A stretch of 64,000 nucleotides of DNA, from positions 2,039 through 66,038 of IMG/VR virus record IMGVR_UViG_3300045741_000104; one strand, given 5' to 3'. The DNA is from a virus (Duplodnaviria; Caudoviricetes). Below are positions 1 through 64,000 of the stretch, one piece after another. The notes beneath the pieces were generated by a model, which was not told where the DNA came from, ran no database searches, and worked only from the letters and a program-made list of their open reading frames with translations. Both the position numbers and the translations under genes were made by a program. Every line of letters begins with the position of its first letter. The first letter of the stretch is position 1.

Positions 1-160
1 CGGTGCTCTCCTCTAGAGAATACCCGCACCTCTCAATGAGATCGAGGTCGTAAGGCACACTGAACTCTTGCGTTTCTCCACGTAGAATAACAGTGTTTTG
101 TGCTCTGTCCAGCCGAACTACCCGGTATCGTTTGCCGGTGTGGATATTGCGAAAGAACAT
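1..160 (-). CDS. Hypothetical protein, runs off the window edge (MFFRNIHTGKRYRVV...)
   Basis: Its ATG at 160 overlaps the polA TGA stop, with GGAG upstream. The frame stays open to position 1. Confidence 0.55.
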   Translation of the reverse strand, partial: MFFRNIHTGKRYRVVRLDRAQNTVILRGETQEFSVPYDLDLIERCGYSLEEST

Positions 161-2874
161 CATTTTATCTCCTCCAGCGTTCCGTATGAGAAGCCCCACT
201 TGGCATCCCAAGGCATAGGCACAGGCGACTTGAAGCCCCATGCCTCCTCGTAATCGATACTGTCAAGCACAGCTCTCATCTCCATTATGGTGTCAAGCGG
301 TATGTCTTCTTTTACATAGAAGATAAGCCCATCGTGAAGATCGAAAGCAAAGCGCCCTCCCATGTTCCTGACGACAGGAGCAAGCGCCGCCATCGCCAGA
401 TACTTCTGGTCCGCGCCGGTGCCTTGGATGCGGTAGTTGATCGAGGTCGAGCCCATCGACCAGCCCAGCGCTCCGCCCCAGTCGCCCAGCACCGTAACGC
501 GCCGGCCGGCGAACGTCTCCACATAGCCGGTCTGCTGCGTCTGATCGATCTGACGAGCCCAATACTGGCGCACGCCGGGGTAGGTGCGGTGATATGTGTC
601 GCAGATGTCCTGCGCCTCCTCGATGGTCATGTTCAGCCCATACTGGACCCGCGCCACGAACAGCAGCTTCTTGGCCGAGGTCCTATACTGAAGAGAGTTG
701 TGGACAATCTTACCGTTGGCCGCAAACCTGTGACGAGGGCCACAGTTCACAATGTCGTAGACCCACGCCTTGTGCGGTTCGCAAGGTTCTGCTGTCGCGT
801 AGCCAAGCGCAAGTTGCCACGCTCGTAGTGGCCGTCGTTGTCCACTCGGTCGATGTCCAGTCGTTTGTAGGTGGGGTGTGGAAGATGCTCCTTGACCCAC
901 TCCACCGCCTCCTTGACGGAGGCAAAGCGACACTCGATCCCACGCCCGCCGTAGTTGTGGTAAGACTTGTCTGATGGATTGTTGCAGCGTTGAAACCATG
1001 CGTTCACACGCTTCTGCAACGTCTTGTCTACCGCTGTCTCGCAGATCAATCGGCCGCTGGACATGTGGCGCTGGCGCGTAGCGCACGCCTTGCACTGCAC
1101 CGAGCGCCCCGTTTCCATGAACCGCAGATTGGCGTCCCTCTTCACTCCACAGTCGCAGCGCGCCTGAACATAGAGCGCCCCCGATTTCTGAAAGGGTGCG
1201 TCGGACAAGACCGTCCACGATCCGAACCGTTGACCGGAACTGACGCGGCCATCCCTCGCCCAGCGCGGGTTCAATGCGCCAGCCATGTCTGGCCGCGTCA
1301 CGAATTTCGACCCAGTCGCCATCCACCAGCACCTTGTGCTCTGGGGTCGCGGTAAGGCTGTCGTAATTAACGACAACCTTGTAGCCGCTGCACACCACAC
1401 CATCATGGCTGACAAAATCTTGCCCGTCCCAGACAAGATCGTCAGCACGCACATGTTCGATACTGCAAGGACCGCGATCTGTCAAGACTTGGGTTCCGGC
1501 AGCCATGCAGAGGTTAGCGATCTTGCCGAGCTGGCGCTGCGCCTTGGCGACCTTATCGCCGGTGTGGACGCGCCGGATCAGTTCCCGGTAGTCCACCCGC
1601 GCGATGGCCGCTCCCATGAAGCTGTGGGCGTCCTCACCGGGCTGGCACAGCCCCAGCATCGTCTCGTCGCCCGAGGCGACCGCCATCCACCTGAACTCTT
1701 GGCTGGCAGCGTCGAACTCGACCATGCGGTAGCCCAGCGGGGCGCACAGGATCGACCGATACTCAGGCCCACGCTTGATCTGGTGCAGGGCGAAGCCTGT
1801 GGGCAGGTCGACGTTGCGCTCCTTGCCCGTCTTGGGGTTCACCTCCCGCGCTGGCTGGTCGGAGCTATAGGTCATGCGCCCCGAGTAGGTGCCGAACATG
1901 CGCGCCTGCGGATGGGCGCAGCCGTCGCCATTGTAGAGGGCTGACGCCAGCGGCGTGTCGGCGAACTTGGTGCGGTTCCCGTTGGCGTCCCTGAACGCCT
2001 TGACGATCTCAGCCCTGACATCCACCAGCGCCAGCTCGTGCAGCGTCTCCTTGCCGGTGCTGTTGGCCCCGGTGGCGGTCTTGACGACCGGCTCCAGCCC
2101 CCACTTGCCGAACATCAGCTCGCCGAGCTGCTTGGACGAGGCCAGCACCTTCTCTGTGGCCCCATAGGGCTCCAATTCGCGCAGGGCGTAGGCAGCCTCG
2201 CTGTTCAGGTGAGCCTGTAGTTCCGCGGCGGCGATGATGTCGATAGGCAGCCCGCGCAGGTTCGCCAAGGCGACATGGGGGATCGAGTGCGCCTCGATCA
2301 CCGCCGCCTGAAGCTGCGCCGGCGTGAGCAGGTTGAACCACCGCTTGGCCAGCGTGATGGTCAGGGCAACGTCCATCTCGTTATACTCGGCGAGTTTCTT
2401 CAGCTCGTCGGGATCGGTCGAGTGAAAGTCGATCTCCTCCTCATAGCCGGCGAACTCGGGCAGGAACTCCCGCACACAGGTCTTCAGGCTGTAGGACCGC
2501 TTGCGCGCGCGGGCGATGTCATACTCGGGATCGACATCGTAGTGCTTCCACAGCAGGTAGCCATCGAGCCAGAAGACCCTGAACACCAAGTCTTCCAGCC
2601 CGTAGGCGATCAGCCACTGGATATCGAACTGCACGAACCAGCCGACAATGCTTCGCTGTTCGCGAATAGCGAACTCCAGCATGGCGCGCATGTCGTCCTT
2701 GGACGGGAACAGCTTGCTGACCACAAGCCACTCGCCATCCTTGTAATAGCGCCAGACGAAGCTCGTGACCCACGCATCGCCAGTGGCGACCCTCCATGGC
2801 TGAAGGGCATACTCTGGCTTCGTGCCCGACGTTTCAACGTCGAAGCCGATCACTTGGTTATTGTCCCAGCTCAC
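160..2874 (-). CDS. polA: Family A DNA polymerase with 3'-5' exonuclease domain, intein-containing
   Basis: Exonuclease motifs FDVETSG, FDIQW, YNEMD. Polymerase motifs TYSGRM, FDAASQEFR (A), RQLGKIANL/SLQY (B, split by the intein), NYRIQGTGAD and DLHDG (C). Confidence 0.95.
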   Translation of the reverse strand: MSWDNNQVIGFDVETSGTKPEYALQPWRVATGDAWVTSFVWRYYKDGEWLVVSKLFPSKDDMRAMLEFAIREQRSIVGWFVQFDIQWLIAYGLEDLVFRVFWLDGYLLWKHYDVDPEYDIARARKRSYSLKTCVREFLPEFAGYEEEIDFHSTDPDELKKLAEYNEMDVALTITLAKRWFNLLTPAQLQAAVIEAHSIPHVALANLRGLPIDIIAAAELQAHLNSEAAYALRELEPYGATEKVLASSKQLGELMFGKWGLEPVVKTATGANSTGKETLHELALVDVRAEIVKAFRDANGNRTKFADTPLASALYNGDGCAHPQARMFGTYSGRMTYSSDQPAREVNPKTGKERNVDLPTGFALHQIKRGPEYRSILCAPLGYRMVEFDAASQEFRWMAVASGDETMLGLCQPGEDAHSFMGAAIARVDYRELIRRVHTGDKVAKAQRQLGKIANLCMAAGTQVLTDRGPCSIEHVRADDLVWDGQDFVSHDGVVCSGYKVVVNYDSLTATPEHKVLVDGDWVEIRDAARHGWRIEPALGEGWPRQFRSTVRIVDGLVRRTLSEIGGALCSGALRLWSEEGRQSAVHGNGALGAVQGVRYAPAPHVQRPIDLRDSGRQDVAEACERMVSTLQQSIRQVLPQLRRAWDRVSLCLRQGGGGVGQGASSTPHLQTTGHRPSGQRRPLRAWQLALGYATAEPCEPHKAWVYDIVNCGPRHRFAANGKIVHNSLQYRTSAKKLLFVARVQYGLNMTIEEAQDICDTYHRTYPGVRQYWARQIDQTQQTGYVETFAGRRVTVLGDWGGALGWSMGSTSINYRIQGTGADQKYLAMAALAPVVRNMGGRFAFDLHDGLIFYVKEDIPLDTIMEMRAVLDSIDYEEAWGFKSPVPMPWDAKWGFSYGTLEEIK
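697..1509 (-). mobile_element. Intein (271 aa) inserted in PolA motif B
   Basis: Block A CMAAGTQVLTDRG, block B LTATPEHKV, block F VYDIVNCGPRHRF, block G IVHN followed by Ser+1. Removing it restores KIANL-SLQY. Confidence 0.93.
747..1322 (-). CDS. HNH-type homing endonuclease overprinted in the +1 frame inside the PolA intein (start at 1322 or 1286)
   Basis: GQRFGSWTV, ARCDCG, CKAC, RCNNPSDKSYHNYGGRGI and LDIDRVDNDGHYERGNLRLATRQQN are hallmark motifs of phage HNH-type endonucleases. AAGGTG lies 7 nt before the ATG at 1322. Confidence 0.85.
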   Translation of the reverse strand: MATGSKFVTRPDMAGALNPRWARDGRVSSGQRFGSWTVLSDAPFQKSGALYVQARCDCGVKRDANLRFMETGRSVQCKACATRQRHMSSGRLICETAVDKTLQKRVNAWFQRCNNPSDKSYHNYGGRGIECRFASVKEAVEWVKEHLPHPTYKRLDIDRVDNDGHYERGNLRLATRQQNLANRTRRGSTTL

Positions 2875-3058
2875 TTAACCGCTCCTCGATAGCTTCGCTG
2901 ATGGCGCGCAGGAACTCAAGGCGCGTCATCTCCTGTAGCTGATACTCCAAAAACACCTCCAGCGGCACAGGGCGAGCCGGACCACCGTCGATATGTTTGG
3001 ACCAGTTATGATACCAAGAGTGCAGAACTTTCTCGGCAATGGTCTTAGGCTCGCTCAT
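2858..3058 (-). CDS. Hypothetical protein
   Basis: Overlap-coupled to both neighbours in the minus-strand operon. Confidence 0.6.
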   Translation of the reverse strand: MSEPKTIAEKVLHSWYHNWSKHIDGGPARPVPLEVFLEYQLQEMTRLEFLRAISEAIEERLSELGQ

Positions 3059-3471
3059 ATCGGAAACTCCGTAATGGTGAAGCCGGGCTCGGGAGACTTG
3101 TGATGCGCGACCGGATCGACATGGTGCAGCCAGCCGTCCGCACCCTTCACAAAGAAGGCCACCTGCATTTCGTCGATGTTGGTGTTCGGGTCGATGCTCT
3201 CCCCCTCGTCGCCGGTCCCCATGATGAGGGCGTTACCAGCTAGGATCGCCGTCTGACCAACGACCGCAAAGAAGCGGTCGGTGCCGTTCAGTAGCCCCTC
3301 GTCGTCGACATAAACGGCATCGCCGTTGGCGAGGCCAACGCAGTCGAACGTGCTGGCCTTCAGATGCTGGTATATCTGCTCGATGTTGTCCTGCTCCAGC
3401 TCAACCTCACGCACCTCGAACTTGGTGGTGTCGATCAGGATCGCCTTATGCGTTTTCATCTGGGGCTCCAT
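3055..3471 (-). CDS. DUF3846-like phage protein
   Basis: YVDDEGLLNG and LAGNALIMG motifs. Confidence 0.65.
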   Translation of the reverse strand: MEPQMKTHKAILIDTTKFEVREVELEQDNIEQIYQHLKASTFDCVGLANGDAVYVDDEGLLNGTDRFFAVVGQTAILAGNALIMGTGDEGESIDPNTNIDEMQVAFFVKGADGWLHHVDPVAHHKSPEPGFTITEFPI

Positions 3472-3709
3472 AGTAAATGTGTCCGAGGCGACGAAACTGG
3501 TCGTCGGTTATGACCGCATGATATTCGCTATCCAGTTTCGACTTCAGCATGCTGATCGCGTTACACGCGCGCCATGCCTGCGCCGAATGTTTTTTGGTGA
3601 ACGTCTCCCCTACAATAACGGAGATTTCGGTCATCAAATCGTTGACCTGTCGCACCTTCTTGGCGAGCACCAAGTGTTCTTCAAGTGTAGCTCTACGTTT
3701 CATCATCAT
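3446..3709 (-). CDS. Hypothetical protein
   Basis: AGGAG RBS and operon packing. Confidence 0.6.
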   Translation of the reverse strand: MMMKRRATLEEHLVLAKKVRQVNDLMTEISVIVGETFTKKHSAQAWRACNAISMLKSKLDSEYHAVITDDQFRRLGHIYYGAPDENA

Positions 3710-3867
3710 TCTCCTAGGACTTGCGCAATTTCAAAGGTATGAATGTTGCGCCATCTATTGATGAAGTGGCGCATGTATGCTTCATGCGCCGCATCGTGCG
3801 ACTTATAAGGGCCGAACACAAGATAGTCGGTTCGACCCTCATTGAAGTAGACGATGATGCAATACAT
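3706..3867 (-). CDS. Small hypothetical protein (53 aa, MYCIIVYFNEG...), not in the ORF track
   Basis: Fills the gap exactly, with TGATG and ATGA overlaps at its ends and GGAG upstream. Confidence 0.5.
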   Translation of the reverse strand: MYCIIVYFNEGRTDYLVFGPYKSHDAAHEAYMRHFINRWRNIHTFEIAQVLGE

Positions 3868-4088
3868 CAGTCTCCCCCATACAGATTGTTAAAGATCACC
3901 TCGCGCTCAGCGACGTAGCCGCCGTAGCCGTTTATCATGTTGACGACCACTTCCTTGGTGATCGCTGTAGTCTCGATGCGCTCCAGCTTGTAGCGTTCTC
4001 CTTTATGACTGCGCGCGAACTTGCGTGCAGCATCCAGCGTGGCAAAGACACGCGCTCTGCCTATCAGTTCAACTTCATACAGTCTCAT
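3867..4088 (-). CDS. Hypothetical protein
   Basis: GGAGG upstream and ATGA overlap with the preceding gene. Confidence 0.6.
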   Translation of the reverse strand: MRLYEVELIGRARVFATLDAARKFARSHKGERYKLERIETTAITKEVVVNMINGYGGYVAEREVIFNNLYGGD

Positions 4089-4399
4089 GTCCGTTTTCCT
4101 CCCAAAATCTCCGAGACACGGCCACCGTCAACATTGAACCGGCGACCGATGGTTGCCATGTGCATACGCGGATGGTCGGCCGCGTATGCTTTGATCTGAC
4201 GCTTCAACTCGGGCGTCACTTTCGCCCGTGTGTGAGGCGCGCGGCGCACTGCCGGGCGGCGATACAACTCGGCTACATACGTCCGAATATTACGCGCCTT
4301 CGCCTGCAACTCCTCGGCGTCCATCGCCAAGTTGACAGCCATCTCCTGAAGCTGCGCTGCCATAATAGTCAACTCGTCTCTAATCTCTGGTATCTTCAT
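4085..4399 (-). CDS. Putative DNA-binding protein with a C-terminal HTH-like segment
   Basis: N-terminal coiled coil then MATIGRRFNVDGGRVSEIL. AGGAG lies 7 nt before the ATG at 4399. Confidence 0.5.
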   Translation of the reverse strand: MKIPEIRDELTIMAAQLQEMAVNLAMDAEELQAKARNIRTYVAELYRRPAVRRAPHTRAKVTPELKRQIKAYAADHPRMHMATIGRRFNVDGGRVSEILGGKRT

Positions 4400-4528
4400 C
4401 GCCATTCTCCTAAGCGTTAAGTGCGGGGTCACTCGATCACGCGTGGGTAGCGTGTGGAGCAAGGAGATATGTCCTCGTCGAGCCCCCGCTGCCGGTGTTA
4501 CAAAGCCACTTACCGGCTTGGCTATTCT

Positions 4529-5644
4529 TTATTTTACCACCTCATAATCATGTGTCACGTAGCCGATGGAAGCGTCGCCTCTCTGATGGGCGTCGATCCA
4601 TGTGCGCCGCGTTCCGCAGCGCATACAGGTGTGATGGTTTGCGTCCTTCTCCTCCCAGATATGTGTGGTTTCACCGCATCGAGGTGATGCCAGATAATAC
4701 CTCCAGTGCCCACGCACTTCATGCGCGCGGCGATGCTGAATGTCGTGCTCAGCTCGACGCAATACCCTCCCCAATGAGCGCACAGTCCTAACCTTCGACG
4801 TATCAATCTCAATACACTGATAATCTAGGTAAGGAATATTCTTTAGCCGCTTGCGATAGGTCCCTGTGCGCGGCACATGGATCGTTCTTGTCGGCACATA
4901 GTTGATCGCTGCGAGCATCATAACCAGCAAACGGATGTCGCCACTGCACGCAATCGCGATATTGTGAAGTTTCTCGACATAAACCCGCAGCGCCTCGCCG
5001 TCCATTTTCTGCATATTCTGCGCAATAGTTCGCGCATACAGCGTCACGCCGATATGCTGAAGATGGTCCATGATACGCTCTACATCAGGAGAGTTCTGGA
5101 TACCCCAACAGATCGCTGACAGGTCACGCATGGTGCGCAGGATGCCCTGATGCCCTTGTGCTTGCATCTCAGGTGCAAACTTCTTGGTGTTTTCCGGCCC
5201 GAAATAATGCACGAATGGCATCGGGGCGAACACATCCGCCATGTCGCTGGTGTAGGTGCGTGCGATCCAATCCGTAGGCGTCCCGTTATTACGTGAAATC
5301 CAGAAGCCGACCACTCCCTGCTCGGGGTAATCCGAAACCCCGCGCGGTTTAACACCGACCACGCCACTCAGACTAATGGCGCGGTCGATATCCGCTTCTC
5401 TATACTCGAACCACACATGCTCGAACGGCAGATAGGCTAGAGAGCTACGCGCGATGATCTGGTCTAGCCGTCTAGGCGAGGTCGACATGATGCGGGTCAG
5501 GAAGTCTTCGCTCAAGTTGAACCTGCGTGTCTCTTTCATCCGCATGCGCACTTTTGTGAGCCCCATAGCGGAGAACTCCTGCATAGCGCGGTCAGCGAGT
5601 GTGAAGTCAGGCGTGCCCATCACCCATCCCTCCAGAGTATCCAT
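4529..5644 (-). CDS. Phage hypothetical protein with a C-terminal HxVRGHWR motif
   Basis: RRAHEVRGHWRYY...CMRCG...WIDAHQRG resembles a recurrent phage C-terminal motif. Confidence 0.65.
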   Translation of the reverse strand: MDTLEGWVMGTPDFTLADRAMQEFSAMGLTKVRMRMKETRRFNLSEDFLTRIMSTSPRRLDQIIARSSLAYLPFEHVWFEYREADIDRAISLSGVVGVKPRGVSDYPEQGVVGFWISRNNGTPTDWIARTYTSDMADVFAPMPFVHYFGPENTKKFAPEMQAQGHQGILRTMRDLSAICWGIQNSPDVERIMDHLQHIGVTLYARTIAQNMQKMDGEALRVYVEKLHNIAIACSGDIRLLVMMLAAINYVPTRTIHVPRTGTYRKRLKNIPYLDYQCIEIDTSKVRTVRSLGRVLRRAEHDIQHRRAHEVRGHWRYYLASPRCGETTHIWEEKDANHHTCMRCGTRRTWIDAHQRGDASIGYVTHDYEVVK

Positions 5645-5701
5645 ACGATAGAGGCTATCAAAGCCGCTGAAACACTCATCAAACTCATTACAATACCAAG
5701 C

Positions 5702-5710
5702 ATTATACCA
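5702..5710 (-). promoter_or_regulatory. Extended -10 promoter element (TGGTATAAT)
   Basis: TGn-TATAAT in the intergenic gap upstream of the 4529-5644 gene. Confidence 0.45.
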
Positions 5711-5741
5711 TAGATAACGTCGCGCATCTTCCCCTCCTGAT

Positions 5742-5764
5742 GGGGGAGGCTAAATGCCTCCCCC
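5742..5764 (-). terminator. GC-rich hairpin, probable terminator
   Basis: gggggaggc-taaat-gcctccccc directly after the stop at 5772. The U-tract is weak. Confidence 0.5.
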
Positions 5765-5771
5765 AGCTATG

Positions 5772-6077
5772 TCACGCAGCCTTCCGACGGCGCGTTGTGA
5801 CTTTCTTCGCGACCTTCTTGGGAGCTGGCGGCAGAGATTTTGGCTTACGCCGCACGGCGGCAGCTTTCTGCTGCGCCTCGAACTCCTGCACATCACGCAG
5901 CATGAGCTGTGCCCGCACATTCATCTCACCAAAGATTTCGTGCAGCTTGATCGAGCTGTTGTCCTTCAGCGAAGTGACATACATCTCCGCAACACCAGTG
6001 ACGAACTCGTCAATGGTCGCGGTCCGAGCGAGGTCATACAGCCTATCGCTAAGCGTCTTTCGGATACCTCTAGGCAT
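5772..6077 (-). CDS. Hypothetical protein with a basic histone-like tail
   Basis: GAGGAG RBS; C-terminus PKKVAKKVTTRRRKAA. Confidence 0.6.
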   Translation of the reverse strand: MPRGIRKTLSDRLYDLARTATIDEFVTGVAEMYVTSLKDNSSIKLHEIFGEMNVRAQLMLRDVQEFEAQQKAAAVRRKPKSLPPAPKKVAKKVTTRRRKAA

Positions 6078-6080
6078 AAC

Positions 6081-6380
6081 TCAATGCTCCTCATCAAGGA
6101 GCCTATCGGCCAGCTTGGCGACCGAGTAGGGGGACTTACGGAACGCCGCAGGGCGCGGCGCAGGCATCGTAGTGGACACCGGCTCAGCCGGTTCCACGCG
6201 CATGTTGTCCATGATTGAGTGAAGGTAGGCTGTCGTCTCATCAAGGTTGCCCCCGAACGCCAGCTTGCTGACGCTGTTGGAAACGTCGTAGACCACGAAC
6301 CCACCACCGCTGCCAACCATGATCGTCAGTGTCATGGTCGGGGTGTCATCATCAGAAATCATCATCTTCTCCTTCGGCAT
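6081..6380 (-). CDS. Hypothetical protein
   Basis: Operon packing. The start may be about 6365 after AAGGAG. Confidence 0.55.
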   Translation of the reverse strand: MPKEKMMISDDDTPTMTLTIMVGSGGGFVVYDVSNSVSKLAFGGNLDETTAYLHSIMDNMRVEPAEPVSTTMPAPRPAAFRKSPYSVAKLADRLLDEEH

Positions 6381-6648
6381 CTTCGCTCAGAAACACTGCC
6401 ATAAGAAATTCGCTGCTGCCTGAGCCTGTCGCAACACGAACCTCTATCTGCTCATCGGGCCCCCAGTCAGGGGGCACGACGCGCATGATCTCTCCGATAG
6501 GCGTGGCACGATCATGTATCATGATAACGCCATCACCTAGCCATTGTGGGGGACGCATCAGTGTGTGCCCGTGCAATTCTAGAAAGCGCGCAAGGCGCGT
6601 CTCGATACGACGCACGCGATGGCCGATCTCCTCGATTTGCTGGTCCAC
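6352..6648 (-). CDS. Hypothetical protein
   Basis: GAGGAG RBS before a GTG start. Confidence 0.6.
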   Translation of the reverse strand: MDQQIEEIGHRVRRIETRLARFLELHGHTLMRPPQWLGDGVIMIHDRATPIGEIMRVVPPDWGPDEQIEVRVATGSGSSEFLMAVFLSEDAEGEDDDF

Positions 6649-6658
6649 TTTATTCTCC

Positions 6659-7720
6659 TCATCTTCCTAGATTGGCCGCGAGCATATCCGCCAAGGTCTC
6701 GGCGTCCATGCCCTCGGTGTCCAGAATATCCGCGATCTCTGTTGGGTAGTCGAGCAGAAGATTGAGCAGCTTCTGATAGTTGGTCGAGCCGCTGGTCAAC
6801 GAACGCTCGGCTGCGAAGTCGCCCTGATCGAAGATGATCGGATAGTTGGACCGCGTAGCGTTCACGCCGCCCTTGATCCAGTTCGCATGATCCCAATCGT
6901 CATAGTGATCGGTCCAACGATAGCGACCCGCACCGCCCCAATACTCGACCACCTTGGGATCACGTTCAGCCACCAGCTTGCTCGTATCGACCTCCGTTAT
7001 ACGTTCGAGTAGATCGTAGGCGAAGTCGAAGTCCTGCCATTCCTTCTCGGTGTGAGCCGAGTGATAGCCCACCGAGAGGTTGGTGCACTCGGGGATGATC
7101 TCGGAATACTTGGCAGTGTCGGTGAACAGGCCGGTGTCATCCGGCTTATACTTGCCCCCGAGCTGCGCAGCCATGGACTTGGCAAACGCATCGCTTGCCG
7201 TGCGATGGCCCTGATGGGTGATCACACTGTCGTATCCCTTGCGGTCGAAGGCGATGGCAAACTGAACACCATCGAGCAGGCCGGGATCGTTCTTGGCCAG
7301 CCACGACGAGCCAAGCCCACCACACTCCTCGTCACGATGGAAGATGTAGTGACCGGGGATGCCGCGCAGGATCATCTGGCGCATGATCCACACACCAGTC
7401 GCGCAGTCCGCGCCAAGGCAGGCAGGCTTGCCCGGCTGCTTCTCCTTCAGCATGAACAGCCCATCGCCCTTCAGCACGATCTGACGCCCGCCATAGCTGT
7501 GAACGCTATCGGTGTGGCTAGACCAGAGGACATTGGTGTTACCAATGACGAGGTGGCGGTTGCCATAGCCATCGCCCCACACACCGGGGATGGTGTCGAC
7601 GAACTTGTTGACGAACGCCTGCTCTGCCTTGGTGCCGGCGGGCCGGCAATACGAAAGCATTTCGTGCATCTCTATAATCGCCGCCTTCTTGGACGGCAGC
7701 TTCTGGGTATTAAAAGACAT
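6659..7720 (-). CDS. Zn-dependent M28/M20-family peptidase or amidohydrolase
   Basis: Metal-ligand motifs SHTDSVH, LGADCATG, DEECGGLGS, FDRKG and NLSVGYHSAHT. Confidence 0.85.
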   Translation of the reverse strand: MSFNTQKLPSKKAAIIEMHEMLSYCRPAGTKAEQAFVNKFVDTIPGVWGDGYGNRHLVIGNTNVLWSSHTDSVHSYGGRQIVLKGDGLFMLKEKQPGKPACLGADCATGVWIMRQMILRGIPGHYIFHRDEECGGLGSSWLAKNDPGLLDGVQFAIAFDRKGYDSVITHQGHRTASDAFAKSMAAQLGGKYKPDDTGLFTDTAKYSEIIPECTNLSVGYHSAHTEKEWQDFDFAYDLLERITEVDTSKLVAERDPKVVEYWGGAGRYRWTDHYDDWDHANWIKGGVNATRSNYPIIFDQGDFAAERSLTSGSTNYQKLLNLLLDYPTEIADILDTEGMDAETLADMLAANLGR

Positions 7721-7830
7721 GACGTTCTTCCTTGTTGGATTGGCTCGCACGACGCGAGGCGTTCGCCCAGATCATGGGCAGGAGGTTGACGAGGGCGACG
7801 ATTGCCGCCCCCGCCATGAGTGCGAGTTCA

Positions 7831-9669
7831 TCACTCATTTACAAACAGTCCGTTGTAGATATCGATGATGTCGTCAATGGCGACATCCTGGCAGTCTTCA
7901 CCCACCAATTCGCGCAGTGCGCGCAGCTCAGCCATCCGCTCACCGAAGTTGGCGGTAGGCTGAGGATGCTCGAGATACTCAAACGCCCAGCACGGCGGCA
8001 CATAGTTCACATCCTGAACGCGCTCGCGCTCGACAGGATAGTGATCGACGTAGTCGCGCATATACCACTTGCCATCGACGCCCTCATACGCGAGCGCATC
8101 ACCTTCGTCGATGCGGTAGACGGGCACCGAGACGACCTCGTCACGATACCAGACGTTGGTCGCCTGATAGTGGAAGTCGAAATCGCGCCCGCTCGGGCCC
8201 TCGACACGACGCAACTCGGTGAACTGCACATAACGCTCGATGATGACATCGCGCGCCTCGACCTCGTCCGAATACCAGTCGCCCTCGAACTCATAGGCGT
8301 TGTCGTCGCACGCGTCTTGGCTCCAAGTCTGGGTATCGCCGTTCTCGTTGGTGATCACCGTGTGCACGCGTTCGAACGTCCACTCGCCGTGATACTCGCA
8401 GTAGTTGGCGTTGTCCTCCACATAGCGCAGCGAGTAGGTCCTATCGTCAACATCCGTTCGGTCGACATGATTAGAGAAGTGGACGTCATAGCCGCTGCAG
8501 TAGAACGCATTTCTCCCAAGGCAGTGCGGGCACCAATACTGGTAGTTGTGCCGCGAGCTGTCGAGATAGACGCGCGTCTGATCGCCTTCGTCCATCTCGT
8601 CCTCGCAGTGCTCACAGATCGGCCCATCTTCCTTCATGTAGGCACGGCCATCAGTGCGCTCGCACGCAATCTCGCTGCCGCCCATGGTGAACCAGTCGCC
8701 TGCATCATCGACGCCATTGGGGCCGTCGATATACGGCATGATATAATAATCATGCTTCTCGATCTTGCGCATCCGCGCGCCCTTGAACGTCTTGCGGGAG
8801 GCAGGGACACCGTAGTATCCGCTCCGCTCATAGCCCAGCGCCTTCAACGCGTTGTTGAGCGCGTTGTTGTCGGAATAGATGCGGTTATAGATTTTCTTCT
8901 CAGGCCAGCAGATGCAGCGACCAAGCGTCTGACCTTTGGCGTTGCGCATCACAGCCAACGCCAGATCAGGCGAAGCATAGGCGCGCACCGGATGGACGCC
9001 GTTCGTGCTGAAGTTGCCAGCCGGATAACGCATGCAGGACACTTCAAGCGCGCCGGTGTTGGGAGCGAAGTTGGTATACGCCTCCTCGATCAGATCAGCG
9101 ATGCGCTCGACCTCCTCCTCATCGTCGGGGTCCTTGACCGGGCCGATGAAGGTGACGGGCGTCGTCGCCTCGGTGGCCATGCGGAGCTGGCGCTCGGTGA
9201 TGATCTTGCGCCAGTTCGAGCCCCAGAGAATATCATAGAACTCGTCGAGCGTATCGACGCGATGGCGCTTCATCTCACGTTCGTGACTGGGCTTGAGGCA
9301 CTTGAGACACAGGTCGATGAAGGCGTCGATGGACAGCAGCGACTGCTTGTCGGTGCGGCCCCTGAACTCATCCTTGGTGTAGGCGATGAGGCTCGGGCCC
9401 TTCTTCGCAACATGCGGGAAGGTATCGGGCGGGGAGAGGTTCTTGATAAAGTCGATAACGGGCAAATACTCTTCGTTATCGAAGCGAGCCTGCTCGCGGT
9501 CGCGCCAGTTCGGATCACCAGCCTCAGGATCGACTTTTCTAACTTGATACTTGCGCTTGGTCAGCGAGGTCAGGCGCTGCGCGATCTTGGCAGCCTTCTT
9601 GCCATCCGCGTAATGCTTGCGGGTGACAAGTTCGTTTTCCTGAAGGTCGATAAGCATGAAGACTTCCAT
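7831..9669 (-). CDS. Large phage hypothetical protein with Cys-rich repeats
   Basis: 612-aa ORF with phage-like codon usage. Motifs VSCM, GRCICW, NRIYS and MPYID, then CEHC, CPHC and CEYH. Confidence 0.75.
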   Translation of the reverse strand: MEVFMLIDLQENELVTRKHYADGKKAAKIAQRLTSLTKRKYQVRKVDPEAGDPNWRDREQARFDNEEYLPVIDFIKNLSPPDTFPHVAKKGPSLIAYTKDEFRGRTDKQSLLSIDAFIDLCLKCLKPSHEREMKRHRVDTLDEFYDILWGSNWRKIITERQLRMATEATTPVTFIGPVKDPDDEEEVERIADLIEEAYTNFAPNTGALEVSCMRYPAGNFSTNGVHPVRAYASPDLALAVMRNAKGQTLGRCICWPEKKIYNRIYSDNNALNNALKALGYERSGYYGVPASRKTFKGARMRKIEKHDYYIMPYIDGPNGVDDAGDWFTMGGSEIACERTDGRAYMKEDGPICEHCEDEMDEGDQTRVYLDSSRHNYQYWCPHCLGRNAFYCSGYDVHFSNHVDRTDVDDRTYSLRYVEDNANYCEYHGEWTFERVHTVITNENGDTQTWSQDACDDNAYEFEGDWYSDEVEARDVIIERYVQFTELRRVEGPSGRDFDFHYQATNVWYRDEVVSVPVYRIDEGDALAYEGVDGKWYMRDYVDHYPVERERVQDVNYVPPCWAFEYLEHPQPTANFGERMAELRALRELVGEDCQDVAIDDIIDIYNGLFVNE

Positions 9670-9738
9670 TTTATACCCCTAGCGTATAGCGTGTGGTGTG
9701 TGGTGTGAGAGTAGGCGGATCAACCGCCTACTATCTAT

Positions 9739-9766
9739 ATCGTAACAGACTGAGCTGTTATGTCAA
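9739..9766 (-). promoter_or_regulatory. Sigma70-type promoter
   Basis: TTGACA-16 nt-TACGAT with TGn extension. A 9-bp hairpin (9710-9732) follows at the predicted 5' end. Confidence 0.7.
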
Positions 9767-10167
9767 ATGGCCGTAGCGGGCGACCACCATTTCGTGCCCG
9801 ATCTTTGCGTCAGCCAGCGTCGAATATCGCTGGCAGTCGATCTCAAGCAGCTCCGTCTTCGAATGTATCCTTTCACTTCCCTCCACACTGTCAGCAGTGT
9901 GGGAATGTCGATCTCTTTTGCGTCGAATGCCTCCATTGCCGCATCGAGATAATCCGCCGCAGTCAGCGGCCCCTTACGCTGATGAAAGGCGAGCTGCGCG
10001 TCGTCATACTTGCAGCGTATACTGCGAACGATCTCCTCGGTTTCGAGAATGACAGGGTGCATTGCCCCTGTCACAGCGTTCAAGGCGCGATGGGCGATCA
10101 TTGTCGCGTCCTGCTTGTCGCCATACGTCTCGATCTGAAACGTAGCAGTGACCTGATATTTTGGCAT
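9763..10167 (-). CDS. Hypothetical protein
   Basis: GAGGAGG RBS. Confidence 0.6.
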   Translation of the reverse strand: MPKYQVTATFQIETYGDKQDATMIAHRALNAVTGAMHPVILETEEIVRSIRCKYDDAQLAFHQRKGPLTAADYLDAAMEAFDAKEIDIPTLLTVWREVKGYIRRRSCLRSTASDIRRWLTQRSGTKWWSPATAI

Positions 10168-10179
10168 CGTAGTTCCTCC

Positions 10180-10374
10180 TCAAATTTCGAGTGCTTCAAT
10201 CGAAGCGCGGAAGCGTGCTTCGACATAGCGACCTTCGCTCAGGTGCTCGACCGTCACCACTTGCGGCCACCAGCCATCCATACTCACCCAGCTCTCCGAG
10301 TTGGGTTGGTATTTCAAGACGAGCAGGTTCGGGTCCATCTCCTTGAGACGGTCAATCAGTTCTCCAACGGTCAT
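10180..10374 (-). CDS. Hypothetical protein
   Basis: MTVGELIDRLKEMDP is a common small-phage-protein N-terminus; AGGAG RBS. Confidence 0.65.
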   Translation of the reverse strand: MTVGELIDRLKEMDPNLLVLKYQPNSESWVSMDGWWPQVVTVEHLSEGRYVEARFRASIEALEI

Positions 10375-10377
10375 CGC

Positions 10378-10626
10378 TTATACTCCTGAGTATATCCAGT
10401 TGTGGACGATCTTTGCTTCATCAGGATACTTATTTTTGCAGCGTTTCCATATCTCGTTCGGCAACGACGAGTACTCGGGGCCGTCATCGCCAAAGCGAAT
10501 GAGAACGCCCTTGCGATCATCGAAGGCTGAGTGTGTCCCATACAAGTAAACGTCGGTGCAGTCGGTGCTGCCGATATACTTGCAGCACCTTGGGTTCATG
10601 CAGTCGTGCTTATAGAACGGCATCAC
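10378..10626 (-). CDS. Hypothetical protein
   Basis: AAGGAG RBS; HDC..CC and RFGDDGPEYSS motifs. Confidence 0.6.
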   Translation of the reverse strand: MMPFYKHDCMNPRCCKYIGSTDCTDVYLYGTHSAFDDRKGVLIRFGDDGPEYSSLPNEIWKRCKNKYPDEAKIVHNWIYSGV

Positions 10627-10635
10627 ACTTTCTCC

Positions 10636-10845
10636 TTATGTGAGAAGTGAAACGGCTCGCCCATTAGTGCCCCCATCACACGCGGCAGCGTAGTAAGCAC
10701 GCGCTTCAGCTTCATCGAAGAACTCGCGTTCGGTTATCGAAGTGAGGACCCAGAAGCTCTCAGGAGTTTCGGGGTCGTGATACGTCTGGCGTATAAGCTG
10801 CGCCTTCGCGCAGGTCGCAAGCGTTTCGAGTATGGACTTGTCCAT
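10636..10845 (-). CDS. Hypothetical protein
   Basis: Operon packing and a G-rich RBS. Confidence 0.55.
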   Translation of the reverse strand: MDKSILETLATCAKAQLIRQTYHDPETPESFWVLTSITEREFFDEAEARAYYAAACDGGTNGRAVSLLT

Positions 10846-10847
10846 CG

Positions 10848-11120
10848 TTATCCCCCCTTCGCTTCGCGCTGTGCGCCATCGCGTGCGCTTTGCGCCATTG
10901 AACGGATGCGGCCGTAGCCACCGAGATTAATGTAGTAGAGACGCGCTGCGATCTCGTCCGCACTCACACCGTGGAAGGTGTGAGGCGCGAAGCGCAGGGC
11001 GGCGATGACGCCTGAGAGGTAGGCGGCACACGCCTTGTCCTTCGCGGCATTGCCGCGAAGTGAGGGCGAGCCTGCGATGAACTCGTCGCAGCTGATGAGA
11101 ATGCGGGCCATCATGTCCAT
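10848..11120 (-). CDS. Hypothetical protein
   Basis: AAGGAG RBS. Confidence 0.6.
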   Translation of the reverse strand: MDMMARILISCDEFIAGSPSLRGNAAKDKACAAYLSGVIAALRFAPHTFHGVSADEIAARLYYINLGGYGRIRSMAQSARDGAQREAKGG

Positions 11121-11134
11121 ATGCTTCGCTCCTT

Positions 11135-11371
11135 TCAGCTAATGCGCGCTTTGCGCGCATTCCAGTTGCCATAGGATTTGGCGATGGGCGTGCCCGATGG
11201 GTCTTCCTTGATCCAGAACTTGATCACATCGCCGTGGGCGAGGTCGCGCAGTGTGTAGACCTGAAACGCACCCGGCTTATACTCGATAGCGGTAGGTGTG
11301 CGCTCGCCCTTGGCGAGCGCTTCGTTGGCTGCTTTCTTCGTGCCCTGCACGTAGACGGTTTTTATAGACAT
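11135..11371 (-). CDS. Hypothetical protein
   Basis: GGGAG RBS and TGATG coupling. Confidence 0.6.
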   Translation of the reverse strand: MSIKTVYVQGTKKAANEALAKGERTPTAIEYKPGAFQVYTLRDLAHGDVIKFWIKEDPSGTPIAKSYGNWNARKARIS

Positions 11372-11613
11372 CAGTTGTCTCCCTTCTCTGCGATTGCGTT
11401 CAGCTCAAGCTGAAGATGGGCGGGGATGTGGGACCAGAATTTTGCTACGCAGCGCGTATTAAAATCGTCGTTGCACTCGCTGCGCGGCTGCTTGTCGTAA
11501 AGAGGGACAAGCGCATTCCACAGGAAGCGATACAGCTCGTCTGAGCACGGCATACATTCGGCCACGGTGTCGGGCGACCAGATGGTGAGGGCAAGGTGAG
11601 GCGTTATATTCAT
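11371..11613 (-). CDS. Hypothetical protein (start MNITPH)
   Basis: GAGG RBS downstream of a consensus promoter. Confidence 0.6.
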   Translation of the reverse strand: MNITPHLALTIWSPDTVAECMPCSDELYRFLWNALVPLYDKQPRSECNDDFNTRCVAKFWSHIPAHLQLELNAIAEKGDN

Positions 11614-11690
11614 CTCGTATATCCTCTTGGTGTGTGGCCCTTGCGGGCGGCGTTGGTGGAGTGCGTCGCTGCGCTCCACCAACTATACAC

Positions 11691-11718
11691 ATTATAGCAC
11701 AGCTGTAGCTTATGTCAA
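11691..11718 (-). promoter_or_regulatory. Consensus sigma70 promoter
   Basis: TTGACA-16 nt-TATAAT with TGn extension. Confidence 0.85.
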
Positions 11719-11719
11719 A

Positions 11720-12001
11720 CTAAGCACGCCGGCGGCGACCTAAGATTGCGTTCGCAATCTGCTTCGCTTCCTTGGTGTATCCTTGCCATCGTTTGCTGAT
11801 CATGGAGAACACACGGTTTGGCGCGTCTGGAAACATAAGCATCAGTTCAACCAGCACAGCGATAGTCACATCCTCAGGCATAGGTGGTAGCTTGACGTTG
11901 ATCGGCACATTGGCCAAGCCCTTCTCCCTCGCGCAGGCAAGGATGGCGTGCGCTTCAGGGTATTGAAGGCGTAAGTCTTCATCGTTGGTGTTGCGATACA
12001 T
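11720..12001 (-). CDS. Hypothetical protein
   Basis: Abuts the upstream stop; GGAG RBS. Confidence 0.55.
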   Translation of the reverse strand: MYRNTNDEDLRLQYPEAHAILACAREKGLANVPINVKLPPMPEDVTIAVLVELMLMFPDAPNRVFSMISKRWQGYTKEAKQIANAILGRRRRA

Positions 12002-12316
12002 CTAAGCCATCTCCGCGTTGAATATGATGCCGACGCGTCGAGCATCATCGTGAACCAATGCACGGACGAATTCACTCACCGTGAACTGGGGTGGTATGCT
12101 CGTGCGCTTGGGCAGACTGAAGCACACAGGGCAATTACGCGGACCACGCCCGTGAGCGTGGGCGGGCAGGAGCGGGCGCTCAGGCTCCCTTGCTTGGCGT
12201 TCTATCAGCCAGCGAAGATACACGCCCCGTGGCAATCCGCGTCGGGCAGATACCTGCTCCAATAGCGCAAGTTCAGCCGCGCTCAGCATGACAGTAGCAG
12301 CGGCCATCACTCGCAA
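12002..12316 (-). CDS. Ribbon-helix-helix-like regulator
   Basis: TVMLSAAELALLEQVSARRGLPRGVYLRWLI is CopG/MobC-like. A second half-motif TVSEFVRALV follows. Confidence 0.55.
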   Translation of the reverse strand: MRVMAAATVMLSAAELALLEQVSARRGLPRGVYLRWLIERQAREPERPLLPAHAHGRGPRNCPVCFSLPKRTSIPPQFTVSEFVRALVHDDARRVGIIFNAEMA

Positions 12317-12753
12317 TCCCTCTGCTCGTAATCGAACGGATATGGCAGCTCCTCATCTGGATCGAAGTCGAAGCTGATGTCCGGCTCACCTGAAGGGAGC
12401 GTGCGCCCCCACCGATCCTCCAATATCTCCATACGGTAGAGCATCACCGGGTGGTTTAGGAACGGGCGCACCGCGTCGATTTGCTTGGTGGTATAGATGC
12501 GCTTGAGCGCCACCATTGTGGTCGATTTAGCAGTCAGGCTCTTAGCGAGCCAATACACCCGAGGGATGCGCCAGATATTTATGTTGTCCTGTGAGCCTGT
12601 CTGCGCCTGCGCCGTAGGTGGTAAGCTGTCGAGTACTATACTGCGTGCGTATACAGAATGGCCGAAGCCCTTAGCAGCGGCGATAGCTTGCAGCTGCTCT
12701 AATTCCTGCTCACTCAAAAGCAGAGTTAAACGTGATGTGCGTCTGATTACCAT
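12307..12753 (-). CDS. Protein with an N-terminal ribbon-helix-helix domain
   Basis: RLTLLLSEQELEQLQAIAAAKGFGHSVYARSIV. Confidence 0.6.
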   Translation of the reverse strand: MVIRRTSRLTLLLSEQELEQLQAIAAAKGFGHSVYARSIVLDSLPPTAQAQTGSQDNINIWRIPRVYWLAKSLTAKSTTMVALKRIYTTKQIDAVRPFLNHPVMLYRMEILEDRWGRTLPSGEPDISFDFDPDEELPYPFDYEQRDCE

Positions 12754-12780
12754 AGGACTACCACTCCAGTGTGTGTTTGG

Positions 12781-12818
12781 TTACAATCTGGTTGTAACCC
12801 CATTGGTGCAGATGTCAA
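12781..12818 (-). promoter_or_regulatory. Promoter with an overlapping palindromic operator
   Basis: TTGACA-16 nt-TACAAC. The inverted repeat TTACAA-tctgg-TTGTAA at 12781-12797 covers the -10 and start region. Confidence 0.55.
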
Positions 12819-12857
12819 GCCCTCAGAGGCTGTTTTTAGCTAAATTTAAGGAGTAGG

Positions 12858-12915
12858 TTATGTAATAGAACTATTAGGTTGTTGAATTCGTTGGCATAAT
12901 AGTTCTATTACATAA
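12858..12915. repeat. Perfect 19-bp inverted repeat with a 20-nt spacer
   Basis: TTATGTAATAGAACTATTA (12858-12876) and its reverse complement (12897-12915). A third copy with 1 mismatch lies at 13086-13104. Confidence 0.9.
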
Positions 12916-13198
12916 GGGGTTGAGAGTAAGGGGGGGGGTATGTTTTTCATGCCAACACAGACCCCCCAAGAAAAAATGGGGCGGTTTTATTGGGTGTTTT
13001 ACACCTACCATCTTTATCATAATCTATAATCTTATAAATCAATGACTTCTGCCCCACCCTTTCAGGTAGCCCCGCCCCACCCTAGTTATGTAATAGGACT
13101 ATTATATTAAATTTAAGCGTATAACAGCGCCTACGCGCCCTAACTACGATGCCGCGCGGGGGGTCGAGCGTTAAATTTAAGTGTATTAAATTTAGACA

Positions 13199-13265
13199 AT
13201 AAAAATCCCGGCGCGCCTCGCGGCGGCCGGGACAAAAGAAAAGGGGCGGCCTCTCGGCCGCCCCC
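13199..13265 (-). terminator. Tandem intrinsic terminators
   Basis: ggggcggcc-tctc-ggccgcccc and a second GC stem, each followed by T-runs on the minus strand, just after the stop at 13277. Confidence 0.75.
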
Positions 13266-13276
13266 TGTATTAGTTT

Positions 13277-14092
13277 TTACAGTTCGCCATCGGCGTCCAC
13301 GTAATTTGCTTCCCAGTTTTCCCGGGCCGCGCGTTCCATGGCGTTCGCCATCTCGGCGAGCTTCGGCGACATATGCAGCGCATTGTTGCGGTAGACCAAG
13401 GCTTGCGCCGTGGCCATGTTGAGCGCAACGCGCGCCCCCTCTTGCGAGTTAGTGATCTTCACTGTCTCGCCGTTTGCCTTAGTCACGGCATTCGTCGCCG
13501 CTTCCTTGGCCGCTTTCTCGGCCTCGGCCTTCTTCTTGGCCGCGCCTTCAGCTTGCCGTGCCTTGCGCTCCACCTTGTCGGCTTCGGTTTCCGTAACCCG
13601 ATGCCACGCCGACGTTGACGCGGCCGACCATTTGGCCTCGGCGTCGGTCATGCGGAACTTGCCTTTGTCCAATTTCTTGGTCTTGGGCGACATTCCGAAG
13701 TCGACGATGCGTCGACCGAACTTGAGCAATTCGGGCCCAAATTCCGGCCAGTTGGCCAGCGCCTTCCCACGCCATTGCGGCTCCCATCCCGCGTTATCGG
13801 CCTTCGCGGCCTCAATCGCGCGGCTGTCGCCCTCGGCCAGCGCCTTGGTCGCCGTGTAACCATACCGGAAGTACGCCCGCAACAGCTTGTCTTCCAACAT
13901 GGTCCCGGCGATTTCGACGGCATGACCGACGGTTGCCTCAACTACGCCAAGGCGCCAACCCTGTCCGGCGATGCCGGTTGCCACGTTCGTGTCAGCGTCA
14001 AGTTGAAACTTGACGGCTTCCACGTTCGAGACGGCCGGCGCGTCGGCGGCGGGAGCGGCCTTGGCCGCGCGGGTTTTGGTAGCAGTAGCCAT
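13277..14092 (-). CDS. Ala/Lys-rich hypothetical protein in its own transcription unit
   Basis: AAAGG RBS before MATATKTRAAK, strong codon bias, and double terminator downstream. Confidence 0.75.
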   Translation of the reverse strand: MATATKTRAAKAAPAADAPAVSNVEAVKFQLDADTNVATGIAGQGWRLGVVEATVGHAVEIAGTMLEDKLLRAYFRYGYTATKALAEGDSRAIEAAKADNAGWEPQWRGKALANWPEFGPELLKFGRRIVDFGMSPKTKKLDKGKFRMTDAEAKWSAASTSAWHRVTETEADKVERKARQAEGAAKKKAEAEKAAKEAATNAVTKANGETVKITNSQEGARVALNMATAQALVYRNNALHMSPKLAEMANAMERAARENWEANYVDADGEL

Positions 14093-14302
14093 TGGATTTA
14101 CCTTTCGTTGGATGCGGCGCGAGACGGTTGTCCCGCGCGGCAATTACAGATTAGTAGATTGGCCGCTTGTGTCCAATGTAAAGCGACAATATACGCGTGG
14201 CGTATAACAGTAATTCTTTTTAGATTTGGGGGGGGACAGGGGCAAAGAGAACTCTCGGCCCCCTGCTTATACTGGTCCCACAAACATTATGGACGGTTTT
14301 TA

Positions 14303-14369
14303 CTTTACGGTTAAGTCTCAGCTAAAATATTTTTAGCCATTTTATCTTTACAGTCAAGTCTCGGCTAAA
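14303..14369. repeat. Two 24-bp direct repeats (3 mismatches) upstream of the small terminase
   Basis: ctttacggttaagtctcagctaaa at 14303-14326 and ctttacagtcaagtctcggctaaa at 14346-14369. Palindrome gctaaaa-tat-ttttagc at 14321-14337. Confidence 0.8.
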
Positions 14370-14567
14370 GTAAACTAAAATTTTATACTTAAAATTGACC
14401 CCGAGGATGAGTTGATTTATAAGCCAAGCCTCCCCGACTTGACTTGGCCCGCACCGCGGGCCATTCTTCTTTGGCCCATTCTCCGATGGCGTCACCCACA
14501 GGGGGCCGGCCTTCTCCGTTAGGCCGGCCCTTTACTTTTCCGCGCTCTACGCGGATATTTCACAGCC

Positions 14568-14975
14568 ATGAGCAATCAACTCGCCGATCCGGCCGCGCTC
14601 TCGTGGCCCGCCACACTCCCTATAGAGGTGGCGTTGAAGACGACGACCGTCGAGGACATCCTTGACGCTTATGAACTGACGTTCGAGGAATACGAAAACC
14701 TCCTCGCCCATCCAGCCTTTATCAGAGAAGTCGCTGCGGCGACCGAGGCGCTTCGCGAGGAGGGCATGTCCTTCTTCATGAAGAACCGCCTTCAGGCCGA
14801 AGCGATGCTCTCCCGTCTCTGGCAGATGACGCACGCGTCGTTCGACGAGGTGCCTGCCAAGGTGCAGGCCGACCTGCTCATGTTCAGCATCAGATGTGCT
14901 GGACTGGATCGGTCTAGGGAGCAGTCGAAGGAACAGCAGGGCACGCCCCTGCAAATCCTCATTAATTTGTCTTGA
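14568..14975 (+). CDS. Putative terminase small subunit
   Basis: First gene of the plus-strand arm, helical, ends in the beta-strand-like tail LQILINLS, and lies upstream of TerL. Positional inference. Confidence 0.55.
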   Translation: MSNQLADPAALSWPATLPIEVALKTTTVEDILDAYELTFEEYENLLAHPAFIREVAAATEALREEGMSFFMKNRLQAEAMLSRLWQMTHASFDEVPAKVQADLLMFSIRCAGLDRSREQSKEQQGTPLQILINLS

Positions 14976-14988
14976 ACAGGAGACGACA

Positions 14989-15183
14989 ATGGCGAGAGGA
15001 ATGGTGCCGGGCAAGACGATTGATCCGGCGACGCAGATCATCAAGTCGGCCAAGGGCCAGCCCCCGGTCATGAACGACACCAAGGTTCCGAAGGGCAAGG
15101 GTAAAAAGGCCCCGCCGCTAAAGCCGGCCCCCAAGGGTGGCAAGGGTAATCCCTTCGCCAAGCCAGCGTTTGGGGGTAAGTAA
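14989..15183 (+). CDS. Small Lys/Pro/Gly-rich basic protein
   Basis: AGGAG RBS; KGKGKKAPPLKPAPKGGKGNPF. Confidence 0.6.
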   Translation: MARGMVPGKTIDPATQIIKSAKGQPPVMNDTKVPKGKGKKAPPLKPAPKGGKGNPFAKPAFGGK

Positions 15184-15184
15184 T

Positions 15185-15469
15185 ATGAATGAGGTGTTAG
15201 CCCTGCTACGCCACATGGAGCGACACATGCAGTCGCTCGAAGCAAAACTGGAGGTTGTAATGGCTAATCTTGACGTTCTCACTGCCGCTGTCGCCGAGGC
15301 CACTTCGGTCGAGGCTTCCGCCGTCGTCCTCATCGCCGGTCTGGTGGAGCAGCTGACGGCTGCCCTCGCCGCCAACGATCCGGCGGCTGTTCAGGCTCTT
15401 GCCGACCAGCTGACCGCTGCGACCGCGCCGCTGGCGGCTGCGGTGTCGGCGAATACGCCGGCGGCGTGA
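15185..15469 (+). CDS. Ala-rich coiled-coil protein
   Basis: Operon packing and heptad pattern. Confidence 0.65.
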   Translation: MNEVLALLRHMERHMQSLEAKLEVVMANLDVLTAAVAEATSVEASAVVLIAGLVEQLTAALAANDPAAVQALADQLTAATAPLAAAVSANTPAA

Positions 15470-15605
15470 TGACAATAGGCCGGGCGACGATGGAGCAAAT
15501 CTGGGCCAGCAAGCAGTTGGTCAACGGCAAGGCCATCGTCGTCTGGGCCCCTCATGGGCCGGTCAACGGCATGATGCCGTCACTTCCGAAAAAGAAGAAG
15601 AAGTA

Positions 15606-18023
15606 ATGGCTGCGCCCAACATCCTGCCGTATACGCCGCCGCCGACCGTCCGCGACTTCATCAAGGACTTCATCCCCGGCCGCTTGTTTTATGACTGGAT
15701 CGTCGGCCCCTATGGTCCAGTCTCAGCTGATACGGAGTTCCTGACCCCGTCCGGCTGGAAGCGCATAGACGCTTACACGCCGGGCGACCTCATCGCCCAG
15801 TGGGAGCCGGCGTCTGATAATGACCCTGCCGGCGGCGCGCTGCGCTTCGTCGCGCCGCAGGACTACATCGTCACGCCGGCCGAAACGCTACTTCACTTCA
15901 GCAACAAGCACTCAATGTCGATGGTGCTGTCGCCATGCCATCGGCTGGTCTATTACGATCACTTGGGGCGGCTACAAGAGCGCCCCGCGGGGGTTGCGGC
16001 GCAGATGCGCGGCAAGCGCACCATCCCTACAGCCTTCTGTCCGACTGAACGGCCCGGCACAGGATGGTCAGATGCGGTCTTGCGCTTGGCGGTCGCGATC
16101 AACGCCGATGGCTACTTCCCGGCGACGTCTCCCGGCTCGACTGCCCGCGCTGATCGCTGCCACATCGTCGTGCGCCGCGACCGTAAGAAACAGCGGTTGC
16201 GTGAGTTGTTGCGCGCTGCCGGCGTCGAGTGGCAAGAACATGTGTGGGAGGGACGACCGACAGAGACCAGCTTTAGTTTCGTTTCGCCTTATGTCGGCAA
16301 GACGTTCGCCGGCAAGTGGTGGGACGCCACGACGTTAGAGCTCGAAGCCGTGCTGGACGAGGCGCTGTACTGGGACGGATGGACTGGTGGCAAGGGGGGT
16401 AAGGAGCGCCGGTTCGGCACGACCAGCAAGCCCTGCGCAGACTTTATCCAATACGCAGCGCACGCTACTGGAGGTCGCGCAACGATCGGCACATATACCG
16501 ACCCTCGCAACGCCGACTGGCGGCCGTTTTATTATGTGCAGATTGCCAGCAAGACATCCTACAAGCGCGCAGTGAACCTCAGCAAGGCGACACAGATCGT
16601 TACAGTGCCGGCGGAGGGCGGGAAGCAATACTGCTTCAGAACAGCCTCGTCTTACTTCGTCGCACGCCACAACGGGCGGATTTTTGTCACAGGTAACTCG
16701 GGAAAGACGACGGGCCTCTTTTTCAAACTGGCCTACCTCGCGGCGCTGCAAGCGCCGGGTCGCGACGGTATAAGACGCTCCCGCGCAGTGGTGGTGCGAA
16801 ACACCGCTCCGATGTTGAGGGATACGACCCTCGTCTCGTGGAATTACTGGTTTCGTGACGGCGAAGCAGGCAAGTGGCTGGCCACCGACAAGACCTTCGT
16901 CCTGCGCTACGGGGATGTCGAGTGTGAAGTTCTGTTCCGCCCTTTGGACACGCCTGACGACGTTCGCCGCGTTCTCTCTTTGGAAGTGACCTTCGCCCTG
17001 CTCGACGAGTTCGTGGAAATCCCGCGCGAGATCGTGCAGGCGCTCTCGGGCCGTGTCGGCCGTTACCCGGCCAAGAAGGACGGTGGCGCGACGAATTACG
17101 GTATGTGGGGTGCGAGCAACCCCGGCACCGAGGATGTCTGGTGGTATGACATGCTGCACACGCAGCTCCCCGGCAACGCCAAGTATTTCCACCAGCCGAG
17201 CGGGACCAGTCCCAATGCCGAGAACCTCGAAAACCTGCCTGCCAACTATTACAAGGACCTCGCGGAAGGAAAGACGCCCGACTGGATCAAGCAGTTCATC
17301 GATGCTGAATGGGGCTACTCTATCAGTGGAAAGCCTGTCGTTCCCTCCTTCAAGCCCGATCTCCACATTGCCAAAGCCCGCCTGCTCTATAACCCCCAGC
17401 TACCGCTGGTGTTCGGCTTTGACCCCGGTTTCGCGGGAATGGCTGCGATCTTCGGCCAGCAGGACCTGCACGGACGGCTCCTCGTCCTCGGGGAAGTGAT
17501 CGCGCAAAATATCAGCGCCGAACGCTTCATCACCGAGAAACTGCGGCCCTACCACAAGGCGCTCTTTCCCGACGCCAACATCATCTGTGAGCCGGACCCG
17601 GCGGCGGCGAACCGCGCCCAGACCGACGCGAAGTCGGTCGTGGACATCATCAAGCGTTATTACCCGGCCAAGCCGGAGACCAATAACCGGCTTCCCCTGC
17701 GCCTCGACGCCATCGACTATTTCACCGGCAAACTCACCGACATGGGGCCGGCGCTCCAGATCGACGCCAAGCAGTGTCCGACGCTGATCCGCGCCCTCAA
17801 GGGCGGCTGGCGCTGGGAGGTGGATCAGAAGCGGGGGTCGGTCATCAAGGGCGAGGTTCCTGAGAAGAACCCCTACAGCCATCCCGGTGATGCCTTTGGT
17901 TACTTATGTCGACATTACCAAAGAGGGGCGGAAAAGGATTATAGATACAGCCAAGCGAACGGCGGGAAGGGGTTCAGGCCCCAGCAGCCCACGTTCGGCG
18001 TGGGCAGCTACCACTATCGATAG
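15606..18023 (+). CDS. terL: Terminase large subunit, intein-containing
   Basis: Walker A GPYG/SGKT split by the intein, VVRNT, Walker B ALLDE, ASNP, nuclease FGFDPG and HPGDAFGY. Confidence 0.95.
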   Translation: MAAPNILPYTPPPTVRDFIKDFIPGRLFYDWIVGPYGPVSADTEFLTPSGWKRIDAYTPGDLIAQWEPASDNDPAGGALRFVAPQDYIVTPAETLLHFSNKHSMSMVLSPCHRLVYYDHLGRLQERPAGVAAQMRGKRTIPTAFCPTERPGTGWSDAVLRLAVAINADGYFPATSPGSTARADRCHIVVRRDRKKQRLRELLRAAGVEWQEHVWEGRPTETSFSFVSPYVGKTFAGKWWDATTLELEAVLDEALYWDGWTGGKGGKERRFGTTSKPCADFIQYAAHATGGRATIGTYTDPRNADWRPFYYVQIASKTSYKRAVNLSKATQIVTVPAEGGKQYCFRTASSYFVARHNGRIFVTGNSGKTTGLFFKLAYLAALQAPGRDGIRRSRAVVVRNTAPMLRDTTLVSWNYWFRDGEAGKWLATDKTFVLRYGDVECEVLFRPLDTPDDVRRVLSLEVTFALLDEFVEIPREIVQALSGRVGRYPAKKDGGATNYGMWGASNPGTEDVWWYDMLHTQLPGNAKYFHQPSGTSPNAENLENLPANYYKDLAEGKTPDWIKQFIDAEWGYSISGKPVVPSFKPDLHIAKARLLYNPQLPLVFGFDPGFAGMAAIFGQQDLHGRLLVLGEVIAQNISAERFITEKLRPYHKALFPDANIICEPDPAAANRAQTDAKSVVDIIKRYYPAKPETNNRLPLRLDAIDYFTGKLTDMGPALQIDAKQCPTLIRALKGGWRWEVDQKRGSVIKGEVPEKNPYSHPGDAFGYLCRHYQRGAEKDYRYSQANGGKGFRPQQPTFGVGSYHYR
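15717..16697 (+). mobile_element. Intein (327 aa) with LAGLIDADG-type endonuclease in the TerL Walker A motif; N-terminal Pro
   Basis: PVSADTEFLTPSGWKRID; SPCHRL; LAVAINADG and LYWDG; YCFRTASSYFVARHNGRIFVTGN followed by Ser+1. Confidence 0.9.
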
Positions 18024-18035
18024 GGACGGAGCACT

Positions 18036-20240
18036 ATGGTCGACACTCGCTATCCTGCGCTGGCGCAGATCGAATTTCCGCCGCCCGACGTTATCGTCAA
18101 CGACGACCCCGGCGAGCCGGTCCCGACGAAGGTCATCAAGTCGGAAGAACTGGCCCAGATCGGCAACCATCTCGACCGGCTGTTCACCCAGTTTGTCTCG
18201 GATCGGCGCATTCTGGAGCTGAAGTGGCTGCGCAATCTGCGCCAGTATCTCGGCCAGCACGATCCTGAGATGGAGCGCAGTATCGGACCCAACCGGTCCA
18301 AGGCGTATCCGCGGATCACCCGCGTCAAGGCGGTGACGCTGCTCTCCCACATCATGAATTTAATGTTTCCCGGCAATGAACGTAACTGGGAACTGAAGGC
18401 AAGCCCCTCGCCGGACCTCGATCCGCAGGACATCATGCAGGCGATCCAAGGCATGATGGAGAAAAACGCCGAGGCCGGCGTCGATAGCCCGCCCGATGAG
18501 GAGATGCTGGAAGCCGCCATCAAGCAGATGGCCGAGGAGCGGGCCGAGGACCTCTCGGAGCTGATCGACGACCAGTTGCAGGAGATCGGCGGGGATCAGA
18601 CCCTCGACATCATCAATCTGACCCGAAAAGTGCTGTTTTCCGGCATTTTATACGGTCTGGGCGTCCTTGAGGGCCCCTTCCCGCGTCCGACGACGGTCAC
18701 GCAATGGGACAAGGACCCCTATTCGGGCTTCCCGATGCCGACCCTGATCGACGCTTTTAAGCCGACTTACGAATTCACGACGATCTGGGACTTCTACCCC
18801 GACCTGACCGCCAAGACTTTGCGCGGCATGGACCGCTATTTCACCCGCAAGGTGATGGGCCGGTCACAGGTCAAGGCGCTCAAGAAGCGCCCCGGCTTCT
18901 TCTCCGAGCAGATCGACCTCTATTTGAAGCAGAACAACGTCGGCAACTATAAGGCGCAGCCGTTCGAGCAGGACCTGCGCATGATGGGCGTCAAGGTCAA
19001 CGTCAACGAACAGAAGCCCGAGGCCGACAAGTATGAAGTGATCATCTGGCACGGCCCGCTGTCGGCTAAAATGCTCGAACTGGCCGGCGTGGATATCCCC
19101 GACGAGCTGAAGGGCGAGGACATCGAGGCGGAGGTCTGGATGCTGGGCGGGCGCGTCATCAAGGCCGACATGAACGAGTGGCGCAAGCTCGGCGTTGAGA
19201 ACATGCGCATCTACCACTACTTCCTGTTCGACGAGGACGACACGAGCCCCATCGGCAACGGTCTGCCCAACAACATGCGCGACAGCCAGATGTCGATCAC
19301 CGCGTCCGTTCGGATGCTGCTCGACAACGCGTCGGTCGTTTGCGGACCCAATCTGGAGCTGAACACTGACTTGCTGCGCCTCGATCAGGACCTCGCGGCC
19401 ATCGCGGCTTATAAGTTCTGGTATCGCGAAGGCACCGGGCCGGACGCTGCGCAGCCGGCGGTGCGCAACATCCAGATCGACAGCCACATCGATGAGCTGA
19501 TGAAGGTCGTGGACCTGTTCATGAAGTTCGCCGATCTGGAAACCTTCATCGGGTCGGACCCCGGCTCGAACATGAACAAGATGCCGTCCGAGCCGTTCCG
19601 CACGGCAGCCGGCGCATCGATGCTGCGGGGGCAGGAGCAGCTTCCCTTCAAGGACATCATCCGCTCCTTCGACAGCTTTACCCAGAGCGTGATCCAAGCC
19701 CTCGTCACGTTCAATAAGAAGTTCAACCCCGACCTGACCCCCAAGGGCGACTTTAACGTGATCGCGCTCGGTGCGACCAGCCTGATCGCCAAGGAGCTGC
19801 GTGGGCAGTATGCCGACCAGTTGGCGCAGTCGCTGACGCCGGCCGAGGCCGTGCACGTCGATGAGCGCAAGATGATCGAGACGCGCTTCAAGGTCCGCGA
19901 CATGGGCGACTGCCTGATCTCCAGCGAGGAGGCGAAGCGTCGTCAGGCGGCGCAGGCGCAGGAGAGCCAAGAGCAGCGCGAGATGCAGACCGAGATGCTG
20001 CGGGCGCAGATCAGGACCGAACTGGCCTCGGCGATGAAGGAGATCGCTCAGGCCCAGAAAAATCTCGCTAATGCCGACGCGACGAAGATCAACGCCGCGT
20101 TGGATATTTTGGAAGCAGGAGCAGGTGGCGATGCGAACGGAGAAGGAACTGAACCGGCGGAAGGAGCTGATGGAGCTGACGGTTCAGCTTCAGACGGCCA
20201 AGGAGACACCGGAGATCAAGGCCCTCCGTCGTTTTCTTGA
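18036..20240 (+). CDS. Portal protein
   Basis: 734 aa directly after TerL; WDFYPD, GNGLP and TAAGASML motifs plus a C-terminal coiled coil, as in P22/N4-like portals. Confidence 0.85.
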   Translation: MVDTRYPALAQIEFPPPDVIVNDDPGEPVPTKVIKSEELAQIGNHLDRLFTQFVSDRRILELKWLRNLRQYLGQHDPEMERSIGPNRSKAYPRITRVKAVTLLSHIMNLMFPGNERNWELKASPSPDLDPQDIMQAIQGMMEKNAEAGVDSPPDEEMLEAAIKQMAEERAEDLSELIDDQLQEIGGDQTLDIINLTRKVLFSGILYGLGVLEGPFPRPTTVTQWDKDPYSGFPMPTLIDAFKPTYEFTTIWDFYPDLTAKTLRGMDRYFTRKVMGRSQVKALKKRPGFFSEQIDLYLKQNNVGNYKAQPFEQDLRMMGVKVNVNEQKPEADKYEVIIWHGPLSAKMLELAGVDIPDELKGEDIEAEVWMLGGRVIKADMNEWRKLGVENMRIYHYFLFDEDDTSPIGNGLPNNMRDSQMSITASVRMLLDNASVVCGPNLELNTDLLRLDQDLAAIAAYKFWYREGTGPDAAQPAVRNIQIDSHIDELMKVVDLFMKFADLETFIGSDPGSNMNKMPSEPFRTAAGASMLRGQEQLPFKDIIRSFDSFTQSVIQALVTFNKKFNPDLTPKGDFNVIALGATSLIAKELRGQYADQLAQSLTPAEAVHVDERKMIETRFKVRDMGDCLISSEEAKRRQAAQAQESQEQREMQTEMLRAQIRTELASAMKEIAQAQKNLANADATKINAALDILEAGAGGDANGEGTEPAEGADGADGSASDGQGDTGDQGPPSFS

Positions 20241-20394
20241 ACTCACCTACGAGCAGATGTGTGAGGACTTGGTGATGGACGGCCCGCCCAATCACCACAT
20301 GCGCCTACAGGGCAAGGCGGAAATGATGCAGCAGCTCGACAAAATGTTCGACCGGCCGCTCGCCCCCGCCCAGATGCAGAAAAAGGAAGCCTAA
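20131..20394 (+). CDS. Small helical protein overlapping the portal 3' end
   Basis: AGGAG/AGGTG upstream of the ATG at 20131; RLQGKA motif common in genes following podovirus portals. Confidence 0.6.
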   Translation: MRTEKELNRRKELMELTVQLQTAKETPEIKALRRFLELTYEQMCEDLVMDGPPNHHMRLQGKAEMMQQLDKMFDRPLAPAQMQKKEA

Positions 20395-20397
20395 GAT

Positions 20398-21390
20398 ATG
20401 ACCGACGAAACCCTCGAACAGACCGTCGCCCCGGCCGAGACGCCGGCCCCGGCCCCGGCCGAACAGAGCGCTGAAGACATCTTCAGCGCGGCCTTTTCCC
20501 AGTTCGCTTCTCCCGGTGAGAAGCCCGCAGAAACCGCCTCGACCCCCGAACCCGTTGTGCAGGAAGCTCCGCCGGCTGATGCAGCGGAGGAGGTCGAGGC
20601 GGCTCCTGAGACGCCCGCCGAGGAAGTGGGTGAACCGGTTCGCACCACAAACGAGCCCGCGCCGCCGGCGCAGGAGCCTCCTCGCTTCACGGCCGACGAG
20701 TGGGCGCGCTTCATGGCCGCACAACAGCAGGCCAACTATGCCCAGCAACCCGCTCCTGCGCCCCAGCAGCCTGAGCCGCGCCAAGTCTTGTCGAAAGAGG
20801 AGGTCGAAGCTGTTCAGGAATTTCGTAAAGAATGGCCCGATGTCGCCAAGGCCATGGACATTCAGCAAAAAGCCTTCGCCGACAACCTGCTGAACTACGT
20901 CTTCAACCAGTTTGCCGAGGTCATTACGCCCGTCGTGCAGCAGGTCGAGGCGGTCGCCGACCGCAGCCATGTCATGGATATTTACGATTATATCCCTGAC
21001 TACGATCAGGTCCGCGAGCCGGTGATCAACTGGGTTGGCAAGCTGCCGCAGAGCGCCTTCCGCAACTATGCGGTCAGCGTCGTGCGCGATGGCGACCCCA
21101 GCGACATCCAGCAGTTGGTCGATCAGTGGCGCGTGTTCAACGGCGTCCCGGCTCCGCAGCCGGCGGCTCCGGTGCAGCGCAGCTTCGCCGCGCCCGCGCC
21201 GGCGCGTCCGACCATCCAGCGTAAGGCGGCTGACCCGGCTATCGCCCGCGCAGCGGCGGCGATGGCTCCCGTCAAAAGCCAGCGCACGGCGGTCGTGCAG
21301 GGCGACGACCCCAACGACTTCGACGGGGCGTTCGAGCGGGAGGCCGCTCGCGCGGCAGCCGAGCGCGAGCGTCTGAACGTCCGGCACTAG
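20398..21390 (+). CDS. Putative capsid scaffolding protein
   Basis: Acidic Pro/Ala-rich N-terminus and helical core, located between portal and capsid. Confidence 0.7.
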   Translation: MTDETLEQTVAPAETPAPAPAEQSAEDIFSAAFSQFASPGEKPAETASTPEPVVQEAPPADAAEEVEAAPETPAEEVGEPVRTTNEPAPPAQEPPRFTADEWARFMAAQQQANYAQQPAPAPQQPEPRQVLSKEEVEAVQEFRKEWPDVAKAMDIQQKAFADNLLNYVFNQFAEVITPVVQQVEAVADRSHVMDIYDYIPDYDQVREPVINWVGKLPQSAFRNYAVSVVRDGDPSDIQQLVDQWRVFNGVPAPQPAAPVQRSFAAPAPARPTIQRKAADPAIARAAAAMAPVKSQRTAVVQGDDPNDFDGAFEREAARAAAERERLNVRH

Positions 21391-21397
21391 GAGTTAA

Positions 21398-21450
21398 AAA
21401 TGGCCCCCTAACCGGGGCCATTTACATTTTAAGTAAAATGCGAGAATAAT
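21398..21450 (+). promoter_or_regulatory. Terminator-like hairpin plus a putative capsid promoter with an inverted repeat
   Basis: aaatggcccc-taacc-ggggccattt, then TTTACA-18 nt-AATAAT containing CATTTT-aagt-AAAATG. Confidence 0.45.
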
Positions 21451-21553
21451 CTCGCCATTGGAAAGTCCGATCTGCCCAGCGCGTCCAAACAAGCGGACCA
21501 GCGATTTCGGCCCAGTCGGCTTCTGAACCGGAAATCCGATCAGGAGCTAACAG

Positions 21554-22600
21554 ATGCAAATCACCAACTATGGCGACATCTCGCCTGCCGTAGCCGCTTG
21601 GTCCGTCGTTCGTATGCTCGAACGCGCCATGCCCTACCTGCACTATGAAAAGTTCGGCCAGACCTATCCGCTGCCGACGAACAGCACTCAGACGGCTAAA
21701 TTCCGCCGTTACTTCCTCAGCGGCGCAACCGGTTCCGCCGGTCTGTCGCAGGCGAACTCGAACTACTACGTCCCGCTGGCCACCACTCCGCTGGTGGAAG
21801 GCGTTACGCCGGCTGGTTCGCGCCTCGCCAATCAGGACTATACCGTCACCCTCGCGCAGTATGGCGATTTCATCACCATCACTGACGTTGTGGACGCGAC
21901 CCATCCTGACGACATCCTGAAGTCGGCCACCGACACGCTTGGCGAGCAGGCGGCTCTGACCGTCGAGACGCTGCGCTTCAACGTCCTGAAGGCCGGCACC
22001 AACGTCTTCTACGCCAACAAGGTGGCCGACCGTGCGCATGTCGCGTCGGCGATCACTCGTGAGGACCAGCGCCGCATCACCACGGCCCTGAACCGCCAGA
22101 ACGCGAAGAAGATCACCCAGATCGTCGCCAGCTCCGCGGACTTCAACACGAAGAACGTCGAAGCCAGCTATGTGGCCATCTGCCACCCCGATCTGGAAAC
22201 CACCCTCCGCGACATGACGGGCTTTATCACCGTCGCCAACTACGGCCCCCACACTTCGCCTTACGAGGGTGAGATCGGTTCGTGCGAGCAGGTTCGCTAC
22301 CTGACCTCGACCGTGAACACTCCTTGGGCGGATGCGGCGACCAACACGGCGGTCGGTTCGTGGCGCTCGACGGGCAACGTCGCCCCCGACGTTTACCCGA
22401 TCATCTTCCTCGCTCGCGACGCCTATGGCATCGTGCCGCTGAAGGGTAAGTCGGCGATGACGCCTCTGGTCGTCAACCCGAAGCCGGCCCCCGGCGATCC
22501 TTTGGGACAACGCGGAACTGTGGGTTGGAAGCTGTGGACCTCCACGGTCATCCTTCAGGAGCTGTATATGGCCCGTTTGGAAGTTCTGTGCCCGGCTTGA
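21554..22600 (+). CDS. Major capsid protein, N4-gp56 family
   Basis: EGVTP, QYGDF, YVAICHPD, GEIGS and DPLGQRGTVGWK; AGGAG RBS. Confidence 0.9.
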   Translation: MQITNYGDISPAVAAWSVVRMLERAMPYLHYEKFGQTYPLPTNSTQTAKFRRYFLSGATGSAGLSQANSNYYVPLATTPLVEGVTPAGSRLANQDYTVTLAQYGDFITITDVVDATHPDDILKSATDTLGEQAALTVETLRFNVLKAGTNVFYANKVADRAHVASAITREDQRRITTALNRQNAKKITQIVASSADFNTKNVEASYVAICHPDLETTLRDMTGFITVANYGPHTSPYEGEIGSCEQVRYLTSTVNTPWADAATNTAVGSWRSTGNVAPDVYPIIFLARDAYGIVPLKGKSAMTPLVVNPKPAPGDPLGQRGTVGWKLWTSTVILQELYMARLEVLCPA

Positions 22601-22650
22601 CGGGTCCCATGAACTGGAAGTAAGGTCTCCCGTCTAACCACGGGAGACCT
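22597..22650 (+). promoter_or_regulatory. RBS-sequestering hairpin with an overlapping putative promoter
   Basis: Perfect 11-bp stem aggtctcccgt/acgggagacct (22623-22650) contains the GGGAG RBS. TTGACG-18 nt-TAAGGT lies at 22597-22626. Confidence 0.65.
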
Positions 22651-22653
22651 AAT

Positions 22654-23145
22654 ATGGACGCAGACTTGGTGAGGGCCTTACTTGATTACGATCCTGAGAC
22701 AGGACTTTTTCGATGGCGACAGAATATTTCCCGCCATCGAGCAGGCGCTGTCGCCGGCTCGCAAAGCACAAAAGGCTACATGGAGGTTCGTTACAAAGGT
22801 AAGTTTTATCTTGCTCACCGGCTCGCGTTTCTCTGGATGACAGGGCGTTGGCCGAACCCGATGGTGGACCATATCAACGGGGACGGGGCAGATAATCGGT
22901 GGTGCAACCTTCGGGAAGCTTCGGCAACCCAGAACGCGGCGAACCGTAAACTTGCTGTGACGAACAAGCTGGGCATGAAAGGGGTGATCGCGAAGGAGCG
23001 GGGTGGTGTCGTCAAGTATGAGGCGCTAATCAAAATTGACGGCAAACAAAAACACCTCGGCCGGTTCAACACCCCCCAAGAAGCACATGCTGCCTACATC
23101 AAAGCTGCGGAACAGGTTCACGGCGATTTCGCCAAGGCGAAGTAA
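22654..23145 (+). CDS. Free-standing HNH homing endonuclease with an AP2-like C-terminus
   Basis: YDPETGLFRW, AHRLAF, DHINGDGADNRWCNLR and HLGRFNTPQEAHAAY. Confidence 0.92.
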   Translation: MDADLVRALLDYDPETGLFRWRQNISRHRAGAVAGSQSTKGYMEVRYKGKFYLAHRLAFLWMTGRWPNPMVDHINGDGADNRWCNLREASATQNAANRKLAVTNKLGMKGVIAKERGGVVKYEALIKIDGKQKHLGRFNTPQEAHAAYIKAAEQVHGDFAKAK

Positions 23146-23157
23146 GGAGCTACCAAA

Positions 23158-23556
23158 ATGACCACCAAAGTAATCGATGGCGCTTTCACCGGCGCTTCCT
23201 TCCCGGCGACCTATGTCGGTCCCGGCACGCTCGTCGGCAACATCGTGAGCGACGGCGGCGTCCGTCAGCGCACGACCGGCAAGTTCTCCTCGACCGGCGA
23301 CGATGTCCGCATCATGCTCGGCTACCAGCCGCGCTCGATTGAGATCGTCAACGAAACGGACGTTATCGTCTGGAAGAAGACGTCCAATCTGGCGGCAGCC
23401 AACACTCTCAAGCTGAACGGCACCGGCCCGGCGTTTACGCTGGACACCGCGTCGCTGATCACGTTTGAGGATGGCGGGGCGGGCAACTTCAATGTCCTGA
23501 TCTCCGCGACCCTGCTCGGCACCAGCAAGGCGATCTCCTTCGAAATCGGAGGCTAA
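23158..23556 (+). CDS. Putative virion (head decoration) protein
   Basis: AAGGAG RBS, beta-rich, strong codon bias, follows the capsid gene. Confidence 0.55.
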   Translation: MTTKVIDGAFTGASFPATYVGPGTLVGNIVSDGGVRQRTTGKFSSTGDDVRIMLGYQPRSIEIVNETDVIVWKKTSNLAAANTLKLNGTGPAFTLDTASLITFEDGGAGNFNVLISATLLGTSKAISFEIGG

Positions 23557-23560
23557 TCCC

Positions 23561-23956
23561 ATGGCCCAGCAGACCCTCGACCAGAACAACAACGAGCAGT
23601 GGTCTACCTTCGTCAAGAAGCTGACCGACATGCTGACCGAGTTGTACGGTCATACGGACGCGGCAAACGGCGTTGCTATCGCCGCCCTTCAGGCGGCGTA
23701 TGCTTCCGGCGAAGCGACCTCTGGTGCGCTGACCACGGCGGCTGGCGCGACGGCGTCCCTGACCATCACCGACGCGAAGATCGCGGCGACCAGCAAGGTG
23801 TTCGTTTCCATCAAGAACGGCACCAATGCGCAGGGCGTCCCGGTCGTGTCGGAGGTCACTCCCGGTGCGGGCTCGGCGACGGTGGTTGTGCAGAACATCC
23901 ACGCGTCGGCGGCGCTCAACGGCACGTTGAAGCTGGAATACTTCATCGTCGTCTAA
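23561..23956 (+). CDS. Putative virion protein
   Basis: GGAGG RBS; Ala/Thr beta-rich C-terminal domain. Confidence 0.55.
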   Translation: MAQQTLDQNNNEQWSTFVKKLTDMLTELYGHTDAANGVAIAALQAAYASGEATSGALTTAAGATASLTITDAKIAATSKVFVSIKNGTNAQGVPVVSEVTPGAGSATVVVQNIHASAALNGTLKLEYFIVV

Positions 23957-23958
23957 TA

Positions 23959-23983
23959 GGGAGCGGCCTACGGGCCGCTCTCC
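23959..23983 (+). terminator. GC hairpin, probable terminator
   Basis: gagcggcc-tacg-ggccgctc directly after the stop at 23956. Confidence 0.5.
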
Positions 23984-24001
23984 TCACATCAAGAGGTTAC
24001 A

Positions 24002-24433
24002 ATGGAAAATCATGGTGGAGCCGCGTCGAGCGGTGATCGTCCCTCCTTCGCGAAGTCCCGGCCGGCACGACAGAAGAAAGTCGATGCCGAGGCTGTCGAG
24101 GCGGCTGTCGAGCGGCCGAAGCGCGTCCGGCGCACCAAGGCGCAGATCGAGGCCGAGCAGGCGGCTATCCTTGCTACGGCTACGAAGAACGCCCGTGGCG
24201 ACCGCGTCCGCATCATCATCGAGGAAAGCTCGCACATCCCGCCGACCGGGCTGCCCATCGGGCATAACGGCGACCAGATTTACGTCATCCCCGGCGAGAT
24301 CGTCGACATCCCGCGGAAGTTCCTCAGCGTCCTCAACGACGCCGTCGAGAGCATCGCGCAGACCAATCCCGACACTAATCAGGTGACTGTCTACCGCGAT
24401 AAGCGTAAATTTCCATATCGCTTTGTGGACTGA
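24002..24433 (+). CDS. Hypothetical protein
   Basis: GAGG RBS; IPGEIVDIP...VLNDA...FPY pattern seen in head-region phage genes. Confidence 0.65.
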   Translation: MENHGGAASSGDRPSFAKSRPARQKKVDAEAVEAAVERPKRVRRTKAQIEAEQAAILATATKNARGDRVRIIIEESSHIPPTGLPIGHNGDQIYVIPGEIVDIPRKFLSVLNDAVESIAQTNPDTNQVTVYRDKRKFPYRFVD

Positions 24434-24454
24434 TGCCGATGGGAGGTCGTAGAG

Positions 24455-25222
24455 ATGAATTTGCAGCAATGCCTCGACATGCTGAAAAATAACGTGCTTT
24501 ATGACCGAAGTGACCGTGTTGCAGGGACGCCGGACTGGCTTTGGTCTGACGAAACCCTTTGCACTTTCATTAACGAGGCCCAGAGACGGTTCGCCCGCCT
24601 CGGGCTCATTATCCGCGACGGCTCCTCTGATGTGACCAAGGTCACGCTCACGGCAGGCGTCAGCCTCTACCCCCTCGACGCTTCGATCTTGGGCGTCATG
24701 TCGGCGCGTTACCCCGGCGACAACGCCGATCTGGCCCGCGCTGGCCATAGCGCCTTCGACACCTACCGCACGCCGGATGGCCGCTGGTTCGACCCCTCTG
24801 TCATGGAGCAGCGGTCGCCGGGCAAGCCGCTTGCCTTCTCGACCGACGAGATGATCTCGCCGGACGACAATGACAGCGCGTCGGTCGTCACCCTGCGGCT
24901 CTATCCCGTGCCGGCGGCGGATCAGACCGGTAAGGTTCTCCAGCTGCGCGTCGTGCGGCTGCCGCTCGACGACCTGACGATCAACAACATGAACGCGGTG
25001 CCCGAAATCCCGCGCGATCACCACTTGGAAATGCTGGACTGGGCGGCGTATCTTGCGCTCAGGATCGTAGATGTGGACGCTGGTATGCCCAACCGGGCGC
25101 TGGAGTTCAGGGCGTCGTTCGACGATAGCGTTCAAAAAGCCAGAAATAATCTCTTGCGCAAGACCTTCACCCCGGCGCAGTGGTCGTTCGGCAGGGATGC
25201 GTGGAGCTGGGAATGGGGTTGA
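24455..25222 (+). CDS. Putative head-tail adaptor
   Basis: WSDETLCTFINEAQRRF, LRLYPVP and PEIPRDHHLEMLDWAAY. Confidence 0.7.
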   Translation: MNLQQCLDMLKNNVLYDRSDRVAGTPDWLWSDETLCTFINEAQRRFARLGLIIRDGSSDVTKVTLTAGVSLYPLDASILGVMSARYPGDNADLARAGHSAFDTYRTPDGRWFDPSVMEQRSPGKPLAFSTDEMISPDDNDSASVVTLRLYPVPAADQTGKVLQLRVVRLPLDDLTINNMNAVPEIPRDHHLEMLDWAAYLALRIVDVDAGMPNRALEFRASFDDSVQKARNNLLRKTFTPAQWSFGRDAWSWEWG

Positions 25223-25226
25223 GTAA

Positions 25227-25718
25227 ATGAAAGAACTAACCGCCGAATATCTGCGCTCTATACTGGATTACAATCCAGATACAGGCCAGTTTACTTGGGC
25301 TTGCGCCCGTAGAGGGGTGCGCGCCGGGTCAGTTGCTGGAAGTAAGGATAGCGGCGGGTATGTCGTTATTAGAGTAGATCACGAAATATACAAGGCTCAC
25401 AGGCTCACATGGCTCTGGATGACTGGCCAGTGGCCTGTCGCCGAGATGGATCACATCAACGGGGCTAGAGACGACAATCGCTGGGTTAATCTGAGAGAGG
25501 CGACTTTCGCGGAGAACCAGAGGAATAAAGGGCGACGCAGAGACAACACTTCCGGCTTCAAGGGCGCACACTGGTGCGCTCAAACCCAGAAATGGCGCGC
25601 CAGAATTGTAACGGACGGCAAAACAGTTGATTTGGGGCGGTGGGATGATCCTGAGTTGGCCGGGTTCGTCTATGGCGAGCATGCGGATACTCTCCACGGC
25701 AACTTTGCGAGGGCGTGA
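25227..25718 (+). CDS. Free-standing HNH homing endonuclease with an AP2-like C-terminus
   Basis: YNPDTGQFTW, AHRLTW, DHINGARDDNRWVNLR and NTSGFKG. Confidence 0.92.
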   Translation: MKELTAEYLRSILDYNPDTGQFTWACARRGVRAGSVAGSKDSGGYVVIRVDHEIYKAHRLTWLWMTGQWPVAEMDHINGARDDNRWVNLREATFAENQRNKGRRRDNTSGFKGAHWCAQTQKWRARIVTDGKTVDLGRWDDPELAGFVYGEHADTLHGNFARA

Positions 25719-26794
25719 TGGCCAATTACCAGCAGTTCGAGCAGAACTACCCGACCCTTAACAAGTTTATCGGCGCGGCCCGCGAGGCTGCGTCGGTCAT
25801 CCCCGGCGCGGGTTATCTGACCCCGCAGGGCCAGCAGTATGACGACGCGCGCACTCGGTTCCAGCAGCAGAGCCCCAACGCGGCGATGGCCGGCAAACTC
25901 GCCGGCTACGGCGTCGATGCAGGACTTGCGACGGGTATCGGTGGCTTGGGGCTGGGTGCGCTTGGGCGCGCGGCGACGCGTGCGGCTATGCCAGAGGCGC
26001 TTGAGAGCGCCGCCGCAAGTGGGTCGAATTTCGCCCCGCAGCTTGTGCAGTCTATGGCTGCAAACGCCCCCCGCTTTATCTCGCCGTCTCCTGGCAATAT
26101 CGCCGCCGGCGCACAGCAGGCTCGGAGCCTGTTTGCCGCCGCTCCGACAGTGCCCGCTGCTGTCGCTGGTTTGGGGATTGGCGCAGGTGGGGCGATGCTG
26201 GCCAACCGTGGGCCGAACATGGCTGCGCAGCAGGAAGCCGCCGCCAAGCCGGTCAACGAGATGAACAGTCAGGTCTGGGCGGCGCGGCCGAACGACACGC
26301 CGGACGAGCACACCCAGCGTCTGCGCCTGATCAACTTCATGAACAACGGGCGCGGCCCGAGCGTCGCGCCGCAGAACATCGCGGCTGCGCCGGCGCAGCC
26401 CGGCACGGCTGCACAGCAGATGCAGGACCAGAACCTTGCGTCACTCGTTCAGCGTCGCCGGCAGCAGGCCGAGTTGCAGCGGCAGCGCAACATCCCCTTG
26501 TTCCCCGGCCATCGGCCCGATCTGGACCTTGGCACGAACTTGGAGATCGCGAAGCTGTCGCCCAAGCCGCACTATCAGTCGGCAAGCGACGAGGCGGCGC
26601 GCGCGGCGATGGCTTTCGACAAGGCCAACCTTGCCAAACTTCAGGCGTCCGGCGCGTCGGAACAGGTGCTCGGGGATTACATCCAGCAGATGCAGAAGCG
26701 CCTCATGGCGCTTGGCACGCGTAACAGCAATCCCTACGCCACGGCTGACGCCTATGGCATTACACCGCCCGATACCGACTATGGACATCCGTAA
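25715..26794 (+). CDS. Putative internal virion or ejection protein
   Basis: Ala/Gly/Gln-rich with hydrophobic Gly stretches, coupled to the giant downstream gene. Confidence 0.55.
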   Translation: MMANYQQFEQNYPTLNKFIGAAREAASVIPGAGYLTPQGQQYDDARTRFQQQSPNAAMAGKLAGYGVDAGLATGIGGLGLGALGRAATRAAMPEALESAAASGSNFAPQLVQSMAANAPRFISPSPGNIAAGAQQARSLFAAAPTVPAAVAGLGIGAGGAMLANRGPNMAAQQEAAAKPVNEMNSQVWAARPNDTPDEHTQRLRLINFMNNGRGPSVAPQNIAAAPAQPGTAAQQMQDQNLASLVQRRRQQAELQRQRNIPLFPGHRPDLDLGTNLEIAKLSPKPHYQSASDEAARAAMAFDKANLAKLQASGASEQVLGDYIQQMQKRLMALGTRNSNPYATADAYGITPPDTDYGHP

Positions 26795-29700
26795 TGCCCT
26801 TTTACGATCAGAACGGACAGCAGGTCGCCTACGATCCTAGCGGCTACGGCGGCAATGACACGGCTGATCTTCTGCCGGCTGGGTTCGACAGCTTGCCGAC
26901 GCTTGGTGGGGCGGTTCAACAGAGACAGAATAAGGGCTTGCTGGGCCCGGCGCTCAAGAAGGGCATGTATAATATTGGCGGCGCGCTCGGTGCGGGCCTT
27001 GGCGCGGTCGGCGGCGCTATCGGCAACGACGCGATCCGCGACTATGGCATCGGCATCTCCGACCGGATGAACGCGGCCGGCGACGCCGCTGGGCGTCCTG
27101 AGCTGGATGTCATGCCGTGGAGCCCCGAGTGGGGCAAGCAGGGCCAGACGATGGCCGACCTCCCGGCATGGGCGGCCTATCAGGTCGGGCAGCAAATTCC
27201 GCAGGGCGCGCTGGCCATCGCCGGCGGCGGGCTGATCGGCGGCGCGATGAAGGCTGCGGAGATCGCGGCCCCCGGCGCGGAGTTGGCCGCGGAACTGCCG
27301 GCGTGGCTGGGCGGCGGCGGGCTTAAAGCGGGCATGGCTGCTACGGAAGCGGCTGAGGCGCGCAAGGTGGGCGCGGACCTTGCCCAGAACGTCGCCGGCG
27401 CAACGATTGGCGGCATCCCGCAGGCGGCTGGCTCCATGTATCAGGGCGAAGTGGACCGCTCTCGTCAGCCGGGACAGGACCCGAACCTGTCGCAGGGCGC
27501 TGCGATGCAGGCCCTTGGCCTCTCGCCGATCTACTCGTTCCTCGACGCCACCGGCCCCTCCGAGGGCTGGAGCGTTCTCAAGCGCGGTCTGGCCGGCAAT
27601 CTCGGTCGCCGCATGGCGACCCGCGCGCTCTCCGAGGGCGTGCAGGAGACGGTGCAGGAAGGTCTTCAGACCGGCATGGAGATGGCCTTCAGGCCCGACC
27701 TGTCGCCGGCCGACAAGGCCCAGAACATCATCGACAGCGCACTGGTCGGCGGTCTTGTTGGCGGCGTTATGGGCGGCGCGAGCGGCATCCGCCGGCTGAA
27801 GACGGCTGATCCGACGCAGGTGTCGGACAGCGATCTGGCTGCCGCTGCTGACGAAGATTTGCAGACCCCCGGCACACCGCTGCCGCCGGATCAGCAGGCT
27901 CCCATGCCGCTTTCGGCGAAACAGCTCAATAATCAGTGGGATCAGATCAAGAAGCAGGGAGAGCCGCCGGCGGAATTTATCGAGACGCTTGCCGATGCGC
28001 TCGGCGCGGCTCCCAAACTTGGCCCCTTTCAAGCGTCGGCGAAGAACCTTGCCGCCAGCTATGGGCTGCTCCAAGGCGGGAAGAACAGCCGCAAGGTCGT
28101 CACACCGGAACAGGCGCTCGATGCGCTCTACGCCGAGCAGAAGCAGCTTCAGGATGAGCACGATCAGCGGCAGGCGCTGGCGTCGGGGGCGTTCGGCCCG
28201 GCGGTCACCATCCCGTCGAACGACCGCTTGAATGAGCTGCCCCAGCGCATTCAGGTGATGGAAGGCATTGTCGCCAAACGCAAGGGCGCGGCTGCTCCGC
28301 AGGAGGCTGCGCCTGCGGCTGCCCCGCAGGAGGCTGCCCCGCAGGAGGTTGCGCCTGCGCCGGCTCCCATGACCTCGATGGCTCCTGCTCCGCAGGCTGC
28401 GCCCGCGCCGGTCGCGGACATGCCGCCTGTCGATGAGACGCCATTTACGCCTGAGTTCAAGGCTGCCGAAGGTCCAAGGGTCGAGCCGCCGCTGACCGCG
28501 CATCCCGCTGACATCTCCGATGCCGCGCTTCAGGCTCTGCTGCCGATGTCCGGCAAGCAGCTCGGCGGGCTGATGAAGGGCAAGAACGAGATCAGGGTTG
28601 GTGATCTGTCGCTCACCAAGTCCGCAGGCAAGGTGCAGGCGGCGATCACGACGCCTGATGGCGAAAAGTCGCTCGGTGAGTTCAGTAGCGTCGGCCAGTT
28701 TATGGAGGCTGTGAGGAAGTTAGTCCCAGAGGAGCGGATCAACTATCTGTCGTCGTCCGACACGCCGCTCATTCAACCGGAGAACCCCCGTGCCGTTTCA
28801 AAGCCAAGCGCAGAGACGCCTGTTCTGGGCGAAGATGCCCAAACTGGCGGCGAGATGGGAGCAACACACGCCGAAGGGGATGGTGCTGCCGCAGCATCTG
28901 CGACCCGCCCCCTCAGGCAAGAAAGCGCCCGCACCTCAAAGAAAAAGCAACAAGCCGACCTAGCGGCGTCGCTGGCGGCGAAGACTGCGCCGCAGGCTGA
29001 AGGGCGTTGGCATGGCACGGGCGAGCCGATAAAGAACCTCAGTGACGCTGTCGCGCTTAGCGGGCAGCACAATAAAAACATTTACGGCGAGGGGTTCTAC
29101 ACGACGAACTCGCCAGAGGCGGCGCACGGCTACACGAAAAAAGGCGGGTCCAACCCGACACTTTATTCGGTGCAGGAGAAGCCGACGAAGCTATACGACA
29201 TGGAGGCTCCTCTCGACCCTCGCACCCATGAGATGGTGGCGCAGGTGCTCGGGGACGCCATGCCGGAAGGCGATCACGCCAATCTGCGAGAGCTGCTCGA
29301 CGACTTCAGAGATCAGAGCGCCAGCAACCGCATCTCGCGTGACGAGGTTCAGGAAGCGTTCGACGCCATCCGGCAGAACCTTGAGGCGCAGGGCTATCGT
29401 GGCTACGAGCACACGGGCGGGCTGCGCACCAACACCGCACCGCATAATGTTCGGATTTACTGGCATCCCGAACAGGATGTCTCGATCTCCGACGCCAATA
29501 AGCCGCAGGCGGCTCCGAAGAAGGAACTGCAACAGGACAAGGCGCGGGCGTCCCGCAAGCCGAAGGTCGTGCGTGAAGCGCGCGCAGTCGAGAAGACGGC
29601 CGAGGGGTTCAACCTTGACGCGCTCAAGATGAGCTGGCCGAAAGAGACGCTTGATGTCGCGGAAGCGATGGTGAAGGGTGAAATGTCGCCGGATCAGGCG

Positions 29701-32700
29701 CTGGCCACGGTCGCTGAGAGGGCTAAAGGCTGGAAGTCAGGCGGCTCAGAGGCTGTTGCCCGGTTCAAAAATCTAGCCGAGCGATACAAGATTGCCGCTG
29801 CCGAACAGGTGGCCAGCCAGCCCAAGCCGCTGACAGCGAAGGAACGTAAGGCGACATCGGCGCTTCATGACCGCATCAACAAGGGGCACAACGGCCCGAA
29901 CGGCATAACAGCGGAGAACGCGTTCCATAATCTCGTGTTCAGCGATCAGTCGCCCAAGACACAGGCGCATGTTGCGACGGTCATGCGCGAGCAGCATGGC
30001 GTCGAGTTGACCGATGCCGAGGTGCAGCAAGCTGCGGATAGTCTGCCGGGCAACGTCAAGCCGTCTGTAATCCCAACCCCACCGCCGCCGAAGCCGATGC
30101 GCAAGGCGACCGAGCGGACGCGTGCCGAGATTGCCGCAGATTGGGCTCCTTACACAGCGGGACTGGCTGCGCGGGATCGGGCGAGACGGGAGCGGGATCG
30201 CGCCGGCAACACCGGCAATGCGGTCGCGAATGAGCGGCGTGCGAAGGTCGAGAAGATCATCGATGTGCTGGAGAACGGCGGCAGGATCAGCAAAGCGCCG
30301 GCCGACAGCTCTGGCGCGAAGTTCTATGACCATAACGGCTACAAGCTGCCGATCATGCGGACCCTGTCGATCAAGGACCTACACGACCATCTGATGCGCA
30401 TGACGAGCGGGCATAAGACGCTGCGCGCGCTGTCGCCGCTGCTTGCCCGTGTGGGACACTTGCCGGTCCTCATTGCGCCGAGGGAGGACATCCTCGCCGC
30501 GACAGGCGGCGGCGCGGCTTTCATCGGCGCGAAAGATACCGTGATCATGCCGAATGTTGGCGAGATCGAGCCTGAGTTGTATGTCAGGACCTACGCGCAC
30601 GAGCTGGTTCACGCCGCCATGCAGCACCGGTTGGAGCGCGATAACGTCGCGCGGTCGCAGCTCACGCTGATTGCGAAAGAGGTGCAGGCAGCGTTTGGGC
30701 TCGATCCAGACCTCTATGCCTTCAAGGACGCCCACGAGTTCCTGTCGGAAATAATGAGCCGTCCTGACCTTCAGGAGCTGTTGGACAGCAAGCCGATGTC
30801 GGACAAGCTGGCCAAGGCTGTCGGGCTGGAAAAGGGCATTTCTTTCCTCAAGGGCATCTTCCAGAAGATCGGCGAGTGGCTCGGCTACAAGGGGTCGCCG
30901 ACCCTTCTCGACGGCGTGCTGCGTGTCGCCGAGCGTCTGGAGACGAAGGAAAAGGCGGCGAACATCGACTTCCTTCAGATGCTGCATAGTGAGTTGGGCG
31001 GGCGCTACGCTGGCAACGACGATCACATGCTGGCGGATCGGGCCAATGCTGAGGCGAACAAGCAGGCGATGGCGACGACGACCCGGCTGATGGTCGCGGG
31101 GGTGGACAACACCGCCGCGCGCTTCAACCGCGAGATCGACCAGTCGATGCAGAAGCTGTCCGACAAGGCTGATCTGGGCGTAAAGGCGCGTGCGATGGAG
31201 CTGTATTGGTCCTCGTTTGGCCACATCCTTCAGCGGTTTGGTAAGCTGTTCAAGCCGATTTCAGAGGCGCTGGGCAACCCCATCGAAGCCTACGGCAACC
31301 ACATGCTCCAGCGCGCCGGCCTCACGGCGCGTATGTCGCAGCTCTATCGCAACGCCAATGATCAGCTCAAGGGGCTGATACAGAAGGACAAAAACGCCGG
31401 CAAGTATATGACCGACCTGATGCAGGGCGCGACCGAGTTCGGTCTGCGGCCGGACAAGGCGCTCACCGATCAGAGTGAGAAGGTCAAGGAGTATATGGCG
31501 AAAAACGATGCCAATCGCAACAAGATGACCAGCGTCTACAATGTCATCAAGGACAGCTATGAAAGGCTACGCCGTATCGAAGGGGTCAGTAAAGGACAGC
31601 CGGGCGTCTACGAGAAGTATCGCGCCATCAACGACATGCTGCTGCACTCCTACAATGCGGTGCAGCTCTACAACGCGCTGCGTCTCGACAGCTATTTCGT
31701 CGATACCGCGCCGCATCTGTCAGGTCGTCCGTCGCTGGCTGAGGCCATACGCGACCCGGTCGAGCAGTTCCTCAAGCAGGCCGATCTGCACGAGGACCCG
31801 ATCAAGGCGGCGAAATACTGGCGCGAGACGGTCGAGAAGCGCGTTCAGCAGGTCGAGGCTTACGCCGCCGCCGTGCGCGGGGTCGTGCGGCCCGACGCGG
31901 ACAAGAAGACGTTCGAAAACAGCTACGGGCCGATTGACGGCTTCGTGCAGCAGGCCAAGCGCGCCATCGAGAGCACTGGCCAGTCGACCTACTTCCACTT
32001 GGGCCGTCACGGCCAATACATCGTCCGGTTCGGGATGCGCCCCGATCCGAGCAACGACAAGGTCGTCGATCCCGACGCCGTGCGGCAAATTTCCCGGCTC
32101 CTGCAAAAGGATTTCCCAAACGTCCGCATTTCGCCCGAGAGCGACAATCCACATGTCATGGCGCGGTTCGAGAGCAAGGGTGAACGCGACCGGTTTCGCG
32201 CGGCGGTCAAGGCGCTTGAGGGCCGGGGCTTGGTGGTGCGCAACTCCACGCAGGTGGCGCAGCGCGACACTGTCGCCGCCGGCGGCGCGAACATGCAGCC
32301 GCTGTGGCTGCAAAAATACATCTCCGCGATCAACGGCACCGAGGGGCTGACGCCCAAGCAGAAGCAGCAGATGGCGGCTGTGGCGAACGCGCTGTGGCTC
32401 GATCAGCTCAACGACACCGCCATTCAGCGCGTGCTGGCCGAGCGCGACTTCGTGCCCGGCTTCAACGCCGACATGCTGCGCAACTTCGCCTTCCGCGCCG
32501 AGGTCGGCATCAACGCGCTGGCCAACCTGTCGATCACCTCCAAGGTGCGCGACGCCTTCTCGGCGATGGACAACCAGCTCAAGAGCGACGAGCACGGCGA
32601 TCCCGCTATCTACGACAAGAAATTCCAAGTCGTGCAGGAGCTGCGGCAGCGTGACGCGGATCGTCCGCTGACGACCGGCCACACATGGCTGGACGACTGG

Positions 32701-34344
32701 CGTGCCTACAATCAGGCGTTCTTCCTTGGCATGTCGCCGGCCTACGTCGCGGTCAACATGACCCAACTTGGCGTGATGCTGCTGCCCGAACTGGCCAAGC
32801 GGCACGGCTTCGTGCAGGCCGCCAAGATCATGGCGAAGGTCACGCCTCAAGCCTTCGACATCATCCGCGAGACGTTCAAGGACGGCAAGAAGCTCGGCTG
32901 GTCGCGCGCCTTCGACGCCATCATCACCGAGAACGTCCTCAAGGCGGCTCTGCCGAAGGCTGAGGACGCCGAGACGCGGGCGTTCCTGACGCGCATGGTC
33001 AACTCGGGCAATATCGATCTGGGATCGCCCATGCGTGAGTTGGGCCGCGCATCCGAAGGCGTTCAGGACAAGAAGCGCGATCAGGTCCTGCGCATGGCTT
33101 CCGCCGCCGGCTATTACTCGGAAACCCTGACCCGCGTCATCGCGGCGCTCGCCGCGCATGAGTTGGACAAGAAGGCGCAGAGCGAGGCAAACGCGAAGGC
33201 GGGGCGGCCGGATGTCACCGATCAGGCTCGGCTCGACCGTTACGCGAGCCAAGTCCTCAACGAGGCGATGCTCAACTACTCGAACTGGTTCACGGCGCGC
33301 GCCACAGGCAAGACCGGCCTCATGGGCCAGTTCACGCCGATCCCGGCGTCCTTCCAGCAATACACCCTTCAGGTGCTCCAGAAGATGCAGCGCGAGCTGC
33401 TGGACGCCTTCTCGGCTAAACAGCCGGATGAGAGCGATGAGGAGCACGCGGATCGCGTCAAGGGCGCTCGCCGGTTCCTGTTGGGCCACGCCACGGTGAT
33501 CGGGGTGCTGGCCGGCTCTCTGGGGATGCCCTTCGCCACCGTCGCCATGCGCGCCGCAGATGCGCTGCGGGACGCTCTGGGGGACGATGACGAGCCCCAC
33601 GACACCAAGACCGACTACCGCAACTTCCTAGCCGACACCTTCGGCGAGGAGTTCGGCGAGGTGCTGGCCCGTGGCCTGCCCCGCGCTTTCGGAGCCGACA
33701 TCTCGGGCCGCGTTGGCGAGCAGGACTTGCTGCCGTTCTCCCGGTTCATCGCCGACCGCCGCAAGATGCAGGATGCGCTCAAGGACCTCGTGGTGCGTTC
33801 GGTGGGCTCTCCGGTCGGCATGGGTCTGGGCATCGCCAACGGCGGCTCCGAGGTGCTGAAGGGCAACTATCTGGACGGGCTCCAGATGATGGTGCCGAAC
33901 TCCATCAAGGGGCTGATGAAGGCCGGTCGTATGGTTGAGGGGGGATATGAGGACGCCAAGGGCGTGCCGCTGCCGATCCAAGCCGATCCTTCCGACATCA
34001 TCTGGCAGGCGCTGGGCTTCAACCCCGCCGACAAGGCCGATTACACCGAAGCCAACATGGCGCGCGCAACGCGCAAGACGGCGCTCCAGCAGTCAGCAAG
34101 TCAGATGCGTGACGATCTGGTCGCAGGGGTCGAGGGTGGCGGGATCGATCAGGCGACACTGGATCGCGCCCGGTCGTTCGGGGAGCGGTATCCGCTTTAT
34201 TCGGTGCTGCCGACGCTCGGCAGTGCGGTCAATCGTCGCAAGCAGCAGGCGGCGATGGCGAAGGCCCAAGGCGTGCCGCTCGGCACCAACCCGGCGGATT
34301 TGGACGAGCAAAATTATCTCCGCTTTGCTAATCTGCGTCGATAG
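26794..34344 (+). CDS. Giant (2516 aa) polyvalent internal virion protein with ART-like, zincin-like and PLxRFG-like regions
   Basis: WHGT...YGEGFYTT...GYRGY (ADP-ribosyltransferase-like); YAHELVHAA plus HEFLSE (HExxH); YFHLGRHG; Gly/Ala membrane-like segments at both ends. Confidence 0.75.
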   Translation: MPFYDQNGQQVAYDPSGYGGNDTADLLPAGFDSLPTLGGAVQQRQNKGLLGPALKKGMYNIGGALGAGLGAVGGAIGNDAIRDYGIGISDRMNAAGDAAGRPELDVMPWSPEWGKQGQTMADLPAWAAYQVGQQIPQGALAIAGGGLIGGAMKAAEIAAPGAELAAELPAWLGGGGLKAGMAATEAAEARKVGADLAQNVAGATIGGIPQAAGSMYQGEVDRSRQPGQDPNLSQGAAMQALGLSPIYSFLDATGPSEGWSVLKRGLAGNLGRRMATRALSEGVQETVQEGLQTGMEMAFRPDLSPADKAQNIIDSALVGGLVGGVMGGASGIRRLKTADPTQVSDSDLAAAADEDLQTPGTPLPPDQQAPMPLSAKQLNNQWDQIKKQGEPPAEFIETLADALGAAPKLGPFQASAKNLAASYGLLQGGKNSRKVVTPEQALDALYAEQKQLQDEHDQRQALASGAFGPAVTIPSNDRLNELPQRIQVMEGIVAKRKGAAAPQEAAPAAAPQEAAPQEVAPAPAPMTSMAPAPQAAPAPVADMPPVDETPFTPEFKAAEGPRVEPPLTAHPADISDAALQALLPMSGKQLGGLMKGKNEIRVGDLSLTKSAGKVQAAITTPDGEKSLGEFSSVGQFMEAVRKLVPEERINYLSSSDTPLIQPENPRAVSKPSAETPVLGEDAQTGGEMGATHAEGDGAAAASATRPLRQESARTSKKKQQADLAASLAAKTAPQAEGRWHGTGEPIKNLSDAVALSGQHNKNIYGEGFYTTNSPEAAHGYTKKGGSNPTLYSVQEKPTKLYDMEAPLDPRTHEMVAQVLGDAMPEGDHANLRELLDDFRDQSASNRISRDEVQEAFDAIRQNLEAQGYRGYEHTGGLRTNTAPHNVRIYWHPEQDVSISDANKPQAAPKKELQQDKARASRKPKVVREARAVEKTAEGFNLDALKMSWPKETLDVAEAMVKGEMSPDQALATVAERAKGWKSGGSEAVARFKNLAERYKIAAAEQVASQPKPLTAKERKATSALHDRINKGHNGPNGITAENAFHNLVFSDQSPKTQAHVATVMREQHGVELTDAEVQQAADSLPGNVKPSVIPTPPPPKPMRKATERTRAEIAADWAPYTAGLAARDRARRERDRAGNTGNAVANERRAKVEKIIDVLENGGRISKAPADSSGAKFYDHNGYKLPIMRTLSIKDLHDHLMRMTSGHKTLRALSPLLARVGHLPVLIAPREDILAATGGGAAFIGAKDTVIMPNVGEIEPELYVRTYAHELVHAAMQHRLERDNVARSQLTLIAKEVQAAFGLDPDLYAFKDAHEFLSEIMSRPDLQELLDSKPMSDKLAKAVGLEKGISFLKGIFQKIGEWLGYKGSPTLLDGVLRVAERLETKEKAANIDFLQMLHSELGGRYAGNDDHMLADRANAEANKQAMATTTRLMVAGVDNTAARFNREIDQSMQKLSDKADLGVKARAMELYWSSFGHILQRFGKLFKPISEALGNPIEAYGNHMLQRAGLTARMSQLYRNANDQLKGLIQKDKNAGKYMTDLMQGATEFGLRPDKALTDQSEKVKEYMAKNDANRNKMTSVYNVIKDSYERLRRIEGVSKGQPGVYEKYRAINDMLLHSYNAVQLYNALRLDSYFVDTAPHLSGRPSLAEAIRDPVEQFLKQADLHEDPIKAAKYWRETVEKRVQQVEAYAAAVRGVVRPDADKKTFENSYGPIDGFVQQAKRAIESTGQSTYFHLGRHGQYIVRFGMRPDPSNDKVVDPDAVRQISRLLQKDFPNVRISPESDNPHVMARFESKGERDRFRAAVKALEGRGLVVRNSTQVAQRDTVAAGGANMQPLWLQKYISAINGTEGLTPKQKQQMAAVANALWLDQLNDTAIQRVLAERDFVPGFNADMLRNFAFRAEVGINALANLSITSKVRDAFSAMDNQLKSDEHGDPAIYDKKFQVVQELRQRDADRPLTTGHTWLDDWRAYNQAFFLGMSPAYVAVNMTQLGVMLLPELAKRHGFVQAAKIMAKVTPQAFDIIRETFKDGKKLGWSRAFDAIITENVLKAALPKAEDAETRAFLTRMVNSGNIDLGSPMRELGRASEGVQDKKRDQVLRMASAAGYYSETLTRVIAALAAHELDKKAQSEANAKAGRPDVTDQARLDRYASQVLNEAMLNYSNWFTARATGKTGLMGQFTPIPASFQQYTLQVLQKMQRELLDAFSAKQPDESDEEHADRVKGARRFLLGHATVIGVLAGSLGMPFATVAMRAADALRDALGDDDEPHDTKTDYRNFLADTFGEEFGEVLARGLPRAFGADISGRVGEQDLLPFSRFIADRRKMQDALKDLVVRSVGSPVGMGLGIANGGSEVLKGNYLDGLQMMVPNSIKGLMKAGRMVEGGYEDAKGVPLPIQADPSDIIWQALGFNPADKADYTEANMARATRKTALQQSASQMRDDLVAGVEGGGIDQATLDRARSFGERYPLYSVLPTLGSAVNRRKQQAAMAKAQGVPLGTNPADLDEQNYLRFANLRR

Positions 34345-34352
34345 AGGGCACC

Positions 34353-34712
34353 ATGACCGCAGGCGTTCACAACATCATCATCGAGCAGGGGTCGGTCTTC
34401 ACGCTGCCCCTCGTTTGGAAGGACGCGCTCGGCGTTCCGATCAGCGTCGCGGGCTATAAGGCTCGGATGCAGATCAGGAAGGCGTTCAAGAGCCCTGACC
34501 CGCCACTCATTTCACTCACAAGTGATGCAGGGGACATCGTGCTCGGCGGCGCGCTCGGCACGATCACGGCGAAGATCATCGCCGAGAATACTGCCGCGCT
34601 GGAGATCAAGCAGGGTGTTTATGATCTCGAACTGGTGCCTCCGTCCGGTGAAGACGACGCGTTCCGGTTCATCGAAGGCGTGGTGATCGTAACTCCAGAG
34701 GTGACGCGATGA
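34353..34712 (+). CDS. Tail or fibre-attachment protein
   Basis: IEQGSVF, ARMQIR, YDLEL and [12 protein letters not shown] pattern typical of genes preceding fibres. Confidence 0.65.
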
Positions 34713-35707
34713 GCGATGTGATCGTTGTCGTAGAGACGACGCCTGAAATCATCGAAGTCATCACTGCTGGCCCAAAGGGTGCGGATGGCGACGTTACGCC
34801 TGCCGCGCTTGCCGCGAAGCAAGCTGCGGAAGCCGCCGCTGCGGCTGCACTGGTGTCGGAGGGTAACGCCGCCGCGTCGGCGTCAGCCGCGTCTGGAAGC
34901 GCCTCAGCTGCGTCTGGATCGGCGGGAACGGCGACCACGCAGGCCGGGATTGCTACGACCCAAGCAGGCACGGCGACCACGCAGGCGGGGATCGCCACCA
35001 CGAAGGCAGGAGACGCTGCGTCGAGCGCCGCTGCGGCGCTGCTGAGCGAGGGTAACGCCGCGTCGAGTGAAGCGGCGGCGCTATCCTCCAAGAACGCTGC
35101 GGCGCTGTCTGCGGGCAACGCCTCGACCAGCGAGGGCAATGCTGCCGCGTCGGCGTCGGCTGCATCTGGTTCAGCTTCGGCTGCGTCTGGCAGCGCCAGC
35201 ACGGCGACGACCCAAGCGGGCAACGCTTCGACCAGCGCCACTAACGCCCACAACTCCGAAGTGGCTGCGGCTGCGAGTGAGAGTGCTGCGGCAGGATCGG
35301 CGTCCGCTGCAAGCGGCAGCGCCTTGGCGGCGTCTGGATCGGCGTCCGCCGCGAGCGGCTCTGCGTCAGCGGCGTCAACCAGCGCCACGAACGCCCACAA
35401 CTCGGAAGTCGCTGCAGCGGCGAGTGAGAGCGCGGCGGCTGGCTCGGCGGGGACCGCCACTACTCAGGCTGGGATCGCCACTACTCAGGCTGGGATCGCC
35501 ACTACTCAGGCAGGAACTGCGACGACCCAAGCAGGGGTCGCCACCACTCAGGCGGGCAACGCGTCCTCCAGCGCCTCGGCGGCGTCCGGATCGGCGTCAG
35601 CCGCGGCCACTTCAGCATCAAACGCCGCGACCAGCGAGACGAACGCTGCGGTCTATGCGGCGACAACGCTGCAAGCGATGCTGCGGATCGCGAGCCTGCG
35701 TCTATGA
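34709..35707 (+). CDS. Ala/Ser/Thr-rich repetitive tail-fibre shaft protein
   Basis: Repeated ATTQAG(I/T) heptads and SASAASG units; 21-bp tandem DNA repeats near 35455-35550. Confidence 0.7.
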
Positions 35708-37023
35708 TCCTCTCGACCACCACTCAGTCCCTAGAGATTGTTCTTGCGGGCGCTGTCGCGGCGAACCAGTCGCCGGTTGTGGTCGATTATGTGGACATCC
35801 TCGGCGTCACTTTCACGCCGGGATCAGCGGCGGCGCTTACAAATTCAACTACAGCCGTCACGATCTGCGCGGCTCCGAGCGGGAGCAATAAGCGCAAGTT
35901 AAACGCGGTCATGCTTGCCAATCTTGACACGGCGGCGATCACCGCGACCGTGCGGCTCAATGATAACGGCACGACCTATGACATCGTGAAACTTGCGATC
36001 CCGTCCGGCGCAACTCTCACCTACAACGACCGCACCGGCTGGCGCGTTATCACGGCGATGGGCGGCTCTGTCGATCTGCGTCAAGGATGGGTGCAAGAGT
36101 TTAGGGCTGACGGGACTTGGTATAAGCCCAGTGGATGCCGGTTCTTTATGGTTGACGTTGTCGGCGCGGGCGGCTCCGGCGGCGGTGGCGAAGGCGGCGC
36201 GGCGGGCTCTGTGCGCTCCGGTGGTGGCGGTGGCGCGGGCGGTTGTCGAGTTCGGCGTGTTTTTCTTGCAAGCGATCTGCCCTCATCCGTCGTGATTACG
36301 GTCGCGGGCCAGTCGAACGGCGGGTCGGGTGGAACGACCGCCGCAGGGTCTGTCGGGACGGCAGGGGGCAACTCTTCCTTCGGCGCTTACCTTGTCGGAT
36401 ATGGCGGCGGTGGGGGCGCTGGGGGCAACCAAGGCGGTCTTGGCGGAGCAGCAGGTGGAGGCGGCGCTGGTGGGACCGCCGCAGGGGTGACGGCTACATC
36501 CGCCAACGGAACGACGGGTGGCGGCGCGATGCTTGCGGGCACAGCGGGTGCTCTCTCTGACCATCGCGGCGCGAATAGTGCGACCAATTCGTTCCTCGGG
36601 GCTGCTGGCGGGGGATCATCTCAAGGAAATGGAACGGCGGGCGGCGCGGGCGCGTTCAGTTATTTTTCTGCTGCAGCAGGTGGAGGCGGAGGCGGCTTGA
36701 CCGCCTTAAACGTTCTCTCCGGGGGAGGAGCCGGAGGAGGAGCCAGTCAAATCTCTGCAGCAGGCGGTGCAGGTGGCGGCACTGGTGGGCGCGGCGTTAG
36801 TGGCGCGCAGTCGCCCGGCTACATGGGAAGTGGGGGTGGGGGTGGCGGCGGCGGTTCTTTGTATCTCGCTGTCGGCAACCCGACTGGCGGCGCAGGCGGG
36901 GATGGTGGCTATCCCGGAGGTGGCGGTGGCGGTGGCGGCGCATCGGCTACTGGTTCTGGAACGGCGACGGGCGGCGCGGGTGGTAAGGGGGGCGCGGGCA
37001 TGGTCCGCGTGATGGGCTGGTGA
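35704..37023 (+). CDS. Glycine-rich fibre or adhesin paralogue 1
   Basis: Shared N-domain [12 protein letters not shown]..., QEF..GTWYKP, polyGly blocks, ends VRVMGW. Confidence 0.75.
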
Positions 37024-38342
37024 TACTTTCCTCAACCACTCAGAAACTCCAGATCATCCTCGGCGGCGCTGCGGCGACCGCCAACTCGCCTGTGCTTGTC
37101 GATTACATCGAGAGCAACGCATCCACGACCACACACAACATCGCCGCATCGAACACGAACGGTGCGGGCGCCGTCGATATTCTCGCCGCGCCAGCGTCTT
37201 CGACGCAGCGGCGCGTTACGGCGATAACTGTCTGCAATGCGGACAGTGCGGCGATCAGCGTCACGATCCGCTTGAACGACAACGGCACGACTTACGATAT
37301 TCTCAGCGGTGTCACGCTGGCGCAACTCTCGGCGCTTCAGTTCACTCGCGAAGGCGGGTGGGAAGTCGTCGCTGCGGGTGGCGGTGCGCGCGATCTTCGC
37401 TCTGGGTGGGTGCAAGAGTTCAAGGCTTCTGGCACTTGGTATAAGCCGCCGAATTGCCGGTTCTTTATGGTCGATTGCGTTGGCGGCGGCGGATCAGGTG
37501 GGGGCGGTGAAGGCCGCGCGTCTGGTGCCGTTCGCGTTGGTGGAGGCGGGGGCGGTGGTGGTAAGCGCAACCGAATGATCTTCCTCGCGTCTGACCTTCC
37601 CGCGTCTGTCGCGATCACTGTAGCAACGCAAACGACGGGCGGCGCTGGCGGAACAACGGCTGCGGGTTCAAATGGGTCCGCTGGCGGTAGCAGTTCTTTC
37701 GGTTCTTATTTGACGGCGTTTGGCGGTGGAGGCGGCGCGGGAGGCGCTGTATCTGGAGCAGGAACGCTCGGCGCTGGCGGTGGTGGCGGTGGTGGGTCTG
37801 GTGCCGGAACAAGCGGCACAAGTTCCTCAACGGTAGCTGGTGGGCAAGCAATGCTCGCATCTGCGGCAGCGACCGCCTACGCGGACGCGCGGGGTGCTGG
37901 AACTGCATCAGCTTCATTTTACGGCGGTGGTGCTGGTGGGTCTGGAGCCGCTGCTGGAACCGTTGGCGCGGCTGGCGGCGCTGCTTATTTCTCGGGTTCT
38001 GCGGGCGGTTCTGGCGGGGGTTTAACTGCTGCGAATGCTATGTCTGCTGGTGGTGCTGGCGGTGTAGATGGGCAAGTTGGAACAGGTGCTACGGCGGGCG
38101 CGGCTGGCGGCGGTAGAGGCGTCAATGGGTCACAAGTATCAGGGTTTGTTGGGACTGGTGGCGGGGGCGGCGGGTCGCTTTATCTCGCTGTTGGCAATCC
38201 TACCGGAGGCACGGGCGGCGACGGTGGCTGGCCCGGCGGTGGCGGCGGCGGCGGCGGCGCTGCTTCGAGCGGGTCGGGAACCGCAACCGGCGGCTCTGGC
38301 GGCAAAGGCGGGGGCGGAATGGTCCGCGTAATGGGATGGTGA
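37020..38342 (+). CDS. Glycine-rich fibre or adhesin paralogue 2
   Basis: Same architecture; GTGA overlap; ends VRVMGW. Confidence 0.75.
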   Translation: MILSSTTQKLQIILGGAAATANSPVLVDYIESNASTTTHNIAASNTNGAGAVDILAAPASSTQRRVTAITVCNADSAAISVTIRLNDNGTTYDILSGVTLAQLSALQFTREGGWEVVAAGGGARDLRSGWVQEFKASGTWYKPPNCRFFMVDCVGGGGSGGGGEGRASGAVRVGGGGGGGGKRNRMIFLASDLPASVAITVATQTTGGAGGTTAAGSNGSAGGSSSFGSYLTAFGGGGGAGGAVSGAGTLGAGGGGGGGSGAGTSGTSSSTVAGGQAMLASAAATAYADARGAGTASASFYGGGAGGSGAAAGTVGAAGGAAYFSGSAGGSGGGLTAANAMSAGGAGGVDGQVGTGATAGAAGGGRGVNGSQVSGFVGTGGGGGGSLYLAVGNPTGGTGGDGGWPGGGGGGGGAASSGSGTATGGSGGKGGGGMVRVMGW

Positions 38343-38346
38343 CGCG

Positions 38347-39687
38347 ATGATTTTAACCGCAACGACACAGACCCTTGAAGTGCTTCTGGGCGCGGCTATC
38401 GCAACAGCGAATAGCCCGGTCACGGTCGATTATGTGAACTTCTCATCGTCCGCAGTCACGCCCGGTGTGCAGGCGGTGAACACGAACGGCGTTGCGGCGG
38501 TCACGATACTTTCGGCTCCCGCCGCGTCTTCACAGTCGAAGGTCAATCATCTTTCGCTTCCTAATAAAGACACCGCGCCAATAACAGTCACCATCCGCAT
38601 CAATGACAACGGCACTTATTACAACGTCCTGTCGGGTGTGCTTCTGGGTGTGGGCTACTCACTCAACTACACCGACGCGCGCGGCTGGTATGTTCTGGAC
38701 GCGAACGGCGCGACGGCGACAGAGCAATGCGCAGGTTATGCGTTCGTCGGCGTCTACACTTCGGCCTCGAATAGTCTTGCGGCCTCTGGCGTTTCGCTTT
38801 GCTCCGTGCTTCATGTCGAGTGCGTTGGCGGCGGTGGCGCAGGTGGTGGCGGGCAAGGTGCTGCGGCTGGTTCAATCCGTTCTGGCGGTGGCGGTGGCGG
38901 TGGCGGCAAGAAAGTCGTAGCTCAGTTCGTTAAGTCAGACATTTCATTTCCGGTGACGATCACTGTAGGGCAGACCAAGACAGGCGCGACGGGCGGAACT
39001 GGCGCGGCTGGCAGCAATGGCAGCGCGGGCGATCCATCTTCTTTCGGCGCGTATCTAATTGGCTACGCTGGCGGGGGTGGCGCGGGCGGTGGTCAGACCG
39101 CGAACACAGGCGGCGGTGGTGCGGGTGGCGGCGGTTCTACTGGCGCTGGCGGCAATGCGACGACCTCGACGGCGGGAACTGGCGGCGCTGCTTTCCTTGC
39201 GGGGTCAGGCAATAACACTTTTCAAGCGACTGACAATGGCGGCGGGGGCGGCACAGGCGCAACGTCGTCTAATACAGGTTCGCACTCATTCCTTGGCGGC
39301 GGCGGTGGGGGCGGCGGAACGACTTCAACGGCGGCGGGCGGAACCGGGGGCAACTCTTGGTCTTCCGCTGCTGGCGGCGGCGGTGGCGGCGGCATAAATG
39401 CCGCAAACCCCGGCACGGCGCAGGCGGGCGGCACAGGTGGCTATACGGGCGGTGATGCGACTTCGACTTCTGTCGGCGTTGCGGCGGGCCAGCCGGGTGC
39501 GACAGGCTCATCGCTCAAGTGTGGCGGCGGTGGTGGGGGCGGAACCGGCTCGAATAGCACGACAGGCGGCGCAGGCGGCGATGGCGGATTTCCCGGCGGT
39601 GGTGGCGGTGGAGGCGGCGGCGGAACGAATGTTGGCGGCGCAGGCGGCGCGGGCGCGGCGGGTCGCGTCGTAGTCTACGGGTGGTGA
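38347..39687 (+). CDS. Glycine-rich fibre or adhesin paralogue 3
   Basis: Same architecture; ends VVVYGW. Confidence 0.75.
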   Translation: MILTATTQTLEVLLGAAIATANSPVTVDYVNFSSSAVTPGVQAVNTNGVAAVTILSAPAASSQSKVNHLSLPNKDTAPITVTIRINDNGTYYNVLSGVLLGVGYSLNYTDARGWYVLDANGATATEQCAGYAFVGVYTSASNSLAASGVSLCSVLHVECVGGGGAGGGGQGAAAGSIRSGGGGGGGGKKVVAQFVKSDISFPVTITVGQTKTGATGGTGAAGSNGSAGDPSSFGAYLIGYAGGGGAGGGQTANTGGGGAGGGGSTGAGGNATTSTAGTGGAAFLAGSGNNTFQATDNGGGGGTGATSSNTGSHSFLGGGGGGGGTTSTAAGGTGGNSWSSAAGGGGGGGINAANPGTAQAGGTGGYTGGDATSTSVGVAAGQPGATGSSLKCGGGGGGGTGSNSTTGGAGGDGGFPGGGGGGGGGGTNVGGAGGAGAAGRVVVYGW

Positions 39688-39691
39688 TGAG

Positions 39692-41041
39692 ATGTTCTTA
39701 GACGCAACAACCAAATCCCTCGAAATCATTCTCGCCGCTGCGCCTGCCGCAAACCAGTGCTCGGTCGTCGTCAGCTACGCCGACATCGCGGCGTCAACCT
39801 TGACGCCGGGGTCGCAGCGCAGCTTGTCGAACAGCACATCCGATGCGGTGATCCTGTCGGCTCCCGGCGCGGGCGTTGTGCGCAAGGTGAACAACATCAC
39901 CATCGCCAACCGCGACACCGCGCCGGTCAACGTGACCGTCGTCCTCGATGTGAGCGGGACGCATTACAACTATGTGAGCGGGCTGTTTCTTGCGCCGGGA
40001 TCGACGCTGCAATTCTCCGATGTAAATGGGTGGACTGTTCTTGGTCAGGACGGGTCGTTGCAGATCGCGACCGGCGCGGTGGTCGATATTCAGACTTTCA
40101 CTTCGTCTGGTGTTTGGACGAAGCCGACTGCGGCGACCTATGTGCGCGCCATTGTCACAGGCGGTGGCGGTGGCGGTGGCGGCGGTGAAGGCCGCGCGGC
40201 CGGAACGATCCGATCTGCGGGCGGCGGGGGCGGCGGCGGCAAGAGGATGGACGAAATCTTCCTCGCCTCAGAAGTCCCCAACAGGATTTACGTTGGCGTC
40301 GGGTCAGGCGGCGCAGGCGGCTATGGCGGCGCGACGGCGGCGGGCGGCAACGGTTCGGCTGGATCAACTTCCAACTTCGGCGCAATGCTCTACGGGTTCG
40401 GTGGTGGTGGCGGCGCGGGCGGCGGCGCAACCGCTTCTACTGGCGGCGGTGGCGGGGCTGGTGGCGGCGGAACAGCCGCAGGAGCTTCCGCAACTTCTTC
40501 AACTGGCGGAACTGGCGGCGCGGCTTACGGGTCTGGCGCAGCGGCAGGAACAAGTTCCGCGACACATGCGGGCGCTGGTGGCGCAACCGGCACGACTTCC
40601 TCGGCGGCTGGCGGGTCGGGTTATCTAGGCGGCGCGGGCGGCGGCAATGGCACGACTTCTGGCGCGGCGGGTGGTGCTGGTGGTTCGTCCTTCTTGTCAG
40701 GCGCGGGCGGCGGCGGTGGTGGGTCTGGCGGCGAAGCGGCTTCTCCCGGCACAGCGCGCGATGGCGGCGCGGGCGGATCGACGGGCGGATCAGCCACAAC
40801 TTCTGGCGGTGGTGGAGCGGCCGGCACTTCTGGCGGCGCGGGAACCGGCGGCGCTTCTGGATCATCGACGCAATGCGGAACGGGCGGCGGTGGCGGCGCA
40901 GGGTCTGCTTCAACTACGGGCGGCGCTGGCGCTGTTGGCGGCGCACATGGCGGCGGTGGTGGGGGCGGCGGCGGTGGAACTTCTACTGGTGGCGCTGGCG
41001 GTGCGGGCGGTGCTGGCTCTGTTATCGTGATTTGCTGGTGA
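39692..41041 (+). CDS. Glycine-rich fibre or adhesin paralogue 4
   Basis: Same architecture; QTFTSSGVWTKP; ends VIVICW. Confidence 0.75.
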   Translation: MFLDATTKSLEIILAAAPAANQCSVVVSYADIAASTLTPGSQRSLSNSTSDAVILSAPGAGVVRKVNNITIANRDTAPVNVTVVLDVSGTHYNYVSGLFLAPGSTLQFSDVNGWTVLGQDGSLQIATGAVVDIQTFTSSGVWTKPTAATYVRAIVTGGGGGGGGGEGRAAGTIRSAGGGGGGGKRMDEIFLASEVPNRIYVGVGSGGAGGYGGATAAGGNGSAGSTSNFGAMLYGFGGGGGAGGGATASTGGGGGAGGGGTAAGASATSSTGGTGGAAYGSGAAAGTSSATHAGAGGATGTTSSAAGGSGYLGGAGGGNGTTSGAAGGAGGSSFLSGAGGGGGGSGGEAASPGTARDGGAGGSTGGSATTSGGGGAAGTSGGAGTGGASGSSTQCGTGGGGGAGSASTTGGAGAVGGAHGGGGGGGGGGTSTGGAGGAGGAGSVIVICW

Positions 41042-41048
41042 GGATGAC

Positions 41049-41483
41049 ATGGCGAAATATGCACTGATCAAGAACAACATCGTGGAGAACATCATCGAGT
41101 GGGATGGCGTCTCCGAGTTCCAGCCGCCGGACGGCTACGCGATGATCCCGGCTGAAGACGCTGTGGCTATCGGCACGCGTGCCGGCGCGCCCGGCACGAT
41201 CCCCGACATCTCGGATCGCCAGTTCTTCCAGATGGCGGCGATGATGTCACTCATCACGCAGGACGAGGCGCTCGCCGCCGTCAAGACCGGCACCATCCCG
41301 ACAGTCCTTCAGGGCATCATTGACAGCATCCCCGACGCGGGCGCGCGGTTCGCCGCGACCATGATGCTCGCCGGCGCGACGGTCTTCCAGCGCAACCACC
41401 CGTTCACAGAACAGGTCGGCTCTGCTATGGGTTGGACCAGTCAGCAACTCGATGACTTCTTCTTAGCAGCGAGTGTCCTATGA
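41049..41483 (+). CDS. Putative tail-fibre assembly chaperone
   Basis: MAKYALIKNNIVENIIEWD, ISDRQF, FQRNHP and LDDFFLAA; follows the fibre genes. Confidence 0.65.
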   Translation: MAKYALIKNNIVENIIEWDGVSEFQPPDGYAMIPAEDAVAIGTRAGAPGTIPDISDRQFFQMAAMMSLITQDEALAAVKTGTIPTVLQGIIDSIPDAGARFAATMMLAGATVFQRNHPFTEQVGSAMGWTSQQLDDFFLAASVL

Positions 41484-42427
41484 CTACTTTCTCTGGCGCA
41501 GCCCGCCCGATCACGGCTCCTGATGTCGCCAAAGAGGCGACACTCTATGGCATCGACCTCCCCGGCTGTCGCGCGCTCATGGATGTGGAAAGTAAGAACA
41601 AGGGCTTCGATAACAAGAAGCGTCCGATCATCCTGTTCGAGCCGCACGTTTTTTACCGGCAGTTGCGTGGCACACAGCGCGATTTAGCCGAGCAGAAGGG
41701 ACTGGCCTACCCTCACTGGGGCGAGCGGGCGTATCCCAGTGGGCAGGACGCCCAGTATAAGCGTCTCGCCGCCGCCATCGCGATCAATGAGGAAGCCGCC
41801 TACAGGGCCATCAGCATGGGCATGGGGCAGGTCCTCGGCGAGAACTATGCGGTCTGCGGCTGCACATCCGCCAAGCAGATGTTCGAGTTCTGCTTGGAGA
41901 GTGAGGCGAACCAGCTTCAGTGCATGATGGAGTATCTCAAGGGCAACCATCTGCTCCACTATGTGAACACTCACAACTGGCTGGCGCTCGCCAGCGGCTA
42001 CAATGGTAAAGGTCAGGCCAAGAAATATGCCGGGTGGCTGAAGAAGGCCCACGACCGCTGGGCGCGCATCCTGTCGAAGCCGCGTGAGGACCTCGATGCA
42101 CAGGACCTCAAGGACGCCGGGTCGCAGATCGTCACTGCCGCAGACTTCGGTCAGAAGGTAGTCAAGACCGCCGCCGTGGTGGGTCCGACCGCCGGCGTCA
42201 TGCTCGACGCCGCCACCAAGGGAATGGAGCCTGTCACTCAGGCCGTGCAGACGGCGCAGCAGGCGCAGAGCGCATGGGAGTGGGTCAGGGATAACTGGGA
42301 GTTTCTTGCTGTGCTGGGTCTCACAGCGGTGTTCCTCGTCCTCTGCTATCTCGCCTACAAGGCGTTTCACAATGTGATCCATGAGCGAGTAGAAAACGCC
42401 CGCAACGGCATGAACCTCCGCATATAG
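41480..42427 (+). CDS. Endolysin, N-acetylmuramidase (DUF3380-like) with a C-terminal hydrophobic segment
   Basis: DVES, ILFEPHVF, SMGMGQVLGEN and GYNG. Confidence 0.88.
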   Translation: MTTFSGAARPITAPDVAKEATLYGIDLPGCRALMDVESKNKGFDNKKRPIILFEPHVFYRQLRGTQRDLAEQKGLAYPHWGERAYPSGQDAQYKRLAAAIAINEEAAYRAISMGMGQVLGENYAVCGCTSAKQMFEFCLESEANQLQCMMEYLKGNHLLHYVNTHNWLALASGYNGKGQAKKYAGWLKKAHDRWARILSKPREDLDAQDLKDAGSQIVTAADFGQKVVKTAAVVGPTAGVMLDAATKGMEPVTQAVQTAQQAQSAWEWVRDNWEFLAVLGLTAVFLVLCYLAYKAFHNVIHERVENARNGMNLRI

Positions 42428-42440
42428 TTAGGCTTTGACC

Positions 42441-42644
42441 ATGCGCTTTCTCACACTGGCTCTGCTGCTTCTCTTGACCTCTCCCGCCTACGCCGATCAC
42501 GGCTGGCCGCATGATCCATGCGAGGACAGGGAAGAAGAGTGTCACTCCGTCCCCGAGATCGACGGGGCGGCGCTCCCCAAGGCGATCCTGCTGATGGTGT
42601 CCCTCTACATCGTGGCGTCAGCCAGCATGAAACGGCGGGGGTAA
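42441..42644 (+). CDS. VPEID-CTERM sorting-domain protein
   Basis: Signal peptide ending AYA, short acidic Cys-containing domain, VPEIDG, hydrophobic helix, terminal KRRG. Confidence 0.8.
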   Translation: MRFLTLALLLLLTSPAYADHGWPHDPCEDREEECHSVPEIDGAALPKAILLMVSLYIVASASMKRRG

Positions 42645-42646
42645 GA

Positions 42647-43219
42647 ATGTTCATCAAGCAACTTTGGAACCGCTTCATGCGCGCCATCGGCGCGCAGCGG
42701 ACTTGGTCGATCCTCAACGGGACGCCTGTCGCCTATGACGACGATGGTAATCCCTACTTCGACTTCCCATCCTATAGCCCCGGCGTGAACTACCTGCGGA
42801 CGCCGGTCAAGGGCGTGCTCGGCCCGATCACGGTCCACTTCCAGATTACCGGCCTCGATCCGGTATTCGACTTCCGAACCAACCCCGATAACACGGGCCT
42901 CGCGCCTAGCTCTGTGCGGATCATGATCCAGCGTAAGGGCGATCAGATGACCGAGTTTCAGGAGTTCCACCGCTTCTGGTCGCGCCCGGCGTTCCGCAAG
43001 CTGGAGCCGGGGTCGTTCACTCTGATCGCTACGCTTGAGCCGTCCAACTGGTCGTCGGTCTTCGGCAAGACCGGGGATCAGGCGCAGAACGAGTTCTGGG
43101 CGACCCTGCAGGACGCCGAGTATCTCTGCCTCACTTTCGGCGGCGGGTCGTTCTTCGGCCACAGCGTCTTCGTGCCGCAGGGCAATGCGCGCTTCACGGT
43201 CAAGGGAGTGGTGGTATGA
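42647..43219 (+). CDS. Hypothetical beta-rich protein
   Basis: ATG 3 nt after the upstream stop; good codon bias; LTFGGGSFFGH. Confidence 0.7.
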   Translation: MFIKQLWNRFMRAIGAQRTWSILNGTPVAYDDDGNPYFDFPSYSPGVNYLRTPVKGVLGPITVHFQITGLDPVFDFRTNPDNTGLAPSSVRIMIQRKGDQMTEFQEFHRFWSRPAFRKLEPGSFTLIATLEPSNWSSVFGKTGDQAQNEFWATLQDAEYLCLTFGGGSFFGHSVFVPQGNARFTVKGVVV

Positions 43220-43270
43220 GCCCGCTGATCGTTTTCGGCGTCTTTTTGTTCGTGCTGTTTGGAGGGGCTG

Positions 43271-43669
43271 ATGGGCTGGTTAGGTATTCTTGCCGAGATC
43301 GCCGGTTCCCGTATCGGCCAGATCGTCATGGTCGCCATCGTCAGTTATGGGCTGGGATGGGCGAGGACCGACCATAGTTGGCGGGAGTGGACGAAGCAGC
43401 AGCAGGCGGCGGCTGAAGTCCTGCATCAAGTGGAACTGGCGCGTGAGGCTCAGAACGCCGTGGAGATTGCCAAGGCGGCGACCGAGCGCGTAGAGGACGA
43501 TGAGGCTGAGTTGGCCAAGCTGCGTCAACAAGTCGCAGATTTCGATAAGGGCGAAGCCAATGCGAAAGACCCGTGTCTCATGGATAGTCGTCTCATTGGC
43601 GCTTCTGACCGGATGCGCCAGCCAGCCCCGTCTCGTCGTCACCCCAAACTTACCCGACCTTCCAAGTGA
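43271..43669 (+). CDS. Putative i-spanin (Rz-like)
   Basis: GGAGG RBS; N-terminal TM, coiled coil, C-terminal Cys. Confidence 0.7.
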   Translation: MGWLGILAEIAGSRIGQIVMVAIVSYGLGWARTDHSWREWTKQQQAAAEVLHQVELAREAQNAVEIAKAATERVEDDEAELAKLRQQVADFDKGEANAKDPCLMDSRLIGASDRMRQPAPSRRHPKLTRPSK

Positions 43670-43823
43670 CCTGAAGAAGACGGTCCCGCTGGCTGATCCG
43701 CGGAAGTCCAAGACCCAAGGCGGCTTCGCGCTGGCGAACCGCGCGACGACCATTCAGGCGAACCAGAAGATTGTTCGGTTCAACTCATTCTATGAAGATG
43801 TGCGGGCGGGGAACGGGCAATGA
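43560..43823 (+). CDS. Putative o-spanin (Rz1-like lipoprotein) overlapping the i-spanin
   Basis: MRKTRVSWIVVSLALLTG|C lipobox and Pro-rich mature part, in a shifted frame. Confidence 0.75.
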   Translation: MRKTRVSWIVVSLALLTGCASQPRLVVTPNLPDLPSDLKKTVPLADPRKSKTQGGFALANRATTIQANQKIVRFNSFYEDVRAGNGQ

Positions 43824-44266
43824 CCACAGACCGATACACGGGACCAGAGCGCCGCGACCCGGACGACTTTGACAGCGCCGTCAGAGGCCACATCAGCGCC
43901 TGCGCGTGGAAGACCTTCCCTTTCGTCATGTCCGGCTTCATCGCCACCTTTGGCTGGGGCGTCTCGATAGAGACGCGGATCAACAACATCCAGACGATCC
44001 AAGCCGAGCGGACCATCAAGATGGCGGCGGTGGATGTTCGCCTCAGCGACATTGCCAAAGCGGCTTACGATCCCGCGCCCAAGCCTGAGACGAAGGTCGC
44101 CGTCGAGGCGCTCAGGGCCGACCACAACAGCATGATGGACAAGATAGACAGACTGGAGGACCGGGTGAACAACCTGCATAATTTCCTGCTCCAGCTGCCG
44201 CCGAGACCCGCTCCACTCCCCAGTAGGCGGGGCATGGCCCCCTTCAAACCGGAGGAGCAAGGATGA
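43820..44266 (+). CDS. Single-TM coiled-coil protein, possible holin-related
   Basis: YTGPERR N-terminus, one TM helix, located in the lysis cassette. Confidence 0.5.
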   Translation: MTTDRYTGPERRDPDDFDSAVRGHISACAWKTFPFVMSGFIATFGWGVSIETRINNIQTIQAERTIKMAAVDVRLSDIAKAAYDPAPKPETKVAVEALRADHNSMMDKIDRLEDRVNNLHNFLLQLPPRPAPLPSRRGMAPFKPEEQG

Positions 44267-44370
44267 AAAAGCTCGTTTTGCTGGTCGCCTTGGCGATGGT
44301 ATTGTCCGGCTGCGAAGTAGCTCGCTACGCCGCGAAATGCACGACCATCTCCCAAGCGAATTGCAACTGA
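44263..44370 (+). CDS. Small lipoprotein (35 aa), not in the ORF track
   Basis: GGAGGAG RBS; MKKLVLLVALAMVLSG|CEVARYAAKCTTISQANCN. Confidence 0.75.
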   Translation: MKKLVLLVALAMVLSGCEVARYAAKCTTISQANCN

Positions 44371-44371
44371 C

Positions 44372-45445
44372 ATGGCCGATCCACAGCAGCCGCCTTACCC
44401 GGCACCGCCGCCTGACAGCGTCAGCTTCACCTCTTTTGAAGGCTTGAAGAACACCGTCACGCCGGAACGGATGAAGCCGACCGAGCTGTGGATCGGCAAG
44501 AATATTGATCTGGACGACGCGGGGCAGCCCCGCCGCCGCCGGGGGTTCAGGAAGGTGTCAGATGGAAAATGGCACTCACTTTATTCTGACGGCGGCGGTC
44601 TTAGGCTTGGTGTCAAGGACGGTGTTCTTGGGATCATTTATGAGGACTACTCGTTCAGTCCGATACTGCCTAATATTGGCATTGAACACCTTGATTATGT
44701 CCGCGTGGGCGATGTTCTTTACTTCTCATCTCTTACGTCGTCCGGCAAATTTAACGTGGCGGATAAGCAGGTTTACCCGTGGGGGCAGCAGGGCGGCGAC
44801 GGCATCTGGTATTCGCCCGTCGTTCATCCGACGCCGACGCTAGGGCCGGTCAACGGTCGACTGCTCGGGAAGGTCCCGATGGCGACCCAGCTCACCTACT
44901 GGAATGGCCGCATCTATCTGGGCTGCGGACGGCAGGTCTGGGCGACCGACCTCTACCTTTACGATTACGTCGACAAGACCCGCACTTTTCTCACCTTCGA
45001 GAGTGACGTCACCATGCTGGCCTCGGTGTCGGACGGGGTCTATGTCGGCACGACTGAGGCGGTCTATTTCCTGTCCGGCCCCTCGATCCAAGAGCTGAAG
45101 CGTGTCCCGCTGATGAATTACGGCGCGATCCCCGGCTCCTCGGTGGCGGTCCCCGCCGAGCTGATCAAGCCGCAGATCAACCAAGACCCTCAGTCGCCCA
45201 TCAAGAACGCGGTCGTCTTCATGACCAACACCGGCATCATCGCCGGGTTCGACGGTGGCGTGATCTACAATCTCACACAGGCTGACTTCCTGTTCCCGCT
45301 GGCGGCGAGCGCCGCGACCATGTTCCGGCGGCAGGACGGCATCAACCAATTCGTCGCTGTGCTAGACAGTGATGGAGACCCCAGCGACAGCGCTCGCGTC
45401 GGGGATTACGTGGACGCCGAGATACGGCGATTTTCAGGAGCATGA
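44372..45445 (+). CDS. Putative tail nozzle or stabilisation protein (beta-propeller-like)
   Basis: FEGLKN, NIDLDDAG..RRRG and beta-rich repeats. Confidence 0.6.
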   Translation: MADPQQPPYPAPPPDSVSFTSFEGLKNTVTPERMKPTELWIGKNIDLDDAGQPRRRRGFRKVSDGKWHSLYSDGGGLRLGVKDGVLGIIYEDYSFSPILPNIGIEHLDYVRVGDVLYFSSLTSSGKFNVADKQVYPWGQQGGDGIWYSPVVHPTPTLGPVNGRLLGKVPMATQLTYWNGRIYLGCGRQVWATDLYLYDYVDKTRTFLTFESDVTMLASVSDGVYVGTTEAVYFLSGPSIQELKRVPLMNYGAIPGSSVAVPAELIKPQINQDPQSPIKNAVVFMTNTGIIAGFDGGVIYNLTQADFLFPLAASAATMFRRQDGINQFVAVLDSDGDPSDSARVGDYVDAEIRRFSGA

Positions 45446-46020
45446 CCATGCAGGACTACGAAAAGGTTGGGGGCCTGCTGGTCCCTGTAAAGGACAGCGC
45501 CAAGGGCTCTGGCCTGTATACCGGAACCATCATCAAGGGCGGTTACTTTGACGACGATGGCGTCTGGCACCGCGGCAAGAACATCGTCGATCATTTCGAG
45601 TTCGAGAATATCGTGGTCGATCAGGGCCTGACCTCGATGCTCGGCGTTTACCTTCACGCTGATACGCAGATCGCAAACTGGTTCTGCGGCTTGTTCGAAG
45701 GGAACTACACGCCGGTCGGAACCGTCACCGCTGCCACCATAGCTTCAGCTTCGACTGAGACGACGGCCTACACCAGCGCCACGCGCGTTGCGTATGTGCC
45801 TGCGGCGGCTGCGGCGAAGGCGATCACCAACGCGGCCAGTCGCGCTGACTTCATCTTCAACGCGACCAAGACGCTTTACGGTGCGTTCCTGATCTCGGAT
45901 AGCACCAAGAGCGGCACGGCTGGCACGCTGTTCTCGGTGGCGCGCTTCGGGTCGTCCAAGGTGGTGAACGATACGGACGAGCTGCTGCTCACCTACGCAT
46001 ACGCTCTGTCCTCATCGTAA
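45442..46020 (+). CDS. Putative tail structural protein
   Basis: ENIVVDQG, YGAFL and GTLFS..RF pattern of virion proteins. Confidence 0.6.
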   Translation: MTMQDYEKVGGLLVPVKDSAKGSGLYTGTIIKGGYFDDDGVWHRGKNIVDHFEFENIVVDQGLTSMLGVYLHADTQIANWFCGLFEGNYTPVGTVTAATIASASTETTAYTSATRVAYVPAAAAAKAITNAASRADFIFNATKTLYGAFLISDSTKSGTAGTLFSVARFGSSKVVNDTDELLLTYAYALSSS

Positions 46021-46031
46021 GGTAATTCAAG

Positions 46032-47900
46032 ATGGCGAAGGACCCATACTGGAGCAACGTCGTTTGCTTGATGCACGGGAACGACTTCCATGAAGTCGTG
46101 ACCAATCTCGACGCGTCTTCAGTTGGGTCCCCAACCATTGACCCCGCCGTATCACCATTTGGCGGGGGGTCACTTCGCCTGACTGCTGGCAACTATATAA
46201 CCCTGCCCTACAGCAGCCACTGGGATTTCGGCCCCGACCCATTCACCATTGAATTTTGCGTCAAGTTCAATGGGGATATGAACGGCAAGACGTTGATGGG
46301 CGCTTATCTGGCTGGCGGCGCTTATTGGAACATCTATGTCGGGTGGAATAACTGGCTGGAGTTCCAGTGGTTCGACGGGTCTACATCACACACTACGAAT
46401 TTAGGCGGTGCCGGGATAGCATCAAGCTGGATCGCGTTCTGCATCCAACGGGATGCGCTCGGGGCGGTTATGATCTGGGCGAATTTTGTTGGTAGCTCGT
46501 CCGTCAATAGCCCTAATACGACGAGTTCGTGGGGATACAACATCGTCACTGGTGGGTCTAACCTGTCCATCGGGTCGCCTGATGTCGATGTATGGGTCAG
46601 CGAATTGCGGATCACGAAGGGGGTATCGCGGTATACTAACCTTGAAGGGTCTTACCTGATCCCGACCGCGCCGTTCCCTAATACAGATCACGAAATTTAC
46701 GAGGATGTGGTAAGTGAGACACCATTCATTTCTGCATATCTAGGCACTGGCAACATTCTTTTTGATGAGCTGGATGAGCTGATGGGCTCAGCCGCGTCTA
46801 TCGTTGTAAGCTACCCACGCGTGGCGTCAGACAACATCATCATCACCGATCCACCCCTTATTGCGACACGAGGGAGGGTTGTGACCGCCAGCGATACGGT
46901 GGTGGCCACAACCTCGATGAGCGTGACCCTTGGGTCGATCCTCGCCGACTTCGCTACGCTGGCCGATAGCATCGGGGTAGCGGCTAGGTATCATCTGGCG
47001 CTATCTGAACTTGCTGGCCTACAAGACGCCTTGCTGGCAGGCAAGCCGATCAGCGTGTCAGATGCTGTTGGCGTCACGCACGCGCTCTCGGTCCTTCAAG
47101 GCATAACGGTCGCCGAAAAGATCGGTATCAGCGAGCTGCTGAACTACCCGGTGAAATTCGGCCTCTCCCTGAGAGACACAATCAGCACCTACGACGCGCT
47201 GAACAACTTTCTGCACTTTGAACTCTCCGAGACGATCACCGTTCAGGAGACGATGAGCGCCCTCTCGCGGCACTTCACGGCGCTGAGCGAGGCCATAACC
47301 GCCAGCGACACCATCACACCGCACGCGGTCCTCTGCGTCGAGGCCCATGACGAGGGCATCTTCAGCGACGACTTCAGTCTCAAGATGATCTATCGCCCCG
47401 AGATCAGGGAGCAGATCAACTTTCGCATGGTGCTGGCCACACCGGACGGTGGCATCACGGCGTGGACGGTGAACACCCGCACAGGGGCGGTGACGGAGTA
47501 TGAAAACTTCAACTTCAACTCCTTTGCTCAGTCGGGGGCGCATTACATTGCAGCCTCCGACGACGGGCTTTACGTCCTCGACGGGACGGATGACAACGGC
47601 GTGCCTACGTCAGCCCATCTCAAATCCGGCTATGCCCAATTCGGCGGTTCGCGCTTCGTCTCCTTCAAGGCAGCTTACCTCGGTATCCGAGGCGCTGGCG
47701 GAATTTACCTGAAGCTGGATACCGGCGACGGCAAGACCTACACCTACAAGGCAGTGATCCAGAACCAGCAGTCCACCAAGGTGCTGTTCGGCAAGGGCCT
47801 GCGCGCTCGTTATTTCACGTTCGAGCTGATCTCTGACGGCGGGGACTGGGACCTCGACAGCGTCGAGTTCATTCCGTTGGTGGCGCAGCGGAGGGTCTGA
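46032..47900 (+). CDS. Tail protein with an N-terminal LamG/concanavalin-like domain
   Basis: DPYWSNVVCLMH, FGGGS, FTIEF, ELRITKGVSRYT and PTAPFP. Confidence 0.75.
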   Translation: MAKDPYWSNVVCLMHGNDFHEVVTNLDASSVGSPTIDPAVSPFGGGSLRLTAGNYITLPYSSHWDFGPDPFTIEFCVKFNGDMNGKTLMGAYLAGGAYWNIYVGWNNWLEFQWFDGSTSHTTNLGGAGIASSWIAFCIQRDALGAVMIWANFVGSSSVNSPNTTSSWGYNIVTGGSNLSIGSPDVDVWVSELRITKGVSRYTNLEGSYLIPTAPFPNTDHEIYEDVVSETPFISAYLGTGNILFDELDELMGSAASIVVSYPRVASDNIIITDPPLIATRGRVVTASDTVVATTSMSVTLGSILADFATLADSIGVAARYHLALSELAGLQDALLAGKPISVSDAVGVTHALSVLQGITVAEKIGISELLNYPVKFGLSLRDTISTYDALNNFLHFELSETITVQETMSALSRHFTALSEAITASDTITPHAVLCVEAHDEGIFSDDFSLKMIYRPEIREQINFRMVLATPDGGITAWTVNTRTGAVTEYENFNFNSFAQSGAHYIAASDDGLYVLDGTDDNGVPTSAHLKSGYAQFGGSRFVSFKAAYLGIRGAGGIYLKLDTGDGKTYTYKAVIQNQQSTKVLFGKGLRARYFTFELISDGGDWDLDSVEFIPLVAQRRV

Positions 47901-49723
47901 TGTCTCGGTTCGCCGCTGATTTTCTCCCCCTATCCGCTGGCGACCTATTCGACATGAGCGGTGAAATGCCGCCGGCGCTGCGCGTCATCATGAATGTCCC
48001 ACCTGATTACGAAGGCGGCGTCTTCAAGTTCGGGCGAGGAGGAAGCGATGTAGAGGAACGGGAGCGGTTCGAAACCCAAGACAAGCTGAAGGAAATCCTG
48101 ATCGAGAGATACAGGAACCAGTGTCAGGCTCGTCTGGCGGGCATCCGCAGGAACAGGAAGCTCAGCATCATCAGCGTCGTCAGGCAGACGGTCGAAGTCG
48201 ATGATGGCGTCACTATGGAGTATGAGAGCCTGTGGGGGCGCGAGTATGTCACGCTGATATTCCAAGAGCGGTTGGTTCGGAAGCTCCTTGATCTGCTCAG
48301 CGGCGGCGGGGCGTGCATGCTTGTGCTGTATGGAGAGAACAAGATCGCCGCCATCCCCATGAAGACACTCACGACGCCGAAGGTCGTGTATACGGCGACA
48401 TCTAGGACGAGCTTTGGAACACCGCCACGCTGGTTTCCGTCGTGTGGGCCGGGGTATTATCAGGTCGCTCAGATAAAGCCATCTAAGAATATCCATGCGA
48501 TGTCCACGCAGATTGATTTCAGTGGGCATTCAGTTCAGCCCGCCAACGACTGGTTCATGCAGTATGTCTATAACACCGCCTTTTCCCTGTTTAATAACGC
48601 CCAAGCATGCACACCATTAAAGCGGACTGGCATTACACTTGACTGGGAGCAGGGCGAGATAAGTGATCATGTGATATACGGCTATCACTTGGCGACTTCT
48701 TCGTCGGCCTCTCCCTACGGCTATATGTTCTTCAGTGACTTATCCGTTGGGGAAAACGGCACATCCACATGGGATGACTTCGGATACAGCATCTTTTGGA
48801 AAAGGGAGCATAGAAGCGGCGGGTTAGGTCCCTTATGGGGCGCATGGGAGGTTGGCTTCGGGCCTTACTCAGATGCACCTTGGTGGGTCTATACTGGCCC
48901 CGTGATTAACGTATCTCCCAGCGGGGAGATTTATAATGAGCGTGGAGACGTATTCTCGACAGATAAGACAGGCGGGGTCAAAATCAAGACGCCGGGCGAT
49001 ACTACAAGCACGGTCGAGATTACGAGGCTTGGACTTGATGCCCCGGAAGTGGTCGGGCACCTACCGGGATGGCCTGCTTACGATCCGATCACTTATGCGC
49101 CACTACCAGATATTACTACTAGCTATCTGCTAGCTCTCTCAGTGGGCACAGATGGCAAGATTGCGGATACATGGACTTTCATTGGCGACAGCACGGCCCC
49201 CGCCGTCGATATTCGCCAGCCGATCCTGACGCAGAAGGGGAAGCTCGACATCTTCGACACCAAGGTGAAGTCCGTTTCTGCGGCTGACTTTAAGTCGGCT
49301 GGTGATGGGATTTCTGTCTTTGCGATCAACTTCCCTTACAGCATAAGTGATGACCTCAATAAGCAATGGGCCGTTATGGATGACGGGCAGAATGAGGTCC
49401 GATCCACTAATAAAGAGTATTACGCGTTTGGGTGGGACACAGCGGAGTTTCCTCTACAAAGCTGCAAGATCACCTCTCCTTACGAGAGCTTCGATGCGCC
49501 AGCGGGTAAGTTCGCTTTTCAAGGGTGGCTGCATCTCTCCAACGGCGAGCATATCCTTCAAGCGTTCATTCTCAGAAGCAATCCATCGACGTTCAAACGC
49601 TACATCTACCTTGATGGCAAGGACTATGGGAAGACGCTGGCGGGCGCGCTCAAATGCTCGATTGACGACATTCGGGCGATCTATTTCGACATCAAGCTAT
49701 CCGACATCAAAAAACTGAAGTAA
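47900..49723 (+). CDS. Hypothetical (probable virion) protein
   Basis: TGATG coupling; aromatic beta-rich centre with visibly lower GC. Confidence 0.65.
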   Translation: MSRFAADFLPLSAGDLFDMSGEMPPALRVIMNVPPDYEGGVFKFGRGGSDVEERERFETQDKLKEILIERYRNQCQARLAGIRRNRKLSIISVVRQTVEVDDGVTMEYESLWGREYVTLIFQERLVRKLLDLLSGGGACMLVLYGENKIAAIPMKTLTTPKVVYTATSRTSFGTPPRWFPSCGPGYYQVAQIKPSKNIHAMSTQIDFSGHSVQPANDWFMQYVYNTAFSLFNNAQACTPLKRTGITLDWEQGEISDHVIYGYHLATSSSASPYGYMFFSDLSVGENGTSTWDDFGYSIFWKREHRSGGLGPLWGAWEVGFGPYSDAPWWVYTGPVINVSPSGEIYNERGDVFSTDKTGGVKIKTPGDTTSTVEITRLGLDAPEVVGHLPGWPAYDPITYAPLPDITTSYLLALSVGTDGKIADTWTFIGDSTAPAVDIRQPILTQKGKLDIFDTKVKSVSAADFKSAGDGISVFAINFPYSISDDLNKQWAVMDDGQNEVRSTNKEYYAFGWDTAEFPLQSCKITSPYESFDAPAGKFAFQGWLHLSNGEHILQAFILRSNPSTFKRYIYLDGKDYGKTLAGALKCSIDDIRAIYFDIKLSDIKKLK

Positions 49724-49747
49724 GCTGCGGCGATACAGGAGATACAC

Positions 49748-51589
49748 ATGGCTACCCAGCCCAGACCATTTTTTGTTGATCCGCTGTCCTACCTGTTCGC
49801 AGCTCAGTCCAACGCGTCGAGTGCCGGCTCGTTCGCTGGCACGCTGGCGACGCTGGCCGGGTCCTTAGTCGCGCCGGTCATTACCCCTGTCTTCCCGACT
49901 GGAGCGGCTGCGCCGCCGGTCAACGTGCCGTCGCCGCCCAGCCTGATCACCTTCACATGGAATGTGCCGATAGTGCCGAGCGCCTTCAACCGGACGCTTA
50001 ACATCGACAGCATGTTGCCTGCCCCCTTCGACGGCACGCCGCCCACACTGCTGTTCGGCAAAGCTCCCGACCCGCTTACCGACAAGGCCCCCATCGCACC
50101 TGCGATCAACACGAACTTTACGTTCCCCACCGACCCGTCGATTATCTTCCCGACCGCGCCGAAGCTGCTGTCGATCCAGTCCTACACCTTCGACGGCGTG
50201 ACGATCCCTGCGTTCTCTGGCGACATCAGCGAACTCCAGATCGCGGACCCGCGCGTCGTGCCCTACTACCCCGGCAGCGGGTTTACCTCCAGCCTGTTGA
50301 CCAAGGTGCTGGACACCCTGACCGCCCGTCTTGACGGCGGCACCGGCCTGCCGCCCGATGTGGAGACGGCGATCTGGAACCGAGGGCGCGAGCGCGAAGC
50401 CAAGTCCTTCGCCGACAGCAAGGCCGGTCTGGAGCGGATGGAGAGCCTCGGCTACGCCTTCCCGCCCGGCGTCTTCATTGACGCCAACATCAAGCTGGAA
50501 ACCGAGTTCGCCGCCCAGTCCTACGGCTTCAGCCGCGAGGTCATGATCAAGCAGGCCGAGCTGGAGCAGGCCAACATCAAGCAGGCGCTGGAGCAGGCCA
50601 CCGTCATCGAGAGCCGGCTGATCGACCAGTATAATCAGATCGAACAGCGCGTCCTTGAAGGCGCGAAGTATATGACGCAGGCTAATATTGAGACGTATAA
50701 CGCCAAGGTCAGGGCATACCAAGCCTACTGCGAGGCGTATCGGACGAAGGCGGCGATCTATGACGCTCAGATCAAGGGACTGCTGGCCGAGGTGGAGGTC
50801 TACAAGGCTGAAGTTCAGGCCGAAGAAATCAAGGCTCAAACCAATACAGCCCTCGTCGCCCAGTATAAGACGCAGATCGACGCCCAGCTGGCTCTGGTAG
50901 AGGTCTTCAAGGCCGAGCTGTCCGCGATCCAGACCAAGGCCGAAATTGAGAAGCTCAAGATTGAAATCTATGGCGAGCAGATCAAGGGGTTCGTCGGGAC
51001 CGTGAACGCCTACTCGTCGCAGGTGGATGGCTATAAAGCGACGATTGGGGCCGAGACAGCCAAGATGGAAGCCTACAAGGCCAGCGTGGACGCCTACGCA
51101 GCTGAGGTCGGTGCGCAGGTCAAAGTCATCGACGCCAAAATTCAGGAATACAAGGGCTGGATCGAGGCGAAGCAGAGCGAATACGAAGGCTACAAGGCGG
51201 CGGTCACGGGCGAGAGTTCGCGTATCCAAGGCATCTCGTCGTTCAACACCTCGCAGTCGGCGCTCTACTCGGCGATTGTCAGCGGCACCTCGGCATACAA
51301 CGAGACGCTCACCAAGCAGTGGCAGGTCGCCTACGATCAGGCGCAGCGCACCTCGGACATCGCCAACAACACCGCCAAGATGAACGCCGACCTCTATCTC
51401 CAGTCTCGCGGCATCGCCAGCGAGGCGGCGAAGGTCGGCGCACAGGTCTACTCTCAGTTGGCCGCCGCCTGCCTCAATGCTATCAACTGGAGCACCAGTT
51501 ACTCGGTGTCGAACTCTGGCTCGGACAGCGACAGCCGCAGCACCAGCAACAGCTACAGCACCTCCTACTCTTACTCGGAGAGCCTCTGA
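49748..51589 (+). CDS. Long coiled-coil virion protein
   Basis: AGGAG RBS; Pro-rich N-terminus, then Tyr/Ala periodic helical repeats. Confidence 0.7.
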   Translation: MATQPRPFFVDPLSYLFAAQSNASSAGSFAGTLATLAGSLVAPVITPVFPTGAAAPPVNVPSPPSLITFTWNVPIVPSAFNRTLNIDSMLPAPFDGTPPTLLFGKAPDPLTDKAPIAPAINTNFTFPTDPSIIFPTAPKLLSIQSYTFDGVTIPAFSGDISELQIADPRVVPYYPGSGFTSSLLTKVLDTLTARLDGGTGLPPDVETAIWNRGREREAKSFADSKAGLERMESLGYAFPPGVFIDANIKLETEFAAQSYGFSREVMIKQAELEQANIKQALEQATVIESRLIDQYNQIEQRVLEGAKYMTQANIETYNAKVRAYQAYCEAYRTKAAIYDAQIKGLLAEVEVYKAEVQAEEIKAQTNTALVAQYKTQIDAQLALVEVFKAELSAIQTKAEIEKLKIEIYGEQIKGFVGTVNAYSSQVDGYKATIGAETAKMEAYKASVDAYAAEVGAQVKVIDAKIQEYKGWIEAKQSEYEGYKAAVTGESSRIQGISSFNTSQSALYSAIVSGTSAYNETLTKQWQVAYDQAQRTSDIANNTAKMNADLYLQSRGIASEAAKVGAQVYSQLAAACLNAINWSTSYSVSNSGSDSDSRSTSNSYSTSYSYSESL

Positions 51590-52836
51590 TGGTCAGCCTC
51601 GCAGACAAATACGCCATCCTCGGCCAGCACGCTCAAGCCGACATGATGAGGGCTCAGGCCGAGCAGCAGCGCGCCGCAGCGGGCGCATCCTTCGACCGCG
51701 AGCGCGCGGGCCTTCTGCGCCCGCAGTTCGGCGAGGAGCAGAAGCTCAATCAGGCGAACATCGGCCACCTTGGCGCGCAGACGGATTACATTCGCGGGCC
51801 ACAGACGGCAGCGTCTAACGCCGCGACCGCAGGGCAGCTGATCGAGAACCAGTATATCGGACCCAAAGCGCAGGCCGGCATCAATCTCACCAACGAGCAA
51901 ACTAGCGCTCTAGGTGACACGCGCCGGCGGGCCAGCCAGCGCACTGGTGGCGGGTTTAGCAATCCGTTCAGTGACGAGTTCGGCGACAATGTCCAGAGCT
52001 ACGGCAACGGCTACAAACGCGGCATGGCCCGTGTGCCCGGCAGGGGCTCGCCTAAGAAGGACACAGTCCCGGCCAAACTCGCCCCCGGCGAGGCCGTCCT
52101 GAATGCGCCCGCCGCCGAGATGGCGGGCCGTGGCAATATCGCTGCGCTCAATCGCCGCGGTGCGGGGATGCTGGGGATGCAGCCGGGGCAGGGCAACATG
52201 CCGGGGCACTTCGCCACCGGAACACCGATGGTCGAAGGGCCGGCTTACAGCCTGCCGATCCCCGGTCATCAGTTGCCCGACCCCAACATCCAGTCCGACT
52301 ATCAGCCGCTGCCGGTCGACTTTGAGCCCGCCGGCTACACGCCCGGCTCGATGGGTCCGACGCCGCACACGCCGCACCCGCTGTTCGGTGGCTTCTCCCC
52401 GGCCGGCTATACGCCCGGCTCGATGGGCCCGAGCCAGCGGCAGGCGTCGCCGATCAACAACGGTCGCGCCGGGATGGGCTACACCGCCGGCCACATGGCC
52501 GAGCAGCGCCCGCCCATGAACGCAGCTCCTACGCCTGCCCCCCGCGCAGGGTTCAACGCAGGGCTGCTAGGTCAGGGAGGGCTGCATCAACCGCCGTCCA
52601 ACTTCGCTGCGCCGCAGCCCATCGGCAGGGGCATGCCCGGCGTTCCGACGCCGCCGTCGCGGCCGGCCGATCTGGGCATTGAGCGCGCTAGGGCCGGCAC
52701 CTTCGGTGACGCCTTTGCCGCCGCCCGCAAGGCTGCGGGCGGGGCTGGCGGCATGTTCAGCTATGGCGGCAAGGATTTCCAGACCAACATCAAGGGCGAA
52801 GCCTACCGGCCTACTGGTCAGCTTCGCCGCGTTTGA
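51589..52836 (+). CDS. Putative ejection or internal virion protein (start MVSLADKY)
   Basis: TGATG coupling; VPGRG..KDTVPAKLAPGEAVLN motif; duplicated PAGYTPGSMGP; C-terminal FGDAFAAARK. Confidence 0.6.
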   Translation: MVSLADKYAILGQHAQADMMRAQAEQQRAAAGASFDRERAGLLRPQFGEEQKLNQANIGHLGAQTDYIRGPQTAASNAATAGQLIENQYIGPKAQAGINLTNEQTSALGDTRRRASQRTGGGFSNPFSDEFGDNVQSYGNGYKRGMARVPGRGSPKKDTVPAKLAPGEAVLNAPAAEMAGRGNIAALNRRGAGMLGMQPGQGNMPGHFATGTPMVEGPAYSLPIPGHQLPDPNIQSDYQPLPVDFEPAGYTPGSMGPTPHTPHPLFGGFSPAGYTPGSMGPSQRQASPINNGRAGMGYTAGHMAEQRPPMNAAPTPAPRAGFNAGLLGQGGLHQPPSNFAAPQPIGRGMPGVPTPPSRPADLGIERARAGTFGDAFAAARKAAGGAGGMFSYGGKDFQTNIKGEAYRPTGQLRRV

Positions 52837-55819
52837 ACGGGTTGAACTTCGACACGTTCTTCGGCAGCTCCTCGGGGCGCTCTTTCACACTCGCTTCCAT
52901 AGCGCGGGTCGAGAGCGCCCTGTCCACCGCTCCGCTGATCTCGGGGTGGCTCATGTTGATGGTGAAGCAGGGCGTCATCGCCTTGGCGTGCCGCGTCCGC
53001 GCTCCGAGCATCTTGGTCGCCGACACCGCCGGAATGATCGGCTCCTCGTTCGGAGCCTGTCCCGGCACCCGCTGGTTCAGCGAGTTGAGGACGGTGGTGT
53101 GGTTCGCCCCGATCTTCAGGCAGTAGTCCCTGAAGGCTTTCTTCATCACCCACATGACTTGCAGCTTGGTGTCGTAGCGCGCCGACAGCATCCCCACGAC
53201 ATCGCGGACGACGTTGTCGCTCTCGTCGCCGTTGCGGCCCGGCATGGTGACGAGGATTTGGCCGTTGATCTGCTCCAAGAACTCAGTGAGGATGCCGAGC
53301 GGCGTCGCATACTGGGAGTTGATGACGCCCCGCATGAAGGGCAGTTGGACCTCGACGATCCAGTTGCGCAGCAGGATGATGTTGAACTGCAACAGCCCTA
53401 GCTTGGTGGCGATCTCGCCAGCCACGATAATCACGGCGCAGTAGGCAGACCAGAACCGCTCGGACGGGGCAATCGCGCACTGCGCATCGAGCTGAGCTGA
53501 AACCTCCGTCACGCGCTCCTCGATCTCGGCCTGATGCTGCACGACATACTTGATGAACTCAGGACCGAGGTGGCCGTAATTTTTCTTGAGCTGGCTGATG
53601 TAATTGTCGGCCTGCGTCTTGGTGTGGACGTTGGTGCGCTTGAACGCGACCTCGATGATGCGCATGGAGCCGGCAGTGCCGGCCGAATTATCCGCCGAGA
53701 GCAGCGCGTGCAACGACGAGTTGGCCGTCGTCAACATGATCGTCGATTTCAAACTCTCCAACTGAGGCCGCTGGACGCCGGTGCGGTCAACGCGCACGCG
53801 GGTGTTCGGCTGGGATACGTTCATCGCCATGTTCTTGGCGTCTTGAAGCGGAATATGGGTAATCTCGTCAACGCAGATCGGCAGGTTCGCCAAGGTGTCC
53901 ATGTAGTTGTTGCGAGCCATCATGGTGGCCCCGCTGTTCGTGCCGTTGATCGGGTAGCGATCTGGGTGTCCGTAGAAGGAGGCGGCGGTATAGAGCGTCG
54001 TCGATTTCGAGCAGCCCGCTTCTCCGCTTGCGTTGACGATTGCGCCGTGATGGCCAGTCGCGTGGAAGATGGGAGCCGCCAGAGCGGCGAGGATCATGAA
54101 CTGGTTCGGCAGATAGTCCTTGTGGTTGTAGAACTTCAGCAGCTCGATCTGCTGCTCCAGTGTGCCGGCCTTGCCGACATTCACGCATGTGCGCTGGACA
54201 TTGGTGCTGAGGTGAACCGGCTTCTGCGACCCATCAGCGCAGTAAATTCTGTCTGGCATGATGAACTGCGAGCGGTCGGCCTTCCAGCCCAGATGATTGT
54301 GCTGCGCCTCGGCTTCAGCCTCGCGTTGCAGCTTCTTGATATACGCGACCATATAAGCCTGCACTTTCTGGACTTTACCCTGCTCGGGTATGACGCCCCT
54401 GTTAGAGATTGTGGAGGTGAACTGCGTCTTGTCAAAGAGGAAAGGCACCGGCACGAGGAAGTCGTCGATCTTCCCGCGCGCATCGACCTGACGCCATTGC
54501 GACTGCGTCTCCTCGCGATCACCGTTGACGATGAAGGCCGTGGGGAACAGGTCGTGGTCGTAGATCGGCTCGATGTTGCCGTCGCTCGCCCGGCCGACGC
54601 CGCCGTTCTTCAGTCGGACATAGGGGAACGGCGGGTCGGGGATCACCACCTTCACCGTCTCGTCGCCGACTTCAATCTCTACCTCTGGCGACGGCGCAGA
54701 CTGCGTCGCATGGATTGTGGCCTTGAAAGGCGTCAGGTCCTGCCCCTGATACGCGCAGCCCGCACACCGATCCGCTCCGCACTTCTCCGCAATCTGCGCG
54801 CACCGGAACGGGCCGGTCGGCAGGTTATCCATCGCCGTCTGATAGCCACCTTCGTCAAAGTCGCCCTGCTCGGACCACCACCGGCAGAACTCCGCGCCGC
54901 CGTCGCTGGTGTAGTAGAACAAGCCGAGGCCGATCCGCCACGGCCAATAGCCGAGCCCCTTGATGTTGTTGACCAGCCACTTGGCTTGTGCACAGGTCTG
55001 CGTTAGCGGGATTAGCTCGACCGGCTCCCACTCCTTGGCCGGCTTCTCGTCGATGTTGCCCTTGAAGCCCTTCATGTGCTCAGGCACGACCTTGTGTGGT
55101 GGCATCGTAGTCGACGACGCCGCCGGGCGCACCGCATCGACCGTCACGTTTGCCACCTCGCAAGAGGAGGTCAGCATGGCGATGAACTCCTCGGTCGGGG
55201 TGAACTCGCCCTCGACGAGAACCTTCACCGGGCGCGGCGGGTCGGTCTTGTAGTTGAAGGTGCCGGCGACGCGCAGAACGCTCGCCACATCGGTCGTGCG
55301 GGCCGGATCGATGATCAGGTCATAGTGCTCAGCCAGCGCCCGCAGCCGGGCGGCGTAGACCCGCCACTGGTGGGTCTGGATGCTGTCTTCCAGCAGCCAG
55401 TAGACATGCAGCCCGCCACCCGACTTGACGACCATCGGCGTCGGCAGCAGCGCCTCGTCGCAGAACCGCTGAAGGTCCTCGAAAGCGGCCTTGGCCGTGG
55501 GATACTTGCCATCGCCTTGACCTACATCAAGATCAAAGAAGAAGGCGCGGGCCTCCAGCATGTTGTCTTGGGTTCGGATCGACCACGCGCCCACCTCGCC
55601 GGTCTTGGGGTCGCGCTTGCGCGGGTTCCAGACCCGCTCCTCCTTGAGGGAATGAACGCAGAAGTAGATGTCGCGTCCACCCTGCTTCTCGACGAACTCC
55701 GCAGCCTCGGTGATCGTGGAGTAGACCGTGTGCCACCAGCCCCCGTGGGCCATCTTGATGGCGATGCAATAGAAGCCGTCGTCCGGCCATACCGTGCGTA
55801 AAAAATCAACTGGGTTCAT
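52811..55819 (-). CDS. Primase-helicase (AEP/RepB-like primase, Cys cluster, DUF927 region)
   Basis: FFDLD, SGGGLHVYW, VLRVAGTFNYK, C..C..C, HLGW, GEAGCSKST, CVDEIT and NYGHLG. Confidence 0.88.
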   Translation of the reverse strand: MNPVDFLRTVWPDDGFYCIAIKMAHGGWWHTVYSTITEAAEFVEKQGGRDIYFCVHSLKEERVWNPRKRDPKTGEVGAWSIRTQDNMLEARAFFFDLDVGQGDGKYPTAKAAFEDLQRFCDEALLPTPMVVKSGGGLHVYWLLEDSIQTHQWRVYAARLRALAEHYDLIIDPARTTDVASVLRVAGTFNYKTDPPRPVKVLVEGEFTPTEEFIAMLTSSCEVANVTVDAVRPAASSTTMPPHKVVPEHMKGFKGNIDEKPAKEWEPVELIPLTQTCAQAKWLVNNIKGLGYWPWRIGLGLFYYTSDGGAEFCRWWSEQGDFDEGGYQTAMDNLPTGPFRCAQIAEKCGADRCAGCAYQGQDLTPFKATIHATQSAPSPEVEIEVGDETVKVVIPDPPFPYVRLKNGGVGRASDGNIEPIYDHDLFPTAFIVNGDREETQSQWRQVDARGKIDDFLVPVPFLFDKTQFTSTISNRGVIPEQGKVQKVQAYMVAYIKKLQREAEAEAQHNHLGWKADRSQFIMPDRIYCADGSQKPVHLSTNVQRTCVNVGKAGTLEQQIELLKFYNHKDYLPNQFMILAALAAPIFHATGHHGAIVNASGEAGCSKSTTLYTAASFYGHPDRYPINGTNSGATMMARNNYMDTLANLPICVDEITHIPLQDAKNMAMNVSQPNTRVRVDRTGVQRPQLESLKSTIMLTTANSSLHALLSADNSAGTAGSMRIIEVAFKRTNVHTKTQADNYISQLKKNYGHLGPEFIKYVVQHQAEIEERVTEVSAQLDAQCAIAPSERFWSAYCAVIIVAGEIATKLGLLQFNIILLRNWIVEVQLPFMRGVINSQYATPLGILTEFLEQINGQILVTMPGRNGDESDNVVRDVVGMLSARYDTKLQVMWVMKKAFRDYCLKIGANHTTVLNSLNQRVPGQAPNEEPIIPAVSATKMLGARTRHAKAMTPCFTINMSHPEISGAVDRALSTRAMEASVKERPEELPKNVSKFNPFKRGEADQ

Positions 55820-55861
55820 ACCCCCCCGCTCCCCTGCTCTCCGATGGCGTTTTGAAATCGA

Positions 55862-56197
55862 CTACTCGCGGGCGCGCTCCCGCACCATGCACTTGAGCAA
55901 GATCAAGTAGACAATCATGTCGTCGATCCGACCCTCAATCGGCTCCAGCCGCTCGCGCTCCTTCCCATCAACAATGTCGTCGATCCACTGATGGATGGCG
56001 TCGTGGTGCTTGGCGAAATAGACCGACCAGATCACCTCCATGGGGAGCCGTCGAGCTTGCCCGTTCCGGCGAAAATTCGCAAGGCGGTCGATATCGCCCG
56101 CATACTCGCCACCCTTCAGCTTGCCCAACTTCTCGATCTCGGCGACCGTCTCAGCCACTACATCTTGATACTCGGCGTGCGAAAAAATTTTCGACAT
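55862..56197 (-). CDS. DUF1599-like nucleotide-modification-associated all-alpha protein
   Basis: KGGEYAGDIDRLANF...EPIEGRIDDMIVY. Confidence 0.55.
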   Translation of the reverse strand: MSKIFSHAEYQDVVAETVAEIEKLGKLKGGEYAGDIDRLANFRRNGQARRLPMEVIWSVYFAKHHDAIHQWIDDIVDGKERERLEPIEGRIDDMIVYLILLKCMVRERARE

Positions 56198-56267
56198 GCG
56201 TGCTGCCCCCTTTTGACGCAGATCGGGGGACCAGTGGCCCCCCGAGATTGCTTGAGATTACCTGAGA

Positions 56268-57416
56268 TTACTTGCCCCGGTTCTTCCACCGGGCGGCGAG
56301 GTCGCCCAGACCGTCGTCGCCGTCATCCACCGGCTCCCGGCTCGGCGCATTTGCCGCAGGGGAGCGGCTCGGCGTCGGGCCTTCGTCGTCATCGACGAAC
56401 GGCGGCGCTTCAGCCTGAGTGGCCGGGGCCGCTTCGGCGGCGCGAGCCGCGTCCATCTCGGCCTTGGTGCGACGCTTGCGCTTCGGGGGTTCCTCAGCCG
56501 CCGGGGCGTCTGCCTTGAGCGGAACCTCCTGCACATTGTCGTCGTCCAGCGAGGGCTTCTTCGGCTCGGGAGCCTTGTAAGCCGCCGGCGGCTCGGGGGC
56601 CTTGATCTTCTCCCCGTCCACGCCGTTGGGCGTCCAAGTGCCCTTGAGCAGGTTCTTCACCTCGTCGCTGTCGAGGCGCTCCTGCACGCCGTCCCACTCA
56701 TCCTCGTTCAACCAGCGGTCGTCCGAGAAGATCAGTTTGGGGTAGTTGGCGTTCGGGTCGAACCGCATCTTGGTGACGAGCATCGCCGACGAGGGAACCT
56801 CCTGCGCCTTCAGATACTCGATGTAGTTCTGGAACGCGCGCCAGCCCTGATTGACGAGGTCCGGCGACTGCTTGTCCCAGTCCGACGTAACAGCGAGCTG
56901 CATGCGCATGGCCGGGAACTTCAGATCGGTGGACGGGATGACCACGATGGTGCGGAACTCGGAACAAGCGACGGTGCCCTTGCCGGTCGTCGGATTGATC
57001 TTGGAGTTCTTGGCCGACTTGGGGCACATGGCGCAGGTCGGAGCCATCGCGTCCACGACGCTGGCGTGAGGCTTGACGCCATCCTCGGACCAGCAGCGCG
57101 GCATCGCCTTCGCCTCAGGATCGAAATCCTTCTCGTAGAAGCGGCGGCCACGGCGGGCGTTATAGTCGAGGATGATGCCGCGGAAGACCTGCAACGGCAC
57201 GATGTCTCCATCGGCGTTGCGCCCTTCCAGCTTCTTGGTCACGCCGCCGACGCTGGCGGTGAAGACCTTGCCGCCATAGGACAGCGTGGGGACCGAGGTG
57301 CGGCCAACGGCCTTCTCGGCGATATTACCCCCGCCGGCGGCGCGGGCCTGCTTGACGAATGCCGGGACAGCGGCCCCGGTAATGGTTGCGATCTCTTTAT
57401 TGGACATTTGCGTCAC
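56268..57416 (-). CDS. Putative ssDNA-binding or recombination protein
   Basis: CWSEDG..TCAMCP..ACS and an acidic disordered C-tail, located in the replication module. Function inferred. Confidence 0.5.
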   Translation of the reverse strand: MTQMSNKEIATITGAAVPAFVKQARAAGGGNIAEKAVGRTSVPTLSYGGKVFTASVGGVTKKLEGRNADGDIVPLQVFRGIILDYNARRGRRFYEKDFDPEAKAMPRCWSEDGVKPHASVVDAMAPTCAMCPKSAKNSKINPTTGKGTVACSEFRTIVVIPSTDLKFPAMRMQLAVTSDWDKQSPDLVNQGWRAFQNYIEYLKAQEVPSSAMLVTKMRFDPNANYPKLIFSDDRWLNEDEWDGVQERLDSDEVKNLLKGTWTPNGVDGEKIKAPEPPAAYKAPEPKKPSLDDDNVQEVPLKADAPAAEEPPKRKRRTKAEMDAARAAEAAPATQAEAPPFVDDDEGPTPSRSPAANAPSREPVDDGDDGLGDLAARWKNRGK

Positions 57417-57633
57417 CTTTCAGGACTGCGATCTCTTTGTCGATCCCGGCGAGGCCGGTCTCGACGCTCTCTTTAAGCAGCTTCAGTTGGTTGTCGATCT
57501 CCTTGCGGTTGGCACACATGCGCAGGGCCAGAAAATGGCCAAATGCGCTGATGAACTCGGACGGCGGAACGGCCTCACTGATTAGCAAGAAGGTCGACAC
57601 CGCCTGCTCAAATCTTTCTTCATTGAACGCCAT
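57397..57633 (-). CDS. Hypothetical protein (start MAFNEE)
   Basis: TGATG coupling; GAGG RBS. Confidence 0.55.
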   Translation of the reverse strand: MAFNEERFEQAVSTFLLISEAVPPSEFISAFGHFLALRMCANRKEIDNQLKLLKESVETGLAGIDKEIAVLKGDANVQ

Positions 57634-58013
57634 CAGTTTTTCCTCACACGCACGACGTTCTGGCGGATGATGGACACGCCATCCGGTATCTTGCCGGTCA
57701 TCTCCATCATCTCCTTGACGTAGGTTTTCTTGATGCGCTTCTCCAACGCGTCGAACGCGTCGTGGTCGCGCACCCAGTCGTAAAACGCGGTCCAGTCCGA
57801 ACAAGTCGGTATGATGTCTTCCATCTGAAACGCGGTACCAAAGTCGGTGCGAACCGACTTGATGTTGTTGTCCATGAGGAACTTGAGGATCGCCATCTCG
57901 ACGCGCTCCTCATCAGCTTTCAGAGCGTTATCGTTGGCTTCCCACTCACGTTTAGCCTCCGAACGAGCGGCCTTAATCTGCTGTTGGATTTGCACTAGCT
58001 CATCAATTTGCAT
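57633..58013 (-). CDS. Conserved-type phage coiled-coil protein
   Basis: SVRTDFGT, DWTAFYDWV, LEKRI and IPDGV; GGAG RBS. Confidence 0.7.
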   Translation of the reverse strand: MQIDELVQIQQQIKAARSEAKREWEANDNALKADEERVEMAILKFLMDNNIKSVRTDFGTAFQMEDIIPTCSDWTAFYDWVRDHDAFDALEKRIKKTYVKEMMEMTGKIPDGVSIIRQNVVRVRKN

Positions 58014-58027
58014 CACGTTTCTCCGAT

Positions 58028-58212
58028 GTCCATTAGTCTTCTCCGCGATCTACTTCTAGTTTGTAAATGAGCTGATACAGTTGTGATGCTGCTTCTTCAG
58101 CCACATCGTTTTCGTCTCGGTTGGTTATAACATCTATCAAGATGCTCTCGGCCAGTTTGATCAGATTGGCTCGAACTGTCAATAGTCGTAGTTGGTCCAT
58201 TAGTCTTCTCCG
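58028..58212. repeat. Identical 18-bp direct repeats flanking a small gene
   Basis: gtccattagtcttctccg at 58028-58045 and 58195-58212. Confidence 0.9.
58033..58200 (-). CDS. Small hypothetical protein (55 aa, MDQLRLLTVRAN...), not in the ORF track
   Basis: TAATG coupling to the helicase; GGAG RBS. Confidence 0.6.
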   Translation of the reverse strand: MDQLRLLTVRANLIKLAESILIDVITNRDENDVAEEAASQLYQLIYKLEVDRGED

Positions 58213-60716
58213 ATTACAGACTTATAGAGGTTAAGGATGTTGTCTTGGGTGACGTTCTTACGATCTAGGATGTCGTATATCTGCCACTCTAATTTGTGCG
58301 CCCCAATCTTGACGATTGTCATTTTTCGTGTCTGACCCGCTCGGTTAATGCGATCCTTAACCTGTTGATACTCGTCGTTGCTGTATATTGGTGCGTAGAA
58401 AATCATCATATCAGCTTCGACCAAGTTAAGCCCATGCGACATGACTGCCGGATGGCACAGCAGAACCTGAGGGTCAGGCTCGTGCTTGAACTTGCGGAAT
58501 ATCTCGTCGCGCTTGCGCGGCGTGACATCCCCGTTGACGATCTCACAAGTGTAACGTTTGCCCACCTCCTCTGCCAGAAACCGAATGATGCCCTTGAACG
58601 GGACAATAACGACGACCTTCGCCGCCGCCTCCTCGATGCTATCGAGCAGGACCCGTAGCCGAGGCCCATGCGGCAGCGCCACATACTCCTCCGTATCAGG
58701 GTTCTTGATCGCCCCGCACAATATCTGACGCAGCTTGCCGACCTTGTCGGCCGCGTTCATCGCCATGATCTTCTGGTTCGCCGCCTCCGTCACCATCGAG
58801 ATGCGCATCCGCTCGAACGCCGCAATCTGCTCCTTGGTCATGGCGCAGTCGCGCTCCTCGAACGTCAGCGGCGGCAGGTCCAGACAGTCCTTCTTGAAGT
58901 AGCGAACGGCAGGCTGAAGGGCGTTGAACGCCTGCGTATAAGCGTCTTCAGCCGGCACCCACTTGTAGCGCGACACCTTGCGCATCGTGCGCCGCTCGAA
59001 CTCCCCGTAATACAGCGGCACCCGCTGCGGCGAGATGATCCGCGCCAACGCCCATGCGTCGGTCGGCGCGTTCGGACAGGGCGTGCCTGTCAGAAGCCAC
59101 ACACGCATATCCTCGCGGATCGTCTTCACCAACTGGCGATACTTCTCGGTGCCTCGGTTGCGGAACTTCGACGCCTCGTCCACAATGATCAGATCGATGT
59201 CGTCGCGCGAGCGGATGTGCTGCACGAGCCAGTCGTCCTGAAGACCGTCGTGGTTGATGATGTAGAAATCCGCCTTGGTCTGGATCATGCGCTTGCGATA
59301 GTCGGGGTTGCCGTGAACCACCACGGCGTGGCGGTGCATCAGCACATCGAAGATGTCGTGCTTCCAGACACGGTCCACTGTGGACAGCGGTGTTAGTATG
59401 ACGGCACGCTTTACCTCTCCCGCCTTCATTAACGCGTCCGCTGCCCACAGTGTCCCGGCCGTCTTCCCGGTGTTGCCGGTGCAGAAGATGCAGCCGTTAC
59501 GACGTAACACCAAGAAGGACGTCGGCACCATAAAGCAATATTTGTAGCCGTCAGTTGGCTTCTGCCACCAAACATTCTCAGCTACCTGACCGCCGTTGCG
59601 ACCGTAGAGGCCGACTGTCGGATCACCTACCTTAGCGTGCATATTGACGACGCCCGGTCCAACGTAGTCACGATTGTCTGCACACCGCGTCGTGCGCCGT
59701 CCAGCGGCGCTAAACGCATACTGGGCGAAGTCGGCGTCGATCGGATTGCCGCTCCAACGAACGCCGCCGGCCTTGGCGAATGACCCATCCCAATGTGGTA
59801 GCTCGTCGGCGATAACCTCCAACTGATGCTGTGTGGCAGACCACCATTCGACGCCGAACCCTTTCATCATCGGTGGCGTAAACGAAAAACGCATGAACCC
59901 GTCAGGTTGCGTCGGGTGAACCGAGTAAGAGATGTCGGCGTCGAGTAGCAATTTGCGCAGCCGTGCGATCTTACGCGGCTTCTTGACACGAATGTTCACG
60001 CGATCCGGCCTCTCATACCAACCATCTGCGTTGCAGGCGACCTGTAGCCGGATCAGATCATCCGAAAGCGCCATCCCCGGCGTTCCGACAACCTTGAAGG
60101 TCGTGCGAAACCGAAAGGAGCGGCACTCCAGCGACTGACTACCATACATGCCGAGGATGTAATCGGCACGCACGACGTCACCGTTCGCCAGCAGCACGCG
60201 GTGCTCCGGCGACAGAAGCTGGTCAACACCGCGCGTCGTCTTGAACCGGATCATCGTGTCGCACGGCAGCTTCACATACTCTGTCGGCTCGACGAACTCA
60301 GCCTCGCCGGTCTCCGGGTGGTATTGCGCCACCGGACCACCAGCATATTGATCAATCCGACGCCAGCCGGTCGGCGACAGATATTCCGTCGCCGCGTCGA
60401 CGCAGCCCATCTCGGAGAGATTGAAGGCGCGGGGATTGGCGCACATAAATTCCGCCATGTCTCGCTGATGCTGGAACGGCTTATATTTGCCGGGCCAATC
60501 GTAGTTCGTCAGCACGCCGGTCGGCACGGTGTAGCCCAGATTGGCCAGTATGCGTGTTGTCTCGACGCCGTGCTGCACAGCGAGGTTGAACTGTGGGTGA
60601 TCCAGCAACTGTGTGCTATCGGGGATCAGCTCGCAGATCGCGAAGGGGTCAGGAACGTGCATGAGCACGCTTCCTGATTGTTCATGTAACTGCATTTTAG
60701 TGGCCCTGTTATGCAA
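58200..60716 (-). CDS. SNF2-family (SF2) helicase, intein-containing
   Basis: SEMG/TGKT, IIVDEAS, LTGTP, SHGLNL and DRINRAGQ. Confidence 0.93.
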   Translation of the reverse strand: MHNRATKMQLHEQSGSVLMHVPDPFAICELIPDSTQLLDHPQFNLAVQHGVETTRILANLGYTVPTGVLTNYDWPGKYKPFQHQRDMAEFMCANPRAFNLSEMGCVDAATEYLSPTGWRRIDQYAGGPVAQYHPETGEAEFVEPTEYVKLPCDTMIRFKTTRGVDQLLSPEHRVLLANGDVVRADYILGMYGSQSLECRSFRFRTTFKVVGTPGMALSDDLIRLQVACNADGWYERPDRVNIRVKKPRKIARLRKLLLDADISYSVHPTQPDGFMRFSFTPPMMKGFGVEWWSATQHQLEVIADELPHWDGSFAKAGGVRWSGNPIDADFAQYAFSAAGRRTTRCADNRDYVGPGVVNMHAKVGDPTVGLYGRNGGQVAENVWWQKPTDGYKYCFMVPTSFLVLRRNGCIFCTGNTGKTAGTLWAADALMKAGEVKRAVILTPLSTVDRVWKHDIFDVLMHRHAVVVHGNPDYRKRMIQTKADFYIINHDGLQDDWLVQHIRSRDDIDLIIVDEASKFRNRGTEKYRQLVKTIREDMRVWLLTGTPCPNAPTDAWALARIISPQRVPLYYGEFERRTMRKVSRYKWVPAEDAYTQAFNALQPAVRYFKKDCLDLPPLTFEERDCAMTKEQIAAFERMRISMVTEAANQKIMAMNAADKVGKLRQILCGAIKNPDTEEYVALPHGPRLRVLLDSIEEAAAKVVVIVPFKGIIRFLAEEVGKRYTCEIVNGDVTPRKRDEIFRKFKHEPDPQVLLCHPAVMSHGLNLVEADMMIFYAPIYSNDEYQQVKDRINRAGQTRKMTIVKIGAHKLEWQIYDILDRKNVTQDNILNLYKSVIGED
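59472..60404 (-). mobile_element. Intein (311 aa) with LAGLIDADG-type endonuclease in the helicase Walker A motif
   Basis: CVDAATEYLSPTGW; SPEHRV; QVACNADG and PHWDG; YCFMVPTSFLVLRRNGCIFCTGN followed by Thr+1. Confidence 0.93.
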
Positions 60717-61113
60717 ACAAGTCTTCCGTCAAGGCGCGGATCGCGTTTAGCATCATCGAACCATCATCGGGCGATGGCTTCTGGTCTTTCTTGATCAGCT
60801 CGATGGACCGACTGAAGGCGTCGAGGAACTGCTCAAGGAACTCGATGTTACGTTCGCTGACGACGAAGCCGTAGCCCTTCATTGCGATGATACTGTCGAG
60901 ATACGCCTTCTGGTGATCGGTTGGCTTATTCTTGCCGAACTTGGTTTCGATGGCAAGAAAGACTGCGTTCTGGAGGGCGTTGAAATCCGACACACCGATC
61001 TTGCCGAAGCCGTTGGCGGGCGGGCACCACCAGAACCACTCATACTTGTTGAGCAGCCTCTTGACCTGCTTCTTAACGTCGGCCTCGTTGCGGTAGATGA
61101 TGGGCTTATTCAT
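60709..61113 (-). CDS. VRR-NUC-like nuclease (putative resolvase)
   Basis: NEADVK, GVSDF, AIETK and PTDHQ. Confidence 0.8.
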   Translation of the reverse strand: MNKPIIYRNEADVKKQVKRLLNKYEWFWWCPPANGFGKIGVSDFNALQNAVFLAIETKFGKNKPTDHQKAYLDSIIAMKGYGFVVSERNIEFLEQFLDAFSRSIELIKKDQKPSPDDGSMMLNAIRALTEDLFA

Positions 61114-61379
61114 ATCCAGTTCCTCTTTTGAACATGCTTGATTTCCATCGTGTCGGCGCACGCCTTCATCGCATCCAGCTTGGTGCGGTAGAAGCCTCTG
61201 ACCTCCCACTCAAACTTGCAGGGCAGATCATAAACGAAGGGGCCGTAGGGCACGCCCTCAAGATCGAAGTCGCGAGTGATCTTACACTTGTTGGTCACGA
61301 CTATACTGTCCCCCGGCACCACCTCGCACCGCGTCGTCATATTGCGTGACGCCAGCCACGCCTTAAATCGTTTCATCAT
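61110..61379 (-). CDS. Hypothetical protein
   Basis: Overlap-coupled to both neighbours. Confidence 0.55.
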   Translation of the reverse strand: MMKRFKAWLASRNMTTRCEVVPGDSIVVTNKCKITRDFDLEGVPYGPFVYDLPCKFEWEVRGFYRTKLDAMKACADTMEIKHVQKRNWI

Positions 61380-61585
61380 CGCCTATAGTTCCCTCGTAAG
61401 ACCGTTATGATCGGTTGATACTCGTAGTCCGCGTTTGGATGCGCTTCACCTATGATCGACCTGAAGCATTGCAGGTCGGCCTCAGCGAAGAACCGCTCGA
61501 TCTCGTCCCGCAGCTCCTCTCGAACTTCCGGCTGCTGCCGGTCGAACTCGTGCCACGACATGTTGATCGCGCGAGGCATACGCAT
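61376..61585 (-). CDS. Hypothetical protein
   Basis: TGATG coupling. Confidence 0.5.
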   Translation of the reverse strand: MRMPRAINMSWHEFDRQQPEVREELRDEIERFFAEADLQCFRSIIGEAHPNADYEYQPIITVLRGNYRR

Positions 61586-62070
61586 CACACCCACCCATTC
61601 AATGCGCACAGCCTCCCCGGCTTGCGCTTCGGTTGAAACACCACCTTCGGCTTCGGGGGCTTCGGGGGCTTAGGTGGCGCAGCTTGCTGCTTCGCCATCC
61701 GCACCCTCAACGCCTTCGCCATCGCCTCACGCTTGCGCCGAAGGATGGCTTCCCTCTCCTCAGCTGTCTTCTCGACGACCTTCGCAAAGTAGCGGCGACG
61801 GCGCTTCTCCAACTGCTTCGCCCTGAACGCAGGGTCAGTTCGATACCGCTCCTTATACCGCTCCTTTCTGCGCTGTTTCACATCGTCGCGCTGCCCCCAT
61901 ACGCGGCTCCATGTTTTCTTGCGCTGCTTGGCAGACGCCCTCTTGGCTTCCTTCTCGGCCTGCATCTGGTCCCATGCCGCCTGCACTTCAGGCGGCGGTG
62001 GCACCCCCTTCTTTCTGGCTCGCGACATCGCCGCGTAAATGCGGCTCTTGATTGGATCGAGGTTCGGCAT
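61585..62070 (-). CDS. Highly basic helical protein
   Basis: Arg/Lys-rich with PPKPPKPPKPK repeats. Confidence 0.6.
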   Translation of the reverse strand: MPNLDPIKSRIYAAMSRARKKGVPPPPEVQAAWDQMQAEKEAKRASAKQRKKTWSRVWGQRDDVKQRRKERYKERYRTDPAFRAKQLEKRRRRYFAKVVEKTAEEREAILRRKREAMAKALRVRMAKQQAAPPKPPKPPKPKVVFQPKRKPGRLCALNGWV

Positions 62071-62269
62071 AATACGCTCTCAACTCTACTCCCAGCGCGT
62101 CGGCCCAGCGACGCAATTTAGGCAGCGACGGGATCGCCCGCCCGGTTTCCCAGTGCCACATGGTCTGCTCGTTGAAGCAGGTCCGATCCGCGATCACGCG
62201 TAACGGAAGGCCCATGGCGTAACGACGCTCACGCAGCGCCGCTATCAGTGGATCGAGTTCACGCGTCAC
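61988..62269 (-). CDS. XRE-family HTH protein
   Basis: LRERR..GL...IA....TMWHWETGRAIPSL...WADALG. Confidence 0.8.
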   Translation of the reverse strand: MTRELDPLIAALRERRYAMGLPLRVIADRTCFNEQTMWHWETGRAIPSLPKLRRWADALGVELRAYYAEPRSNQEPHLRGDVASQKEGGATAA

Positions 62270-62483
62270 TATCGTCTCCTACCGCCGTATGGATCAAGCT
62301 GACGGCGGCATCGACAAAGTCAACACTGCGGCGCTCACGCTCGGCGGCGAGTTCGATAAGCGCGTTGGATTTTTCACGCTGCTCACGCGCCGCTGCCGCC
62401 TCGAACAGTTCTTTTTTGGCGCGCTCGGCGGCGAGTTCGGCGCGGAGGCGCTCGATTTGACGCTTTAGGTCAACGTCACTCAT
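62259..62483 (-). CDS. Small coiled-coil protein
   Basis: Starts within the junction repeat (GGAGG RBS); LRAELAAER modules. Confidence 0.6.
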   Translation of the reverse strand: MSDVDLKRQIERLRAELAAERAKKELFEAAAAREQREKSNALIELAAERERRSVDFVDAAVSLIHTAVGDDSDA

Positions 62484-62829
62484 CCCCGCCTCCCTTCGTC
62501 TCGGCCAACACGGCGCGGGCGCGGTCTATTGCCCGCGTAAAAACCTTCGGCTCGCTCTGCGCTATTTTGCCTACAGCGGTTTCCCATTCGTCCTGAGTGC
62601 GGACCATTTCCTCCAGCGCCTCGCGCAGCTTGGTGTTCTCCACTCGCAGCTTGACCAATTCCACCATGGCATTTGCGATGATGAAATTGCCGTGGCGGTC
62701 ATAGCCTCCTTCGGAACCATCCGGCTCGTCGTCATAATCTATCGAGTTGTCCCAATCGGAGCCGTTGGAATACTTGCGGTCAACGTCACTCATCCCCGCC
62801 TCCCTTCGTCTCGGCCAGCACGGCGCGGG
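62468..62829. repeat. 52-bp direct repeat (1 mismatch) at gene junctions
   Basis: Copies at 62468-62519 and 62778-62829. A 16-bp core recurs at 63421-63436. Confidence 0.92.
62476..62793 (-). CDS. Hypothetical protein bounded by junction repeats
   Basis: Starts MSDVD and ends RAVLAETKGGGDE, both encoded by the repeats. Confidence 0.65.
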   Translation of the reverse strand: MSDVDRKYSNGSDWDNSIDYDDEPDGSEGGYDRHGNFIIANAMVELVKLRVENTKLREALEEMVRTQDEWETAVGKIAQSEPKVFTRAIDRARAVLAETKGGGDE

Positions 62830-63037
62830 TCTTTGCCGCGCGCTTTCCTATTTCTATGGTGACGCCAACAAGGGATGCGTATTCATGCACCCGCATCAAA
62901 TACATATTTCTCGCGCCAGTTTCCATTTCTGATATATCGCGCTGGTGGTAGTTCAAGGTCATTGCTACACGATCCTGCGACCATCCCTTTTTCTTGCGGG
63001 CCTCGCGTAACTGTTTTCCAATTTCAGCGAGTGTCAT
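62786..63037 (-). CDS. XRE-family HTH protein
   Basis: IGKQLREARKKKGWSQDRVA...ISEMETG. Confidence 0.85.
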   Translation of the reverse strand: MTLAEIGKQLREARKKKGWSQDRVAMTLNYHQRDISEMETGARNMYLMRVHEYASLVGVTIEIGKRAAKTRAVLAETKGGGDE

Positions 63038-63050
63038 TGCTCAATCACCC

Positions 63051-63425
63051 TCACAGAGCGGCGTCGATGGCGGCGTGTAAATTGTGCAGTTGGGAAGACG
63101 CGACGGCCTTTGATGGCGCTGGCAAAAATCCCTTCACTAGCACCAGCGCCTCGCGCAGCTTGGCGACGCGGACGAGCGCGACCCTCAAATCACTTGTAAG
63201 TTTTGAACATTCCTCAAGGAGGTCGTCATTTTGCTCCCGCTCGGCGGCGAGTTCGGCTTTCAACTCTTTCACGCGGTCCAATTCGACTGCCCACGCCTGC
63301 GTAATCTGGTTTTTATCCAGAAGGTAGCTCTCACACAGCACACGCTCGGCGGCGAGTTCGGCGCGGAGGCGGGTGATTTCAGCATCCCTCTGGTCGTGAT
63401 ACCGTATCGGTGAATACTCGCTCAT
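63051..63425 (-). CDS. Coiled-coil hypothetical protein (start MSEYSP)
   Basis: GGAGG RBS within the 16-bp repeat core; ELAAER modules. Confidence 0.6.
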   Translation of the reverse strand: MSEYSPIRYHDQRDAEITRLRAELAAERVLCESYLLDKNQITQAWAVELDRVKELKAELAAEREQNDDLLEECSKLTSDLRVALVRVAKLREALVLVKGFLPAPSKAVASSQLHNLHAAIDAAL

Positions 63426-64000
63426 CCCCGCCTCCCATTGAACTCGCACTCCATCACCGGACACCATTGAGCGCAAAGCCCTGACTTGCGCGCCTGCCAG
63501 ATGTCCGTCTCGAACGCCTCGGCATACTGCATCAGGTCCGGCACGAACGTGCGCCACAGGTTCTTGGCGTCGTCACGACGATAGTGCATCGCCGTAACAT
63601 CCTTGGTCTGTGTCCAATAGAAGCTGGCTTCTACCCACTGGACATCCGTGTAGAGCGCGAAGGTATGAAGCGCAAAGAGTTGAAGCTGGTCAAACTTTTT
63701 ATGCTGTTTGCCCGTCTTGTAGTCGACGACGGTGGCCTTGCCGATGCCATTGCTGTGATCGACCTTGATGTAGTCGATCACGCCCCTATAGAATACGTCC
63801 TTATCAAAAAAATTGCACGGCTTCCTCTCCATATTCAGAGCGATTTTCTGCTCGGTCGCGTGTATCCCCGGCAGTTCCTCCAGCGCCTTCATAAAGGGCT
63901 CATGCTCCTTCAGATTGTCAGGCAAAGGCTTGCCTATCGCTTGCCGGTCTTCAAAGTGCTTATGAACCTCCTCGCCCCAAATTATTTGAGGAGATTTCGG
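63422..64000 (-). CDS. PD-(D/E)XK exonuclease (Cas4/RecB-like), 5' end outside the window
   Basis: Frame open to the edge (WGEEVHKHFE); GVIDY, VVDYKTGK, QLQLFA and C-terminal C..C...C. Confidence 0.85.
   Translation of the reverse strand, partial: PKSPQIIWGEEVHKHFEDRQAIGKPLPDNLKEHEPFMKALEELPGIHATEQKIALNMERKPCNFFDKDVFYRGVIDYIKVDHSNGIGKATVVDYKTGKQHKKFDQLQLFALHTFALYTDVQWVEASFYWTQTKDVTAMHYRRDDAKNLWRTFVPDLMQYAEAFETDIWQARKSGLCAQWCPVMECEFNGRRG

What the first reader, a model, noticed from the sequence alone, without database searches (positions are those of the whole stretch)
697..1509. PolA intein hides its homing endonuclease in a second reading frame
Seen: the intein frame has intact splicing blocks A, B, F and G, but its central ~180 aa contain no recognisable endonuclease and read like off-frame sequence. 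The +1 frame on the same strand encodes a complete HNH-type endonuclease (747 to 1286 or 1322) whose stop lies inside block F. Both frames are stop-free over more than 540 nt. Established: intein endonucleases are normally in-frame domains released by splicing. Inference: this is a dual-coding mobile element in which the intein frame is an open spacer and the nuclease is made separately, by an internal start (AAGGTG before ATG 1322) or a +1 frameshift. That would uncouple nuclease dose from polymerase dose and hide the nuclease from annotation.
Basis: partly seen in the sequence, partly recalled or inferred. Interest (0 to 1): 0.88.

Follow-up and report, generated by a model that had tools for sequence, protein, structure and literature searches.

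The report
Polymerase intein hiding an out-of-frame nuclease gene
A self-splicing protein insert (intein) in this phage's DNA polymerase gene carries its likely homing nuclease as a separate gene written one base out of step over the same DNA; the layout is real and under selection, but this kind of intein was first described in 2025.

Summary
The family-A polymerase gene (minus strand, 160-2874, one 904-aa ORF) holds a 271-aa intein (697-1509). Its ends fold as a Hint splicing domain. Its middle, residues ~105-237, is structureless in the polA frame. The +1 frame (747-1286, or to 1322) encodes a 179-191 aa nuclease-like protein (phrog_374 "HNH endonuclease", E 7.9e-31; model pLDDT 90.7).

It is not an assembly artefact. 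Three independent viral contigs show the same two-frame layout. Codon permutation expects 3.8-14.9 stops in the polA frame and none is seen in 4 of 4 loci. Substitutions and GC3 switch phase to the nuclease frame in the centre.

The layout is widespread:
- 51 of the 80 best viral loci carrying this nuclease
- 34 of 44 bacterial-genome loci
- named phages, where it sits unannotated under "DNA polymerase"

Another 17 viral loci are split-intein "fractured" polymerases with the same nuclease.

How the nuclease is translated is inferred. ATG 1286 is conserved in the window's clade (4 of 4). ATG 1322 is excluded in two relatives.

The general design is in print (bioRxiv 10.1101/2025.01.02.630785), but not for this nuclease family, frame or host gene. 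This scan has already found it on other DNA (61 notes, at least 54 genomes).

The parts
160..2874 (-). Family-A DNA polymerase precursor gene: one 904-aa ORF with a GTG start preceded by GAGGAG. N-extein is 455 aa, intein 271 aa, C-extein 178 aa.
   Evidence: ORF list. Pfam DNA_pol_A E 3.3e-36 in two stretches. Extein and intein lengths.
697..1509 (-). Intein in the polA frame (271 aa, CMAAG...KIVHN, followed by Ser+1). It is inserted in polymerase motif B, between GKIANL and SLQYR.
   Evidence: Translation. Invariant C1, T55, H58, D252, G257 and N271 in 36 related inteins. The best PDB matches of the AlphaFold model are inteins and other Hint-fold domains: gp41-1, Ssp DnaB, Npu DnaE and others, E 4e-3 to 5e-2, prob 0.94-1.00. 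Curated models stay below threshold: TIGR01445 19.4 bits against 24.5, Hint_2 20.9 against 28.4.
1246..1509 (-). N-terminal splicing domain of the intein (residues 1-88, blocks A and B).
   Evidence: pLDDT 95-97 over residues 1-80. Substitutions fall at the polA wobble position here.
799..1197 (-). polA-frame spacer (intein residues about 105-237). It is open but has no structure and no conservation of its own. This is the translated 'wrong' frame of the nuclease gene.
   Evidence: pLDDT below 50 and no secondary structure. No family hit. Amino-acid identity is lower than in the +1 frame. Stops are avoided.
697..777 (-). C-terminal splicing strands of the intein (residues 245-271, blocks F and G: VYDIVNCGPRHRF...KIVHN).
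   Evidence: pLDDT 85-96, strands E246-254, E261-264 and E267-270. The substitution phase returns to polA position 3.
747..1286 (-). Nested nuclease gene in the +1 frame: 179 aa plus a TGA at 749-747 inside intein block F. The start at ATG 1286 is the one conserved in the window's clade.
   Evidence: phrog_374 'HNH endonuclease' E 7.9e-31. Model pLDDT 90.7 with a C-terminal beta-beta-alpha element (E144-147, E159-162, H164-169). 112 BFVD matches at E<=1e-3. An ATG 17 codons before the G-x-x-F-G motif is present in 4 of 4 clade members.
1287..1322 (-). Possible N-terminal extension of the nuclease ORF, from ATG 1322 (191 aa). AAGGTG lies upstream at 1338-1333, with 7 nt between it and the ATG.
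   Evidence: Sequence. The equivalent ATG exists in L003/L041. In L042 and L043 the nuclease frame only opens 24 and 23 codons before the G motif, which rules out that start there.
1226..1300 (-). Window-specific RNA hairpin that encloses ATG 1286.
   Evidence: A 121-nt fold has MFE -57.5 kcal/mol and z -3.07, with 0 of 200 shuffles as stable. The long stem is not conserved in L041, L042 or L043: consensus energy is -6.3 kcal/mol.

Best explanation
The window holds a composite selfish element inside the phage's essential family-A DNA polymerase gene. It is a class-1 intein with a free-standing-type homing-nuclease gene overprinted in the +1 frame, at the place where canonical inteins carry an in-frame endonuclease domain.

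Shown by comparison:
- The polA frame is kept free of stops through the nuclease gene but is otherwise unselected there.
- The nuclease frame is under purifying selection.
- The two splicing modules are under purifying selection in the polA frame.

Inferred:
- Ribosomes translating polA read the centre as a roughly 130-160 aa unstructured spacer.
- The N- and C-terminal Hint modules fold around it and splice the whole 271 aa out. This restores motif B (GKIANL-SLQYR) and an active polymerase.
- The nuclease is made as a separate 179-aa protein by internal initiation on the same mRNA, most likely at ATG 1286. That start has no Shine-Dalgarno core and sits in a hairpin in this phage, so output is probably low.
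- The nuclease cuts intein-less polA alleles in co-infecting phages, so that repair copies intein and nuclease together (homing).
- It is a His-Me-finger variant with D-R...Y...N in place of D-H...N...N. As in PacI, the invariant Tyr would replace the missing catalytic His.

The confidence given (0.8) is for the architecture and its selection. Internal initiation at 1286 taken alone I put at about 0.55.
For: Same layout in independent assemblies. L003, L004 and L005 (nuclease 70, 43 and 40% identical) all have an open polA frame with the nuclease at +1.

Stop avoidance. Permutation expects 3.8-14.9 stops and finds 0 in 4 of 4 loci, with P 0.0007, 0.011, <1/3000 and <1/3000.

Phase switch of substitutions and amino-acid identity, and of GC3. 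Exteins have GC 0.83-0.93 at polA position 3. The centre has 0.67-0.87 at polA position 1, which is nuclease position 3.

Structure.
- Intein model: pLDDT at least 95 for residues 1-80 and 85-96 for residues 245-271, but below 50 for residues 105-237. Its PDB matches are inteins.
- Nuclease model: pLDDT 90.7. It resembles 112 phage proteins in BFVD at E<=1e-3, several of them named HNH endonuclease.

Spread.
- 51 of 80 viral loci are nested: 42 at +1 and 9 at +2.
- 34 of 44 loci in bacterial genomes are nested.
- 7 of 8 host ORFs tested are DNA_pol_A (2 of them marginal) and 1 is a helicase.
- There are at least 10 distinct insertion contexts.

Stability. On the nuclease tree, all 37 '+1 nested' rows lie on one side of a branch (SH-aLRT 93). 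Five layout changes are needed, against 29.2 in shuffles.

Separate translation.
- 17 relatives encode the same nuclease as an independent ORF between split-intein halves.
- 20 of 36 related inteins create a +1-frame ATG from the conserved Tyr codon plus the next G. TAT-G occurs 18 times against TAC-G 6 times. A GGAGG-type core from the (K/R)-E-V codons lies upstream.
- Candidate nuclease ATGs carry a Shine-Dalgarno core in 41 of 132 cases, against 954 of 7148 for all ATG triplets.

PacI-like motif. The profile aligns l-e-i-D-R-i-D-x-x-x-x-Y-e-p-G-N-l-R-w-a with PacI's DR...Y...N segment. R147, Y154 and N158 are invariant in 69 sequences. PacI's Tyr-for-His substitution is described in PMC5714182 (passages read).
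Against: There is no expression, splicing or cleavage data for this or any relative.

The window's own candidate ATGs have no GGAG, GAGG or AGGA core: 0 of 5. No sigma-70-like promoter was found in 600-1700.

The nuclease lacks the canonical catalytic His.
- Pfam and NCBIfam give no hit.
- The PDB fold search gave nothing significant. The best E was 0.47, PacI was rank 3 at E 0.57, and Gme HNH was rank 4.
- The PacI profile match is weak (E 0.15).
A DNA-binding role without cleavage is therefore not excluded.

Curated intein models are below their cut-offs.

Evidence for recent homing is only suggestive. Wobble-site differences between the window and L003 are about 0.42 in the nuclease region against about 0.62 in the exteins. 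The dual coding could itself slow those sites.

Raw-read support could not be obtained.
Confidence: 0.8

Rival explanations
1. Assembly or sequencing artefact. Two compensating indels flank an ordinary in-frame HNH domain, and the open polA frame is a chance by-product of high GC.
For: The record is a metagenome-assembled viral contig. The window is 60% GC, which makes long off-frame ORFs more likely. Read support could not be checked.
Against: The same frame offset recurs in every collection searched:
- 3 of 3 intein-bearing polA relatives from other viral contigs
- 51 of 80 further viral loci
- 34 of 44 loci in bacterial genomes, including complete chromosomes
- isolated phages: Javan113 at +1 and BPS11Q3 at +2
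The low-GC relatives L004 and L005 expect 10.5 and 14.9 stops and have none. No locus has the nuclease in frame.
Confidence: 0.01
2. Relic. A free-standing nuclease gene once invaded the intein and is now silent. Only polA-frame openness is maintained, and the nuclease ORF is intact by recency.
For: No Shine-Dalgarno core precedes the window's ATGs. The ATG sits in a hairpin. Decay does occur in relatives: L049 has a premature stop in the nuclease frame while its polA frame stays open. The catalytic His is absent.
Against: The nuclease frame shows the 3>1>2 substitution pattern of purifying selection over divergence down to about 40% identity. In one search the nuclease frame is broken within the aligned match only in L049, so it is open through the match in 79 of 80 viral loci. 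The invariant residues R147, Y154, N158 and the near-invariant four Cys are kept. The layout persisted through at least 10 changes of insertion site, which needs an active mobility function.
Confidence: 0.07
3. Programmed +1 ribosomal frameshift. A fraction of ribosomes translating polA shift into the nuclease frame, making an N-extein-IntN-nuclease fusion that ends at TGA 749-747.
For: The nuclease frame is +1 of polA on the same mRNA. In the window it is open for 82 codons upstream of the nuclease homology. No strong independent start signal is present in the window.
Against: In L042 and L043 the nuclease frame opens only 24 and 23 codons before the conserved G motif, 6-7 codons before the conserved Met. 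That leaves almost no room for a shift site. No shift site was searched for. Nine viral loci, and phage BPS11Q3, use the other offset (+2) with the same nuclease. The 17 fractured relatives express it as a stand-alone ORF. Many relatives carry a Shine-Dalgarno core plus ATG.
Confidence: 0.04
4. The +1-frame protein is made but is not a homing nuclease. It could be a His-less DNA-binding regulator, or a nicking or accessory protein that serves the phage, for example in competition with other phages.
For: The canonical general-base His is replaced by an invariant Arg. Curated HNH models do not match. The PDB fold search is not significant. BFVD neighbours carry mixed names: AP2/ERF domain, DNA-binding domain protein, HNH endonuclease.
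Against: The protein is tightly and repeatedly associated with inteins and split inteins at conserved polymerase sites: 68 of 80 viral loci. This is the signature of a homing partner. PacI shows that a DR...Y...N His-Me finger can cleave DNA (PMC5714182; alignment). The four-Cys zinc site and the beta-beta-alpha element are retained.
Confidence: 0.1

Closest known systems
Non-canonical actinobacteriophage inteins with the homing endonuclease in a separate reading frame (Gosselin, Arsenault and Gogarten, bioRxiv 10.1101/2025.01.02.630785; abstract, sections 8 and 15 and term passages read)
   Same: The splicing domain is in the extein frame. The endonuclease-slot region is open but structureless in that frame. 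A free-standing-type endonuclease ORF lies over it. The proposed origin is invasion of an intein by a free-standing endonuclease gene. The unit still appears mobile.
   Different: The types reported there are antisense LAGLIDADG, antisense VSR-like, and a same-strand endonuclease VII-like gene in frame 3; HNH is reported only in frame. The hosts are actinophage terminase, minor capsid, thymidylate synthase and DNA polymerase. The only polymerase host named in the passages I read is the DNA polymerase III alpha subunit.

Here the nuclease is a His-less, PacI-like His-Me finger, with no Pfam Endonuclease_7 or HNH hit. It lies in frame 2 (+1) of a family-A polymerase intein in an uncultured phage. 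Relatives occur in many bacterial phyla. I could not see that paper's supplementary tables, which might list related cases.
Fractured genes: split-intein halves flanking a free-standing endonuclease gene (Dassa et al. 2009, PMC2677866; abstract and term passages read)
   Same: The same three parts occur in the same order: N-extein-IntN, endonuclease ORF, IntC-C-extein. The ORF ends overlap. The loci are phage DNA-metabolism genes. 17 of the 80 relatives found here have exactly this split layout, with a nuclease and intein homologous to the window's.
   Different: In the window the host frame is not broken, so the intein is contiguous and would splice in cis. The endonucleases in Dassa's loci were GIY-YIG and Vsr-like. 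The paper says HNH 'could' fracture genes but reports none with a split intein.
ShiLan insertion: out-of-frame HNH hidden in a mycobacteriophage DNA methylase (Arsenault, Gosselin and Gogarten 2025, PMC11855218; abstract and section 4.3 read)
   Same: An HNH gene is overprinted out of frame in a host gene whose frame stays open. The nuclease is missed by annotation. How it is translated is unknown.
   Different: ShiLan has no splicing domains, so the insert stays in the mature protein as a loop. Here the flanking Hint modules should remove it.
Canonical class-1 inteins with an in-frame endonuclease domain (LAGLIDADG such as PI-SceI; in-frame HNH inteins)
   Same: Blocks A, B, F and G are present. 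The insertion is at a conserved catalytic motif of an essential replication gene. The endonuclease sits between blocks B and F.
   Different: In canonical inteins the endonuclease is part of the same polypeptide and is made 1:1 with the host protein. Here it is a separate gene product in another frame. 0 of 80 relatives have it in frame.
PacI restriction endonuclease (PDB 3LDY/3M7K), group 20 of the His-Me finger classification (PMC5714182, passages read)
   Same: The active-site segment D-R-x-D-x4-Y-x-P-x-N-x-R-x-A aligns with the family's invariant R147, Y154 and N158. Cys-rich zinc sites are present. The canonical general-base His is absent.
   Different: The sequence match is weak (profile E 0.15) and the fold match is weak (E 0.57). 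PacI is a 142-aa restriction enzyme, not a homing endonuclease. The family here adds an N-terminal CxC...CxxC module and the NYGxRGI motif.

Membership tests
Class-1 intein (Hint fold, cis-splicing) | Nucleophilic Cys/Ser at position 1, block B TxxH, block F Asp, C-terminal His-Asn, and Cys/Ser/Thr at +1 | tested here: met
   C1, T55, H58, D252, H270-N271 and S+1 are present in the window. C1, T55, H58, D252, G257 and N271 are invariant in 36 related inteins. 40 of 40 relatives with both ends detected pass the boundary check.
Class-1 intein (Hint fold, cis-splicing) | Hint fold formed by the N- and C-terminal segments | tested here: met
   The AlphaFold model has pLDDT of at least 85 for residues 1-88 and 245-271. 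The best PDB matches are inteins and other Hint-fold domains, prob 0.94-1.00. E-values are only 4e-3 to 5e-2, and none is at or below 1e-3.
Class-1 intein (Hint fold, cis-splicing) | Match to curated intein family models above threshold | tested here: not met
   TIGR01445 intein_Nterm scores 19.4 bits against a cut-off of 24.5. Pfam Hint_2 scores 20.9 against 28.4. The C-terminal 45 aa has no hit. The sequence is divergent, so this reflects model sensitivity and is not evidence against the fold.
Class-1 intein (Hint fold, cis-splicing) | Protein splicing that restores a functional extein | not testable with these tools
   Inferred only. Removing residues 456-726 joins GKIANL to SLQYR, which matches motif B of the intein-less relatives.
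Intein with out-of-frame (overprinted) homing endonuclease gene | The endonuclease ORF lies in another frame, between the splicing blocks, while the host frame stays open | tested here: met
   The nuclease is at +1, and both frames are open for 540-576 nt.
Intein with out-of-frame (overprinted) homing endonuclease gene | Selection acts on the nuclease frame in the centre and on the host frame only for openness | tested here: met
   Substitution phase and frame-specific identity, GC3 phase and stop-avoidance permutation.
Intein with out-of-frame (overprinted) homing endonuclease gene | The nuclease is translated separately and promotes homing | not testable with these tools
   Only indirect evidence is available: Shine-Dalgarno core plus ATG in relatives, stand-alone ORFs in fractured relatives, and many insertion sites.
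HNH / His-Me finger endonuclease | Beta-beta-alpha-metal core | tested here: inconclusive
   The model shows a beta-beta-alpha element at its C-terminus (E144-147, E159-162, H164-169) at pLDDT 90 or more. The PDB fold search found no significant match: best E 0.47, PacI E 0.57, Gme HNH E 0.65.
HNH / His-Me finger endonuclease | Catalytic His (general base) at the end of beta1, in the D-H motif | tested here: not met
   The position is an invariant Arg (R147, I-D-R) in 69 of 69 sequences. An invariant Tyr (Y154) lies 7 residues later, as in PacI. PacI's use of Tyr in place of His is described in PMC5714182.
HNH / His-Me finger endonuclease | Metal-ligand Asn and match to curated HNH models | tested here: inconclusive
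   N158 is invariant and N170 is conserved in at least 90% of sequences. phrog_374 and phrog_3377 'HNH endonuclease' match at E 7.9e-31 and 4.8e-18. Pfam and NCBIfam HNH models give no hit at E<=1. The profile against PDB gives I-HmuI at E 0.4.
Fractured gene (split intein plus free-standing endonuclease) | The host gene is broken into two ORFs within the intein | tested here: not met
   The window's polA is one uninterrupted 904-aa ORF. 17 of its 80 relatives do meet this feature.

The most novel reading that the evidence does not exclude
The overprinted layout is not a short-lived accident on the way to a split intein or to an in-frame domain. It is an old, stable design with a single origin, in which intein and nuclease are mutually locked.

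The nuclease's ribosome-binding site and start codon are written into conserved intein codons: (K/R)-E-V gives GGAGG, and Tyr-TAT plus G gives ATG. The nuclease's stop is written into block F. Neither partner can therefore be lost or moved without damaging the other.

This one unit has hopped between at least 10 sites in family-A polymerases and a helicase, across many bacterial phyla. It has repeatedly given rise to split-intein 'fractured' polymerases.

The window's clade would then be a derived form. It lost the block-encoded start (TAC instead of TAT) and re-evolved a weak, hairpin-masked start at 1286, throttling nuclease dose.
Probability: 0.3. Interest if true: 0.65.

Novelty: new variant of a known kind. 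Interest (0 to 1): 0.45.

Why it matters
The finding extends a class of selfish element described only in 2025. It shows that the intein 'endonuclease slot' can hold a separate gene in another frame, with a nuclease family, frame and host gene not reported in the texts I could read.

The arrangement is common in uncultured phages, prophages and isolated phages, where the nuclease goes unannotated under 'DNA polymerase'.

The relatives found here give a homologous series: free-standing nuclease, contiguous intein with an overprinted nuclease, and split-intein fractured gene. That series makes the Dassa 2009 model for the origin of split inteins, and for how inteins acquire endonucleases, directly testable.

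There are two practical points. Annotation pipelines miss these genes. The compact splicing modules, which tolerate a roughly 130-160 aa unstructured insert, may be useful to intein engineers.

Tried and rejected
Read support. One DNA run holds the stretch (share 1.00) and may be the source sample. No RNA holder is listed. Laying its contigs on window 500-1800 placed 0 contigs. The tool warns this can be a false blank, so nothing can be said from reads.

Near-identical phage DNA. A megablast of polA against 50,697 GenBank phage records found no match.

Pfam and NCBIfam on the nuclease gave no family. The NT5C hit at E 0.11 was dismissed as noise.

The PDB fold search of the nuclease model gave nothing at E<=0.001.

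A promoter and terminator scan of 600-1700 found 0 promoter-like and 0 terminator-like sites.

RNA structure at the start. There is a strong hairpin in the window. The long stem is not conserved in three relatives, so I do not claim a conserved regulatory structure.

L100 passed my ORF criterion for 'nested'. On inspection it is a 5'-truncated remnant lacking most of IntN. It is still among the 51 and among the 37 '+1' tree rows.

L084 and L086 have host ORFs that end soon after IntC.

The tree used 68 of the 80 viral loci plus the window. Rows left out were the near-duplicates L054, L062, L071, L077, L082, L086, L103, L106, L109, L112 and L117, and the broken L049.

The intein alignment A3 used 35 of the 40 boundary-checked inteins plus the window. 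L049, L062, L071, L077 and L082 were left out.

Only 12 of the 17 fractured loci were read in detail. Only 8 of the 51 host ORFs were scanned with Pfam.

I considered a formal dN/dS estimate and did not run one. The sequences are saturated at wobble sites, and overlapping frames violate the models. The phase counts were used instead.

I did not use the search for homologous proteins, the search of protein representatives, the metagenome scan, complex prediction or the protein atlas. The viral and genome scans already answered the question.

Literature. Searches found no paper describing an out-of-frame HNH inside a family-A polymerase intein.

Full report
WHAT IS THERE

The window is part of a 66,038-bp IMG/VR virus record rated 100% complete. 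On the minus strand, 160..2874 is a single 904-aa ORF with Pfam DNA_pol_A in two stretches (E 3.3e-36). Residues 456-726 of this ORF (window 697-1509) interrupt polymerase motif B between GKIANL and SLQYR.

In the polA frame this insert reads CMAAGTQVLTDRG...TATPEHKVLV...VYDIVNCGPRHRF...KIVHN|S. That is Cys1, block B TxxH, block F Asp, and a terminal His-Asn followed by Ser, the residues of a class-1 intein.

The +1 frame of the same strand is open from 1481 to a TGA at 749-747. From ATG 1322 or ATG 1286 it encodes a 191- or 179-aa protein. This protein matches phrog_374 'HNH endonuclease' at E 7.9e-31 over residues 29-186. The PHROG match of the intein frame covers only its N-terminal residues 19-72.

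IS IT REAL AND SELECTED?

Four lines of evidence agree.

(i) Independent assemblies. A scan of viral contigs with PolA gave 38 loci. Three of them (L003, L004, L005) have an intein at or next to the same site. All three have the nuclease homologue (70, 43 and 40% identity) in the +1 frame and an uninterrupted polA frame.

(ii) Stop avoidance. I permuted synonymous codons within each nuclease gene, 3000 times per locus. This predicts 5.2, 3.8, 10.5 and 14.9 stops in the polA frame. The observed number is 0 in 4 of 4. Stop-free permutations were 0.0007, 0.0107, 0/3000 and 0/3000. The third frame behaves as expected, with 5, 3, 11 and 22 stops.

(iii) Substitution phase.
- Window vs L003: the exteins and splicing modules have 51/43/103 differences at polA codon positions 1/2/3. 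The centre has 75/39/43.
- L004 vs L005: the flanks have 54/40/106 and the centre has 116/64/39.
- polA position 1 is the nuclease wobble position, so the centre evolves as a nuclease gene.
- Amino-acid identity in the centre is 0.50-0.87 in the nuclease frame, against 0.20-0.63 in the polA frame.

(iv) Composition. GC at polA position 3 is 0.83-0.93 in the exteins. In the centre the GC maximum moves to polA position 1 (0.67-0.87).

I could not check reads directly: one possibly-source DNA run was found, and 0 contigs were laid.

STRUCTURE

With an alignment of 36 related inteins, AlphaFold gives pLDDT 95-97 for residues 1-80 and 85-96 for residues 245-271. For residues 105-237 it gives pLDDT below 50 with no secondary structure. 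The best PDB matches of this model are inteins and other Hint-fold domains (gp41-1, Ssp DnaB, Npu DnaE, Mtu RecA and others). Their probability is 0.94-1.00 at modest E-values of 4e-3 to 5e-2. Curated intein HMMs stay below their cut-offs.

The nuclease frame, with 69 homologues, folds confidently (pLDDT 90.7). It has a Cys-rich beta module, a helical middle and a C-terminal beta-beta-alpha element. It resembles 112 predicted phage proteins at E<=1e-3, several of them named HNH endonuclease. It resembles no solved structure significantly.

WHAT KIND OF NUCLEASE?

In 69 sequences the invariant residues are Y112, R115, G116, R147, Y154 and N158. Four Cys (C44, C46, C65, C68), D146 and N170 are at least 90% conserved.

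The motif is I-D-R-x-D-x4-Y-x-x-G-N-x-R. The canonical D-H general base is an invariant Arg. A profile search of PDB sequences puts PacI first (E 0.15). It aligns exactly this segment with PacI's DR...Y...N. I-HmuI follows at E 0.4.

The His-Me finger classification paper states that PacI lacks the catalytic His and uses a Tyr of the omega-loop instead (PMC5714182, passages read). I therefore read the protein as a PacI-like, His-less His-Me finger. The statistics are weak, so this is an inference.

HOW COMMON, AND WHAT ARE ITS RELATIVES?

A viral-contig scan with the nuclease alignment confirmed 483 stretches and kept the best 80 loci. Three of the 80 are the contigs of L003, L004 and L005.

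- In 51 of 80 the nuclease homologue lies wholly inside a same-strand ORF of at least 400 aa in another frame. The offset is +1 in 42 and +2 in 9. 50 of the 51 have a homologous intein N-module immediately upstream.
- One of the 51, L100, is a truncated remnant.
- Of 8 host ORFs scanned, 7 are family-A polymerases (2 marginal, 2 fused to UDG) and 1 is a helicase.
- Boundary checks passed in 40 of 40 inteins with both ends detected. The flanking extein motifs show at least 10 different insertion contexts. The window's clade sits 3 codons downstream of the site used by L004 and L005, within motif B.
- Of the 29 non-nested loci, 17 have IntN and IntC in separate ORFs around the nuclease gene. L111 has only a distant IntN hit. 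11 have no intein nearby.
- In the 12 of those 17 read in detail, the N-ORF stops soon after the N-terminal splicing module (roughly 110-165 aa after the first intein residue). The C-ORF begins M(L)VPVYDI...HN|S. This is the 'fractured gene' layout of Dassa et al. 2009, with a nuclease type that paper did not report.
- No locus has the nuclease in frame with the intein.

In one-genome-per-species bacterial and archaeal contigs, 34 of 44 confirmed loci are nested at +1. The criterion here was looser: the host frame open across the match, plus an intein half within 1.5 kb. These include complete chromosomes of isolates. The nearest is on a 59.6-kb contig binned with an Acidobacteriaceae MAG (70% identity), a weak hint of the host.

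In GenBank phages, 533 records match. 16 of the 40 listed matches lie under CDSs annotated only as DNA polymerase. Two were checked: Streptococcus phage Javan113 (+1) and Salmonella phage BPS11Q3 (+2, 'DNA polymerase precursor, intein-containing'). Neither has a nuclease annotated.

EVOLUTIONARY PATTERN

On a maximum-likelihood tree of 69 nuclease sequences, all 37 '+1 nested' rows fall on one side of a branch (SH-aLRT 93). The 12 free-standing rows fall on one side of another branch (94). Ten of the 12 fractured rows form a clade (99). The +2 rows cluster with the other two fractured rows.

The four layouts need 5 changes, against 29.2 in label shuffles (0 of 200 as low). The tree is midpoint-drawn and unrooted, so direction is not established. 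A single origin of the +1 layout is not ruled out, and it is not proven. The rows I left out are listed under Tried and rejected.

HOW IS THE NUCLEASE MADE?

This part is inference.

In 20 of 36 related inteins, the conserved Tyr of the (K/R)-E-V-I-T-Y-(D/E/G)-G block is encoded so that the Tyr (or His/Asn) codon plus the next G forms an ATG in the +1 frame. TAT-G occurs 18 times and TAC-G 6 times. The (K/R)-E-V codons supply a GGAGG-type core about 9 nt upstream. Across 69 loci, 41 of 132 candidate ATGs have such a core, against 954 of 7148 (13%) of all ATG triplets.

The window has TAC at that Tyr, so it lacks this start. In its clade (window, L041/L003, L042, L043) an ATG 17 codons before the G-x-x-F-G motif is present in 4 of 4. 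In the window this is ATG 1286. It is excluded in L042 and L043, where the nuclease frame opens only 24 and 23 codons before the motif.

None of the window's 5 ATGs has a strict Shine-Dalgarno core. ATG 1286 lies in a strong local hairpin (z -3.07). The long stem of that hairpin is not conserved.

A +1 frameshift is unlikely for three reasons: the short open upstream stretch in L042 and L043, the +2 relatives, and the stand-alone ORFs of the fractured relatives.

COMPARISON WITH WHAT IS KNOWN

The design, an intein whose endonuclease is in a reading frame other than that of the extein and splicing domain, was described for actinobacteriophages in bioRxiv 10.1101/2025.01.02.630785. I read the abstract, sections 8 and 15 and term passages.

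That paper reports antisense LAGLIDADG, antisense VSR-like and same-strand frame-3 endonuclease VII-like genes, with HNH only in frame. It proposes origin by invasion of an intein by a free-standing endonuclease gene.

An out-of-frame HNH without splicing domains is known in a methylase (PMC11855218). Fractured genes are known with GIY-YIG and Vsr-like nucleases (PMC2677866).

My searches found no paper on an out-of-frame HNH-like gene in a family-A polymerase intein.

This scan's own earlier notes record the same phenomenon on other DNA: 61 notes in at least 54 genomes. I reached my reading before consulting them, and they agree with it.

VERDICT

The thing is a new variant of a recently described kind, differing in nuclease family, frame, host gene and phage groups. 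It is one member of a large, stable family.

The architecture and its selection are shown. Splicing, separate translation, nuclease activity and homing are inferred.

Noticed in passing
G000:C1:1456-1683 (minus strand; about 500 bases beyond the window's left edge, downstream of polA); locus L002: A second, free-standing paralogue of the nuclease's C-terminal half (36% identity to residues 108-186, inside a 205-aa open frame) lies just downstream of the polymerase gene.
   Followed up: no
L049:2914-3760 (viral contig), compared with L047: The nested nuclease frame has a premature stop (69-aa open stretch) while the 930-aa polymerase frame stays open. This is an example of nuclease decay inside an otherwise intact intein.
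   Followed up: partly
L064:1857-4304: The same intein plus +1 nuclease unit sits in a ResIII/DEAD-box helicase gene instead of a polymerase (Pfam). This points to extein switching.
   Followed up: partly
L004:4309-5283 and L005:4357-5331, compared with window 697-1509: Homologous inteins occupy two sites 3 codons apart in motif B: GKF^(S/C)NLSxQYR against GKIANL^SLQYR. The L004/L005 nucleases also carry an extra conserved C-terminal region of about 60 aa, and their frame runs through blocks F and G.
   Followed up: partly
L052:423-4283 and L055:195-4292: The host polymerases are fused to an N-terminal uracil-DNA glycosylase superfamily domain (Pfam UDG, E 7e-19 and 1.5e-17).
   Followed up: no
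L100:2377-3696: This is a rearranged locus. Only the last ~29 residues of IntN, the nuclease gene, IntC and the C-extein remain. An unrelated ORF upstream is in frame with the nuclease.
   Followed up: partly
window 1226-1300 (minus strand): A strong local RNA hairpin encloses ATG 1286 (z -3.07). The long stem is specific to this phage and is not conserved in three relatives.
   Followed up: yes
L165 (KX405002.1, Salmonella phage BPS11Q3) 4217-4991: Two further small nuclease genes, annotated 'NHN endonuclease' and 'restriction endonuclease', lie directly downstream of the intein-containing polymerase.
   Followed up: no
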